A model generated the notes under the pieces. The model saw nothing but the letters and a program-made list of their open reading frames with translations. It was not told where the DNA came from and searched no databases. A program made the position numbers and the translations under genes. From Yuukianura sp. NJ FZ-2021 (lineage: Eukaryota), in the NCBI GenBank assembly GCA_046563655.1, contig CM102285.1, positions 4,402,001-4,466,000 of the forward strand: a DNA stretch of 64,000 bases, in the 5' to 3' direction. Shown one piece after another: positions 1-64,000 of this stretch. Within the stretch, counting starts at the first letter, position 1; the number at the start of each line of letters is the position of its first letter.

Positions 1-529
1 CAGTACAAAAATTCAAAAATTATAAATAAATATTTCTATTTTCTGATTTTTAAAATTTTGACTTCTAAATATATTACCAGCGCTTTGTAAGCAACACCAG
101 CATAATACGAACGTTACGGCTAAATACATTGGCAAATTCCACCTTTCCTAGAAATGACAAAAACAAGAGTAATGTAGTTACATATTGATATTAGTGTTAG
201 TATTTGATTAAAATTAAGCTAATTTAATTTTTAGGTTGGATAATATGGGCTTGAAATTGTTTCTTCAATCGTTTTGAAATGTAGACTTTTGAAATGAAAC
301 GTGAACTTTGACGTTCGTGCTCGAAGAAGAAGTATTTGTACGGCAATTACAATGTAAAGCGCTAATCGTAAAACTCTTTCCTTATTCGTGTTCCTAAGAA
401 TCACACACATATTAAATTGCGGCGGCTTGATGCAATTGTCAACATTGAACAGCTCGGGACCCTAACTTTATATTTCTAAAAAACTATATCAACTATGAAT
501 TGCTGCAAGTGAAGTGTGTTTTAGAGATT

Positions 530-1514
530 ATGAATATCTATCACTTCAGTACAACGGTTCTGATTGGTGTACTGACGCTGCAGGCCAAAGGTTTGAAATA
601 CATATTTTGTTTTGCATAAGAAATTATTTTTGTTTGTAGTTTTATTAGCAAAGTTCAATATTACAGTGTTTAGTTGGCAGTACGACACACGCCAACAAGC
701 AAGTATTGACTACGAATTCGAGCTTGAGAGGGAGCACACGAACGATCCCGTAGATAGTAATTTCTTGAAATATCAACTTGAACTTATCATATTTTATCAT
801 TCACTTTTTATTCTTATTTTATTAGCAAAGGAACTTGCAAAAGAAACACTTTATAATGTATATGCAAAAGCTGTGGCTTCAACTGGAAGACGAAATACAT
901 TGAAAATAGAAGACGCACTTGAACGTTTACAGAATTTAGGAAGAAGCGAAATTGATCAATTTTCCATGTTTCAATTGATTCGAACTTACGAACTGATGGA
1001 TGTAGACAAAGATGGAGAAATTACAAGTGAAGGTGCGCGAAGTTATGATAATCTTAAATTTGATAAACGTAAACATGATAAATATGATTATTAATATTGA
1101 TTTTATAGAAATGAATCAAAAAATCTATTTTTATTTGCAGAATACGTTCAATTTTATTTGGATTCTGTAACGTCTCCATCAAAAAGTTTGGAAATGATGC
1201 ATACGCTTTTAGATTTGGACGGAGATGGATTCATTACAATTTGGGAGCAGTTTATGGTTACAAAATTTCAAATTATAAAAGAGAAACAAACAAAAATTTT
1301 TGAAAATATTTTTTGAACCTCCGAGAAAAAAAATTGTTTTTAGTGCCACATTATGGACAATGGCGAAGCGAGAACACCGTTGGAAGTGTACAAAGCAGCT
1401 TCACATGACCTTCGGCAGATGGACGTGGATGGGGATGACATGGTAAACAAGGATGAATTTTTAGGTTATATAATTTACAACGTTCAGCAAAGTGTATTTG
1501 AACAAACTCTTTAA
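530..1514 (+). CDS. Multi-exon EF-hand calcium-binding protein with probable signal peptide
   Basis: Spliced reading MNIYHFSTTVLIGVLTLQAK|VFSW... contains three EF loops (DVDKDGEITSEE, DLDGDGFITIWE, DVDGDDMVNKDE). Introns are short GT-AG; stop TAA at 1512-1514. Confidence 0.75.
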
Positions 1515-1522
1515 CCGCGCAA

Positions 1523-2050
1523 TAGAGACGGTGAGTGAAACGTACTCTGATTCTAGAAAATGATTCTAGCTACAATACTGGTACTGTAGGTTCATGAGGG
1601 TGCGTTTTGTATTCTGGGCTAACGTATTGTGCAGTTTTTAAACAAACTGAAACAATTCGAAACGAAGCAAAAATCGGACTTGTCAATGTGTTCTAGACAT
1701 TTTTAAACATTGTTTTGGCTGTTCTGAACATGTTCTAGACATTGCTAGTTTGTTCTGAACATGTTCTAAACATCGCTAGCTTTGTTTTGAACATGTTTTA
1801 AACACCGCTAGCTTTGTTCTGAAAATGGCCTGAGTCTGAATATAAGGTTGCGGTGATCAAAATTTGTTCTGAAAGAATTAGCGAATTTGAATTGCTACTT
1901 TTGTTGTTTGTCACCAGCCCCACAGTCAGAATACGTTCCTGAGACATGTTTTGCGGAATTGCAAAAAATACTGTAGAATGGATTCTAGAGGTTCCGCTAC
2001 AGTCTAGAATACGTTTCTAGAATCAGAGTACGAAAAACTCACCGTCTCTA
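1523..2050. mobile_element. MITE / non-autonomous TIR element
   Basis: Left end TAGAGACGGTGAGT..CGTACTCTGATTCTAGAAA is inverted at the right end (TTTCTAGAATCAGAGTACG..ACTCACCGTCTCTA). Internal ~30-bp tandem repeats at ~1690-1820. Confidence 0.8.
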
Positions 2051-2129
2051 ATATATCCAAATTGTATTCAAGTTCTGCACCAGCCCCCTGCAATCAGCAC
2101 CATTAGCAACCAACGCAATTTTTTGTTTG

Positions 2130-2270
2130 TGACGTCACCAGCTGAAAAAATACCGTAATCGTGGTACTTTAACCCGCTGGCATCTATGTAAACAAGATGC
2201 GGTTTGCGGGTTTCTATAGGACACCATCATTAATACGCAGAATTCCGGTATTTTTCAGCGGGTGACGTCA
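2130..2270. repeat. Short inverted repeat (small MITE remnant)
   Basis: TGACGTCACCAGCTGAAAAAATACCG versus CGGTATTTTTCAGCGGGTGACGTCA. Confidence 0.55.
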
Positions 2271-2841
2271 TTTTTTTTCCACATGGCAACCAAACAAACT
2301 TTCTATCCGCACTACCTAGTAGTATTCTATTTACCTTATTGGTTCTGCACAAAGGATGTGATTCTATTAAACAGGCAGGAACAGGATAGATACTCGATTT
2401 TAACCAAACTATTACGTGCATTGTATGCGCGGTACACAAATATTTGAATACACAAACACTGTATTAGTAAACACATTTTGTATAGGCAAGTTGTTCTGTT
2501 TATTGTAAAGTATTAACATCTTTATTTATCAGGTTAGGCTCAGGTTGAGGAGTTCGTTCAGGCAGGCACTGAAAGGAGGAGTTAATTTTAGCTTGCATAT
2601 ATTAGTTGCTTGTTTCCTGATTAGACCTGCGATTGCGACGCAAACCTAAGCTTGACTAACTGTTAGGCTAATCAATCACAATGACTCCTATTGAATAATT
2701 TTTTAATAAAAAAAACCATATACAGGATCCTGTATTATGATAAGGTCTTTTCTTCTTAAATCCTATTCGAAACTCAACTGTTTGTAGTAGGTCTAATCAA
2801 TGAATCGAAACAAACCAACAAAACTACCTTAACAATATTGG

Positions 2842-4208
2842 GGAGGTTGCGCTGCAAAACCTATCTCAAAACCTATTTCCTATCACCCAACGCGATAGGT
2901 TTAGGAATAGGTTTAGGTATCGACATTGTGCGTTACGAAAAATGAGCTCACCCTTGCCACTTACCTAACCTCTATGACCTATCGGAAAGCCAGGAAATTT
3001 TGAAAAAATTCTCAGACAGCTGATCCAGTGTTTACATAAAACATAAGATAAACTTAGAAGCATGTGAAATATTTAAGAAAAAAATATTCATGAGAAAAAG
3101 TATAGAGACTTTAAATAAATTTATTGAAAAATACATACTAAAAAATCCAAATATTTCTAGAAGAAAATAATAGATCAAACAATTGAAAATTTAATGAGAA
3201 AAATTAAAAATAAAAAGAATATTTAGTAATCTTAGCTTTGAACAATCGGTAATTGAATTTATTTTTTTAAATGCACGATTGTTTACTTTTCAATTCTGAA
3301 AAAGTTTCTTATCAACGTTTAAAAATATCGAACTGTTTTTTTTTCTTAAAAATTGAATTTTCAAAATTTGGATTTTGTCTTCAAACCTTTAAATTCTTTG
3401 CATTAAATTACAAACTAAATTAAACTAAAAATTATATTTACATTTTCTTCTACAACCCTTTTATATTTGTTTCATTTTTTAGTTCATCTGAATTGCTATT
3501 TTTTTTAATGCCGTTCATCAAAAAGTTTAATGTATTTTCTGTTAATAATAATATTTCCTACGGCTTATTTGAATTTTACAAAATTTCAATTTTTTGCCAA
3601 TTTTGTTTTCTCTCCGAATTTCGTTTTTTTTCCTCGAAAGTATATGTTTTTTTAATCTTTGGTTATTGTCTTAAGAGTTTTTACAGTTTTTTAAAAATAT
3701 TTTTGGCTATTGTTTTGAGATTTTTTTTTTGCTTTTTAACACTTCTTGTCTTAAGATCTTTTGTTTTTTAAATACTTTCAGTTATTGTCTTAAAGTTTTC
3801 CGTTTTTTAATATTTTTGGTTATTGTGTTGAAAATTTATAGTGTTTTTAAATTTTTTGGTTTTTGTCTCAAAATTAATATACTTTTTGAATATTTTTGGC
3901 TATTGTTTTAAAAATTTTCATCGCTTTTTATATTTTTGCTTATTGTCTTAAAAATTTCTATTTTGTTTAATATTTGTAGATATTGTCTTAAAATTTTACC
4001 CTTGCTTTGTTCAAAATTATGGGCGGATTGAGATAGGTAATGGAGATGGGTTTGGGCTTAGGTCTTACCTAACAGAGGCCCTCCGTTAGGTCACCTAACT
4101 CGAAGGCTGTACCTAACGAGCCGATTTTACCTAACGAAGACCGGAAGTAACCTATCTCGTTAGGTTTAGGTAATAGGTTTAGGTGATAGGTCGTGCAGCG
4201 CAACCTCC
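2842..4208. mobile_element. Non-autonomous TIR element with AT-rich core
   Basis: TIR GGAGGTTGCGCTGCA / TGCAGCGCAACCTCC with subterminal ACCTA/TAGGT repeats. Flanks ATATTGG / ATATTAG resemble a decayed TSD. Degenerate ~40-bp repeats (GGTTATTGTCTTAA) at ~3660-3990. Confidence 0.75.
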
Positions 4209-5082
4209 ATATTAGATGCGTTGTTTGTAACCAAATCACTTTAAAAGCAACCTTACATTTAACGTGTTAAAGGACAAAATGGGAGCCTGAACTTACTGGA
4301 TGATCCGTTTTGTCGCAGGGAACGGCGTTCTCTGTATTCGTCATATCCAAGATAAAGAAATTGGGTCGCAGTTTAATATCATAATCGATGCATCGGCTCG
4401 GTTCAAGTTTTCATCTGAACTGGGCTATGCATTAAATGGCGGTTTGGCAGGCTCCAAAATGGATGGAAGATGGATCGGCGCAGTTCGAGACGTTTTAATC
4501 GTTCACGCAGGCGTTTCACTTGGAGCTGGAATTATTTCTGTTAGAAACACAGTTGTTCAAGTCGAGAAATCTCTCGCTCTCGTTTTGTGACGATTTTCAC
4601 GTCAAATCCGTCGAAATGACACAAAAACAGTAGGCCATATACGTTTCCCGATTAGTGTATTAACATGCAGCAAGAACGTTATCAAATTCCGTTTATCAGA
4701 AAACCTTTTCATCTAAAATAGAAATAATATAAGAATAAAATAATAATAAAGTATGAAATTCTACGAGTAAGTTTAGTTTTAGTGGAACCTTCAAGCTTGT
4801 TTGCTTGGCCTAAATTTTGTAAGGTTAAAAAGCGAATTTAAAATTAGGAATCTGATTTCAATTCTTGACATCAATGCTAGTCTATTTTCCTAAACCATGT
4901 CAAGCATAATATTTTCATCAAAATTTACAATTATGACCTAAAAATTCACAGTGACTTTGTTCCTAGCCACAATCTTCTTTCTAGTAAAAGTAAATGCTCG
5001 TTTTATCACTTCGGTTTCATTCTTCATGTTTAAGAAGAACCAAGGTTACTAATCAAACTATTTCTTAAAAAAAATTAGCAAA

Positions 5083-8000
5083 ATGGTCATCTCCAACATG
5101 TTTGTTTTGCTGATTCTGGTCTTGGTTTCACCAAAGGACGGGTTGGCAGATGTGGTGACTTAGTAAGTAAAGTTATTATAGTTTAATTTTTAATGTTTGA
5201 CCCTTTGTTGATTGTAATTCAAAGTCGTTGCTCATGGCAATTTTGATAATCGAACACAAATGTATGGAACCAACCTAACCGCTTTCTACTATTCTCATAA
5301 TACCCCAATTTTCTTCGTAGAAAAAGGTTAAAAAAGATTTGTATTCCGCATCTGAATTTTTCGTCCGAAATTTTTAACCTAAAATTCTTGTTCATGTCTT
5401 ATCTTGGTGCAAATTGTGTGCAAAATTCCAAAATGTGAAGGAATCCAGGGACCTAAAAGATACCCCTTTTGGAGTTGTTCCAGATTTTTTTCAATACGAC
5501 CTAATTCCACAACCACTGCTGGAGGTCAGGCTATCCAAATCCAAAGAAATGTTATTTAAATGTTTGGGTGATCTCCGATCTCACGGAGTAGTTGTGGGGT
5601 CACAGACTGTGACAGTCACTCGTAGTTTACGGACAAAAACTACCCTTTGACATTCAACGTCGATGAATTCGTTGCCATTATTAATAGAGGTTTTTGTATC
5701 ATTTACTTGAAAATTAATACAAAAATTATAAATAAAATTACACGGTAACAAAAATTCCGACCGTTGTCTCGTGTAACTGATTTTGGCGTTTGAAAATTAA
5801 ATAAACAAAGGGTCAAACATTAAAAATTAAACTATAATTCTACTTAATCGCTATCCGAGGGAATCCTATGGTTACATCTATCTGTTCGTCTGTCTGTCAT
5901 GTAACTGATATAAGGACGGTTCCATGTGATTTGGTCAGAAAGTGAAAAGATCAAAAGTGAAATGATCAGAAAAAAAAGGTCAGAAAAGGAAGGAACGTAA
6001 CCAAACCTAACCTTGGATCTTTTGAATTCTGACCTTTTCACTTCTGACCATTTCACTTCTGACCAAATATTTCTGACCATTTCACCTGCTACGTATAAGG
6101 ACAGAGTTCACAGCTTTTTTCACAGATCATTAGCCGATAGAGTATGCTAACCAAATCGGCGTTTCCCTTGACCTCATTCAAGGTCAGAGGCCAAGAGTCA
6201 AAAACATATTGTAAACTATATATACAAACACATACTATATATTTCCTGCATACTATATATACTATATGCTATATAGTAACTAGTATACTATTTCATAATG
6301 ATATTTAGTATATATTTAATTTTAATTTACCTAAGCATAACCTTACCTAGCCATTTACCGTATTTTCCCAAATAGTACACCTGGTGTACTAATTTTGTTT
6401 TCGACTTCTGGGGGTGGTGTACTATTAGGGACCTGGTGTATTATTAGAGACGGTGTACTAATTAATTTTTTAAGAATGAGGATTTTATTCTTAACTAAAA
6501 CGTTTAGGAATCAGGAGAAAATAATTTCTAAATTACTAAAAACTACTCCACTTCGTTTTCAGAATCCGTATCCACAGTGTCCAGCTCGTATTCTTCTTCT
6601 CCATTTAAGTCAATCAACACTTCGTTGTTGTTGTCTTCTTCAGGATCTTCACAAATCTGCAGATCCTCCTCCTTTTGTATATTCCTTGTCGGAATCTCCT
6701 GCTAGCCAAGAATCGTAAAGTTCGGTAAATACGAGCTTTGAAGGGTTTATTCCAGCACAAATCTGGAGCTTGAATATACTTTGTACATCCTCCAGGAATG
6801 ACTGTCATTGTGGTGTTGTAGCCAATGAGTTCACTTTTAGTATATTCACTGATGTGACATTTGTAAGAATCCCAAGCTAACAAACGATGTTTGAAGGAAA
6901 ATCGTGTGTACACAGTTTTCAACCACTCACGGGTCAGATCATCGTTCATCTAACCATTTGAAGTGCTACGAATTACGATCCCAGTTTCTGTAAACAAAAT
7001 ACTGTTTCAGTATGAATGTAATAATGAGGAAAAAATTTTTTATTCACAATAATTACTCACCTAAAGCATTTTCGTTTCTAATCCATGTCCGAATACTCTG
7101 TCGATCAATGTTGTATTCTTTAGCTGCTGCAGAACTTGATTTATCCTTGGCCAATTTCAATACTTTCAATTTGAACTCCAGGTCAAATGATCTTTTTTGT
7201 TGGGAGACATTTTAAGTAAGAATACGAATTTTAAGTAAAACAATTTGGAGAGAAGTAACGTGGAGATAAATACAACAAATGAAGAGCTATAATATTAGCT
7301 CAACTAACTTCTCCGGGTGTTATACTCCTAATGCTACATTACCAAGGACCCTGGTGTACTATTAGAGACCTGGTGTACTATTTGGGACGGTGTACTAATT
7401 AATTTTTCGGGCCCTGGACCTGGTGTACTATTAGGGACCTGGTGTACTATTTAGGTATGGTGTACTATTAGGGAAAATACGGTAGTCCATATTTTGTAGA
7501 GTTGGCCCTTGTGCCAACTCTAAGAAAGATCTGGAAAGATGACCGCTCGATCGTACGACTGGAAAGGAACTGATCCTTATTCTTCGAATAAAGATCTGAA
7601 TCAAAAATAAGAAATAAAACTAAAAGCTAAACTGTGCTGTGCGGTCTGTCCTCCCCGTGGCTCTCTCCTCTCCTCCTCCTCCTCCTCGGACGGTGGGAAA
7701 TACTGCGCCGTCACAATTTTGCTGCTAAAGTTTACATATGTGTTACATGTATTCTTATAGTGACGTGGCTTGCGGAGCCTGCGAGAAAAAATGTACAGAC
7801 AAAGGATTTAAATTTGAAAAGTGTGAAACTGGAGCAAGGTACAGTAGTGACAAGCATGACCCAAGTTACGCAGGAAAACTACCCAATTACTGCAGTTGTA
7901 CTACTCCGCCATGCACAAATGCTAAAGAACGTTGTAAAGATGCCTTGCGCTTTGAATGCGAGGAATGGAAGGGCTCAGTTTATTGTAATCCCAAAAGAAA

Positions 8001-8409
8001 TCAGTGTGAATGTACTTGCGACCCTGTCAAATGCAACAAGTATTGTGCAGACAATGGGAACAAGTCTGGAGCGAAATGTGAAGAAGATATTTCCTTTGGA
8101 CTGAAGTGTATGTGTAAGGCGTCAAGCGGTCCAAAGGATTGTGATACGTTCATCAAGCAAACAAAAGCACTGAGCAAATGTGTTGATAAACATGTAGAGT
8201 ACAGAGAGTGCGATGATTTTGGAGAGTTGGTTTGTGATGTTCAACCAAAGGAAGTTACCAAAAACCGAAATCCATGCAAATGTAATTGCAATGCAGAAAA
8301 GTGTACGGAATATTGCACGAAACGGAACAAAACGGGAAAATGTAAGCCATTGGATACGGACCGAGCAAAAAAGTACAACCTGCGCGGAGAAACTTGTAAA
8401 TGTACCTAA
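5083..8409 (+). CDS. Secreted Cys-rich protein with five tandem six-Cys modules (defensin/CS-alpha-beta-like); exons 5083-5162 and 7761-8409
   Basis: Exon 1 MVISNMFVLLILVLVSPKDGLADVVT-TA|gtaagt joins in phase with tatag|T-GAC-GTG of ORF 7738-8409. 30 Cys in total, with CxxxC and CxC motifs. Confidence 0.8.
5175..5838. mobile_element. Intronic inverted-repeat element (MITE-like)
   Basis: 35-bp perfect inverted repeat ATTATAGTTTAATTTTTAATGTTTGACCCTTTGTT at both ends. Confidence 0.7.
5918..6093. mobile_element. Small foldback-type insertion with 8-9 bp TSD
   Basis: Flanked by direct repeat TATAAGGAC (5909-5917, 6094-6102). Left arm has GGTCAGAA-like repeats, right arm has TTCTGACC repeats. Confidence 0.75.
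6358..7482 (-). mobile_element. Defective pogo-family DNA transposon (Brinker-type HTH plus DDE_1 remnants)
   Basis: TA-flanked TIR CCGTATTTTCCC.AATAGTACACC. Minus-strand remnants RSFDLEFKLKV..IDRQSIRTW and LLAWDSYKCH..IPGGCTKYIQAPDLCWNKPFK, with a frameshift, an in-frame TAG (NG*MND) and an internal deletion. Confidence 0.9.
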
Positions 8410-9887
8410 CTTTTTTTTTTTTGTTAACGGACGACGTTTCACGTAAAAAATCTTCAGTAGCTTAGCAACTATTCAGCGAAATTTTGTTTACCTTATAACC
8501 TTACTTAAAAATTGACATGAAATAACTAACCCACACAATTAAAGCAAACAAACAAAATAATTTACCTGAACCCGACATGTTGCAGCTCCCGAGTTACTTT
8601 AAGGTCAAATGTCATTAACATTGTATTATAAAAATAAAAATAAATAAAATGTTTTATGGAAAGTTTAAAATGTATTTTAAAAAACCGAAACCTTCTATTC
8701 TGCTCATTCTACTCCTCTCAGAGAGTTATGGGATGTTTGATTTTTGTTAAAGTTCAAGCAATGAGAGCAGGTAGGGTGTGAGTCCATAGGTTAGATGGAC
8801 TGAATATGATTCGCAGCGCAAGTAGTAGCAGTGGAATGATTAAATTTGGAATGATGAATCAACCGTAGGCGACACTCACTTCCTTTGAAAAAACTAACCC
8901 AATACCAAAAACTACTGCTACTTGTGGAATTGACATTTGAAAGCTAAACTCTGGCTGACGAGTTACTTGCAGTCATAAAACTGGAACCTTCATCAAGAAA
9001 TTAAGATGAAATACAAATTACACTTGCAATTACCAATTACTGCATAACAAGCAATTCATTTCACGCTCCAAAACAACAAGCCCAATTTTGAAACCGTCGA
9101 AATAAAAATGGCATCCTATTACATTTCATTTTCAGGAACTTTTTGGCTGCTAATCAACTGCAAATAAAACAACAAAATCCATTTTTTAAGAAAAATGAAA
9201 AAGAAAAGTTGTTATTAATTTCGGCATTGAAAAGCGCCATTGAGCCAGGTTATCTTTATTTCACGCAATCCACTTAAGAAAATGAAATTGGAATATTTTC
9301 TGGAAATATTACCTCGGATTTTAGTAGGCAGTACTTGGAAACAGTTTCGTGTATTTTCTTCGTTTACTTTGTACAAACAACTTAAAGAGCACGTTTAATG
9401 GATTTGAAATAAATTTTTCAAAGCAGAATTGGAACACTGGCGGGTTTAACTGGTAACTAACTGGCAATCAAATTCACCCTGACGACCTTTATAATTATTA
9501 TAATATTAGGTAGTTTAGATTGAATAACATTGTTAAGTTCGGTTAACATTCTGAATGTTTTGTTTTGGACTGAAGTGCCCAATTTCGATTTTATAGTTTT
9601 CCGGCGTATTTTCCTCAAAATTAGGACAGTACGCCTTCTTCATGGCAAACCTTTGTTAAAACGGCTTTAAAACTAGCTTAGGTGGTGTGTTCAGAAGCTT
9701 TAAAAATTCTTTAAAACAAGGTAGGGCAGTGCTCAAAGGTTGAGCACAAGTCTTTTGGAGGGAGTGGACAATTGATATGAGTTAAATCAACCGCGGTAGA
9801 GTTTCTTAGCAACTACGAACAACCGTTTGAGTAAAACACAGCAGAATTTAATTTCGAATATTCAGCAACGCACTAACCCAAATCGAA

Positions 9888-11843
9888 ATGTTATCTGAGG
9901 ATGTTCTTGCAGCTTTTAGTAACTACTTGTCTACGGCCTCCGACATTTTCGCTATGCCTGGGTATTGGAGCAAGCAAAACACGAAGTTCGAGCCGGCAAC
10001 TCGACGGCACAAAGCGTATGCCGTTATTTGCGCTTTATTTGACTTCCTAAAGGCTCTATATATTACTGTGGCTTACGGGTACATGGTGTCGCAGTATTTA
10101 AAGGAGCCCTCTGGTATTAACAAGGCGTTCTTCCCTGCTGTTTACATATGCTTAGTCGATAGCTGTGTAATAGCCGGTTACACGTCTCACTATTATCAAC
10201 TGGAAGTCGAACAATGTATTCACGGCTACCTTCGACTCAACAACTATTTGGGTTTGTGGTCCAACTTTTGTATAAGTAGTTTGGCGGCAAACTATAGCAT
10301 ATCCAGCAGCGATGAGGTTATATAGGCGTTGAATGCCAAATTTCAAATGTAATACACAGTATACCCAAACTGCAATTGATCACGAATCACATACATACCT
10401 AAAATAGAAATATTCTGAAATATACCTAAAATATCCATAAAATAAACTATCTATAGAGTATAATTAACAGAATAGAATTAATGAGTAGGTAGTTTCCCCT
10501 AAGCTTACACGTCCAAAATTATTTACAAGTCAAAACGTAAAGCATGAGACAGTCTTGACCCAGTGTCTAGTTTGGTAGCCCAAATTAGCAAATGATAACC
10601 TCTTTTTGTTTTAGTTTCAATTCATTGGTTGTAGGCCATAACTTTATTTCCGTCGGTATTTTTAATCTATGCGTTTTTTTTTGTTGAATTTATTCATTTT
10701 GGGTATTTATTTTCTGCGGATATTTGCATAATGTAATGATTATTCTTTTGCCTTGTTTTTTTATGTACTAGTTTTACATATTTCAGTACGTTATTAATGA
10801 CTATGAAATGAGTACGGTGGAGAAATTTACACTTGCGTTAGTCGTCCAAAATTTAGACTCCAAAGACCAATCTACGATATGCTGAAGAAGATTATTTATA
10901 GTATAACTTTGTTTGTCAATTTGGCTAGGTGTTTGGCTCCATTTAATTTTTTCATTTACTTTATGCAATTTAAAATATCGTATATTTACAAATTTATTGT
11001 AGCGAAACTATTGCACGTTGAAGACAAGACGATGAAGCTACAAGGTTTGATGTTGAGATATTTTCCTGCAATGCAAGTGACCATCATGTTCGGAACAATT
11101 TCTTTGGGAATATTATGGGTTCAAAATTACTTAGGAATCAACGCCTACATATTTTATTGCGGAGACAACTGGGGGCGACACGTAAACACCGCATTTATGG
11201 TGCTATACATAGTCAGGGGCTATAGTGTGTGGTTCCACTTGGTTACGGTCAACTTTATCTACATGTGGCTTCAGGAAATCTCGTAAGTTAACGCTGAGAG
11301 CGTTAGAACCTTTAAGGAACCCTTATTGTTTTGACTTCCTTCATGTAAAAGTTGTGTACTTGCAGGAGGAGAATTGCTAACGCAACTGGTGCCATGAAAT
11401 TTTTAAAGGCGCTTCATATATTTAAATGCTTGCGCGTAATGGAAATGCTCCACCGAAAAACTTTCTGTACATTCTACTTTCCAGGCAAAATGGCGTCTGC
11501 GCATCTCGTGCTCGCGGTCGTCACTTCGTCGCTGATTTTGTTCTACAGTCACATGAGCCTGATCTCCTTGTACTTTTTGTTCTCAATTGTCTGCGTCCAG
11601 ACGTTCGTGGTCACCATTCTTACCAAAGCATCGAGCTCGTTCACTGTAACGGCTACAACCATTCTCGTTCATTTCAAAAACTTTCGCGGCGTTGACCGTA
11701 ATCGCAAGCTGCGCGAACTCCGGCCGTTACGTGAAATTCGAGTCTATATGGGCTCGTTCTACTTTGTGAATCCAGGGACGCTTTTAGTAACCCTGGACAT
11801 CATTACGTCAAATATAATTAACGTAGTGTTGACCTACCATTAG
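9888..11843 (+). CDS. Seven-TM chemoreceptor (gustatory-receptor-like), multi-exon
   Basis: Three consecutive hydrophobic ORFs (9888-, 10879-, 11352-) ending IRVYMGSFYFVNPGTLLVTLDIITSNIINVVL, similar to the C-terminus of arthropod 7TM chemoreceptors. Internal splice sites are uncertain. Confidence 0.6.
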
Positions 11844-13129
11844 TATTAAACGCAAATGACTCTGCAGTCACTCAACTAAAATATTTAAAAGTAATAATGT
11901 GAGTTGACACACTTTTTAAAAATCTGTATGCCAAAATATGCAAGGGCTAGATATTTACTAACTTCAAGCTATTAAGCACTCCTGATAGTAACTAATTAGT
12001 ATTTTGTTATAACTAGAAGTAATGTTTACTCCATAACAGTAACATATAACTTAACCATTTGATTCACTATACGTATTATGACAAATTTACCTGTTTACCC
12101 AATTAGCTTATTGTATTTTGCATAATAAACTTCAGCACACAACCCTACCAAATTATATTTTGATTTTTTACTACATAAATGTGTTCGAATTCGGAATATG
12201 GGAAGTCTCAATTTTACAGTGAAATGGTTTTTTGATAAGGTATATGCAATGTGGAAAACTGGTACAGACCATTTGAAGTGTTTACGTTCATGAATTGCAA
12301 TGCTAAAAAAATAATTATTTACTACATTAGTCAATAAAGTTAATAATTGTTGTCAATAAATTTATATAAAGACTTTATTCAGACATTCTGAATCCTCTGG
12401 CAATTAATGGTCGAAAAAAGCCGGCTGTAACTATATTAGGATACACAACTTCTAAATTCTAGTAAGTAAGAGATTCGGAAGAATACTGATTATTTATTCA
12501 GAGATTCCAGGAATATATATACTAAGCAAAAAGGTACTGTCCTTAGCTAAGAGTTTGTTTGTAACATAATAAAAGGACAGAAAGTATAAAACTGGAATTG
12601 AGAGCAAAAACAGTTTTTGGGGTCACCTAATGCTGTTGCATGGGTGACCGTCATATGAGGACTTTTATGACAGAAAAAGTCCTTGCACTTTTAGAATTTG
12701 GAAAAGCGAGATTGAAAACAAGTCGGCAGAAACTGGATCAAAAACAGGATGCTCACTGTATGGTTAGGTCAAGTGACCTGACCTTACACTTTTCAAAAAA
12801 CAGAAACTTAGTTTTAATTACATAAATTCGCTTTCATTTCACGTACCTTACAAATTACTAAACCCCAAACTGCAAACTGTGTCGTATTTCAGTTTATAAG
12901 AAACCTGTTCTAGCAACATAAACTTTGTGTTATGTATTTCACAAAAAAGATGAGCATAATAAGAAGGTCACCTCATTTACGTCAGTATCATTCTTCAGAA
13001 AAGTAATCCTGTGCTGTGGTGACGTTTATTATAAACGTATTATTTGCAAACACCACAAATTCAGTCACATTTCCGAGAGTGTCCTTTGCAGTACCATAAA
13101 AACGTTTTCTTTTCTGCGTCAAATCCAGC

Positions 13130-13482
13130 GGATTTTGGCTGACATTGCGTACTCAGAAAAACATGGGACTCTTTTGTTCGTTCTTCTCATTTCAGGTAAA
13201 GTTTGGTGTCGGTTTAGATTGCGATTGTTCAATAAGGTTCGTTTTTTTCTGCGTTTAGGATATAGTGGAGCATATTATGGCTCGAACGAAGGTGGGAATG
13301 AATCGAGAGACGGAAGATGGGGAGGAGGAGGCAGTCGCTGTTGCACAAGCGACGGTGAAGGGGGTGACTGCTATGGAGGAGACTGGGGCGGTATGGATGA
13401 CGGCGGTGGTGGTGGCGGTGACTGCGGTGGTGGTGGCGGTGACTGCGGCGGTGGTGGCGGCGACTGCGGTGGAGGGGATTAA
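13130..13482 (+). CDS. Small protein with Gly-rich (GGGGGDC)n tail; 5' exon(s) uncertain
   Basis: ..TLLFVLLISG|gtaaag...tttag|YSGAYYGSNEGG..RCCTSDGEGGDC..GGGGGDC x3, then GD-stop. Confidence 0.5.
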
Positions 13483-13801
13483 AACGTATGTTTGCACAAT
13501 ATATATTTCTGTATTTCAATCAGGTTGTCTGAAAATTTATTACTTAGATTTTGGTAACTAAATACTAGCATCAATCACTAGTTTCCAAAAAAAAACTTAT
13601 TCTAACAAAATCCCGAGGTACATATTACAGTGTATGTGACGTAATCAATTTATTAACATAGCAAGTAAGGCATTCAACAAACACACAAATGGAAACTCCT
13701 ATAGAACTTAAACAAGTTTCGCCGTTAATAAAAATTTATTTGTTGAAGCAGATTTCATTGAAACCTTATGTGTAAATTCTGGAATAATTGCAACGTAACG
13801 T

Positions 13802-13831
13802 AACTTGTACTGCTGACGAGCAGTACAAGTT
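13802..13831. repeat. Perfect 13-bp hairpin followed by CTAGT
   Basis: AACTTGTACTGCT-GACG-AGCAGTACAAGTT then CCTAGT. Confidence 0.6.
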
Positions 13832-13832
13832 C

Positions 13833-15685
13833 CTAGTAGTTCTTGGCGCGTTGAGACACGGCTAGCCGCCGATCAAGGAACTCGGAGAATTTGATCTCAT
13901 CAAAATCAATGATAACACCATTGTATGCATTGGTTTGAATTGGAGAAACAACGTAGTCATCATCAGGAGTAACAAAATATGTAATTGATTGACGAGCCAC
14001 TTTCCGAAGTTTCTCTTCTTTTGGTACGACGACGCGATGAGGCTATGCAAAATCATTTCAAGAATTACATATCCCTTGATAAATTGTTGAAGCTTTGTAC
14101 ACTCATAGCAAGATGCAATCTTACAGTAGCCTTAAATCGTCCACCAGTCCACATCTCCATTACGTCCCCAAGGTTAACGACCACCGACTCTGGAATAGGC
14201 GTTGCACGGATCCAATGTCCTTGCGTATTCTTCAGTTCCAAACCACCAATAGAATCTTGAAACAGCAACGTACATGTTCCGTAGTCTGTGTGCTCTGCAC
14301 AGCGAATTACTACATCGGATTCGTTAGCTTTTTCAATAGGTGGATACCATTGAAAGCGCATAGTGGTGCGATTTGGAATTTTAGCACCAGTGAGACCCAA
14401 GCTCGAATTGACAAAATGACTCTCATCCGGTAGACGTAGAGCTTTCGCAAATAAAGTTAGCAGTTTTTGTGCCAAGTTGTTGCAGTACTTTTCCAATTCC
14501 AAAATTGCAACTTTGAAAGTTGGTAACGTTTCAAGAAATCTTTCACCGCCTTTCGAATTTCTAACGACTGAAAACGACTCTCTAGGTTCAAACTTTGAAG
14601 TAGGATGAAGCCTAAACAACAACAAAAAAAAATCAAAATTCCAATTTCAATCAAACTGGGTTTGATTTAGCTGGATCCGGTAAATTCTCCCGTATAAATG
14701 TTCTATGTCATTTCATCGAATGAATTACCACGAAGCAACTTTTCCCGAAATCAATTACAGTGAAAGTTGATACGAACATAGCCTAACCTAACCAAAAACC
14801 TGTAATCACTATTGTCCAGTTAATAACATAAAAACATGCCTTCGGCGCGGGAAAATATAACTGAATAAAATCGTATGGAAGGTTACCAGCAAGATGTTCT
14901 GTTTTTTTTATACTGATATTTTTTCGCGCCGAAGAAGCGGTGTTATGTTATTAACTGTTATTAACCTCTAATGTTAGTGATTAGAGGTGTTTGGTTCGGT
15001 TCGGTTGTGTATTTTTCCATTTGTTCAATTACAACTTTTGTCGAATTCTACTTTCGTCTTAATTCAACTTTCGCTGCAATTGATTCCGAGGAAATTCATT
15101 CGGAGAAATTCGCTTCGTAATTCATTCGATGAAATTGCGTCCTCCAGTCCAGTGTACGTACACCATTCAAATTTTCAACATCGTATAAACTCAACGGTGA
15201 AAAATTAACTAATAAAATTTAGTATATAAACTGAGTTTAGTTTATAAACTAATTTTAGTTCATAAAATTAGTGTATAATAATTCAATAATTAACTCTTAC
15301 ATTAAAATTATATTTACTAACTGATAGTGATAATAGTATAAACTCACAGCTCACTGCTAGTTTTCATATAACCGGAGACGTTGTTAAAAGTGAGTTGTTC
15401 TTTTTCTGACTCTGGCAGGAAAAAGAATTTGGCACTCTCCACAAATGCGTTTTGAACCTATTTTTTTTAATTGTGTTTATAAAAATCTTATTAACGGTTG
15501 TTAAAAAGACATTTTGTAAGAATCATATTGCTTACTGTGTCACGTGGGATTCCGTGATTGATAATGTACATAAATCCGATACCGTTACAGGCTTCGTAGA
15601 TTTTATTTGCAACTTCCTGCCAATCGTCCTCTTGTGCGTCGGCAGTTAAGATTTTCCTAAAATCTATGACCGGGATTTTGTCCAT
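13833..15685 (-). CDS. 2-oxoglutarate/Fe(II) dioxygenase (DIOX_N + 2OG-FeII_Oxy, IPNS-like superfamily), 4 exons
   Basis: IPVIDF...IGFMYIINHGI; HTDYG (HxD); LLFQDSIGGLE; NLGDVMEMWTGG; PHRV; RQSITYF (RxS). Confidence 0.92.
14817..14957. mobile_element. Small intronic MITE-like inverted repeat
   Basis: CAGTTAATAACATA..CTTCGGCGCG / CGCGCCGAAG..TATGTTATTAACTG. Confidence 0.6.
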
Positions 15686-16207
15686 GTTTCAAAAACTTCC
15701 GACCGCAAGTCTTCACTGAGTCCTCAATTTTTGCGTTTTAATTTCGGAATAAATCGAAATTGTGAAACACTTATATATACTTGTGTGACTGTGGACATAC
15801 GTCTGGCGAGGAGTCTAAGTGCAATCAGGAATTATCTTTTTATTTCCGTGTGTTCAAATTTAAATCAAAATATGTTTACAAACTAGGAATAGGTGACCTA
15901 TATCAATACAAGGAAAACATAAAAGCTAGTATTACGTAAGTAAGAAATCTTGCAATTTGTTTTTCTAACAAAATCGACCTTTGCTGTACACACGTCATCT
16001 CTGAATTGCGCACTGACAAAATTTTCAGAGCTTTTGTTTTTGATAAAACGACATGATTTTGAGTGGATGAAAGTTTTTTGAGTTTCTGAACAGCGGCATC
16101 TTTCATGGTAATGATATATATCATTACTACTACTACTGTAGTAGTAGGTCGGCTTAAGTATGTTGTCGATGTAGTTGGATTTAGACCAAGGTTACTAATA
16201 AGACTTA

Positions 16208-18736
16208 TCAACGTCTTTTTCTGATGACTATATGGAATGGTGGTGTGTCTCTAAGAAAATTGTGCAGAATTTCCGTTGATGGTATTCCAAATTCAGGATC
16301 TACGTCAAATTCAAAATTTTGAACAAGAGTTGCCGTCATGAGTGTTAATACTGTTTTAGAAACTTGTTCCCCAAGGCACCTACGTTTTCCTGTAAATCAA
16401 AAATAAAACATTAAACCATGAAATTTACTACTATTGGTTCTGAAACTTGAAATAATTTATCAATACGCTTTATGCACAGGTAGCTTTACCAAATCCAAAG
16501 GCCAACATTTTCTCCGTATTGATGAGCTTCCCTTCACTAGATAGAAATCTGTTTGGATTGAACTCTGCTGGATTACTCCAAACTCTTGAGTCTGTATTGG
16601 CTCCGAGAAAATTCAGAAGGATCAGAGTTCCCTTTTCAACAAGTAAAATTTACTTCAAAATTTTTTTTCTATGAGTTTTAGATCATAATGATGTCGTCAG
16701 CCTAACTTTGGGTAAAACATATGAGCCAAATTTGTAGTCGGTGTGTAGTTTTCGTGGAGCAACGTCAGCAACGCTTGTAATCCTAAAAATTAATACAATT
16801 AAACGCGGGCCGTATCAGAGAAAACAGAGTTGTCCAGTACCGACTTCCGACATACCTATAAATTTCGCATAGAACAGCGTTGGTGAAAGTCAATCTATAA
16901 ACCAATAGTGAGAAATACAAATCTTAATTTAACACGGTCAAAATGTGGTCCAATTGAGAGAATGCTATGACTAGAAACTAATTTCCTGACAATTCTGCAA
17001 AGCAAATCATAAGTATTTTGTGTAAAGATGTGTTGAAGCTCAATTTAAATTCAATATTTATAAATTATAAATTATAAGGAATTGTCTACTACTGTCCTTT
17101 ACCTTTGCAAGTTGTCGACAGTGACTGTATTATTTTCACCAACAATTTGATGTACTTCGTCACGTATCATTCGCTGAATGTCTGGTCTCTGTACTAAGTA
17201 TCTTAGCAAAAATTTTATAACTCTTGCTTGTGTGTCTGTTCCAGCTAAAGTCAAGTCTTGAACAATCGTTAGCAAATTCTCGTCTGAAATATATGATGAA
17301 AAACTTATTTTGTTTCCTCCCGTATTAAATTTTTCGATTTGTTACCAGTGTAAATTGAATCCAAAATGTTATCAGGTTTTTCAGCGTCTTTGATGGATGC
17401 GTGAAATTCTTCAACGAAATTTTGCGGCTCTTCAGCATCGTCTTTTTCATGCAAGATGAGATTTATAGCTTCCTATTATTATAAAACCGACTTCGGTATA
17501 TAAGTTTTAATAATAGTAGCCGTGGAAAAATTTTCCGCGCACACGTACAGTAGAAAAAAATTGTATTTCAAAAACGTTTTGATTAAACGTTAAAAAATTA
17601 CACTGAGACTACTCCTCCAGTCAGCGCAATTTCTTTTGAAAGCCGTAAATCCAGTTGCATTTGGAAACTTGACAAGCAGTTTTGGAAAAGCCGTCGCAAC
17701 TCCACTTGCATATTGTCCAGATCTGCAGTAACCGTCCAAAGCTTCCAGCATTTTTTGCATTCCTTTGTCGTTTACATGGTACTTCTTTCCAGTGAGAAGG
17801 ATCCAGATTATGTTGAAAAACAATCCGCCGAATTGATCCGTGATGCATACTTTTGATTGGTCGTTGGTCATTTTTGCAGTTAAATCTGAGCAAAAGTTGC
17901 TCATTTGTTCTGTGACGATTTGCTCTGTGCGCCCTTTGCTATTGAATCCATACTTTCTGAAAAGTCTATCCGTTGTTTGTCTTGTCTGAGCCCAAAATTC
18001 ATTATTTGAGAAAATTACGCCTAAGTAAACAATAAAACTATTAAAGTAACGAAACAAATCCGCACCATTCAATGTAGCAGAAAACCGTGATGTTACGTTT
18101 ACAAAAACTCATTAATGCTCGCATATGACGTGCATTTATACTAACTAGAGAAATATTAAACGTCGTACACTTTTAGAGTTAAACTTTAGCGCGAATTACC
18201 AAGGGGAAGCGAATAAGATTTTTCGAGCAGCCAGAAGTCATGCTCGTTGGTTCTTGCCATCATCTCCGTCGCAGGAAGCATTTTTGTTAGTTCCTCATGC
18301 CCGTTCACTACAACTTAAACGAAAATCACAAATCCTCAATTTCATTTGACTGTTTAGAATTCTTTACTGACTTGATATAAATTTTCGTTACCGACATATG
18401 TGGAACCCACTTGAAGAGATACGATTGGTCCATATTTTTCTCCAAGTTTTAAAAACGCTATACTGGGGCGTTTGGAGTCTGCGCGAAATACGGATATCAT
18501 TGAACCAATCAATGGAAATGACCATGGACCTATTATTTGGTTAGAACAACAATTTATCAGCGAGTGAAATTTATTGTTCATTTCATTGTTTTAATACAGC
18601 GTATTAGTTAGGTTAGGTTAAATTAGGTTATTCTTAAATTAAGTAACCCACCAGGCGGAAGCAATTCTCTTGCTTTTTGACGCTTGTAATAAAACCAAAA
18701 CAAGGTGAAAAATAGAACAGAGTACAACCACAGCAT
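16208..18736 (-). CDS. Cytochrome P450, probably clan 2, multi-exon
   Basis: N-terminal anchor MLWLYSVLFFTLFWFYY, PPG|PWSFPLIG hinge, I-helix LAGTDT, EIYR, FNPNRF, and heme motif FGF|GKRRCLG; stop TGA at 16208. Confidence 0.93.
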
Positions 18737-20612
18737 GATTTAAATATACAACTACTTCAAATCTAAAAATACACGAATTGAGTATGTTAAAGCATTTGGA
18801 TTTGTCTGTGTATTTACAAAGAAGTATTTTGAATAGAAAATGTTGAGAGTCTCGAGGCAAAGGAGTAGAGATTGAGTTTCGAGCAATACGCCAAAATCGC
18901 ATTATGTGGTTTACCTTGATGCAACTCTCTCAAACTGCCCAAACTTACAATTAGTATTCTCTGATCATACTTGGAAAATCTAGTGATATATGGATAGACT
19001 AGTTCGAATGTTGAGGTTTATTAGAAATCGAAATGTATAACTTTGATGTATTCCAGACTCCATATATAGTATAGATTAACAATACCATCATGGGGTTGTA
19101 ATTGGCCATTTCAAGTTTCATAATTCCACAGATTTTTCTAGGAAATTTTTTCCAAACTCCAAGAATTAAAGTATGATTGAAATAAAAAGAAATTGAACAG
19201 GTCTAACTAGTACATAAACATAAATTTATTAAGAGAGTTAAAGGGAATTCTAACAAGAAAATCACGCGATTCAGAGATTTACAGTGAAATATGCAAATAA
19301 AGGATGCCTCTATAGAAGTTACTCCAGTTACTTTAAGTATATTAGCGCCATCGTATTCCAATTCCCATGTACTTGTCGGGTAAAACAGAAAGCTTTTGAA
19401 CAATTTTTATGCTTCACAAAAACCAGTTCTAGTTATTTGCAGTTTTCTTCACTCTTTCCGCTTTGCGGTGATATTCATAGCAGCCTGTCGCGCCGTTAAC
19501 TCGCAGACTTGTTCACACCCTAGTTAGTCAGTTAAGCATATTAAGTCATATGTTAAATCAACGAGCAAATGTTAAATGCTGGTGGAGTTCCACAAAAGCA
19601 TACGGATTTTACATGGAACAAGCGAACCTTAACCACAACATGAGAGCTTTCTCTGTTCAAATGTTAAAATGAAACAGACCTGTCAAATGTAGCGTTTCTT
19701 TAAAAAAAAAAAGTATGTTAAAAGCAGTTAAAAAAATTGTTTCGAGCCCTTGCGGAGATTTGACGCCGATCAGGCCTACGGTGCTGATCAATTATCACCG
19801 TCAACATGATGCTTATGTAACTCAATCTAGAATCAAATGGTAATGTAGCAACGCGCCTGTAACCTCCTCAGCGTAGTATCTGGCATGAGAAATGCGAAAG
19901 TGACAATCGTTTTTCAACATGATTGCTTCGGAGTTTGCAAAACTGTCACCACCCCCTGCATGCTTTTGTAATCAAAGTTTTTCTTTTAAGTTTTTTTTTG
20001 CCCTCTTTGAACACTAAAACAATGACATCAACGTCGATGTATTAAGTAGAATACCGCTGGAGACGCTTCCAATACGCGTAGCGGTAAATTTACAGTGAAA
20101 CTAACTAAAAATTTTTGGATTCATCGGAAGTCATTTTAGTCATTAAAATTTCCGGGCAAGGAATTACTGTAATACTACTAAGAGATGGTGCCAAATGTAC
20201 TACTTTTTAGTAAAAGAAAACATCTACTACAATGAATGCAAACATCGTTCAAGGTTAAGTGCATATCGTGCATTAGAATCCATTCCATACCGAGTTAGTT
20301 ATTGTGCTCTAAAACGATTTAGGTGATGCTATTATGCAGATGGCATTGTGCATTTTCAAAAACGCAGTACAATTGAACTAATTTTTTGATAAGAATCAAA
20401 GAGCGTTATACATGTGAGTATATGTACGTTTCTGAAATTATATTAACAATTTTCTAATGGTTTGATTTGCCTTTTACACGAACATCCGCCTCATTACATA
20501 CAAGATGAAAGCTAAATTTAATTCCCAATTAGCTTTTTTTAGAAACATAAAATCTATAGCTATTTAACAGTTAGCTTGTAGTTGCTGGTTAGCCATTACA
20601 AGAAGATTAAAC

Positions 20613-23600
20613 ATGAATCGCTGTAATACTGCGGTCGTCCTCCTTTTTGTAACAAGCCTATGCCAACCTAGTTCTGCTGCGGCGACAAAGCCTGTGTATC
20701 CTGAGATCAAAAAAGACGCTACTGCAGTTGATGATTACTTTGGAGTAAAGGTAAACCAAATATTTGCCATTTTAATTGACAGGAAGTATTAAGCTTTCTT
20801 CAACATACAAATAATCAAAGCTCGTTTTTGTTACATACAGGTTCCAAACCCATTCAAATGGCTCACAACTGCAAATGAGACGGAAATACTGACGTTTATC
20901 AAAAATCAAAACTTAACAACAGACAATTACTTGTCGCAGCTTCCCGCGGCTGACAGAAAAATCATTCAGGAAAACATAGTATACAATGGAAGGCCCTTAA
21001 ATAATTTCCACCCGCCAATCAAAGCTGGCGAATTCCTCTTTTTCCGTGACGAGTGAGATCAATTCCGCCTTGTTTGGTCCAGAACAATTTCCTTTGAATT
21101 TATTTTGAAATTTTGTCTTGCAGACATGACACGCAGTTACTCGTCCAAAGGGGACTTAATGGAAACTCTTCCTTACTGCTATCCAGTAGAAATGGAACAA
21201 ACCAGACCTGGGACTGGGATACTGTCATAGCAGTTCCAACTGCCGATGGAAAAACAATCGCCTACTGTATCGATTCTTTTTTGCATGGTGATATCTGTAC
21301 AGTCAAAATTAAAAGTTTGGCCACTGGAAAGAACCTGCCTGATACTTTGGCTAATGTGGTGGCGACTTTACCAGGTCATTATTTGTAAGTAAACCCTGGA
21401 AAAGTTGTTAGCGTTCAAAAAACATTGCTGCTATTCTTGTTTGATTTATTTTAAAAATAAGACATCATCGCCGAGATGTGCTAAGCTGGAGTTGGAATAC
21501 CGACGGAACGGGATTATATTACTTGGTAAGACAATATTTCGATATTTATTGTGGAATTGTACTGTGTATTATTTAAGCTTGTATACAACTTGAGTACTAA
21601 ATTATTCCATAACTCTACAGTCAAACTCTTCGACCCCAACCGCCGTGCCAAAGTCTGAAAGAAAAGGAAATAATACCCAGAGCACTTTTCTTTTGTATCA
21701 TGCAATTGGCACAAAACAAGTAGACGACATTCTACTGGCCGAGTTTCCAGATGATAGGATTTAGTAAACTCAACATTCTTAATTTTAAGCATTCAGTAGA
21801 ATTGAGTACTTTTAAGTATTGTTTTTTGTACAGCTCCTTGAAGATCTCAGATGACGGTCATTACTTGATAGTAGCGTTTGAAATTGAGCAGAATGGATTA
21901 CATTATATACTTCACCGACTCGAAGTAGGATTGAAAACGTATATTTTGGAGTTATGTGCAACTGGAAAACCACCTTGCAACCCATCAATCAAGACTAAGA
22001 AATCAAAAATATACACGCTAGTAGCACCTGAATACAATCCGCTACACGTAATTTTTTCCTCTCTTATTGCTAAACTATTAGTTACGTGTAATTATTGATT
22101 TAGATCTTTTATTTTGGTAGTTTCTCGGCAATGTGGGATCTCAGATGTATTTTCTTAACGTAAACAACATAAGCCGTGTCGAAATTGTTCATTTTGAACT
22201 ATCTCATTCAAAACAAAAGGACTGGAAAACTGTTGGTATTTGGCCAAGCGGCTCAGACCTATTCATTTCCGACACAAAGCTGGTAAACAGGTATATTGTC
22301 ATTGTTTTGTCGGGAGCTAGCAATGTTGACAAGTACTACTAGTAAATACGATGTAACCACAAAATGTTTACAAACAATATCAACCGTATTTTTGGATTAC
22401 TTTCAGTCAATTCCTTTTCACTACTACACACAAAGAGAACGTAGATGCTGTCATAATGTACAACATTAAAACCAAAGTGAACAAAGAGTTGCCGCTGGTT
22501 CCAGGGAGACTCCTTGCATTGAGACTTTCCGGTAATGAAATTACTTACTCCGTCCTTTGTCCCGTTACCCAGGAAGCCGAAATGTACTTGATGGACGTTA
22601 CAAACGACCCAATAGAATCAAAGGTTTGTCCACTTGTTGTTCTAAGTTGCGTCGTTTCGTACTATATTGGATTACTTTGACCTTCAATAAGTTATAAGTT
22701 TTTGCGAAGATCATTTAAAAAAAACTAAAATTGTTCCAGAGAATACGGCAACCGGGAACTGAAGCTGATTCGTTCATAGATAAACTTGTGTACGAACACA
22801 AAAAATACAAGTCAAACGGAATTGGAGTACCAATGGTCTTGGTGTATTCAAAGGTGAGTTACAGCTTCTATGTATGATAAGTAGTCTCAACCGACCCAGA
22901 CGACATGGTAGAAGCCAAAATAGTTGAAACCTAATGAACTATTACGGTAAGCGTGAAATGTTCTGAATTCTGGCTTTTTCGCTCTTGATGGTTTCAATTT
23001 TCTGACTAAATGTTTTTCGACGTATCACGATATACTTACGTCAACAAAATGAAAATGTATTTATGTTAGCCTGAGTTTAGGTATTTAGATAAACTGCCAT
23101 TAACCATTTCAAATTTTGCGCAAGTATTAAATAATGGCAAAATGAATCCTTCATGAAATAACAAAACTGTGGTCATTTTCTGAAGGATTTGAAAAAGGAT
23201 GGAACAGCACCAATGCTATTAGTTCTCCAATCGGCCTCAAGACCAGTTGATTATGCTCCTCCGCATCATCGGTCTCTCATAAACCTTTATATTCCATTTA
23301 TGAGAATTTTCAACGGAATTGTTGCTTTCGTCGGTGTTCACACTGAAGGGTATGAATATGTAATGCAATCTTCACTAAAACCTCTCTTTTTGTACGCACT
23401 AGACACGGACGGCGGCCTATAATTTCAATATTTTTTAAATTCAGAATGGTACCAAAAGCAGTTACCGTGACTAGCGCCGTGAATTCTATCGAATTCATGG
23501 TTGCCGAAAAGTACACAAGTAAAGCTCGCGTAATTGTGGCTCCTGGCTCGGCGCATATGATTTCGGTTGTTGGCATACTAATCAATCAACGACCCGAACT

Positions 23601-24450
23601 ATTTGGAGCGGCTTTACTCCATGATGCAGATACGTACATCAATTCATTGCCGGATATGTTTTTAACCCTTCGAATGCAACCCACGTAAGTTCTCAAACGC
23701 TTTTATTCAGTCAAAAAGAATGCCAATGAGTTTCGAACACACAACATATTGAATACACACTGAGCAATTGTTGGTATACTCGGATTCAAATGGAGAGTGT
23801 GAGATGCGGACTTATAGTTTGCATTTCAGACTGCAGAGTATGACCAAAGATGTGGAAAAAATTGTATCAGTTCTATTGTTACTTTATGACATGACTATGA
23901 GTTTGATTTTTTTATTTATGTGGTTTAAAACTATTTATAACATATTTTATATCACCTTTAAATGGTTAGATATTTTGACTTCAGCCCTCGCTTTAAAAGC
24001 AAGAACCAGACGTTGGAACTTCTTCCAACATCTCCCATTCACAACATCAAGGCCCCAAAGGATAAAAAAGTTGAATACCCCGCAGTTTTGCTGATTGGCG
24101 GCTATGAATGGAAAGAAGCAATGAGGTACATTGCCCAACTACAAAGCCAAATAGGTATTGGCACTAAGCAGGTAAAGCTTAACATTGGCAAATATACAGT
24201 AAATACAGAATAATACGGACTCAAAAAATTTAAATTCAACTCATATGTTTTAGGTGAAACCCTTACTTGGAAAATTTTCAAAGATCCGACGTGAAGCAAA
24301 TTATTCGGTAACTCAAGTCTACCCTCGATTTTAATTTTAAAGAAAAGTTTTTCATCGAGCTGAACTAATCTTCCGTTTGTTTTTTAGGAGCAGACTGCGA
24401 ACACCTTGACATTCCTAGCACTGGCTTTGGATTTAAACACTAAAAAATAA
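20613..24450 (+). CDS. Secreted prolyl oligopeptidase (S9A) homologue with degenerate catalytic triad, multi-exon
   Basis: Signal peptide, then YPEIKKDATAVDDYFGVK|VPNPFKWL; later YKSNGIGVPMVLVYSK, NQRPELFGA, SPIHNIK..YPAVLL, YIAQLQ. Confidence 0.85.
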
Positions 24451-24721
24451 ATTATACTTTGATGTATGTTAAGATTTTTGTTTGGATTTTTTTTTTTGAA
24501 ATCAAGATAGCATTGAAAATTTTTACAACATGTTTTAGAAAGTGGAAAACGACTTTGTGAAACTCGTAAAAAAAGCTTATAATTGTTCATTGTCAAATTT
24601 TTACAAATGAAAGGGTAAAGAATGTGATCGTAAATTCAAAATCATACTTGAAATTAGAAGTTTAAAAGCACTTGGTTATAATCGAATTCTTAAATAGCAA
24701 AAACAAGAGTTTTTGATGAGG

Positions 24722-25503
24722 ATGGTGCGGTTGATTGGTCTTAGCGTTTTGACTGTTCTTCTGATAAGCTTCCTGAGTCCGAGCGAAATTGAAGCAACGA
24801 CGTGTACTTGCGTATGTACCGGCAGTGGCGGCGGCTCTCCGGGCAATGGCGGCTTCGATCCATCTGATGACTACAATCCGACTGACACTGGCAAGCGAGC
24901 GGGTAGGATTGGTAAGGGTTAAGCTGTTTTAACAATGCTTACATGAAAAAAATGTGTAAAAACAACTTCTGTAAAAAACAACTTTTATTCAAAAATCAAT
25001 TTTTTTTCCTGTCGTAATGAAAGTCTGTTTAAAAAATTTGGCAAGCAAGTCCTAATTCTATAATGTAATTCTATAACATTGACTTTCATTTACTAAATTT
25101 CTTTGCTTTGAAAATCTAAAATAAAAAACGAGTGTTTGGACCAATTTCCTGCGGCATTGCAAAATATATACCACACTCAATTCTAAACAAATGAATTTCC
25201 ACTGTACTGTGGGAATTTTTTTCAACATTGGAGTCAATAAAGGCATGTTAAGGTTTCGAAAGAAGTTTCGAGTTCTTTTTTTACATACTGAACTTGAAAC
25301 AGCTCGAGCGACGCTATATTTTCATTTACTATTCCAATATTTTTGTTCTGGAGGAGTTTTCAGTTCCTGCTAAATTACGCACTGATGGTGGACGATACAG
25401 CAACTACAACAATGCGAGGCGCGTTGAAGTTCTACAATCAAACATCCGCGCCGAAACTTCTATTTCTTCTTTTTTAACGATCTATTTGGTTAGGGACTAC
25501 TAA
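24722..25503 (+). CDS. Small secreted peptide precursor (exon 1 to ~24911; possible exon 2 at 25363-25503)
   Basis: MVRLIGLSVLTVLLISFLSPSEIEA-TTCTCVCTGSGGGSPGNGG...TGKR, then a G|gtaag donor in phase with ttttcag|TT-CCT (VPAKLRT...). Confidence 0.5.
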
Positions 25504-25514
25504 TGAAGTATGAT

Positions 25515-25850
25515 TATATCGAGGCAAATTCGTCTTCCAAATGAAAATAGAATGAGTCATTCGTGTCTCATGGTTCACTGTTCCGTTGGGATTAAGAAAT
25601 CTTTCTGGTCGAAAAACCCCCGGATCGCCCCAAACTTCGGGATCCTGCAATACAGCATATAAATTTGGCGTGAAAATGCTGCCCTCTGGAATACAAAACC
25701 CGCTAATGGTAACGTCAGTAGTTGCGCTGTACATCAATCCAAGAGGGGCAAGAGCAGCATATCGTCGAGTCTCTATAATATTACACTCCGTGAAAGGCAT
25801 TTCGGGTTGGTCATAGAGTTCCGATGTTTTTTTAATCGCTCATCAATTGC
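25515..25850 (-). pseudogene. Cytochrome P450 C-terminal fragment with frameshifts
   Basis: MPFTE..IIETRR, WGDPGVFRPERF; FSFGRRICL lies in a shifted frame; no N-terminal part. Confidence 0.85.
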
Positions 25851-26201
25851 ATAGTTTTATTAGAAACACATAAACAATAAGAATAGTGAGTTCGAAATAG
25901 AATGTTTTGCACGGAACGCTGAGTAACCCAGGAAATGTTAGTCACAGCAATTTAATAGCCTTATCTATCCCGTAGTAAACATATTCGGCAATGTATTTAA
26001 AAAATTACAATTTCTTCACAAAACCAGATCTTTTTTGAAAGGGGTGTCTTAATGGTCCGATACTTTTATGCGCGATAACTTTTGCACATTCTACGCTAAG
26101 GCGTGCTCGGTTTCGTGCGTCGTTCGTAAAAGTTATTGCCCATAAGCAAGTTCAAATGAGTTTGTGCTTCTGTTCAAAACTAAACTGGAACAACTGAGGT
26201 G

Positions 26202-29200
26202 TTAATCCTCATCCGCATTGTATATGGGGTCAACGTGCCAAGAAAAGTAGTTTGATGCAATAAGGAGCCATGGCCAGTAGATACTGAGGAAAACCAAAAA
26301 CGTCAAAAAAAATATGAGCAAAGCGTACTTCTCAATCCAAAGCGCCGTTTGTCTCCGCTGCCGTCGCTTCCTTTTTGTAACCTTTGCTGTAGCCCGTTTC
26401 CTCAAATTTCGGAGCCTTACAAAGAAGCTTTCGTTCAAATTTACTGTTGGTTGTTTGGAATGGGTGTCGATTTCCTTAGGTGGTTCAATTACTTCTCCAT
26501 TCTAAATCACAATAATTTTGAATTATTCAACTCGTCTCATCATGTTTCAAAAGCAAATGACCTCAAAACACAAAATAAGTTCGTGAATATAATTTTTTGC
26601 AAACGAACGGTTTCGCAGAATAAGATTGGTAGAATCTGTTTTTTTTTTGTGAAAGGCAAAGTAGTTTTGTGTTAAAATTATGGTTATATAAAATTAGCCT
26701 AACCTCTAACGTTTCCGGTTCATCTTCGTCATTGTCATCACCGTGCCTCATGAAAACCAATATTGTGAATTCCAGTAACGTCGAAAAAACAAAGAAGATG
26801 CACGCGACCTATAACATAGTATGATGCTTTTCAAATATTTTGAGTACCATGGGCCATAATCGGTGAAAGGTTACCAAATTTAATATTTCCTTTATACTGG
26901 ACTTACCATCCAAACGTCTATGGCCTTAATATAACTGACCTGAAAATCAAAACAAGAATTGCAATGCCACAAGCTTATACAGTATACATGCTGAGTGAAA
27001 GCTTACAATTGGAGTGCTTTCTCTGACAGATGCAAACATGGATGTCAAAGTGAGGAGTGTAGTCATTGCAACACCGATTCGAGCCTCCACCATTCCCACC
27101 GGAATGAGAAAGCAAAGCCACGTAATGACAATAAAAAACAAACTGGGGAGGTACGTCTGAAAAAAAAAATCCTTTTCTAAAAGTTGAATGCTTAAATTTA
27201 AAAATTGACGGATCTTGAAATTTTTCTTACCTGTATCATATGGTATGACAGACTTCTTCTGGCTAAAATTGTAAACTGCAATGTGGTGTACTCTTCCACT
27301 AAAAGAAGCAAAAAGTTCAACAATCAATTTAAGCACGGAATCGACTTTAGCCTTTCCTGGCGGTTAAGGCCGTTCTATCAGTTAATTTTCACACTATTTT
27401 CTGAGACTTGCTTTGAATTTACTAACCGTAATTCTCGTAAATCCATTCCTGAGCTTCTTTGATTGTGTAAGACGTCATGTTTGTCACTTGAATATCAAAA
27501 TTATGCTCCCTTCTGTCCATTATATAGACTCCTTTAGGAGTTAACCACGATAGTTGCATTTCTTTGTCAGTGTGAGAATCTGAGAAAAAAGTTAACTTCA
27601 TTAATTGGATTACGGAAAAGTAAAATATGCAACTCACAACTTCTGATTTTTATGTCACACTTCTGCGTATCGGCTGAAATGTACAAAAATAAAATTTCTC
27701 ATTTTATTCATCACTTTTAAGTAGAATTTAATCCGAGACCGCAATGTTTTCAATTTTATATTACCCGGATAATAGGCAAATTCCATTTCACAATCAATGG
27801 TTGTTGTTAATCTTCAAAAAAGAAAACAACATTAAATAAAATATTAAATATTTTTAATAAAAAAGTGATGTGTTAAAGTATAACTTCACAAAACAGTACA
27901 AAAAGTACAAAAAGTACTGCCTCTGCCTTACCGTGTTGAAAAGATTACAAGTCCCACAGGATTGAAGCGCAATTTGATTGGTTTTACAATTATTGCAGGT
28001 CGTTCAAGAGTTACCAAATTTTCTTTAAAAAAAACCAAACTTTAAAAATTGCGAGTAAGAGTTAATAACACAAATCGGAAAGTTATAGAATTGGTGTTTA
28101 CCGATAAACACATCTGGTTTCCAGATATATTGCAGGAAGGCTGGATCCATTGTTCGAGTAGAATTAACAAGCTCTTCATCTGTGCCATTGAAATGTTTGA
28201 ATAAGTGCCGATTGGCTTCAGAAATGACAATGTCATACCACATTACAGTCAAGTCCATCTCAGTGATGTACTGTCTTCCGGAAGATTCTTCCATGGAAGA
28301 CGTCTTCCGGCTTCATTCTTCCGACTTCCGGAAGATTTGAAGACGGAAGACTGGAAGACGAAAAATTCTCTGGAAGACGGAAGCCGGAAGATTGGAAGAC
28401 GAAAAATTCTCTGGAAGACGGAAGCCGGAAGACTGGAAGACGAAAATTTCTCTGGAAGACGGAAGCCGGAAGACCGGAAGACGAAAAGTTCTGTGGAAGA
28501 CGGAAGATGGAAGACCGGAAGACAAAATATCCTCTGGAAGACGGAAGATGGAAGACCGGAAGACAAAATATCCTCTGGAAGACGGAAGATGGAAGACCGG
28601 AAGACAAAATATTCTCTGGAAGACGGAAGAGTGGAAGACAAAACAGCCTATGGAAGTCGGAAGACTATATGACAAAACACCCTCTGGAAGACTGGAAGAC
28701 GGAAAATTCTCTGGAAGACGGAAGACGGAAGACCGGAAGACAAAAAGTTCTCTGGAAGACGGAAGCCGGAAGACCGGAAGACAAAAAATTCTCTGGAAGA
28801 CGGAAGCCGGAAGACCGGAAGACAAAATATTCTCTGGAAGACGGAAGCCGGAAGACCGGAAGACAAAACATCGTCTGGAAGACGGAAGATGGAAGACCGG
28901 AAGACAAAATATCCTCTGGAAGACGGAAGATGGAAGACCGGAAGACAAAATATTCTCTGGAAGACGGAAGACGGAAGACTGGAAGACAAACCAGCTGTTT
29001 CTCTTCGGAAGACGTGAAGACTGGAAGACGGAAGACAGTACAAGACTGGTCCATCTCCATTGTAATTTCCTTCGCAGTAAGATAAAACCAAAGTTAGAAA
29101 ACTCGTAAATGACTCAACACCAGCAATCTCCTCAGGACAATTTTAAGCCAAGTAATTACTATAACATCAATTTTTGAAAAGGTCAACGTAAATGCTTTCG

Positions 29201-29704
29201 CAGGTTTTCACCTTGGGCTTTAACAACAACGCGCAAATTGATTCATAATAAGTTACATTTTTCATTTTATGCAAAACCAATGTAATCATAGTCATCCATC
29301 ACACTAAAAGCTAACAAAGTATCATAAATAACTTGTTTTACCTCTTCAAGCTCATCAACATCGCCGATTCCTCTTATAAGCACAGCCACTTCAATGTCTA
29401 CTAACTCTTCATCGCTTTTTGACCTGGGTATTTCTAATTTGTTGTAATTTCCCGGTATTATAATATCTCCAATTTTTATTGGCTTTGGCGCGCCTAAATC
29501 TTTTTCCGGTTCGCCTGCATCCAGAATTGAGGTTTTGATTTCTGACGTTTCTTCCGCATCAACGCCATGTCTGTTTTATAGTAAAAAAAAGTTTGTAAAA
29601 AATTTGTTACAGACTTGGCAAGCACAAAGACCAAAAACAAAGTATTACCGAAGAAAGCTGGTTGAAAGTAGCCAGAAAATACAAATTTTGTGTTCAAGTT
29701 GCAT
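26202..29704 (-). CDS. Cys-loop ligand-gated ion channel subunit (GlyR/GABA/GluCl-like), interrupted by a TE in exon 3
   Basis: Signal peptide MQLEHKICIFWLLSTSFLR|HG; YNKLEIP; IWKPDVF; Cys-loop CEMEFAYYPADTQKC; TM1 QTYLPSLFFIVITWLCFLI; TM2 EARIGVAMTTLLTLTSM; VSYIKAIDVWM; TM4 near 26260-26330. Confidence 0.9.
28261..29048. mobile_element. Non-autonomous hAT-type element containing a ~41-bp GGAAGAC-based minisatellite
   Basis: TIR CAGTGATGTACTGTCTTCCG / CGGAAGACAGTACAAGACTG with a perfect 8-bp TSD GTCCATCT (28253-28260, 29049-29056). Confidence 0.92.
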
Positions 29705-30606
29705 TTTATTTTAGCCTATGGAGTAAAGGAACTTCCAATTAAACTACAATAATTACAAAATGCGTGTGGAATGTTAGTGAAAACTTTCAAAATACAACAT
29801 GTACTAAGAAAATTGGTATATCGGTCTCTGGTTAGGCGATAAACTTTAATTAATGTGGTCTACTTTTGCCACTGTTCAAATGATGACTAGCATGATATTA
29901 CTTAAGCGTGGCATATCATCCAAAGATCCACGCGGCTCCACTCCAGCACCGTCTATATTGCCAAAATAAACCATCCCCTTTGAATTTGCAAAGAAACAGA
30001 AAGCAGAGCAAAAGTTCGCCAAAAGTTATCCCCTCTGCATCTTGAGAAAAAGCTGCACTCAAAACAAGTATACACTGTTTACTGTTAATTGACCAGCGAA
30101 TGGGTGGCGCTGGATATCAACTCTAGTTGCCAAATCCTAAGATGCTTTTCATCCTACCGCTGCGATAAACCATGTTTAAGACACATACATGTTGTACATG
30201 TATGTACTACATGCTCTAACATGCTGTACTGGAAGGTCAGTAGATATTGCGCAATGAACTACTTTTAATAGAGACAGTAAGATTAAAGAGTTATACTGGA
30301 ACTACTGATGACATGTCGGACATAAAAAAAAATTCATATCTACCAAAACGCTTTTTCTAGAACCCACAATTTCACTCAAAGTCTGGAAATCCACAGCATT
30401 GACTGCTTTTTTTTTTATTAATAGTTTACTCAAAAAATGTGTTTTCTTAAGCTAAAGTTTTACAAGATTTGGTTAGCTTAGAAAAAATAAGTTATGCCAT
30501 AATAGCAATAATTGCAATAAAATAAGAACATAATTGCCACGGAGTGTCGCCATACCTATTGCAACCTCTCAGTGGCTACACTTTTAGATATACTCATTAA
30601 CTTTTT

Positions 30607-31688
30607 CTACAATGCAGGCAAAGGCTTTGATGCGACGCAAAACACAGTTGAGTATTGGATTTGAACCTTTGAAGGATCCTTTTCATCTGAAGTCGTAGTA
30701 CTGCAATCCAAAACGCCTGCGCAGTAGTCTTTCTTGAGGTCACTCATCAAGGCTTGCGGAATTTGTTTCAAAAATGGACACACTGATAGAAAAAATTCTG
30801 AAAAAAAATTATGTATACAATATTGTTGTTATTGTTCCAGACTACGAACCTGTAAACGTTTCCAACTGATCTGAATAATTCCGCTGCTCATTGCGAATTT
30901 CAGAGATGACGAAACCAGTTTGTTCCATCTCTCTGCGCAGGCGCTCTTCCGCCGTCTCGCCACTCAACGTTCCACACCATGGAGTCGCAGTCCAATGGAA
31001 ATCCTGCGTTAAGAATAAACAAAATAACTATGCAAACCATCAACAATTTGCGCTAGCATTTGTAATGGTTAAGGTTGGCTCAAATTTGACTTTGTAATTA
31101 GTTTTTGGCAAAACCCACTTTCAAATATGAAGTCCATTTAGAATTTTTAGCAAGATTTTCTGCAAAGTCACACATCTGGGAAGCAGCTACGGCTGTAAAT
31201 CCAATTTGCCCGCCAGGTTTCAAAATGTCATAAAGCTTCTGAAAAGTGGTGCTGAAACAAAAATAAAATGAGAAAACTTTAATACAATAGTGTTCATGCG
31301 TTTTTTTTTAATTTACACTTTACGCATACCTGCTGTCGTTGATGAAGTGAAAAACATAGATGGAAATAATTTTGTCAAAAATTCTGCCAGTTATAGGAGA
31401 CTTCGTGTCCAAAATATTGCCTTGGCAGAATTCGACCAGCGGATGAGCGTAATTGTTCTTTGCAAACTCCACCATGGCCTCTGATATGTCAATTCCAGTT
31501 ATTTTAGAGTGGTGGACCTTAGCCATTGGTAGCAGATATTTGAAAGCAACAGCTCCCGCTCCACAGCCAAAATCTAAAATGGCTTCATCCATGTTCCAGG
31601 ACATGCGTTCGATGAGCTGCGGCACAAATTCAGCAGCATCCTGAGCAGCAAGGGACTTGAAGGTTTCGTACTTGTCTGGATCTTGCAT
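30607..31688 (-). CDS. SAM-dependent methyltransferase, juvenile hormone acid O-methyltransferase-like, 4 exons
   Basis: MQDPDKYETFKSLAAQDA..ILDFGCGAG (motif I), ITGIDISEAMV, FDKIISIYVFHFI, LYDILKPGG, LSVCPFLKQIP. Confidence 0.85.
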
Positions 31689-32719
31689 TTTTGATGAAAA
31701 CTCAAAGATCAATAAAGAAAAAAGTTTTTTTTTAAACCTTTTTTTTTTAAATATTAAGACTGAAAGACAGGAACGTCTAGTACGCACAAAATTAAAATGA
31801 AAACTGGACTTGAAAATACTGAAGGAAATTAGACAAAAGGTGGCCAACCGGCAAACTTTATTTCATATTTTTAGGTTTTCTAGGTTACCTATTTACAAAA
31901 GATTAAAAAAAAGTTTGACAAGAACTAGTCCCGGGGTTTCACAAAGCACGTCTAATCTGTTAAGCCTTTAGAAAACTAACATATTATTTAAAAAAAAACA
32001 TTTCTTGACCTTTTGTGTACAATGGCCCTAAACATGATGGGTTGAATGTCCATTATTCTTCTTAGAGGCCCATACAAAATTGGTGGGTCCCAATTAAGGC
32101 TACGTGTGGAAACTGTTACTTTTATCTAAGCGCGTTTTGACGCCAACCTGGGTTAACTATATAAACTCGAGCTCAACCCAATTGAAGGAGGTTTTTAAAA
32201 TTTCCTTTGAAGATTGAATTTAAAAATTGAGGGTCTGAGTTTTTAAAAGATCAATATAATTCTGCAAAATAATATTTACTGGTTTATTATTTCTTATGCT
32301 GTATGCTGATCTATATTGCATCGCATCTACATTTCTAACTTTTTGCTAACTATGCAGTTTACAGAAACTAGCCAAATTCCCATTGGGACGGGATGACACT
32401 ATCGTCAGTTATAGTTATGATTTTTGTCAGTTGGAAATGAAATTGCGGTTTAACTGAACTCAATGATATTTGTTCTTGATTTTTATTGGCTATACCAAAC
32501 CTGGGAGATGAGACTCGACTCTCGTGACGCATAATAATTCTACTGACGCTGCAATTCGCGATGTCCTACAATTTGTTGTGCTTATCTAAAACAAAGGAAA
32601 TGGCGTTCCTTTTTTGCGGAACATAAGATTGAACGTTAAATATAAAGTTGTAGCCAAACTGATACAGCAAAAGCTGTAAGATACAAACTTTTTTTTTACT
32701 TTCTCTCAGTGGCGGGATA

Positions 32720-34242
32720 CCGTAAAATTCAAACTTTTGGAGGGAATAGTTTCCGTTATTTTTACTCTCTTTCCTCCTTTTCTCAGAACTTATGTTCTGA
32801 CCTTACCCTTTCAGTTTTAGTTGTCTGGTATTTTGTATAATACATTTAATTAACTAAAATGCCAAAAGTGAAAAGTCCGACAGTGTTTACAAAGAGAAAA
32901 ATACTGGCAGAAGTTGGCAATATCCCGCGAAAAGACATCTGTGCCAAATATTCTATGCATAAGTCGACACTGAACCTACTGATTAAGAAGAAAGATGAAC
33001 TGGAAAACATCAAGGGGAATCCAAAAGTTAGTAAATTTTTTGAATATACGTAGTTTTACATAATCTACGATAGTTATTGCCGATGATTTTTTTTTTGATT
33101 TTGTTTGGCCAATGTTCCTCTTGTTTTTTTTTCAGAAGAGGAAGTCTGTTGTTCATGGGAAGGTAAAAGCACTGGATGAATTACTTATGGCATGGATTAC
33201 CGAACAACGAGCAAAAGGAATTCCGCTTTCCTGTCCACTAATTAAGGAAAAGGCTCGAACTCTGGATCCAAATGGGAACAAGAAATTTTCTGACGGTTGG
33301 TTCGATAGTTTTCAGAAAAGGAACAACCTATCCCACAGGCGAATTTGCGGTGAGGCACTTGACGTTGACCTCGAAAACCTGGACAACTGGAAACGGAACG
33401 TTTTAGTACCCACAACGCAAAACTACAATGATTCGGACGTTTTTAACGCTGACGAGTCAGCGCTTTTTTTAAAAAAACTACCCGGCACGACGTTTGAAGT
33501 GAAAGGTGGGAAGGTCGCTTTAATTTGTTATTCTTTAATTTCTCAGTTACGTTCAACCTAATTCGTGGGATTAAGTTTAATGTCTAATTTGATTTTAATT
33601 CATATTTAATTTTATGCTTTTTTTTTGCATAGGAAAAAAGTGCTTTGGCCTGAAAGCTTCAAAGGAAAGAGTGACCTTCTTAGTTTGTTGTAACAAAACT
33701 GGCGACCAGATACAGCCGCTGCTAATTATCGGGAACTCGAAAAATCCGAGGTGTTTCAAAAACACTAAATTTACCTCAGAATTTACGTATCGTTCGTCAA
33801 AAAAAGCCTGGATGACACGGGAATTGTTTTCGGAGTGGCTGGCAGCGTTAAATTCAAACATGGCAGACCAGAAAAGGAAGATACTTCTCATACTGGACAA
33901 TTTTAGCGGACATGAGGTTGAGGAGGAATTTTTCCCAAATTTACAACTTTTATTTTTGCCACCCAATACGACTTCAAAAAGTCAACCACTGGATTCCGGA
34001 ATTATTCAGTCCCTGAAACAACATTATTGTTCCCAAATTGTTAAAATTTTGGATTCTGGTAAAGTTTTGAGTGACGTGAAACTTTCCGATGGGATAGAAA
34101 CGCTTTGTCAATCGTGGAATGATGTCAAAAAAGAAACAATTGTTAATTGTTTTAGAAAAAGCGAGAAAACTGGTTAAGCGCCTCAATTACAAATCAAATC
34201 AATAAATATGCGCTCGCCTCGTTACTTTTTGAAAATTTACGG
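32720..34242 (+). mobile_element. Tigger/pogo-family DNA transposon, apparently full length
   Basis: TA|CCGTAAAATTCAAA ... TTTGAAAATTTACGG|TA imperfect TIRs enclosing a transposase gene. Confidence 0.85.
32859..34177 (+). CDS. Tigger-type transposase (CENP-B HTH + DDE_1), exons 32859-33026, 33136-33505, 33633-34177 (~360 aa)
   Basis: The spliced frame is open. Motifs FSDGWFDSFQKR, FNADES, KERVT, KAWMT, LILDNFSGH, FLPPNTTSKSQPLDSGII. Confidence 0.9.
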
Positions 34243-34872
34243 TATCGGCGTCCTTTCATTTCCTAAAACAACCAATCACAGCGAGTTTGTATCTTACAGC
34301 TTTTGCTGTATTCTCTATTTCTATTTCTGGAGTACAAAAACAAGCCATTTGTTCATGAAAAGACCATTTGAGACTCACTCTTTAACACAACATCAATAAA
34401 AATCCAACACGTATTTAAGCAGTGAGAAAGTGTTACATCTCGTTTTGTGCTTTCAAGATCGGATTGGTTTATTTCGAAGTTGATTTGCATTTGTGGTAGT
34501 GATTCTGAGAGAGCCAACAAAAATTTAAGGTAAAAAGCAAAAGTGTTTTACAGCATCTTCTCAAAGATTAAAGGTTCTCGTCCTCCGATTTTTTTCAAAA
34601 AAAAAAGAAGAAAAGAAGTTGTGTTAAACAAAAGCGTCATAAAAAAAATGTTAGTGGTACGAACGCATCCGCAGTAGCAGAAATGAGCTATTTATAATTT
34701 AAATATTTATAAATTCAGTTCACCCTTAAACGTTGCACCAAATGTTTTTCTAATTGTCGTTTACTCAGTGTCATTTTTCTGTAGAATTGCTTTATATCTT
34801 TTGATTTACATATTTTTAAATGTTTTTTTTTTAATTTTTATTTCCATTTGCCTAAAGTATTCGACTCATCTA

Positions 34873-35183
34873 ATGGGGAACTCGGAGAGTAGCAGCAGCA
34901 GTAGCGGAAGTAGCAGTGCTAGTAGCTCGGCAGGAGCGGGACCCGGAGTGGTTGGGACATTTATTGCATCAGGCGGGCGGGGCAGGTAAATTCTGATGCA
35001 TGAAGCTGAAGCACAAGCCAATTTAGCCTTTTGTGCAAAGTTCCTGTACAATTTTACTGACCTAATTTAATGAAATTATACTTTAGTGGTGGATTCGCTC
35101 CGGAGCAAGCGGATCCGATTGAAGGAACCAACACTGGTGATGGCAACGGCGGTGGTAGTGATAGTGGTTGCAGTTTAACTTGA
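34873..35183 (+). CDS. 69-aa Ser/Gly-rich microprotein (exons 34873-34985 and 35087-35183)
   Basis: MGNSESSSS...GGRG-AG|gtaaat..ctgac..tttag|T-GGFAPEQ...SDSGCSLT-stop; GC-richer than flanks; phase-compatible intron. Confidence 0.6.
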
Positions 35184-37419
35184 AGATTCAAATCTTTCTA
35201 TAAATAATGTAATAATCAAACTCAAGGCTTTCAAACTCAAGGCTTGACCTTTTGTTCAATCCCGATCAACTTTTGCTTCAATGTAATTTCAGATTTAAAA
35301 CATATCATTTCTCACTTGAATTTGTGTACAACGGCTGTTGTGATAAAGCGAAAACCTCGAAGATTTAGTGAATAAAATTGGACTAAAGTTTTATAGACTT
35401 TTATTTACTGCGCTCATATTTTCCAAAACTTACTCCAAACAAAAACAAAATATGAATTTTAATTGTGAGTTGTCGTAGAACGCTACATAACTCACAGCCA
35501 ATCCTGGAATAAACATTACACCGTATAAAGTGTAAGGATAAAACTTTTCAAGAAGTCTTGATCCATAAAGTGCACTAAAGTAAATAGGAATGTAAAGTTC
35601 AATTTGCTGTTTTTTTTGTCGTTCCGATAGGAATTTTTCCTTGTAAGTAAATGATAAGATAAGGAAACATAAATATAATATTGAGCTTGGTTTCGGGGGC
35701 ATGATCAATATATTTTTCTTTTACCAGAAAAGTACAATTGTAAGTATTCTGTATTATTATAGCACCCTTGGGTGAGTTGAAGGCCAAAAGCGGATGCATG
35801 TTTTGCGCGGCGTAAAAAATTGTGGCTAAAGATAGGGGTGTCACTATTTGCAAGTTTTAGATTTCCGAGAGTAATGCTTGCCGATTTGTAATATTTTATT
35901 TGCTTTTAAGTTTCTCTCTCCAGAAGTTCAAAGTTTAGGTGGCTAAGATTTGTGAATTTTTTTACGCAAGTTTTATTTGCTTTTGGTTATTTTGTTTCTT
36001 GCCACTTCGGGAATTTTAGTTTTTACTTTCAGACATCAAATGCCGGTACAGGTACCAGCAAGGTGTAATACCACTTCCCAAGGTGTAATAATTAGCAGCT
36101 AAATTTTACACTTACAAATTGAAGCCGTATCTCATTATTACTCAATCAATCGTAAGAATTAGGTATTATAAAAATCTTCTTCACAGATTAGGATGATTTC
36201 CCAAACTTTGTACTCGGATTATTGCGAACTTTGTCTGAAACACGATCATTGTTTGTTCATTTCTTTTTCCAGTTGAACTGCATAAACGAAGCAAAACAAT
36301 TCGGATTTCAGACACAAAACAAAACCCGAATTAAGCTCATTCAGTCTCATAATGGGAAACGCAGGATCGAGCAATAATCCAATCCCGAAATCCGACTTGC
36401 TTTCAGGGTAATGAATTTGTCTCTTCGTTTTGGTTGTGGACGAAAATAAGGACAAAATTATTGTGCCTAATGTCATTAGGGCTACAAAAGCGGGAGCTTC
36501 GCCATTCAACTTTGTTATTCAAGGAAATCCGACCAAGCGTCCTAAACCACTACCAGAAAAGCTAAGAATGCAAACAACTCAGGAGCGTCCACAAAAACCT
36601 TCAACGTGACTAGTAGTCACTGACTACGGACAAATAGCTCATATTACTACTGACATCCAAATCAATTAACCGGTTTGTTTTCTTTTAATTTCTGTACTTT
36701 TGTTAAGGCATAAAACACAACGAGAGTATTTGATATGATACACATATTCAATTAAAATATTAACCTTAGTTGCTGATTCGCAACAAAAATTCAACGGAAC
36801 TTTGTGATAGACGATTAGAATTGCAATTTTTTGTTCAGCAATAATCTAAGACACATTTAGTGATTTAGGCCCTATGCCTGTTTCAAAGCTTGGATTGCCA
36901 AAACTTGTTAGTGCTTCTAAAAAACTGGAAAAATTGATCAACATGTTAATCATTCTTTGACTTATTTGTAGTAATTCTTCCACTTGTGACTTTCTACTTC
37001 ACATTTTCTTCCAAGCCAATTTAACTTCCTTTTGTTGTCACCTTGTTTGCAAAAAATAATGGGTCGTCTTCTTCCGGTCTAACCTCAACTTTGGGAGACA
37101 CAATTAAATATGGGGCTACGTTTTCAAGGAAAGAATTCTTTACGTAAAAATCAACGTCGAGCTTCACTTTTTTTTATTCAAGATTATGTCGTTGTTTCAA
37201 TTGAAAATTAAATTCATTCCTTAAAGCATTACATATGTCGGATTTGTCGATTTTCGATTTTAGGCTTAAAGGTTTCACACACTTGTACTCTTACCTTGCA
37301 AGGTTCTTAATTATAATTTTCTCTCAAATCATTCCTCAGTGAAAGTGCTTTAGGTTATTTGAATTTTTGTACAATTTTTTCTACAATTTTGTACAATTTT
37401 TGTACAATTTTGTACAATT

Positions 37420-38839
37420 ATGCGGCTGGGACGTAGAAAGGCGACTTTCGTGTTTACTCCAATAATTTCCCGTCGCCTTGGCAATTTTCAGAAAAATTCA
37501 TCACTTTAAGGCCTGTTCACACTTTGCCTTTCTGTACTCCGATGTTTCGTCGCCGAGTTGTTTATATTTTTTCCTTTAATATGCGTACTGAATTTTAACG
37601 CGCATTCTTTGCGATATAGGAAGAAACAAAATTTCGCAGATAGAGATGCGGATACCTAATAACACGTGAAAACCTACCTCCAGTGGATAGAGTAATAACA
37701 CGTGAAAATCTCCTTCCCGAAACCACCGCACGACAGAAATCGCAGACGTGATTTGCGTGTAAAAATTACGACAGGAACCACACAAGCATTTCGCAGTTGG
37801 TAATGCACAAGAGAAGAAACGCTGCTGCAACTAGAGTACGTGAAAAAAAAACTCCCATCAGCGAGCATAGCAGTTGCACACAAAAAAGTTGGCCACAGAG
37901 GCGAGTATCCGAGTATAAAATTCTCATGCGCACGCGCAGTTGCCGCCTTGCTAAGTGAAAACAAAATGGCAATATAAAATCGCATATTACATGGACGCAA
38001 GCTCATAGTTGACACTTTCCGCATACGGTTGCAATATTTGGCGCTGCATATTTTTCATGTTGAATTTCTTCTGCAAGTTAGGCGTGCGATCTCGCGCTGT
38101 TTCATTGAGTTTTCAGCTGCGATATTTACATGCGGTTTTAGCTGCGATATTTACATGCGGTTTTAGCTGCGATATTTTGCGGTTTTAGCTGCGATTTTGG
38201 TATGCGGTTATCAGTTTCAATTTTGACGTGCGCTGTTTAGGTCCGATTTCAGCTGTGAGGCTGAGTAGCGATTTTGACGTGCGATTTAGGCTACACTTTT
38301 GATCTGTGATTTCAGCTGCGATATTCACGTGCGATTTCAGCTTCAATTTTTACTTGTGATTACAGTTGTGACTCGTGTCGTCTATGTGCGATTTCAGCAA
38401 CGATTAAACTGTACCACGTTATACTACCATTGTAATTCGTGGGGCAAACCGATCCAATTTTGCGCTCGCAGCGAAAGTCGACAGAAATTGAAATTTTTGA
38501 CTTATTGGTATTTCAACATTTCTAGAATTCAACGAGTAGTGACTTTTCTACGTTATTCAATAGAGATGATAACATTAAGCCAATAATAGTTTAAAGGTTA
38601 GGTTTATAAACCTATTATTTGTATATTAAGATCATTGTCATTATTATTAATTTATTATGTATATTATTATAAACCAATTCGCGTGCGCCATCTGCGGTGA
38701 ATATTATTGGCGCTGAATTGGGCTCATGAGTTCACTGTGTGCACCACCCTTAATATTTTGAAATTTTGTCGAACATCGCCACGGAAAATCGAAAAAAAGA
38801 TGTAAACACGAAACTCGCCCTTCTACGTCCCAACTGCAC
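37420..38839. mobile_element. Non-autonomous TIR element with 4-bp AATT TSD (Sola-like)
   Basis: ATGCGGCTGGGACGTAGAAAGGCGACTTTCGTGTTTAC versus GTAAACACGAAACTCGCCCTTCTACGTCCCAACTGCAC, with AATT on both sides. Internal TTTAGCTGCGAT tandem repeats at ~38110-38400. Confidence 0.8.
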
Positions 38840-39190
38840 AATTTTTGTACAATTTTGTACCCTCGTGTATTAATTCAAGGATCTCATCCAGGATTGAAAA
38901 CTTTAGAATTTCTATCAAATTTAACTCACCTCTCTAATGGCGTTACATGAACAAAAATTGGTTTAAGATTACGATGGACAGATTCGCTTATTACCCATTT
39001 TCCCATAAGACTTCTGGTGCGCTTCCTGACTGATTGGTAAGACCCTCAGAAAAATACGACCACACTTTTCGCATTAGCACACGCTAATAAATAGCACACC
39101 TGACGATTATTTGACGAAAACAGGACCCTTCGCCCAGAAAACTTAGATTTTCTGGAAGATGTTTCTGAAATCCTGGGAAAACCCATTGAT

Positions 39191-39863
39191 GGGTCCATGC
39201 CATTGTTTCAAATCGAATTGCTTCAAATGAATTGTTTCAAATCGAATTGTTTCAAAAGGTAAATTGTTTCAAAAGGTAAATTGTTTCAAACAAAATTGTT
39301 TCTAAAAAAATTGTTTCAAATGGCCAATTGTTTCAAAAGGTAAATTGTTTCAAACAGAATTGTTTCTAAAAAAAATTGTTTCAAATGAGGACCAATTGCT
39401 TGGAATATTTGGAAGGCATTGCCCACAACATTGGGTTTTATGTTTAAAATATTTTCTTTGTTAATTTTGATTCGTTGACCGATAGTTTTAGTTTTGAATT
39501 AGTTTGGTATGTTATACTTGCTTAAGTTTATAGGATAGTACTTATTGCTTAATTGGGTAATTTGAAATTATTTTTAAAAGCAATTTCTCTTTAGGAATTT
39601 GGGTTTTTGGGTTTAGAAACAACTTTTTTTTAGAAACAATTTTTTTTTAAACAATTTACCTTTTGAAACAATTGGCCATTTGAAACAATTTTTTTAGAAA
39701 CAATTTTGTTTGAAACAATTTACCTTTTGAAACAATTCGATTTGAAACAATTCATTTGAAGCAATTCGATTTGAAACATTTCATTTGAAGCAATTCGATT
39801 TGAAACATTTCATTTGAAGCAATTCGATTTGAAACATTTCATTTGAAACAATGGCGTGCTCCC
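39191..39863. mobile_element. Foldback-type element with long modular inverted arms
   Basis: Left arm of AATTGTTTCAAA units (39200-39385) is mirrored by TTTGAAACAATT units (39615-39853). Ends GGGTCCATGCCATTG / CAATGGCGTGCTCCC; GAT on both flanks. Confidence 0.85.
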
Positions 39864-40612
39864 GATAAGATATTTCATAATCAAAATCATTGACCTTTAC
39901 TATTTACCATTTGATTAATTTTAATATTCGCGACGCGTTCGGAGCAATTAGTTTCTTATCAATTCATTCGTAGCATTGTGAGTCGGAGCAATTCATTCGG
40001 ATCAATGGCTCCGCTCTGCTTTTAATTAATATCATTCTTGTAGAATGGCAGGAAACAAGAAAAGTAACCGGTTTCTGAATGTTCCGCCAGGTCTGAGTAT
40101 TAGCGCGTCCTAAATTAAACCGCGATTTTGTTGTGGTGGTTGGGATTAGGCCTTGCTTTAGTTTTTGGACACACCGTTTAATGGCCAACTTCATCCTGTA
40201 ATCGTACCACACAGTAGTGGTTACAATAAAATTGACCGATTACGTTAGCGTGCGTAGACAATGTTAAACTTAGTAAACGGTTGACTAAAAACAACAAGTA
40301 CCCACACGTTGAACAACTAATGGAGGTCGTTACAATGTGGGTGCAACCGAACTGCCTTTGCGTCAGCTGAACCGGTGATCTTTGTTTTGGATTTCGGATT
40401 AAGTTTTATTGTGAAATTCATAGTGTGAATTTAATTTTAAACGCGGTCTGTATTGTGTAAACGGAGGACAAAGGCAAACTTGTTGTAAGTGCTTAGTACT
40501 TTACAGTGTAGGTAAGGTTTTGATTTGTTAGGTTAAGTTGTGGACCGAATCTGGAGCTGGAGCTGGTGTAGGCATTACTCAAGAAAAACGTCGCGACTCG
40601 CGAGTAGTGACG

Positions 40613-43600
40613 ATGGCAGCGCAAACTAACGCTAACAGCCATGAACTTCATCCGCCTGTGTCATATATAATCGGAGGTGTTCCAGTGGATTTCCCTACGA
40701 AGGCATATCCATCTCAAATTGCAATGATGAGCAAGGTCAGCCGTTTTACAACATAATTTTTATCTTTTGAATGTGATGCCGGACTCGCGTGAACAACTGG
40801 CTACTAGTAGTTATAGTTTGATAAGTACATTCTGCTTTTCAGGTAATACAAAGTCTCAAAACCAGGCAGAATTCTCTACTCGAGAGTCCTACCGGTTCCG
40901 GCAAAAGTTTAGCTCTTCTTTGCGCGAGTTTGGCCTGGCAGAACCACGAAGCAGGTAAAACTTTAGTCTTTCTCCACTGTTTTTGCAAAACCCATAATAT
41001 GCATACGTTTTCTCAAAAGAAACCTGTCTTTTCAGCACGAGTAACAAAACATAATGCAGAGATTGATGAGCGAGAACGTCAAAGAGCAAACGAAAAGCCG
41101 TTGAAAGGACAAAAGGCAAAAAACAAGGACGTTAACATTCCGAAGACAGGTGAAAGCCATGTTTCAAAACGTATTTATTCACTTGTGTCACTTACACTAC
41201 TACTCGGACTTTATTTGTTTATTTCCAAAAAATCTTTAAAAAGCTGAATAACCTTTTGTTTGAACTTGTATTTTTATTCACTAGGGAATGACGAGGTACA
41301 AGGATCGTCATCGATGGCTAAATTCGAATTCTTGTTGTCGGATGATGAAGACGATTTCCAGCCTCCCAAGCGAACGAAAACGTCTAACATGACCACGACA
41401 TCGAGTGGAGTTAGTTAAAGAATAAATAAAATACTCTAACTAATTAGTTTTAATGTTTGGTGGTAATTGTTTTATTCAGGGTATGGGTGACTTCGTTCAA
41501 CAAGGTCCAGAACCCTCAGACTGTGATAAGTCTTGTACTTCGACCACATCTGAATCATCCAAATCGGAACAGTTTTCGTGTCCACTGGCGGATAAAAAGC
41601 TTCAGTAAGTTCGGCCTTGAGAGACTGGCATTGGCCTTCAGTGTTTCGCCAAAATTGTTCGAATTTTTTGAGTTTCTCATCATGGTTTTGTCTTGGGTTT
41701 GTAGAGTCCCTAAAATTTTTTGGAACACGGACCCACAAGCAAATTGCTCAGATCACACGGGAACTTCGCAAAACCGTGTACAAGTCGGCTAGGTAATAAT
41801 ACTTTTATTTACCATTTACGGAGGTGTTTTGGGCAGTAACTTCGTAAAATGCGGAAAAACCTTTTGAAATTAATGAAAGATGGATAGGATAGGATGCGAA
41901 ATAGTTACCCTAATCATCATTTTCGGTGTAATGGTTACTAAAGCTAAGTTCCTCACCGGGCTTTTTTACTCTGAGAGTATTTATTATAAATACTTCCTCT
42001 CTGTAGATCCGTTGTTCTGGCGAGCCGTGACTACACATGTGTGCATCCCGTGGTTTCCAAGCAACCTAACAAGAATGAGGCGTGTAAAGAACTTTTGGAT
42101 ACTACAACCACCGAGGTAAGGCCAAGGCCTGCTGTTTTCAATTATGCGGTGCCAGCGACACTGCAGCGAATTTTAAATGTGTACTTTAGGGTGGCGGATG
42201 CGGGTGGCAGATGTCTGCGAAAAAATTTGGCACTTTCCCCAATTTAAGCAATCTCGGACTTAGCTTGGGTTATGATCTCGAGGAGTTTGTGCAGCTTGGA
42301 CGAGAGGTGAGTTTGTACTCAAGTCTACATTTTGTTGTCAATCGTTGATTTAACCGATTGTTATTATTTTGAATCTTGAACCATAGTACAAGGCTTGTCC
42401 GTATTACGCGACACGACAATTGATGCCAGTTTGTGACATCATTTTTTGCCCTTACAACTACTTGATTGATCCTCACATCCGAAAAAGCGTAAGTTCAATG
42501 TCAGGAAAAATGTCAGTCAACAGCCTTTGTGGTTATTATATACGTTTTACAATTGTGTTTAGATGGCCATCGAATTAAGTGGCCAAATCGTGATTTTCGA
42601 TGAAGCCCACAACATGGAGGACATCTCCCGTGACGCATCCAGTGCTTCTATTTCCCAAGAAAGTATTCAGTCAGCTATGCAGGACTGTGAAAAAGTCGCG
42701 CAACTCTGGTCAGGGGGCGAGGCCGACGGGCACCAAGAGTTGGTTCGTGTCTTTTCATTTTTTTTAACTATTCAATATTATTGCTTTCGGGTTAGCACGA
42801 AGTGCTTAAGTAGATATTTGCAGACGACCTTAATCTCGGGAAGAGCAAAACCGATTCCGAGTCAAGTCGCTTTCCAACTTGGAAAGCGACTTGGAAATTC
42901 CAAGTTGTCATTGCCATTTTTTTATAAAGATGGGTTCTTGAACTTGCTATTACGTTTCTTACGTGAATCTTAATGTAGTCGCATACCGAATACAGTACAA
43001 ATGGGTATTAATAAGTTATCATTAAACTTTGTTTCCGATTTAAACCGTTTTCTGTAATCCCATCATAGGCCGAGTTACTCTCAAAACTAAGCCTGTGGAT
43101 GGACTCTGCGTCACGGGAAATGAGAGAACTAGACTTCAGCAACGAGGGGAGACATTGGACCGGCACGGAATTCTCTGCCACTATGAAAAATTTTGGCTTC
43201 TCCGACAATCTACCTGACTGCAAAGTGAGATGTTACTTCGTATCAAATATTGCATCTAGCTTCTTTACTTTAGCTTTCTGTATCGTTGTTTCATCTCAAC
43301 GTGATCTTGAACAGTATGATTGATCGTTAATTTTCAGAACCACTTTCGAGACATCATGGCGCACAGAGACATGCACTTGGAGTTAATGAAAGAAAGGGGC
43401 AGAGTAAAACCAAAGGAACTACACAAGCAGCCTCTTATCAGCGCACTAACTGTCAAGCTTATTGAGGACGTTTTCCATGTGTTCGACCAGTTGGAGAGAG
43501 AAAATGGGCTTTACAGGGACGATTTTCGTGTCGCTCTCCTTAAATCAACCATCAGACGCAGGAAGAACGTTAGCGAACCGACCTTGAGCCGAAGTGCTTT

Positions 43601-45459
43601 ATCTCTAAACTTTTGGTGCTTGAATCCAGCTGTAGCGTTCGTGGTTAGACTTACGCTATATTTGTTTAATTGATAATTTTGTATAATGTTCTTAATTCTA
43701 GTGTTGAATGTTTTGTTTTGTTTCTGTTTTATTTCGCGACTTTAGGACTTGAAGGAGCAGGTACATTGTATCGTATTGACTTCGGGAACACTTTCGCCAC
43801 TTCAATCCTTCAAATCTGAACTTGGTACTTCGTTTCCTATTGTACTGGAAGCATCTCATGTCATTGACCAGAATCAGGTAATCAGCCAAAGTGTCTTTAG
43901 TCTCAAATTGCTACCGCTACCTTAAACTTTTCAGCAACAGCAATGTATTATTCTATGGACAGGTATACGCTGGTGCGGTTTCGTGTGGACCGTCAAATAA
44001 GAATCTGAATGGTAGCTATCAGAGTGTGGAGACTTTTGAGTACCAAGACGAACTTGGTGATCTTGTGGCCCGAGTTTGTCAACTCATTCCACACGGCGTC
44101 TTATGCTTCTTTCCATCCTACCGGCTTCTTGAAAAAGTGACTGAAAGGTAAGCTATTGTAATATGAATTTATTATTGTTAAAAAACATATTTATGAAAGT
44201 CTACCCTTAGGTGGCAAATGACGTCTTGTTGGCGTACTATAGAAGGATTAAAGGACATTTATATTGAACCGAGAAGTGGAAATGCGGAATTCCAGGAAAT
44301 AATTTCGTCTTTCTACGCTTCCATCGAAGAGACAAACGTGAGCTTCTAATACAGTGCAATACCGCAATACTAATATAGTAGTTAAGTTATCACTTATGAC
44401 TTTGATTCATTTGTGTAATTTTGTTATTGTAGGTTGAACCGCGTGGGAGTATTACTGGAGCTTTATTTATGGCAGTTTGCCGTGGAAAGGTTAGCGAAGG
44501 TCTTGACTTTGCCGACAACAATGCTCGAGCGGTGATATGCGTAAGTCCTAAAATACTGTACCAGAAGTTTAGTAAGTGAAATGGACTTTTATTTTGTGTC
44601 GTGTTTGGTTTCTAAAGATTGGAATCCCGTTTCCAAACTTCAAAGATTTGCAAATCGGCTTAAAGCGAGACTACAATGAGAAAAATCGATCTCGTGGATT
44701 GTTGCCTGGTGCGGAATGGTATGAAATTCAGGCTTTCAGGTACGGATTCAAACTAATTATAAGAAGTAAAGTAGTTAACAGTTTTAACTTAACATTGTTT
44801 CCCAATTAAACTAAACGCATTCGCATTTTTATCAGAGCACTGAATCAAGCTCTTGGACGTTGCATCCGCCATCGTCACGATTGGGGAGCCATTCTGTTGG
44901 TAGATGACCGCTTTCAAAGGACACCAAGATACATCAATTCACTCTCAAAGTGGGTCAGAAATTCGGTATGTTTCAGAAGCGAAAATACGATAAATCAACT
45001 TACAATTTAATTTAGGTGAATAATTCAATGTTATGCTTATTTTAGGTACGACCATTTCATTCTTGGCAAGAAACACAGACTGGTTTAGTTCACTTTCGAG
45101 ATAAAATGCTGTTAGCCTATCCACGACCAGTGACAACTAGCAAAGAAATTGACATTGACTTGCCGGCCGACGATGCACCGCATCCAGGAGTTTTGCTCGG
45201 TAATAATCCATCCACATCAAGCGAAAGCGGACTCCTTCCTGCTATTTCTGATCGTTTCAGCTCTAGCTGGGGCATTCCTTCTCCTATTCCTGGTCGGGAA
45301 TTGGGAGTAGGAAATAATTCAAGATCTCCGTATTTTGGGAGCAAGAGCACCCCACAGCGCGTATTCTCAATCTTTGCTCCTGCAGCGAAGAAACCCAAGA
45401 CTTCGAACAAAGGTTCCAAAATGAACCCGATAACTTTCGATGATGAAGAGACTAACTAA
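40613..45459 (+). CDS. BRIP1: Fanconi anemia group J / BRIP1 Fe-S DNA helicase, multi-exon
   Basis: [121 protein letters not shown]. One apparent homopolymer frameshift near 41716. Confidence 0.95.
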
Positions 45460-46138
45460 TTTAATGGACCAGTTACCAATTCTCGGTGTTAGAAAGTATC
45501 ACCATTGAGTTCCTTAATATCCTTCCATTTAGCTACTTTTGGTAAGCTTTGCTCAATTAATTTAAACTCAATTAATTATTAATTTAACAATTAAATGTTA
45601 AAGCGTGCCTAATAATCCTGTCTGCCATTGGCACTGGAGTCGATAGGCTTTGGTGAAAGGTTTACGATTAACTACAACGCTACTTTACTGTATTGGACAT
45701 CTTAGTAATGAATTAATGTCTACCACTAAAAATATTGCCATACTAGGTTTAGTTTTTTCAATTGAACGGACGGTACAATTAATTACCTGATTTACTACTA
45801 AAGTTGATGTAGGGCTTATTTTTCCAAAAAAAAAGATAAACGTCTCCTCGTCATTAAACCAGTTATTTTGCCGCTGATAATGCAGAAGAACAATAAATAA
45901 ACATTAAAACTGAAAGTGAACCATTCATGTCACGTTGGTTGGGATTTTGGAAATTACCGAATGTAATGCCTCATGTCGTCCGCTGCCATGCCCGCCATGG
46001 TGGAAAAGTTTTCTTTTGTAATTCTTTGAAAGATTGTTTTTGTAAACTCATAAAAAAAATTTCGTTAGATAGTAATATGATAGTTATTAATATTAGGGAA
46101 TATAAAAAAAATGACTTTTTCAAAAAAAAAAGAAAAGA

Positions 46139-46258
46139 ATGCCAAGAGCACCCGGGGTTCCCAGGCGGTCACCCATTCAAGTACTAACCGGGCCCGACGT
46201 TGCTTAACTTCAGTGATCGGACGAGAACTGGTGCTTTCAACGTGGTATGGACCTTGGC
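46139..46258 (-). rRNA. 5S ribosomal RNA
   Basis: GCCAAGGTCCATACCACGTTGAAAGCACCAGTTCTCGTCCGATCACTGAAGTTAAGCAACGTCGGG...AGTACTTGAATGGGTGACCGCCTGGGAA...CTTGGC, followed by a T-run (Pol III terminator). Confidence 0.97.
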
Positions 46259-46540
46259 AGGAGGATGTTGGAAATAACACACAGATGAAATAACAAATTG
46301 AATCAAACGACAATTTTTACCAGCATTCACATTTTTGCAAATCTTTTAACAAATCTCGCTACACTAAACTCAATTAACAACTTCAATTAACTCAATCATT
46401 TAAAATATCCGCAATCCGAACCTGGCGAAACTCCCGACTCTAAATTTCTAAATTAAAGAAGACTTTACTCGAAAATCTTTCTCTTCGCATCTCTTTACAC
46501 ACTTTTTTTTAACGTTTTTTGCTCTTTGTTAGATTGTGGT

Positions 46541-46556
46541 GGCCCTTAAAAGGGCC
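46541..46556 (-). promoter_or_regulatory. Histone 3' stem-loop (H2B)
   Basis: GGCCCTTTTAAGGGCC-ACCA followed by AAAGAGC downstream element. Confidence 0.95.
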
Positions 46557-46589
46557 GTTGGTTTAACTAGGCTCTGGTGATGTTGAGAT

Positions 46590-46964
46590 TTACTTGGAAG
46601 AAGTGTACTTGGTCACAGCCTTCGTCCCTTCAGACACTGCGTGTTTAGCCAGTTCTCCAGGCAGCAGGAGGCGCACAGCAGTTTGAATTTCGCGGGAAGT
46701 GATGGTGGTACGCTTGTTGTAGTGCGAGAGTCGTGAGGCCTCTGCTGCGATTCTTTCGAAGATGTCGTTGACGAAAGAGTTCATGATGGACATGGCTTTG
46801 GAGGAGACGCCAGTGTCTGGATGAACTTGCTTGAGGACCTTGTAGATGTAGATGGCGTAGGACTCCTTCCGCTTCATCTTCTTCTTCTTCTTGTCGCCCT
46901 TCGAGATGTTCTTCTGTGCCTTCCCTGCCTTCTTCGCTGCTTTTCCGCTCACTTTTGGTGGCAT
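46590..46964 (-). CDS. His2B: Histone H2B
   Basis: [14 protein letters not shown]...[21 protein letters not shown]...TKYTSSK. Confidence 0.99.
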
Positions 46965-47732
46965 CTTGCTTGGTTTCCGGTTGTCGGAGAGAGAGAAAAT
47001 CGAGAGACTTTGTGAAGTGAATGAGTGGATTCTGTTTTGTCTCCCCTTTTATATGGACCCGAGAGGAGTAGAATTCGAGATGATTTTACTCTTTTGGAGT
47101 TGGGGGTGGGGAAATGCATGGGGTGGCAATGGACAAAATACACAGAGGGACCACCCCAACTCCACCAAACCCCCGTGCCAAAAAAACACAAAAGAGCGAG
47201 CGTCGTCATCGGCGTCAGATTTGCCCCCTCTCTCTCCAAATTCGAACGCTTCTCCGTTTTTCCCGGATGAAGCGGAAAATTCCCAAAAACTATTGAAAAA
47301 ACAAGGTGAGAAAAACGAAAAAACAGAAAACGATGATGCCTAACGAAAAATTAAATGAAGAATTAAAAACCGAAGTTTAAGATGATTGATGACATTGTAT
47401 GTAGATTCAGCTTATTTTCAAATTTCGTAGTGCATGAGGTCAGGCGAGCTTAAAAATTTCGGATAGAAGAGACCAGGGTGAGAGTTCATAATTTGTTTTT
47501 GAATGAGTATTACGTCAGTGGAGTTTATTGTTCAAATTCAATTGACATTTTGAGTGGAACGGAGGTCAAAGTTTTTTTTTTATTTCATTGAGATTTAAAC
47601 TGAATTCGAACTGTGTAAAATTCAAAGTGAACACTCGGAAGTAATCAAATTTTTTAAAATTAAATTAACAGTGTTCTGAATTGTATTTTTGTAATTTATT
47701 CTGGTTGGTTTTAGCTCTTTGTAAATTTTGGT

Positions 47733-47748
47733 GGCCCTTAAAAGGGCC
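47733..47748 (-). promoter_or_regulatory. Histone 3' stem-loop (H2A)
   Basis: GGCCCTTTTAAGGGCC-ACCA followed by AAAGAGC. Confidence 0.95.
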
Positions 47749-47788
47749 GTTGGTCATAAATAGAAGTAGAGTTGATTTGTGTAGATTT

Positions 47789-48250
<462 letters not shown>

Positions 48251-48849
48251 TTATAGGGTGGGCAGAGGTGTAAGATTTCGCTGTGTTTTACTCTTTTGGA
48301 GTAAGTTGAGAGGGGAATTTTGGGTAGCCGGAGCGACAAAAAAAATTGCAGCTGCGGGAAATTCAAATTTTTGGTGCGGACCGAAAGGCAGGTAAAACAA
48401 GACAGCCACAGGAACAAAACGAAAAGAAAAACTTAAATGACGTTTAGTTTAATAAACTTTTAATCACGATTAAACTAAATACTACTAAGTAAACTATGTT
48501 TCATCATCGCATCGCCTCTCCACTTCTGCACTGACACAATTACATCTTTGCTTGACCTTTCTCCAAACAGGATTCTTAAAAGATTTCAACAAATTCTACT
48601 CATTTTCTTTAGTTTACATCAATCAAATAAATTTTAATGGTATTTTTTGTTTAATGTAATTCATTTTATTTCATTGAACTGAAACTTAAAACTAAAAATA
48701 GCAAAACCACATCGTAGTTTGTTCAAGATTTTGAAACTAGCGGATTAAAATTGAACAACACAGCCTTTATGCAAGCGTAAGTAAAAAAAAGCTCAACTTC
48801 GAACTTAATTCTATGAATAGATTGGTTTTAGCTCTTTGTAAATTGTGGT

Positions 48850-48865
48850 GGCCCTTAAAAGGGCC
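48850..48865 (-). promoter_or_regulatory. Histone 3' stem-loop (H4)
   Basis: GGCCCTTTTAAGGGCC-ACCA followed by AAAGAGC. Confidence 0.95.
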
Positions 48866-48901
48866 GTTGGTTGGATGTTGATGTTGAAGAGGACTTTGAT
48901 T

Positions 48902-49309
<408 letters not shown>

Positions 49310-49486
49310 TTAGGCAGGAGTGCGGACCGAAGAGTGTACAAAAATCGCTGTTTTCTACCAACGAACAACGCATGACTCACTTCTTTGTATAACTGTTCTT
49401 CCCCTCAGCCCCTCTTCTCTCGCCTCATTTTGAAGGGGACTTCCGAAGCCACCCAAAACTTTTTTTTGCTCTTTGTAAATTTTGGT

Positions 49487-49502
49487 GGCCCTTAAAAGGG
49501 CC
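49487..49502 (-). promoter_or_regulatory. Histone 3' stem-loop (H1)
   Basis: GGCCCTTTTAAGGGCC-ACCA followed by AAAGAGC. Confidence 0.95.
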
Positions 49503-49538
49503 TTTGGTTAATATATCTAGAGATGTGTGGGAAATAAT

Positions 49539-50306
49539 TTACTTCTTCTTGGCAGGGGCCTTCTTTGCTGCTGGCTTCTTCGGGGGAGCCTTTTTCGATT
49601 TAGCAGGAGCCTTGGTGGGTTTAGCCTCAGCCTTTGGTGGGGCAGGAGAAGCAGCTTTTGGTGGGGAAGCAGCCTTCTTTGGCGCAGGGGCCTTTTTAGG
49701 TGGGGCAGCTTTTTTCGGAGATGCCTTTGGTGGGGCTTTCTTCGCTGCTGCAGGAGCCTTCTTGGGGGGAGACTTCTTCGGTGGGGAAGCGGCCTTCGCA
49801 GGAGACGCTGCTTTCTTTGCTGCTGGTTTCTTAGCAACGGCGGTTTTCTTTGGAGACGCAGCTTTCTTGGTGGCAGCAGCCTTTGGCTTGGAAGCCCCAC
49901 CAGCTCCAGGAAGTTTGAAGGAACCGTTGGCACCTATACCTTTGACCTGCACAAGGGTACCAGCAGCCACGGCGGACTTGAGGAACTTCCGGATGAAGGG
50001 AGCTAATTTCTCAGCATCCACCTTGTGATGGTCAGAAATGAACTTCTTAATGGCCTTAAGGGACGACCCACCACGCTCACCCAGGCCCTTGACAGCTTCA
50101 GTCACCATGATGGCAGTACTCGGATGGTCGGAAGACTTCTTCACTGCTTTCTTCGGTGCGGGCGACTTCTTCTCCTTCGGGGCTGGTTTGGCCTTGGGCG
50201 TTTTCGGTTTTGTGGCTGCAGGACGACCTCGACCTTTGCCTTTGGCAGCAGCAGTGGCTGGTGCTGGAGCAGCCTCGGCTTCAACGGCAGTTTCAGAGTC
50301 GGACAT
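49539..50306 (-). CDS. His1: Histone H1 (255 aa)
   Basis: Globular domain HPSTAIMVTEAV..ERGGSSLKAIKKFI..KGIGANGSFKL and a K/A/P-rich tail with SPxK motifs. Confidence 0.98.
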   Translation of the reverse strand: MSDSETAVEAEAAPAPATAAAKGKGRGRPAATKPKTPKAKPAPKEKKSPAPKKAVKKSSDHPSTAIMVTEAVKGLGERGGSSLKAIKKFISDHHKVDAEKLAPFIRKFLKSAVAAGTLVQVKGIGANGSFKLPGAGGASKPKAAATKKAASPKKTAVAKKPAAKKAASPAKAASPPKKSPPKKAPAAAKKAPPKASPKKAAPPKKAPAPKKAASPPKAASPAPPKAEAKPTKAPAKSKKAPPKKPAAKKAPAKKK

Positions 50307-52142
50307 TTTCGAAATTTTTAATTTAAAAATTGAATTTGTGAAGCAGAATTTCGATTTTGCAAAATGGCGTTTGAATAAGTGGTTGAGCCGAGGCTGCTGT
50401 GGTGTTGATCCAAGGTGCGACCGTCGGAGCAGCCACTTCAAAATTTCACTCTTCCGAGCACCAAAATCCCACTCTCCCTCATCCTCTTTGTGTTTTCTTT
50501 TCGCACTTTTTCAAAATTATCTCCGTTTGGGAAAACGTTTTTTGGAAACTTTTTGAAGCCACTTGATAGCTCATACACTTAGCTATCATCTGATTTTTGT
50601 GCCATCAAAATCCACCGATCCGTTAAAAAGTTAGGCGGGATTTGCGAGGAGCCTATCCCCCGATTTCCAAAATTTTTGGCAATTTCTTCCCATTTCTAAA
50701 AAATTTGGACAAACTTTGGAGTTTGATTTTTTGACTGGGCATAGCGGGGTCCTTGGCCTTCGTATTGGTTTTGATTTCATGAAATTCCGTTCATCCGTTG
50801 TTTCGTAATTTTGATTTGAGTGGAGGCAGAAGACACGATTTGCTCAAGACAGAAACTGCCTATTCTCAACTTTGACCCCGAATTATACTCCGCTCCAAAG
50901 TAACCCACACAAATTTTGAAACCACCGCTCCATTTCTGATCAAATTCTGAACAGAGAAATTTTTAAAATTTTGGGGCGTGGCTTAAGTGTAGTTTACTGG
51001 TGGTAAGTATTAGCATGTCCTGAGTTACAAAGTTCATTTTTCATGGGAAAAGTCCATTCAAGATAGGCAGAGTGGAAGAGTTGCAGAGTATTTCAACAGA
51101 AACTGCAACGTAGCTTATGTTAAAAGCTACTAAGTAGTGGCCCAATCTTAGCTATCCTTACCTAAACTTAAGTCTACACTTAAATTAATGTTAAATTTTC
51201 AAAAAAAAAAAAAAAAACATAAAAAATTTTTCATTCAATTTTTCATAAAATTCAAACTTCATTTCTCTTATTTCTGCTACAAGTTGCATTTTAGTTTTGG
51301 AAATTCAAAAGTTCGACTCTTCTGCATCGTCTTCGTCACCCCTTTTTACATTTTTCAAAACTTTGAATGTGAAATTGTCAAAAAATTGATACCACTTTTT
51401 CAACTTTGATACGAGATAATTCAAAAAGTTAAACTTTTTTTTAAATTGATTTTTTTTTAAATTTTGAAATGTTAGTCCTTTTGATGCAAATGGTCGCTAG
51501 TTGGCGCCAAAATGAATTTGACATTTCTGTAAAGTTTTCGAGCATTTGACTTGAGGAAAACAAAAAAGTCCCCGAGCAGCTTGTCATACTTCTGTACCAC
51601 AAAATAAATTTATAAATTTTGTAATTTAACTAAACTCGTCAGAATTTGTGATTTAGGAAAAAATAAATTTCGAAAACTCTTGATTTTACGAGGTTGGGAA
51701 ATGTCGTAATTGAAAAACAGTGAATTGGAAAAATTCGTCAAAATTGTATTCGAATGTACGACTAATAAAAAAGCTAATGAAAAAAATGTGTAACTGAGAA
51801 TTTACTTTTAAATTTCAAAAATACTTCACTTCAAAACGCTTGCCAAAAGTTACTGAAACAATTTGTGTTTTGCCAAAGTGGTCAAAAATTTGTTCGAGGA
51901 AGAAAGCTATTATGTATATGTATGTGCAACAACTTGCAAATGGAAAGTTACTAAAATTAAAAGTTACTCACTAAAATTTACCAAAATTAGATTATCAATA
52001 TTGTTAGATTCAACAATCCATGTGAATATGTCGTAAATGAAGAGTATTTTTGAATATGGCAAAATGCTTCAGCTTAGGATTAGTAAACGTACTAACTTCT
52101 AAAACGACGTTTAACTCAAGCATAACTATTTTAACTCTTGTT

Positions 52143-55100
52143 CTAACTGACTCTTTCATGTCCAACCGGAAATCCGTGAATCCACCACTCGACTTTGAAG
52201 TAACGTTGAAGTTGTTGTATGTTTGGTAGTTCACGTTTCTAAGGTCAAATTTCCAAATTCAAGCCAAAATTTCGTTTAAACAATTTTGGATTAACGCTGA
52301 GTAGATAAAATATTTGAGATAGGCTCACCTTCAAGTCGCTCAGAAATTCACGCATCTTAGCCTCTGTTCCTAAATTGAATAAAATACAGATACATATATA
52401 TTTATTATACATAAATAATGTAATTATTATTTTATATACTACCCTAAACCCTGGCGTATAAACCGCGGGCTATACGACGTTTTTCTGACCCCAAATGGAA
52501 TAGGAAAAGAAAGTTATTTCTTAAGTTTAAATCTAGTTTTCCGATTTTTAATTTTTTCTCCTCGTTTACATTTGAATGCCTGAAGTAGGCGAAAATGACT
52601 TTTAAATAAAGTCCGAGTTGAGTCAAAATCAAAACACTAGCTTGTTTCAAATAAAAGATTATAATCCTCCGCGGATTAACCCGGCTTGGATTATAATCGA
52701 TTAATTTGAGTGTATCCGATTTTTTCGGCCGATTGTCAGCTGATGTGGAATGGCGGGAATTGAAAATTTCAAAAATAACAACAGTGGGTGGTGATGGTCG
52801 GGTGGAGGGAGCAGATTAATCCAAGAGAATCGTGGTTTTTGTGGATTCTTTTTTGGCCGATTATAATCCAAAAATTGGCGCACAGCGCCTGCGCACCACC
52901 TCAGATTAATCTGACTTGGCAGATTAATCTGAAAAGCGATTATAATCGCTTTATTTGAAACAAGCTACTGTTATGAAAACTGCTTATAACCGGCGTTGTA
53001 TTACTTCCGGTGAGTATTTCGTTTTGACTTCATGTTGGCAATGTTTAAGAAACAAAATAATTCGAGGAAATTAAACAGCAAAACAACTTTTACCTTCACA
53101 CCATTGCTGTCAAAGTAGAAAACTGGAAAATTAAACTAATTAAAAAAACTAAATTAAATAATAATGATTGCTGAAAATATTTCTGAAAGATTAAAAATAT
53201 TCCTGTGACAGCACTATTTTTCGTCTTTTAACCATAATAAAACGGTAATCGTGACCGTTTAACTTAACAGGCCTACACCACTCACCTGTGTCAGAGGTGG
53301 TAAAATTTGTATTTAGGTTTAAATTGTAAATTGTTTAGTGCGGGGTATACGCCAGGATTTAGGGTATATTATATGTATAACTCAGGTACTATGTATTACC
53401 AAGGTCGATGCTGGGTTTTATTTTGTGATAAAAGAAAATGTCCTTCATGCTTGTCAACATAGAAGCTTTTGCACTGCAAATCAATCTGGAAATAACATCT
53501 TCAAATCCGCCCATGCGGATGTACTCAAGTCGTTCCAGCTCTAAATGATAAGTTGCATTATAAATTCTTAATTCTTAATTCATATGACATGACATATAAA
53601 ATAAGTTATTGATATGATATTGTATTGTCGTAACACAACATTATACGTTTGCTAGGACGTGACTTACTCTTGAACGACACGACGTGCGGCTTAGCTCCAC
53701 ACTCAAGGGCAAAGTCCTGTTGTTCCATGTTGTAGCAGTTGTGGCTACATGTAAAAGCAATTACGAGGCAACGGACATGCTCGAAGTGGTTGAACAGACA
53801 AATCAGATTGCGCGTAACTTCGTTGTCCAGCCGGAGTTTAGTTACATTTGGGAAGAGTTTGTAGTAGGGCAGAGGTGTGTAGGTCCGTTCAGAGTTCATT
53901 GTTACTCCGAGTCGAAATTCCACAACATTTGGGTAGACATTGGAAAGGTCAACTGGAAAATCCAGCTCAGTGAATTCAGCTTGATTTTCACATACAACGA
54001 CACGCTTGAGTTGCGGGAGCTGCGTTGGGCTTAGAACCTTCAACGGATTTTCCAACCACGTGACTGGCCTAGTCTCCAGTGAGTGAACGCGCGGAAAGAC
54101 GCCCAACAAAGCCAATTCTTTGTGGGGTCGTATGTTGATGGCTACTATATTCCTGATCTGATCCATCCATACGCGTTGACATTTGTTGGTAACTGAACAC
54201 AACATAGCGTAACATGACAAAAGAACATGCTTATATACAGTGTTCCGTAAAAAGGGCTTTCTTAAAGTCGATGCTTTGCTGTTTTGCTATAGATTTTTTT
54301 TTGCTTTTTTTGCTTTTTATGCTGTAAAAGCAAAATGTTGCTGTAAATGCCACTGTAAGGATTGTGGCCGAAATCTACTAACTTGGAATTGACGTATTAT
54401 ACGTCAAAATTACTTTACACTTGTTAAATAACGTTACTAAAGTTGGTTTATGGCCGTTTTCTCATAGAAAACGTAGAATTTGTCTTAAAAAATAGTTAAT
54501 TAATTGCACTTTCAAGAACAGCAAACTTTAAAATAAGCAGGGCGTGAAAATCGATGCTTGTTTTTTTCTGCTTTTAAAGCAAAAACAGCAAGCAAAAAAA
54601 AAGCATTTGCTTTAAAGCACTTCGGAACACTATAGCATAACAACAGAATCCCGTTACCGAGTCGCTTGATGTCCAGAGCGTTCGGCGCAACTTTGAGCCT
54701 CCGTGCGTTTGCGTCGAACCACTGTTGGGAATATTCTTGAATTTCGCTCCTCTCCGGATCGTACTCAAGGTGTTGCAGATTCGGTCCTAACTCACGCAGC
54801 ATGTCGTCACGGCTATGCCGAGGAAGACGAGGTTTTGCTGTAATAAATTCCAATGCAGGAGCATTCCCCACGACGGCCTTAACCCAGTGGTAGATCCTGA
54901 AAATATTTGTAAATTAGTCTTTTTTGCAACAAAAAGATCCTCTTGAGAAAAAAGGATCTTAAAAACACTTCTCTCTTTGAACTAACGGAATTCCTCCGAC
55001 AATTAAATAGAGTGAAGGTTAATGGCGGGAGAGTTGATCCCTTAAATTAAATTAGTGTTACGGAGAGTGCGAAATAGGCCCAAAAGTGCGCCTCATCGCC

Positions 55101-56497
55101 GTGATACTCTTTGTGCCTAATGCACCTAGAGATCCCTCTGAAAAACATACATATAACATTTTTTTTACTCGAGAGACACCGCAAAACTTAAAGTTACTGG
55201 AGGGATACCAAATTTATACAAATTCAATGTTCATGGTTTTGGTAGTCCGCCCGTAGCTGTGACATCCTCTAACAAGGCCGATAACGGTAGGGTCCATTTA
55301 ACCAACCAATGAGAATGAGTCGCAAAAAGAGAGGTATCTCTGTACTAACAAACTGCAACACTTGTGAATTCAACATTTAGGTTAGGTTAGGTCTGAAGAT
55401 ACTGAAGTCTATTGGTCAACGGATTGCAGAATACACTGGTGAACAAAAAGCCACGTCCTTCTTTTTGCAGAGAATCAGTCTTGAAATGCAACGCGGTAAC
55501 TGTGCCTCCATCTTAGGGACTCTTCCTCCCGGAAGAGAATTATACGAAATTTTCTATCTTTAGTCTTTAAGTTTCACCCAAGTGCTATTTAAATTTCTGT
55601 AAACTCTAAGCAAAACGTTGAAAATTAAATTTCAATTTAGGTTAGGTTAAAGTTTAACTTAACCTAAATAGTCAATTCCCGTTACAATTTAGTTTAACCG
55701 TTAAACTAGATTTTAACAGGATTTTCAACCAAGCAAGAATTGTAGTCAAAGTTTAATATCATTAAATTCTAAGCTTACTCGCCCCAGTAAACGTCAAGGA
55801 TAGAAAGTCGCGGAAGGACGGGAACAGAAGTTGCATCCGACAGCAATTCTTCACCACCGCAGGGCCGAATCCTAATTTGGAGAACTTCCAGCGAGTGGCT
55901 CACTTTGTGTAGAAGAACGCTGATTCGTTCCAGTCCTGCCTTCTGAGTAAATTTAAGAGGTTCAAACGGATAGTCGTCATCCTCCATGTAGTCGTCAGTA
56001 TTGAAATCCTTGATGCACAATTCCACGATGCAGTTTGCGTAGAGTGTTCCAAAGGCATTGAGCTGGGCATCAGTTCCAGCATGGATGTTCCACAGAAATC
56101 GCTGAAATGGAATTAGTGTCTCAGCCCTGCCGAATGTGGACAGGAACAGTTCCATTTGCTCCTTTGTTTGAAGGGAAATGTAGTGCAAAGACTTAAGGAA
56201 ATTTGAATTCGAAAATTTCATTTTCCACAGAAAAAGTTGGTTCCATTGGGAGCAAACGAGTCGAGTGGAACACAAGTCTTGGACGTTGAGATTTTCGAAT
56301 ATCTGCTCTAAAACCTGTATTATGAAAATAAATAACAAAATGAAACAAAAATTATATACAGTAATATAGGACAATATAGGATACAAGCTTAAGTTGAAAA
56401 TATTTTCTAAAATTATTGAATCCGTGTAACTGTTTATTTAGCTATGTTTGCTCAAATTAAGACAACATCAAATTACCAATTGTGGAAGACGATTCAT
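52143..56497 (-). CDS. F-box protein with degenerate LRR-like C-terminus, multi-exon
   Basis: MNRLPQL|VLEQIFENLNVQDLCSTRLVCSQWN (F-box). Later exons carry LPQLKRV, YPNVVEF, FPNVTKL and LPNIQQL repeats. The 3' exons were inferred by eye. Confidence 0.75.
52442..53364. mobile_element. pogo-like MITE in F-box gene intron
   Basis: TA|CCCTAAACCCTGGCGTATA ... TATACGCCAGGATTTAGGG|TA. Confidence 0.8.
52639..52966. mobile_element. Nested MITE with 3-bp TSD (PIF/Harbinger-like)
   Basis: ACT|AGCTTGTTTCAAATAAA ... TTTATTTGAAACAAGCT|ACT, with internal GATTATAATC/GATTAATC palindromes. Confidence 0.8.
54238..54632. mobile_element. Decayed intronic MITE
   Basis: CAGTGTTCCG ... CGGAACACTA ends with mirrored TTTGCT / AGCAAA subterminal motifs; no clear TSD. 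Confidence 0.5.
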
Positions 56498-57683
56498 GTC
56501 AGTACAAGGTGCCACAAATTTTGAAATCAAGAATTTAAGGTGCAGTAGCACTGAGTCTCCGCAATGCAATTTGAAAACTGTCTTTTCCTAAATCTGAAAA
56601 AAAAGGAATTTTGAAACGAAGAGCTTTGTGTCCCACAACTATTAAGTGACTTTTATTTTAAGAACCGCCACAAGGGAAAACACAAAATGAAGAACGAAAT
56701 GAAGACCTGTCGAGCCAAAGTCAAAGAAACCATACAAAACAGTTTCAAAATCACAGCATTTTTTCAAAAATCTGATTTTACGAGAAAAAAAGAATACAGT
56801 GTGCTTCAAATTAATAAAATATTGCAATATACTTCCAGAACTTCCAGAAAAAAAAATATCGCTCCAAAAAAACTCCATTTTCGAAAACGTTTTTTGGAAT
56901 CTTTATGAAGCCATGGAAACTTCACTTTTCGAGGACATTCCACCCAAAAATGAAAATACTCCAGCGACGTCTGGGTCAAACTAAACTTGCGCCAAAAATT
57001 TAAACTCGCCGTGGTCACCGTGGTCACCGTGACACCGTAGTCACCGTTTTAAGTAGTGGAACGTTGTTAACTTAATTTCCTTCGCTTCACGTTCAAATCT
57101 TCGCGGAATTCAAATGGCACAGCCTCCCCTGGTGGATGATCAGCCTCTAGTATGGGAAACGGAGACTCCAGATTCAGCGATTGGAGGGATTGCTTTTTCC
57201 TCAACACGATTGGACAACTCCTTCGGTCCAGACAGCTTCTTTTGAAATCAGCGTCGGGACGGACAGTGCCAAGTATTTCAGCGATGGAAAATGAATGTTG
57301 AGAAAAATTGCATTGGTGAAGATCAGGTCCATGTCGCAGTGCTGAACATCTTTCAGTCCAAAGTTACAATCAGAATTTATGATGAACAGTTTAAATAAAA
57401 TGAAAATTAAATCTTTCATGTCATGCTCAAATTCCGATTTCACGCCGTGTATCACAACAAGTTGAATTTTGAACCGAAATATTGAAAATGTGAAAGGAAA
57501 GAAGCACACATCTTATCTTTACTTCAAATGATTTGTTTATTAGGAAGAATTTTCGCCTCTGAGCAAAAGAATGTAATAAATTCAAAATTAATTAACCTGT
57601 TTGCCCGTCGTAACATAATTTGCCTCACAAAAACTCCAAAATAGTGGAATTGGATCTAAATATAGTACCTTGAACTGGAGGTA

Positions 57684-58385
57684 CCGTATTTTCTCGCAGA
57701 TAAGCCGCGGCTTATCTGTGAATTTTCAGAAAATTTGGAATGAGGAGAAATTTTTTCCCCCGAAATTCGTCAAAAACCATTGTTAATAATGCATAAAACT
57801 ATGTTTTGAGGCCCTTTCTAAGACTAAACTAAACATTAATCTATTGCTCGCTCATTAGATTCGTCGAGCAGATCACCCGACATAAATAAACCTTAAATGA
57901 ACGCAGAAGATGAAAGGTTTAAGATGAATTTAACTTTGTTTAATTCATTTAATTGAATTTAAATTTATTTAAGACTAAATGAAACTTTCCGGCACATAAA
58001 GAAGCCGACCTTGACCAATAGCATGAAATAAAATGAAGTAAAATGGACTTTTTCCTATAGCTTAAACCGGAGTTTTGCCTAAATGAGAACCTTCTCTTCT
58101 GTTTTCGGTTTTTTGAAAAATGCCGAGGTTCTTCGGTTTAAACTGTTAAAATTTAAAAATTACATTTTAAATTGAAAATTAAAAGTAATTTAAAATTAAA
58201 GTTTTAAATTGAAAAACGAGTAGAAATTATGGAACTCCTTGGTTGTATTTTAAAAACAAAATTTAAAGCGCTGATGAGCAAAAATCTTTTTGTTTAATAC
58301 CCCTGTTTTTCCTGCTCTCACATGCATATACGGTTTTGAGACTGCGGCTTATACGCGAGAGCGGCTTATAGGCGAGAAAATACGG
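57684..58385. mobile_element. pogo-like MITE
   Basis: TA|CCGTATTTTCTCGC..ATAAGCCGC ... GCGGCTTATAGGCGAGAAAATACGG|TA. Confidence 0.88.
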
Positions 58386-59283
58386 TAGTTGCTGGAGGTG
58401 CGGCGGGATTTTCGAGATGTGATGGACATCCTCGACTAAGTCAACGCAGTTGCTGGGTGATTCAGTGCACGGCCGGGGAAATGTTTACGTTTGAAAACTT
58501 CATTGTCCTTACGACAGTCACCACCTGCATTTTACTTACGCTCAACCAAGGTTACTATAGCAACCAATCTACAAATAGTCTACAAGAGGTTATCCAGTAG
58601 TTCGGGGTTTGCAAAAATCTTCCTTCAAACAATTTTTCCCCCCAATTTTCCCCCAATTCCTATTAAATTACATACAAATCATTACCATAGAAAGGCATGG
58701 CGACGCAAGTTTTGCAAATTATTTGAGAAAATTAAAAACATCGACTTACTGGATAACCTGGTGTAGAATAAACAATTTCTTTTTTTTTTTTTTTTTTTTT
58801 TTTTTACCCACCTTGCGCTCAACCTAGTTTTGTTGAAAACATTCAACTAATCTTACACATCATTTTAAGACCCACACTCCCAAATTATGAAAAATGTTTA
58901 GATTATTTCAATCCTGTTAATTAATTTCCGAAGGAAATTCATATTTGGCGCGTTTACCGTTTATTGTCCGTTTATTGCTCTGCTGGAAGTACTATTAAAA
59001 AAAAAGATCTTTGTGCATTCTTTTAATAGTAAAGTCAAAGAATTTGTAGTAGCATCCTGCTTACTGGGGATAAAAGGTTAATTTTATTAAGTTGATTCCA
59101 TTACACTAACTTGATTACTTTCCAGCAAGTTGAAATAATTCTAGTTTTTCCACATCCATCGTCGTACAAAATTATCACGTTTCAATACGTTCAGTGGCTT
59201 AAAAGTAATTTACTGCGTATTTCCCTTTTCAGACACTACCGGAAGTTGTTGTAGTACTAGGCTATTCACTTCTCTCTTTTTTT

Positions 59284-59706
59284 TTAACTTTTCAACTTCA
59301 AATCTGGAGGAAGGTCAGCCAAAAAGTTATACAACTTAGGTTTAAATTTATTTTCAAGCGACAATACTTGAAGTTTTTTCTTACACCAACTATTACAATT
59401 GTGATACAGTAAATTATATTTCCACTGCGGGTCATAGGTATCCACCCAAATATTCTTCAATAATTTCATCCCTTTTGCAGGATGTACTTGAATTTGCTTC
59501 GCATAATATTCGTCAATAATTTTATTATATTTTGATTTCCCTCTATACCGGTCACATATGATTTGGACCACTTTGCTTCTATCTCTTGTTAGTTCAGCTC
59601 TAATGGCAAAGTGTCCACCGTTCAAAACTCCCTCAACTACCAAGGCAGAATGCGTTCCATTGAAGTATAAATTGTTCTGCTGAGCATTTTGAATTTCTTC
59701 TTTTTT
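59284..59706 (-). CDS. Permuted papain-fold (PPPDE/LRAT-like) domain, in the -1 frame relative to the upstream NACHT ORF
   Basis: THSALVVEG ... YNLLYHNCNSWC (His before Cys, with Y-x-LL-x-x-NC motif); overlaps the tail of ORF 59637-63980. Confidence 0.65.
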   Translation of the reverse strand, partial: KKEEIQNAQQNNLYFNGTHSALVVEGVLNGGHFAIRAELTRDRSKVVQIICDRYRGKSKYNKIIDEYYAKQIQVHPAKGMKLLKNIWVDTYDPQWKYNLLYHNCNSWCKKKLQVLSLENKFKPKLYNFLADLPPDLKLKS

Positions 59707-62700
59707 GCAATAATTGTAACTGTCCATTTCTTCGTCAAGTCACACTTTTGTTCAGAGTCAGGGTTTAAAATTGAATAGGAGTAGTCTGTCACTGGTAAAA
59801 ACAGACTGCAAAATGGCTTATAAGTTTCGTTTTTAGGAGAACCCCGTGAACTATGAAATTTAAAGAGTGAGTGATCTCTTTCATTCACATATAGGGAGTT
59901 AGAAATGTCAACGTCCCTGAATGAAAGACACGAACTTGAATTTTGAGGCCCATCGACTTTCCACTGTTTGAATTTTGTCAATCTATGATCCTCAAAGTAA
60001 TGTCTTAGATTGGATGCATTGATCGTAATCCAACTTAATTCTCCCTCTTTAGTGCTCATTACAATACGAACTTGTTCAAACATTTTTTCAATTATTTGAA
60101 ATTTAAACCCCGAGTGAAATCCACGCAGGAATAATAAAGTTTTCAAGCTGATTGAGTCTAAAGTAATTAAGTCTCCATTACAAAACTGAGCTACAATCCA
60201 ATTCAATAGGTGACTGGAGCAAACTTTTACTGGATTCTCAGCATTTCGTTTGCTGTATTGTTTGACATTAACTATAAAAAAGAACTCTGATTCGCAGTAA
60301 CCTTGCAAAATCTTGTCCTGTAAAAGTATTGTACGATCGGGAGTATTATTACGGATGCAAAATTTCTTTTCATATGCAACTTTCACCATATTGTGTGTGT
60401 TTTTGTTTAGATCCCAAATGCCAAGTTCCTTCAGGTCGTTGCACTTGTTTGGAGTAATGTACGACATATTTCTTAAATTTGGATCAAAAGTGAATATCCC
60501 ATACTCAGGAGGGGCGGTAAAAGATAAATTGCAAACCAACTCTAAAAACACTTCGTCAGAACCAGATTCAACAACACTATAACACAAAAATACGTCTAAA
60601 TTTCTAAAAACAATTTTCTGATAAGTTTGAAACAACCATAATTGAGCGCTAGGAAGTCTTGACGAAAGCATTACGGGTGGTATACTCTTTATTGTAATAG
60701 CGCTGCCATTCCGAGGATTGTATCCAACCAGCCTATGTCGATCATAGGAACCAACGTACGAAATTCGAAAATACAGCACGACAAGGTTACGTGGAGTTAT
60801 TAACACCCCATATTCGTCGGATGGAACCAATAAATTATCTTCTTCGGAGTCAAATTCATGTGAAAATCCAAAGAGACGAGCAGAAATCTTTTTCAATGTG
60901 AAATCATCCTCTACAGAATAAAATTCCACGGAATACAGCCATTTTGAACTGGGCTCAACACGAAAGAAAACGCATAAACTACCATCCTCCGAGAAAAATT
61001 TCTCTAACCGATGTTTGATCACTCTCCTATTTGCTTCTGGTAAGACCGACTCTAATTTTTCAAAATGTAAAGCACTTTCAAAAATATAAACCAAATAGGT
61101 TTCTTTTTCTTTTGTACATAGAAATTCAGCAAGTGTTTCTGAATCCTTGAGTACATTGTGACATAGCACTCCGGTGTCAGCATTATACACAGCAATCGAC
61201 GTGTCGTACAATTTACCAATAAACGCCAAATTTTCAGAAATGAACCATCGGTTTTCTTTCTTTGCTACGCGATTCTCCAATTTTGTTTCCCATTTAACAT
61301 CGTACTCTTGCAAAGCAAAAACCATTTCATGAGAATAAACAATCTGCTCAGTTTCAGATTTTTGTAAAACTTCAAAATGTGTTTTCAATTTATATTTATT
61401 TTCCATAACACAAAGAACTTCTTTCTTCTTCAAGTCAAAAAAGTAAATTTTGTTCTCACTAGACAAAGTTAAAATTGAACTTCCACCATTGTATAATGTT
61501 CCGGAATGGTATATTGAAACTTCTGACAGAAAAGTTTTTCCGCGTAGGTAAGATAAATCGTCATCATGTATAGCATTTTGGGAGAAAAGTTCAAAGTCAA
61601 TACTTTCTTTATGCCGTAGAATAGGTTGCTTATTGTGTATATAAGACACATGCGCGACATTTTCCGGAACAGTGGCTACGTCAACACTTTTGCTTGTATA
61701 ACAAATAGAAACGAGAATTTGGAATCTACCGAACGGAAACCAACAGAATTTAAGGCAAGACACTGTCGCACCGTATCTGTATTTTTTGTTGATTTTGTAA
61801 ATTGACAAGAATTTTTCTTTGTCACAGAACTCCGGAACGTCATTCCGAAAAACCACAAAAAATTTGTTTTCACTTTCAGAAAGTTTAAGAGCACTCAAAC
61901 AGGAAGTCAAATACCGATTCGTCGGCTCAAATGCACCACATTTCACAATCGAATTCGAATTTAGTTCCCACCAATACTGCGGCTCAGAAACGGAAATACA
62001 CTCTGGTAGTAAGTTCTTTCCAGGTTTCCGTTTTTGATTTTCTTTAAAAAGTAATAAAATTACACAATCTGCACCTTTCATTAAGAAAGGCAAATATTTA
62101 TCACCTTCAGTGGGGAGCATGTGTTTCCTGTACTTCTTTTCAGTTAATTTTCTGATATCAATTGACTCTGCTCTTTTCAAATAAAAATCTTTATCCAACT
62201 CATAATTTTTAACATACAATTGGGTTACTCCAGGAGTATCTGTTGGTCCTTCGCAGCATACGGCGATTTGGTACAAATCTCCGGTTCTGTGACACAAAAT
62301 ATCATGTACGACGACACTATTGGAATCAAAAGATATTGGAGGAATTTGACCGAATGAACAATTTGAAAAGTTAACCCCTTGAAGTTTGCAACTTTGGAAC
62401 CACCCCTGATTCAATTCTGCATCTTTAAAATTTGCTCCACTAAAATCACTATTTCCACAAATCGAATTTCTAAAATTTGCTCCAGGAACTTGAATATTTT
62501 GAAAATTATCCTCTTCAGTCCATTGCCCAGAAAAACTATAACCACTTAAATTGAGTATTGTCAAAGCATTGGAAGCCATTAGCTGTATTCCAGGAAGAGT
62601 AGCTGACTTCCTAACAGTTCTTAATAGTAGATTTCGGAATTTTACATCCGTTTTAGCTCTACCCACAAGCATAGACAACGTACCGTGGAATTCTTGGTCG

Positions 62701-64000
62701 TTGACATTTCTTTGATTAATTGGAAAATAGACTCCATCCCTTCGTCTATTCCAATTGGAATAGTAGTTCAGAGCACTACGGAATTTTATGAAAACTTCTC
62801 TGCTCAAAAAATATTCAAACAGAGATAAATGGAGGAAACTGAAGACTTCACGATTTGAGTTAAAACGCAAAGGAGAAGAATCTCTCAGAAACAACAGATT
62901 TTCAAGTCGAGTTTCATCAGTATCCCGATCATTCTGAGGAAATAGCATTTCCTCTAAAGCTCTGTTTCTGAAAAAATTTTTACAATTGGGACTCCAAGGA
63001 ACCCACAAATTCCAATACACGGATTCACATGCTGAAATTTCACCGTTAGATACCACCCCTCCTTTGAGAAGAGCACAACGCATTGCTAAATTCTGCGAGT
63101 AACCAACCATATATTGACAAAGAACACTTCTATTTTTATAAAGGAGTTCATCATGTCCACTTTCGCGCATTCTATCAACTTGGTAATTGAACCACGCTTC
63201 CGTAAATTTATCATACAAAAGAACCTCTGTTCTACAAATTTCTTCCAACTTTTGTGTAAACTCTTCAGATACATTTTCTTTACTACTATTAGAGACAAGT
63301 TTTTCAGCTTCTATTAACTTTGGCAGCAACTGACAAAGTATAGTCAAAAGAAAAACATTCTGTGCCAATCCTTGTAATTCTGGAAGCCTGTCTAGAAACC
63401 AGTACTTGTATTCTGAATCATCTGCAGTTATTTCCCACTGGAGATGGTCCTTAGTAGTTGATTTTGTCATCATCCATGGGTCATTGACCGTTGAATCATA
63501 CTGAATGTTCTGTAGAAATAGTGGTACCTGACAAATATACTCATTAACAACATCTCGCTCTAGCGGCAAAATAGCATAACTACGTCGACGTTTTCTCTTA
63601 TCAACACCAAATATTTTTGAGATATGGATTCCGGCAGCTACATTTGTTCGGCAAAAAGTAATAGTTCGAACATCTTTAAATTCCTTACTGTCCCATTTGT
63701 TATCTTCCCACAAGTTCGACTTGACATTGAGCTCATCATATCCATCCAAAATTAAGACTAGCTCGTGTGAGCAGAGATGCAGGTACAATTTCTTAAGTTG
63801 ATCATCCTGAATTTCAGTTGGAAAGTATTTTCTGTGTTCCATAATGTAACTAAACAAGATATCCGATCTGAAACTACATGATGCTCGAGATTTCTGTCTT
63901 TCGATCATTTCCGCAACTCGGTTTAACGGAACGTACATAGGAATTTTGTGTTGAATCTCTGGTGCTGAAGAGTCGTACAACCTTTTAGTTAATTTTAGAG
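59637..64000 (-). CDS. Intronless NACHT NTPase + pentapeptide repeats + degenerate beta-propeller (NLR-like); 5' end beyond window
   Basis: More than 1447 codons, open to the window edge. Walker B LVLILDGYDEL, TFCRT, winged helix FSFLHLSLFEYF, ASNALTIL..FSG..IQVPGANF..SDFSGANFKDAEL..CKLQGVNF pentapeptides, then a long beta-rich region. Confidence 0.85.
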   Translation of the reverse strand, partial: LKLTKRLYDSSAPEIQHKIPMYVPLNRVAEMIERQKSRASCSFRSDILFSYIMEHRKYFPTEIQDDQLKKLYLHLCSHELVLILDGYDELNVKSNLWEDNKWDSKEFKDVRTITFCRTNVAAGIHISKIFGVDKRKRRRSYAILPLERDVVNEYICQVPLFLQNIQYDSTVNDPWMMTKSTTKDHLQWEITADDSEYKYWFLDRLPELQGLAQNVFLLTILCQLLPKLIEAEKLVSNSSKENVSEEFTQKLEEICRTEVLLYDKFTEAWFNYQVDRMRESGHDELLYKNRSVLCQYMVGYSQNLAMRCALLKGGVVSNGEISACESVYWNLWVPWSPNCKNFFRNRALEEMLFPQNDRDTDETRLENLLFLRDSSPLRFNSNREVFSFLHLSLFEYFLSREVFIKFRSALNYYSNWNRRRDGVYFPINQRNVNDQEFHGTLSMLVGRAKTDVKFRNLLLRTVRKSATLPGIQLMASNALTILNLSGYSFSGQWTEEDNFQNIQVPGANFRNSICGNSDFSGANFKDAELNQGWFQSCKLQGVNFSNCSFGQIPPISFDSNSVVVHDILCHRTGDLYQIAVCCEGPTDTPGVTQLYVKNYELDKDFYLKRAESIDIRKLTEKKYRKHMLPTEGDKYLPFLMKGADCVILLLFKENQKRKPGKNLLPECISVSEPQYWWELNSNSIVKCGAFEPTNRYLTSCLSALKLSESENKFFVVFRNDVPEFCDKEKFLSIYKINKKYRYGATVSCLKFCWFPFGRFQILVSICYTSKSVDVATVPENVAHVSYIHNKQPILRHKESIDFELFSQNAIHDDDLSYLRGKTFLSEVSIYHSGTLYNGGSSILTLSSENKIYFFDLKKKEVLCVMENKYKLKTHFEVLQKSETEQIVYSHEMVFALQEYDVKWETKLENRVAKKENRWFISENLAFIGKLYDTSIAVYNADTGVLCHNVLKDSETLAEFLCTKEKETYLVYIFESALHFEKLESVLPEANRRVIKHRLEKFFSEDGSLCVFFRVEPSSKWLYSVEFYSVEDDFTLKKISARLFGFSHEFDSEEDNLLVPSDEYGVLITPRNLVVLYFRISYVGSYDRHRLVGYNPRNGSAITIKSIPPVMLSSRLPSAQLWLFQTYQKIVFRNLDVFLCYSVVESGSDEVFLELVCNLSFTAPPEYGIFTFDPNLRNMSYITPNKCNDLKELGIWDLNKNTHNMVKVAYEKKFCIRNNTPDRTILLQDKILQGYCESEFFFIVNVKQYSKRNAENPVKVCSSHLLNWIVAQFCNGDLITLDSISLKTLLFLRGFHSGFKFQIIEKMFEQVRIVMSTKEGELSWITINASNLRHYFEDHRLTKFKQWKVDGPQNSSSCLSFRDVDISNSLYVNERDHSLFKFHSSRGSPKNETYKPFCSLFLPVTDYSYSILNPDSEQKCDLTKKWTVTIIAKKKKFKMLSRTIYTSMERILPW

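Follow-up and report, generated by a model that had tools for sequence, protein, structure and literature searches.

What protein does the longest open frame of this window encode, and does the shorter, enzyme-like frame that overlaps its end belong to the same gene? By window we mean the whole stretch of DNA analysed, 64,000 nucleotides in length. The long frame has 1,453 codons, and the runner-up among the 28 stop-to-stop frames with a length of 150 aa or more reaches 323 aa; given the base composition, the chance expectation for a frame as long as the main one is about 4e-40. A sequence-only reading had described an intronless ORF of more than 4.3 kb, and we found this frame on the minus strand, still open at the window end. 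Judging from relatives, we estimate that some 65 to 105 residues, including Walker A, are absent from its start. The landmarks of the main frame are these:

59637..63998, minus strand: main open frame, 1,453 codons, 5' end past the window edge
63732..63761, minus strand: NACHT Walker B, LVLILDGYDE, matching hhhhxDG[YFV]DE
62802..62843, minus strand: winged-helix motif FSFLHLSLFEYFLS (FxHxSxxEYF)
62553..62576, minus strand: ASNALTIL motif, immediately N-terminal to the pentapeptide repeats
62352..62504, minus strand: pentapeptide-repeat beta-helix (PF00805, aa 499-549, also given as aa 506-541, 27 bits against a cut-off of 20.2)
59964..62321, minus strand: beta-rich region and presumed sensor, about 786-790 residues, possibly degenerate WD40-like blades
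59700..59726, minus strand: conserved strand WTVTIIAKK, the last clearly homologous stretch of the main frame

The closest relatives of the frame (P0001, P0137, P0138, P0142 and P0147) are sequences without organism label. Over its first ~560 residues the frame is 33-34% identical to P0001 and P0142; for P0001 the figure is 34% over 517 residues, with P0001 residue 150 aligned to residue 85 of the main frame. P0001 passes the Pfam NACHT model (PF05729) at 32.5 bits against a cut-off of 26.7, and the Walker B pattern is common to the relatives that pass it. In relatives, Walker A (GDSGSGKT) stands about 75 residues before Walker B; in our gene that position falls past base 64000. The window's own protein, for which the N-terminal half of the domain lies beyond the window, gave no PF05729 match at E <=1. 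Within the winged-helix motif, H390, E395 and Y396 are invariant across the eight sequences of alignment A2, and [AS][AGS]NAx[TS]IL was found in 23 of 26 sequences checked, Mortierellaceae and bacterial proteins included. By eye we counted about 13 five-residue units between aa ~482 and ~551 of the main frame, and the family profile matched solved pentapeptide proteins with an E of 9e-19. The same profile, run against PDB sequences, picked up pentapeptide proteins and no NACHT protein; NCBIfam models gave weak pentapeptide matches only, and PADLOC returned no match for either the window protein or the tail. Every motif that the sequence-only reading had named was present: Walker B, FxHxSxxEYF, ASNALTIL, the pentapeptide repeats (PF00805) and, in the last ORF, H...YNLLYHNC. 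We conclude that this is a real protein-coding gene, belonging to an NLR-like STAND family that has no name yet.

Is the region behind the pentapeptide repeats a propeller, as had been proposed? The long beta-rich region is there, but the propeller itself drew no support from Pfam, in which no family matched the region at E <=10. Internal repeats were sought in it and none were detected. Identity to relatives is only 19-20% here. The beta-rich stretch aligns collinearly with the WD40 part of P0146, and canonical WD40 repeats occupy the equivalent position in two clade members, P0146 and P0158. Alignment by hhalign to the WD40 blades of clade members gave a probability of only 63% over one stretch of about 120 residues (ORF residues ~816-950). 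On our reading the beta-rich region probably consists of degenerate WD40-like blades. A conserved linker of about 90 residues lies between it and the tail domain, and relatives carry W-x-V-S-x-x-x-K at the position equivalent to WTVTIIAKK.

The overlapping frame contains the following features:

59284..59727, minus strand: C-terminal domain ORF, 147 codons, in the -1 frame relative to the main frame
59650..59652, minus strand: candidate catalytic His, H26 of the tail ORF, His in 17/18 domain sequences
59416..59418, minus strand: conserved Tyr, Y104 of the tail ORF, Tyr in 17/18, 7 residues before the Cys
59395..59397, minus strand: candidate catalytic Cys, C111 in NCNSWC, Cys in 18/18

Four more residues of the tail ORF (E32, G33, D96 and W114) are present in all 18 sequences. 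Compared with the tail that P0001 carries in frame, the tail ORF is 36% identical, and the domain is likewise fused in frame in P0137, P0138, P0141, P0142, P0146, P0147 and P0158. Relatives with the fused domain stand at about 32-34% identity. The domain is rare: among 1.84 billion representatives we obtained 17 matches at E <=1e-3, most of them at the C-terminus of proteins of the same NACHT-type kind. Against 161 fetched proteins, the domain profile matched only the tail-bearing group and neither a Mortierellaceae nor a bacterial protein. The only named match, the fish protein P0151, was spurious (hhalign probability 12%; no match to the domain HMM). Pfam placed the tail near several known families without reaching significance. 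The PPPDE family PF05903 (Peptidase_C97) scored 14.9 bits, below its cut-off of 29.2, with sub-threshold matches in 8/14 tail members (best E 0.0022); LRAT/PLAAT (PF04970) gave sub-threshold matches in 2/14, and Lnb_N (PF13387) gave weak ones in 2/14 and in P0145. No PF05903 match was found in the bacterial genome of L001, and the tail profile run against PDB sequences returned only a chance ENTH-domain motif match. The tail Cys motif reads NC[NAVT][ST]W; that of LRAT/PLAAT proteins is of the NCEHF type. His, Tyr and Cys occur in the tail in permuted order, as in PPPDE, and form the predicted catalytic centre.

An AlphaFold model built from 14 tail sequences, of middling confidence (pLDDT 71.9; core 76-90), places His26 at the start of strand 28-35 and Cys111 at the N-terminus of helix 111-121. 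In a wide structure search (VIA; 48,161 chains) the best match to this model was TseH (6v98; Z 8.7, rmsd 3.1, 112 residues aligned, 9% identity), followed by PPPDE2 (2wp7; Z 5.8, rmsd 3.8, 102 aligned, 17% identity) and CLN5 (6r99; Z 5.7). Also named in the top nine rows were Aichivirus 2A (Z 5.0), YiiX (4.9), PLAAT4 (4.8), BcPPNE (4.6) and MARTX RID (4.1). By titles and published descriptions, we take eight of the top nine rows to be permuted papain-fold proteins; the rows from 12 down have Z <=2.8, and so do those that are clearly unrelated. Foldseek searches of PDB and BFVD with the tail model gave nothing at E <=1e-3, and re-examination of the top 1,000 Foldseek matches yielded only partial matches of ASKHA type (Z <=4.0). 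The model supports a permuted papain-like fold (NlpC/P60, PPPDE/LRAT-type) with a conserved His-Tyr-Cys set, which agrees with the papain-like fold proposed for this ORF. The label "protease" fared less well: the structures that match best belong to enzymes hydrolysing lipids or thioesters, not to proteases.

If the tail belongs to the receptor, why does it lie in another frame? The tail ORF and the main frame overlap by 91 bases, and the break between them can be confined to a short interval:

59655..59711, minus strand: frame-break interval, containing both rescue sites, 59710/59711 and 59655/59656

Two copies in public runs, 97-98.5% identical to the gene, each restore the frame through a different 1-base insertion. 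One extra base behind 59710 joins the frames in the X3 contig, and one behind 59655 does so in the X1, X2 and X4 contigs. Reads cover the NACHT part 7-10 times as deeply as the remainder of the gene, and up to six contigs cover one site. The organism has multiple copies of the gene, and these are under purifying selection: the 36 listed coding differences that separate the copies comprise 20 synonymous and 16 nonsynonymous ones, where the neutral expectation for the synonymous fraction is 0.21-0.28 (p for the excess, 4e-6 to about 1e-3). The placement of an enzyme-like domain at the C-terminus of this gene holds for the relatives and for the rescued copies, in which the two parts are fused, but in the assembly itself the domain sits in a separate -1 frame, a break that the sequence-only reading had missed.

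The break has two possible origins: this allele was broken recently, or the consensus is a mosaic of two haplotypes or paralogues that are each intact. Under the first of these the window copy would be a recent pseudogene, in which a true 1-base loss has severed the hydrolase tail, and the remaining paralogues or alleles would be undamaged. The assembled sequence does contain the break, and it equals each rescued variant minus its insertion, as expected of the intermediate of a compensated pair. Other copies carry further indels, namely 14 inserted bases at 59592, within the tail (run X2), and an extra base at 61584 in the beta-rich region (X2 and X3 contigs), so some copies may be broken or the contigs faulty. 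Against a recent pseudogene, the tail frame (about 147-151 codons) is still fully open and keeps all conserved residues, and no public-run contig was shown to match the window version at the break. Moreover, X1, X2 and X3 came from one sample that contains both rescued forms, so a mixed consensus would give exactly the window sequence. On balance we find a recent pseudogene rather doubtful. Since the tail is out of frame in the window, this copy may nevertheless yield a protein without it.

Could the cell read across the break instead? In favor of programmed -1 ribosomal slippage, a heptamer A_AAA_AAG (59700-59706) does lie in the right register within the overlap of the two frames. However, the downstream RNA has no stable structure (z +1.5; 190/200 shuffles fold equally well or better), DNA insertions at other sites bring the frame back in near-identical copies, and in relatives the tail and the main part share one single frame. 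We find slippage scarcely credible. We also considered a 41-base GT..AG mini-intron that could in principle join the two frames and rejected it, since splicing would remove the conserved strand WTVTIIAKK.

The host is an arthropod-like animal. Its own genes were said to be broken by introns, and this was borne out by a scan of 150 of the 155 frames with 75 aa or more: a P450, a Cys-loop receptor and a DEAD_2 helicase, among others, are each split into short exons. Might the segment then be contaminant or chimeric DNA fused to an animal contig? The gene does sit at the window edge, and no public-run contig connects it with host genes. Nevertheless, its GC content agrees with the host, as does its GC3 of 0.32 (host range 0.29-0.52); the same sequence carries an F-box gene at a distance of 2.8 kb and a histone cluster at 9 kb; and the gene is present in sequencing runs under two organism labels from two studies. 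We regard contamination as very improbable. The sequencing runs listed with the gene include no RNA run.

What is the origin of such a gene in an arthropod-like animal? The first similarity search returned 12 matches, of which the 10 with names were all from Mortierellaceae; these are 22-25% identical to the main frame over ~500 residues (E 1e-14 to 1e-4). Further relatives were a Linnemannia protein, a Pseudomonadota MAG protein and a Ca. Magnetobacterium protein with a Metallophos-NACHT-pentapeptide-WD40 layout. NACHT, [AS][AGS]NAx[TS]IL, pentapeptide and beta region are common to Mortierellaceae and bacterial proteins, in keeping with the earlier remark that this core layout is typical of Mortierella-type fungi and bacteria. 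The closest relatives have only ~65-85 residues ahead of Walker A, unlike the bacterial and Mortierellaceae families. In a tree of the NACHT-to-pentapeptide part (21 rows, four dropped for partial alignment, with a single bacterial outgroup on a long branch), the eight proteins that bear the tail group together as a single clade (SH-aLRT 99), and next to it stands a Mortierellaceae clade. Searches of metagenome contigs with alignment A3 matched 362 pattern stretches and of viral contigs 470, with no relative among either; P0146 had no match among the metagenome contigs.

One account of these relationships is horizontal transfer, in which an arthropod lineage acquired the family from a bacterium, fungus or protist and expansion followed. 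The named relatives are all Mortierellaceae or bacterial, the gene is intronless amid intron-rich host genes, and the family profile matched none of the solved animal NACHT proteins at E <=1. There is precedent as well: the NACHT-PPR-WD40 NLRs of Mortierellomycota, which have the same architecture, are described as taken from Mycoavidus (preprint 10.1101/2021.12.02.471044), and Kibby et al. propose repeated prokaryote-to-eukaryote transfers of NACHT proteins (10.1101/2022.07.19.500537). On the other hand, the closest relatives (32-36% identity) have no organism label, so all members of the clade could be animal, or all could be protist. The base composition is host-like, and NACHT proteins bearing WD40, ANK or TPR repeats have been reported from arthropods (PMC3879445). 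In addition, the tree rests on its one long-branch bacterial outgroup, with animal NWD-type sequences outside it. We consider transfer plausible, though at somewhat under even odds.

What might the protein do? From N- to C-terminus, it would comprise a short N-terminal segment, a NACHT ATPase with winged helix, a helical arm ending in ASNALTIL, about 13 pentapeptide repeats forming a rigid beta-helix, a fast-diverging sensor of ~790 residues, the ~90-residue linker and, at the C-terminal end, a ~130-residue permuted papain-fold Cys-His-Tyr hydrolase (NlpC/P60 superfamily, PPPDE/TseH/CLN5-like). Binding of a ligand to the beta-rich region would cause the NACHT module to exchange nucleotide and oligomerise, and oligomerisation would gather or free the hydrolase. 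The enzyme could then cut fatty-acyl, thioester or isopeptide bonds, in membrane lipids or in lipidated or otherwise modified proteins, and its output would be a cell-autonomous defence or death signal. We favor this reading, an NLR-like STAND gene of an arthropod-type genome with a ligand-triggered C-terminal hydrolase as its output and the tail one base out of frame in this copy, at a probability of roughly 0.55. It is from the architecture alone that we infer a ligand, an effector function for the tail and any part in immunity.

Alternatively, the tail may not be the output at all, but a regulatory, self-processing or bait domain, or the whole protein may have a non-immune housekeeping role. 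The relatives contain no other effector-like domain, but a NACHT protein can signal via partners. PPPDE-type enzymes are described as targeting protein modifications (PMC9012467), and such an activity could regulate the receptor itself. However, the catalytic residues are near-invariant over very divergent members, the copy-number expansion and the fast-diverging sensor region are as in conflict systems, and the closest fold match, TseH, is a toxin effector. We think such a role unlikely and retain the hydrolase as the more probable output.

A receptor with its own enzyme would matter in several ways. Arthropods are described as having few NLRs and none with effector domains (PMC3879445). With a constrained multi-copy NLR-like family that has an enzyme tail, intracellular sensing in animals would gain a new branch, and the use of a permuted NlpC/P60 hydrolase as an output under receptor control could be tested on it. 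As a rare family without a name, the tail domain could in turn be defined and assayed. A bolder proposition is that an arthropod lineage holds expanded, selected and horizontally gained NACHT-pentapeptide-propeller receptors that have as their output a C-terminal NlpC/P60 enzyme cutting lipids or thioesters. We hold this to be improbable; if true, it would be an animal innate-immune executioner of an undescribed kind, in a phylum thought to be without effector-bearing NLRs. A search of the literature outside the supplementary tables of Kibby et al. returned no description of NACHT fused to PPPDE/Peptidase_C97, NlpC or LRAT.

How does the gene compare with known systems? The animal NACHT-WD40 proteins of the NWD1 and TEP1 types, likened here by description only, also have NACHT followed by a beta-propeller-type region. 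NWD1 and TEP1 are not known to have a pentapeptide segment or a papain-fold tail. The Mortierellomycota and Mycoavidus NACHT-PPR-WD40 receptors resemble the gene in the order of NACHT, [AS][AGS]NAx[TS]IL, pentapeptide and beta region (10.1101/2021.12.02.471044). Unlike it, the Mortierellaceae proteins have long N-terminal extensions (e.g., ARM_5), canonical WD40 repeats and no C-terminal domain, and they form a separate clade.

The tail has its own set of counterparts. PPPDE1, with catalytic residues His38/Tyr101/Cys108, has the same His, Tyr, Cys order, and in most tail members the Tyr likewise stands 7 residues before the Cys; the His-to-Cys distance is 85 residues in the tail versus 70 in PPPDE1 (PMC9012467). 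Tail members with an insert have a spacing that resembles CLN5 (PMC9012467, PMC3142127). PPPDE1/2 and CLN5 are S-depalmitoylases in vitro (PMC9012467); they are stand-alone enzymes, whereas the tail is the end of a STAND protein. TseH is the best structural match, yet its 9% identity to the tail carries no sequence-level significance. The TseH/Tox-Act1/DUF4105 clades are conflict-system toxins and bacterial secreted effectors; permuted NlpC/P60 enzymes act on lipids, and phospholipase activity has been shown for TseH (PMC12994826).

The bNACHT proteins are like the gene in their tripartite logic of effector, NACHT and repeat sensor, and in having pentapeptide and beta-propeller sensors (10.1101/2022.07.19.500537). 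As described by Kibby et al., their effectors include papain-like peptidases, and some lie at the extreme C-terminus, past the repeats (10.1101/2022.07.19.500537). The C-terminal effector position, put forward earlier as a novelty of this gene, therefore has a precedent in bacteria. We found no mention of a PPPDE or permuted NlpC/P60 tail in the text of Kibby et al., a point on which their Table S1 may bear (10.1101/2022.07.19.500537). What sets the gene apart from the bNACHT proteins is that it is eukaryotic and lies in an animal genome, where it would be the counterpart of bacterial NACHT proteins with C-terminal effectors.

The NLR-like gene occupies the sole long open frame in the window. 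The next longest of the 28 stop-to-stop frames with 150 aa or more reaches 323 aa, and the chance expectation for a frame as long as the main one is about 4e-40 at the window's base composition. No further copy of the gene was found elsewhere in the window. All of the motifs listed in the sequence-only reading were found: the Walker B, FSFLHLSLFEYFLS, ASNALTIL and H...YNLLYHNC motifs, and pentapeptide repeats (PF00805, 27 bits; cut-off 20.2). That reading had made the C-terminal enzyme domain part of the long ORF; in the assembly, the domain, with its H...YNLLYHNC motif, lies in a second ORF in another frame (the tail ORF).

59637-63998, minus strand: main frame, 1,453 codons, starting at the window's last bases, stop TAG at 59639-59637
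63732-63761, minus strand: Walker B, LVLILDGYDE (motif check)
62802-62843, minus strand: FSFLHLSLFEYFLS motif (motif check)
62553-62576, minus strand: ASNALTIL motif (motif check)
59284-59727, minus strand: tail ORF, 147 codons, -1 frame relative to the main frame, 91-base overlap with it

Do the two frames belong to one gene? Similarity to P0001, a 1,606-aa Logan protein with 34% identity to the window protein, follows the main frame as far as WTVTIIAK and then continues in the other frame from HSALVVEG, which places the break between 59700 and 59652. We compared the window with contigs from four public sequencing runs (X1-X4), which stem from at most two samples and two studies and carry two organism labels. 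An X3 contig (97% alike) carries a 1-base insertion between 59710 and 59711, while X1, X2 and X4 contigs (X1 about 98.5% alike) carry one between 59655 and 59656. Traced codon by codon, either insertion fuses the main frame and the tail into a single ORF, and the window sequence equals both variants minus their insertion. Two readings fit the window's break: a compensated pair caught in its broken intermediate state, or a mosaic made by the consensus, the latter considered because X1-X3 share a single sample. A programmed -1 slip on the sequence A_AAA_AAG could also join the frames, but no RNA structure lies downstream of it, and we regard this explanation as unlikely. Not every contig fits an all-intact picture, however: in an X2 contig, 14 nearly palindromic bases are inserted at 59592, inside the tail domain, and X2 and X3 contigs have an additional A in the A4 run at 61584, in the beta-rich region. 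Either the paralogues concerned are broken or the contigs contain errors. The closest matches to the window tail, P0152 and P0145 (46% identity), also have the WTVTIIAKK strand; their tail domain is divided between two ORFs, each listed with a 3,593-base JGI contig (perhaps one and the same), and may be a second instance of an interrupted tail.

Across 18 complete tail domains, His26 and Tyr104 are each conserved in 17 and Cys111 in all 18, as are Glu32, Gly33, Phe40, Asp96 and Trp114. No Pfam match to the tail reached its threshold; weaker hits were to PF05903 (8 of 14 members) and to LRAT, Lnb_N and DUF2459 (two of 14 each). An AlphaFold2 model built from a 14-sequence alignment (mean pLDDT 71.9, pTM 0.63, core 76-90) places the His at a strand start and the Cys at a helix N-terminus. 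Foldseek returned no match to this model. Aligned structurally to 48,161 representative chains, the model matched TseH best (Z 8.7, rmsd 3.1, 112 aligned), followed by PPPDE2 (2wp7; Z 5.8), CLN5 (5.7), Aichivirus 2A (5.0), a Euglena respiratory-complex subunit (5.0), YiiX (4.9), PLAAT4 (4.8), BcPPNE (4.6) and MARTX RID (4.1). Two dsRNA-virus proteins came next (Z 3.7 and 3.2), with the remainder at 2.8 or below. We take the Aichivirus 2A, PLAAT and RID domains to be permuted papain-like as well. TseH, YiiX, BcPPNE, PPPDE and CLN5 are described as permuted NlpC/P60-type enzymes (PMC9012467, PMC12994826). Thus, of the PPPDE/LRAT-like fold first proposed, the superfamily level stands: structural matches to the predicted model support a permuted NlpC/P60 fold. 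Membership in PPPDE proper is not supported. Activities reported for this group include phospholipase or acyltransferase (LRAT/PLAAT, Tox-Act1 and TseH; PMC12994826), S-depalmitoylase (PPPDE1/2 and CLN5; PMC9012467) and weak deSUMOylase or deubiquitinase activity (PMC9012467).

The tail domain is rare. When 1.84 billion representatives were searched in full with HMMER, just 17 proteins reached E <=1e-3, with the domain C-terminal in every case; six are proteins of 1,190-1,670 residues that carry pentapeptide repeats and mostly a NACHT hit too, and two more have WD40 repeats ahead of the domain. P0001 and P0158, another protein found in our searches, share this arrangement, with the tail after the repeats. 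Among 161 fetched proteins, the domain HMM matched 23, all in the tail-bearing group, and none from Mortierellaceae or bacteria. A NACHT-to-pentapeptide tree (21 rows, with four dropped since only their C-terminal part aligned, and a lone bacterial outgroup on a long branch) unites eight tail-bearing proteins in one clade (SH-aLRT 99). Within it, the window protein clusters with five proteins whose beta-rich region is degenerate (97), and two canonical-WD40 proteins are sister to them.

The window's own beta-rich region has no Pfam match at E up to 10, no detectable internal repeats and only 19-20% identity to its closest relatives. One stretch of about 120 residues resembles the WD40 blades of clade members (63% probability), and the window protein is collinear throughout with P0146, a protein with canonical WD40 at this position. 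It is reasonable to infer from these comparisons that the region is a propeller.

Where did the core come from? A word-based search gave 12 hits: P0001 (above the Pfam NACHT cut-off), ten Mortierellaceae proteins (22-25% identity) and one ENA protein. Profile searching further recovered a protein from Linnemannia and a NACHT protein from a Pseudomonadota MAG, and a prokaryote-genome scan found one Metallophos-NACHT-pentapeptide-WD40 gene of Ca. Magnetobacterium (L001 3609-6428). The N-terminal part of the latter matches the PADLOC candidate PDC-S60 (E 3e-64). The motif [AS][AGS]NAx[TS]IL precedes the pentapeptide repeats in 23 of 26 sequences checked. A preprint reports Mycoavidus as the source of Mortierellomycota NACHT-PPR-WD40 NLRs (10.1101/2021.12.02.471044); together with the Mortierellaceae and bacterial relatives, it backs the link to Mortierella-type fungi and Mycoavidus drawn in the sequence-only reading. 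A horizontal origin of the gene is plausible.

The surroundings are as follows. A scan of 150 of the window's 155 frames with 75 aa or more also revealed exons of P450, one exon of a Cys-loop receptor, an F-box ORF and a DEAD_2-type helicase broken into short exons. Named best hits of the histone H1 globular domain are all arthropods (49-76% identity, among 120 of 289 hits listed). The host is accordingly an animal and most probably an arthropod, one without a near relative among the named records. The NLR-like gene (GC 0.36) has a GC3 of 0.32, within the host-exon range of 0.29-0.52, and so shows no compositional anomaly.

46140-50510: histone cluster region, cluster entirely on the minus strand (ORF scan, stem-loop and rRNA search)
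46593-47048, 47792-48250 and 48905-49309, minus strand: three core-histone ORFs
49542-50306, minus strand: histone H1
46516-46561, 47709-47753, 48826-48870 and 49463-49507: four metazoan-type histone 3' stem-loops, one after each histone ORF
46140-46258: 5S rRNA gene, 106.8 bits, adjoining the histone cluster
33064-33558 and 33599-34174: HTH_Tnp_Tc5 and DDE_1 (E 2e-43), two frames of a pogo/Tc5-type transposase
28339-28987: 41-base tandem repeat, 15.5 copies, each of the six frames open for 250-270 codons

The transposase element appears to be decayed or frameshifted, and the ORFs at 28339-28987 are artefacts of the 41-base repeat. About 480 bases past the NLR-like gene's stop codon, on its strand, is a run of 26 A (58780-58805), preceded by the short motif ggttgagcg.aag; a similar motif recurs about 250 bases further on. 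The run might be the tail of a SINE, or else a vestige left when an intron-free copy was retroposed.

The four public runs contain many pieces 90-99% alike to the gene, and summed contig depth at 62340-62840 is 7-10x that of its remainder. These data suggest that the gene belongs to a multi-copy family. The 36 best-supported coding differences among those listed (406 in all, 366 outside the list) include 20 synonymous changes, against a fraction of 0.21-0.28 for random change (p 4e-6 to ~1e-3). Judged from these differences, the sequences indicate purifying selection on the copies. Several contigs omit 399-1,503 bases within the beta-rich region (60200-61704), with a common left edge at 60200/60201 and short anchors of 21-30 letters; the skipped stretches may reflect paralogues differing in sensor length.

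The mode of action judged most likely follows that of STAND proteins: the sensor region would keep the NACHT module off pending ligand binding, whereupon the module would exchange nucleotide and oligomerise. The C-terminal Cys-His hydrolase, the sole enzymatic module, would then presumably be activated by proximity or release. The literature searched describes neither a NACHT clade with a permuted NlpC/P60 tail as a constant component, nor tail-bearing NACHT proteins as a multi-copy family in an arthropod genome, nor a degenerate sensor region in such proteins. The NACHT-pentapeptide-beta core architecture is already known. The tail itself resembles PPPDE1 (His38/Tyr101/Cys108) in having its Tyr seven residues ahead of the Cys, and those members in which an insert separates the two residues resemble CLN5 (Tyr258/Cys280), as described in PMC9012467. 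Some bacterial NACHT effectors are likewise reported at the extreme C-terminus, behind repeats, and may sit at the usual effector position once folded (Kibby et al., bioRxiv 10.1101/2022.07.19.500537).
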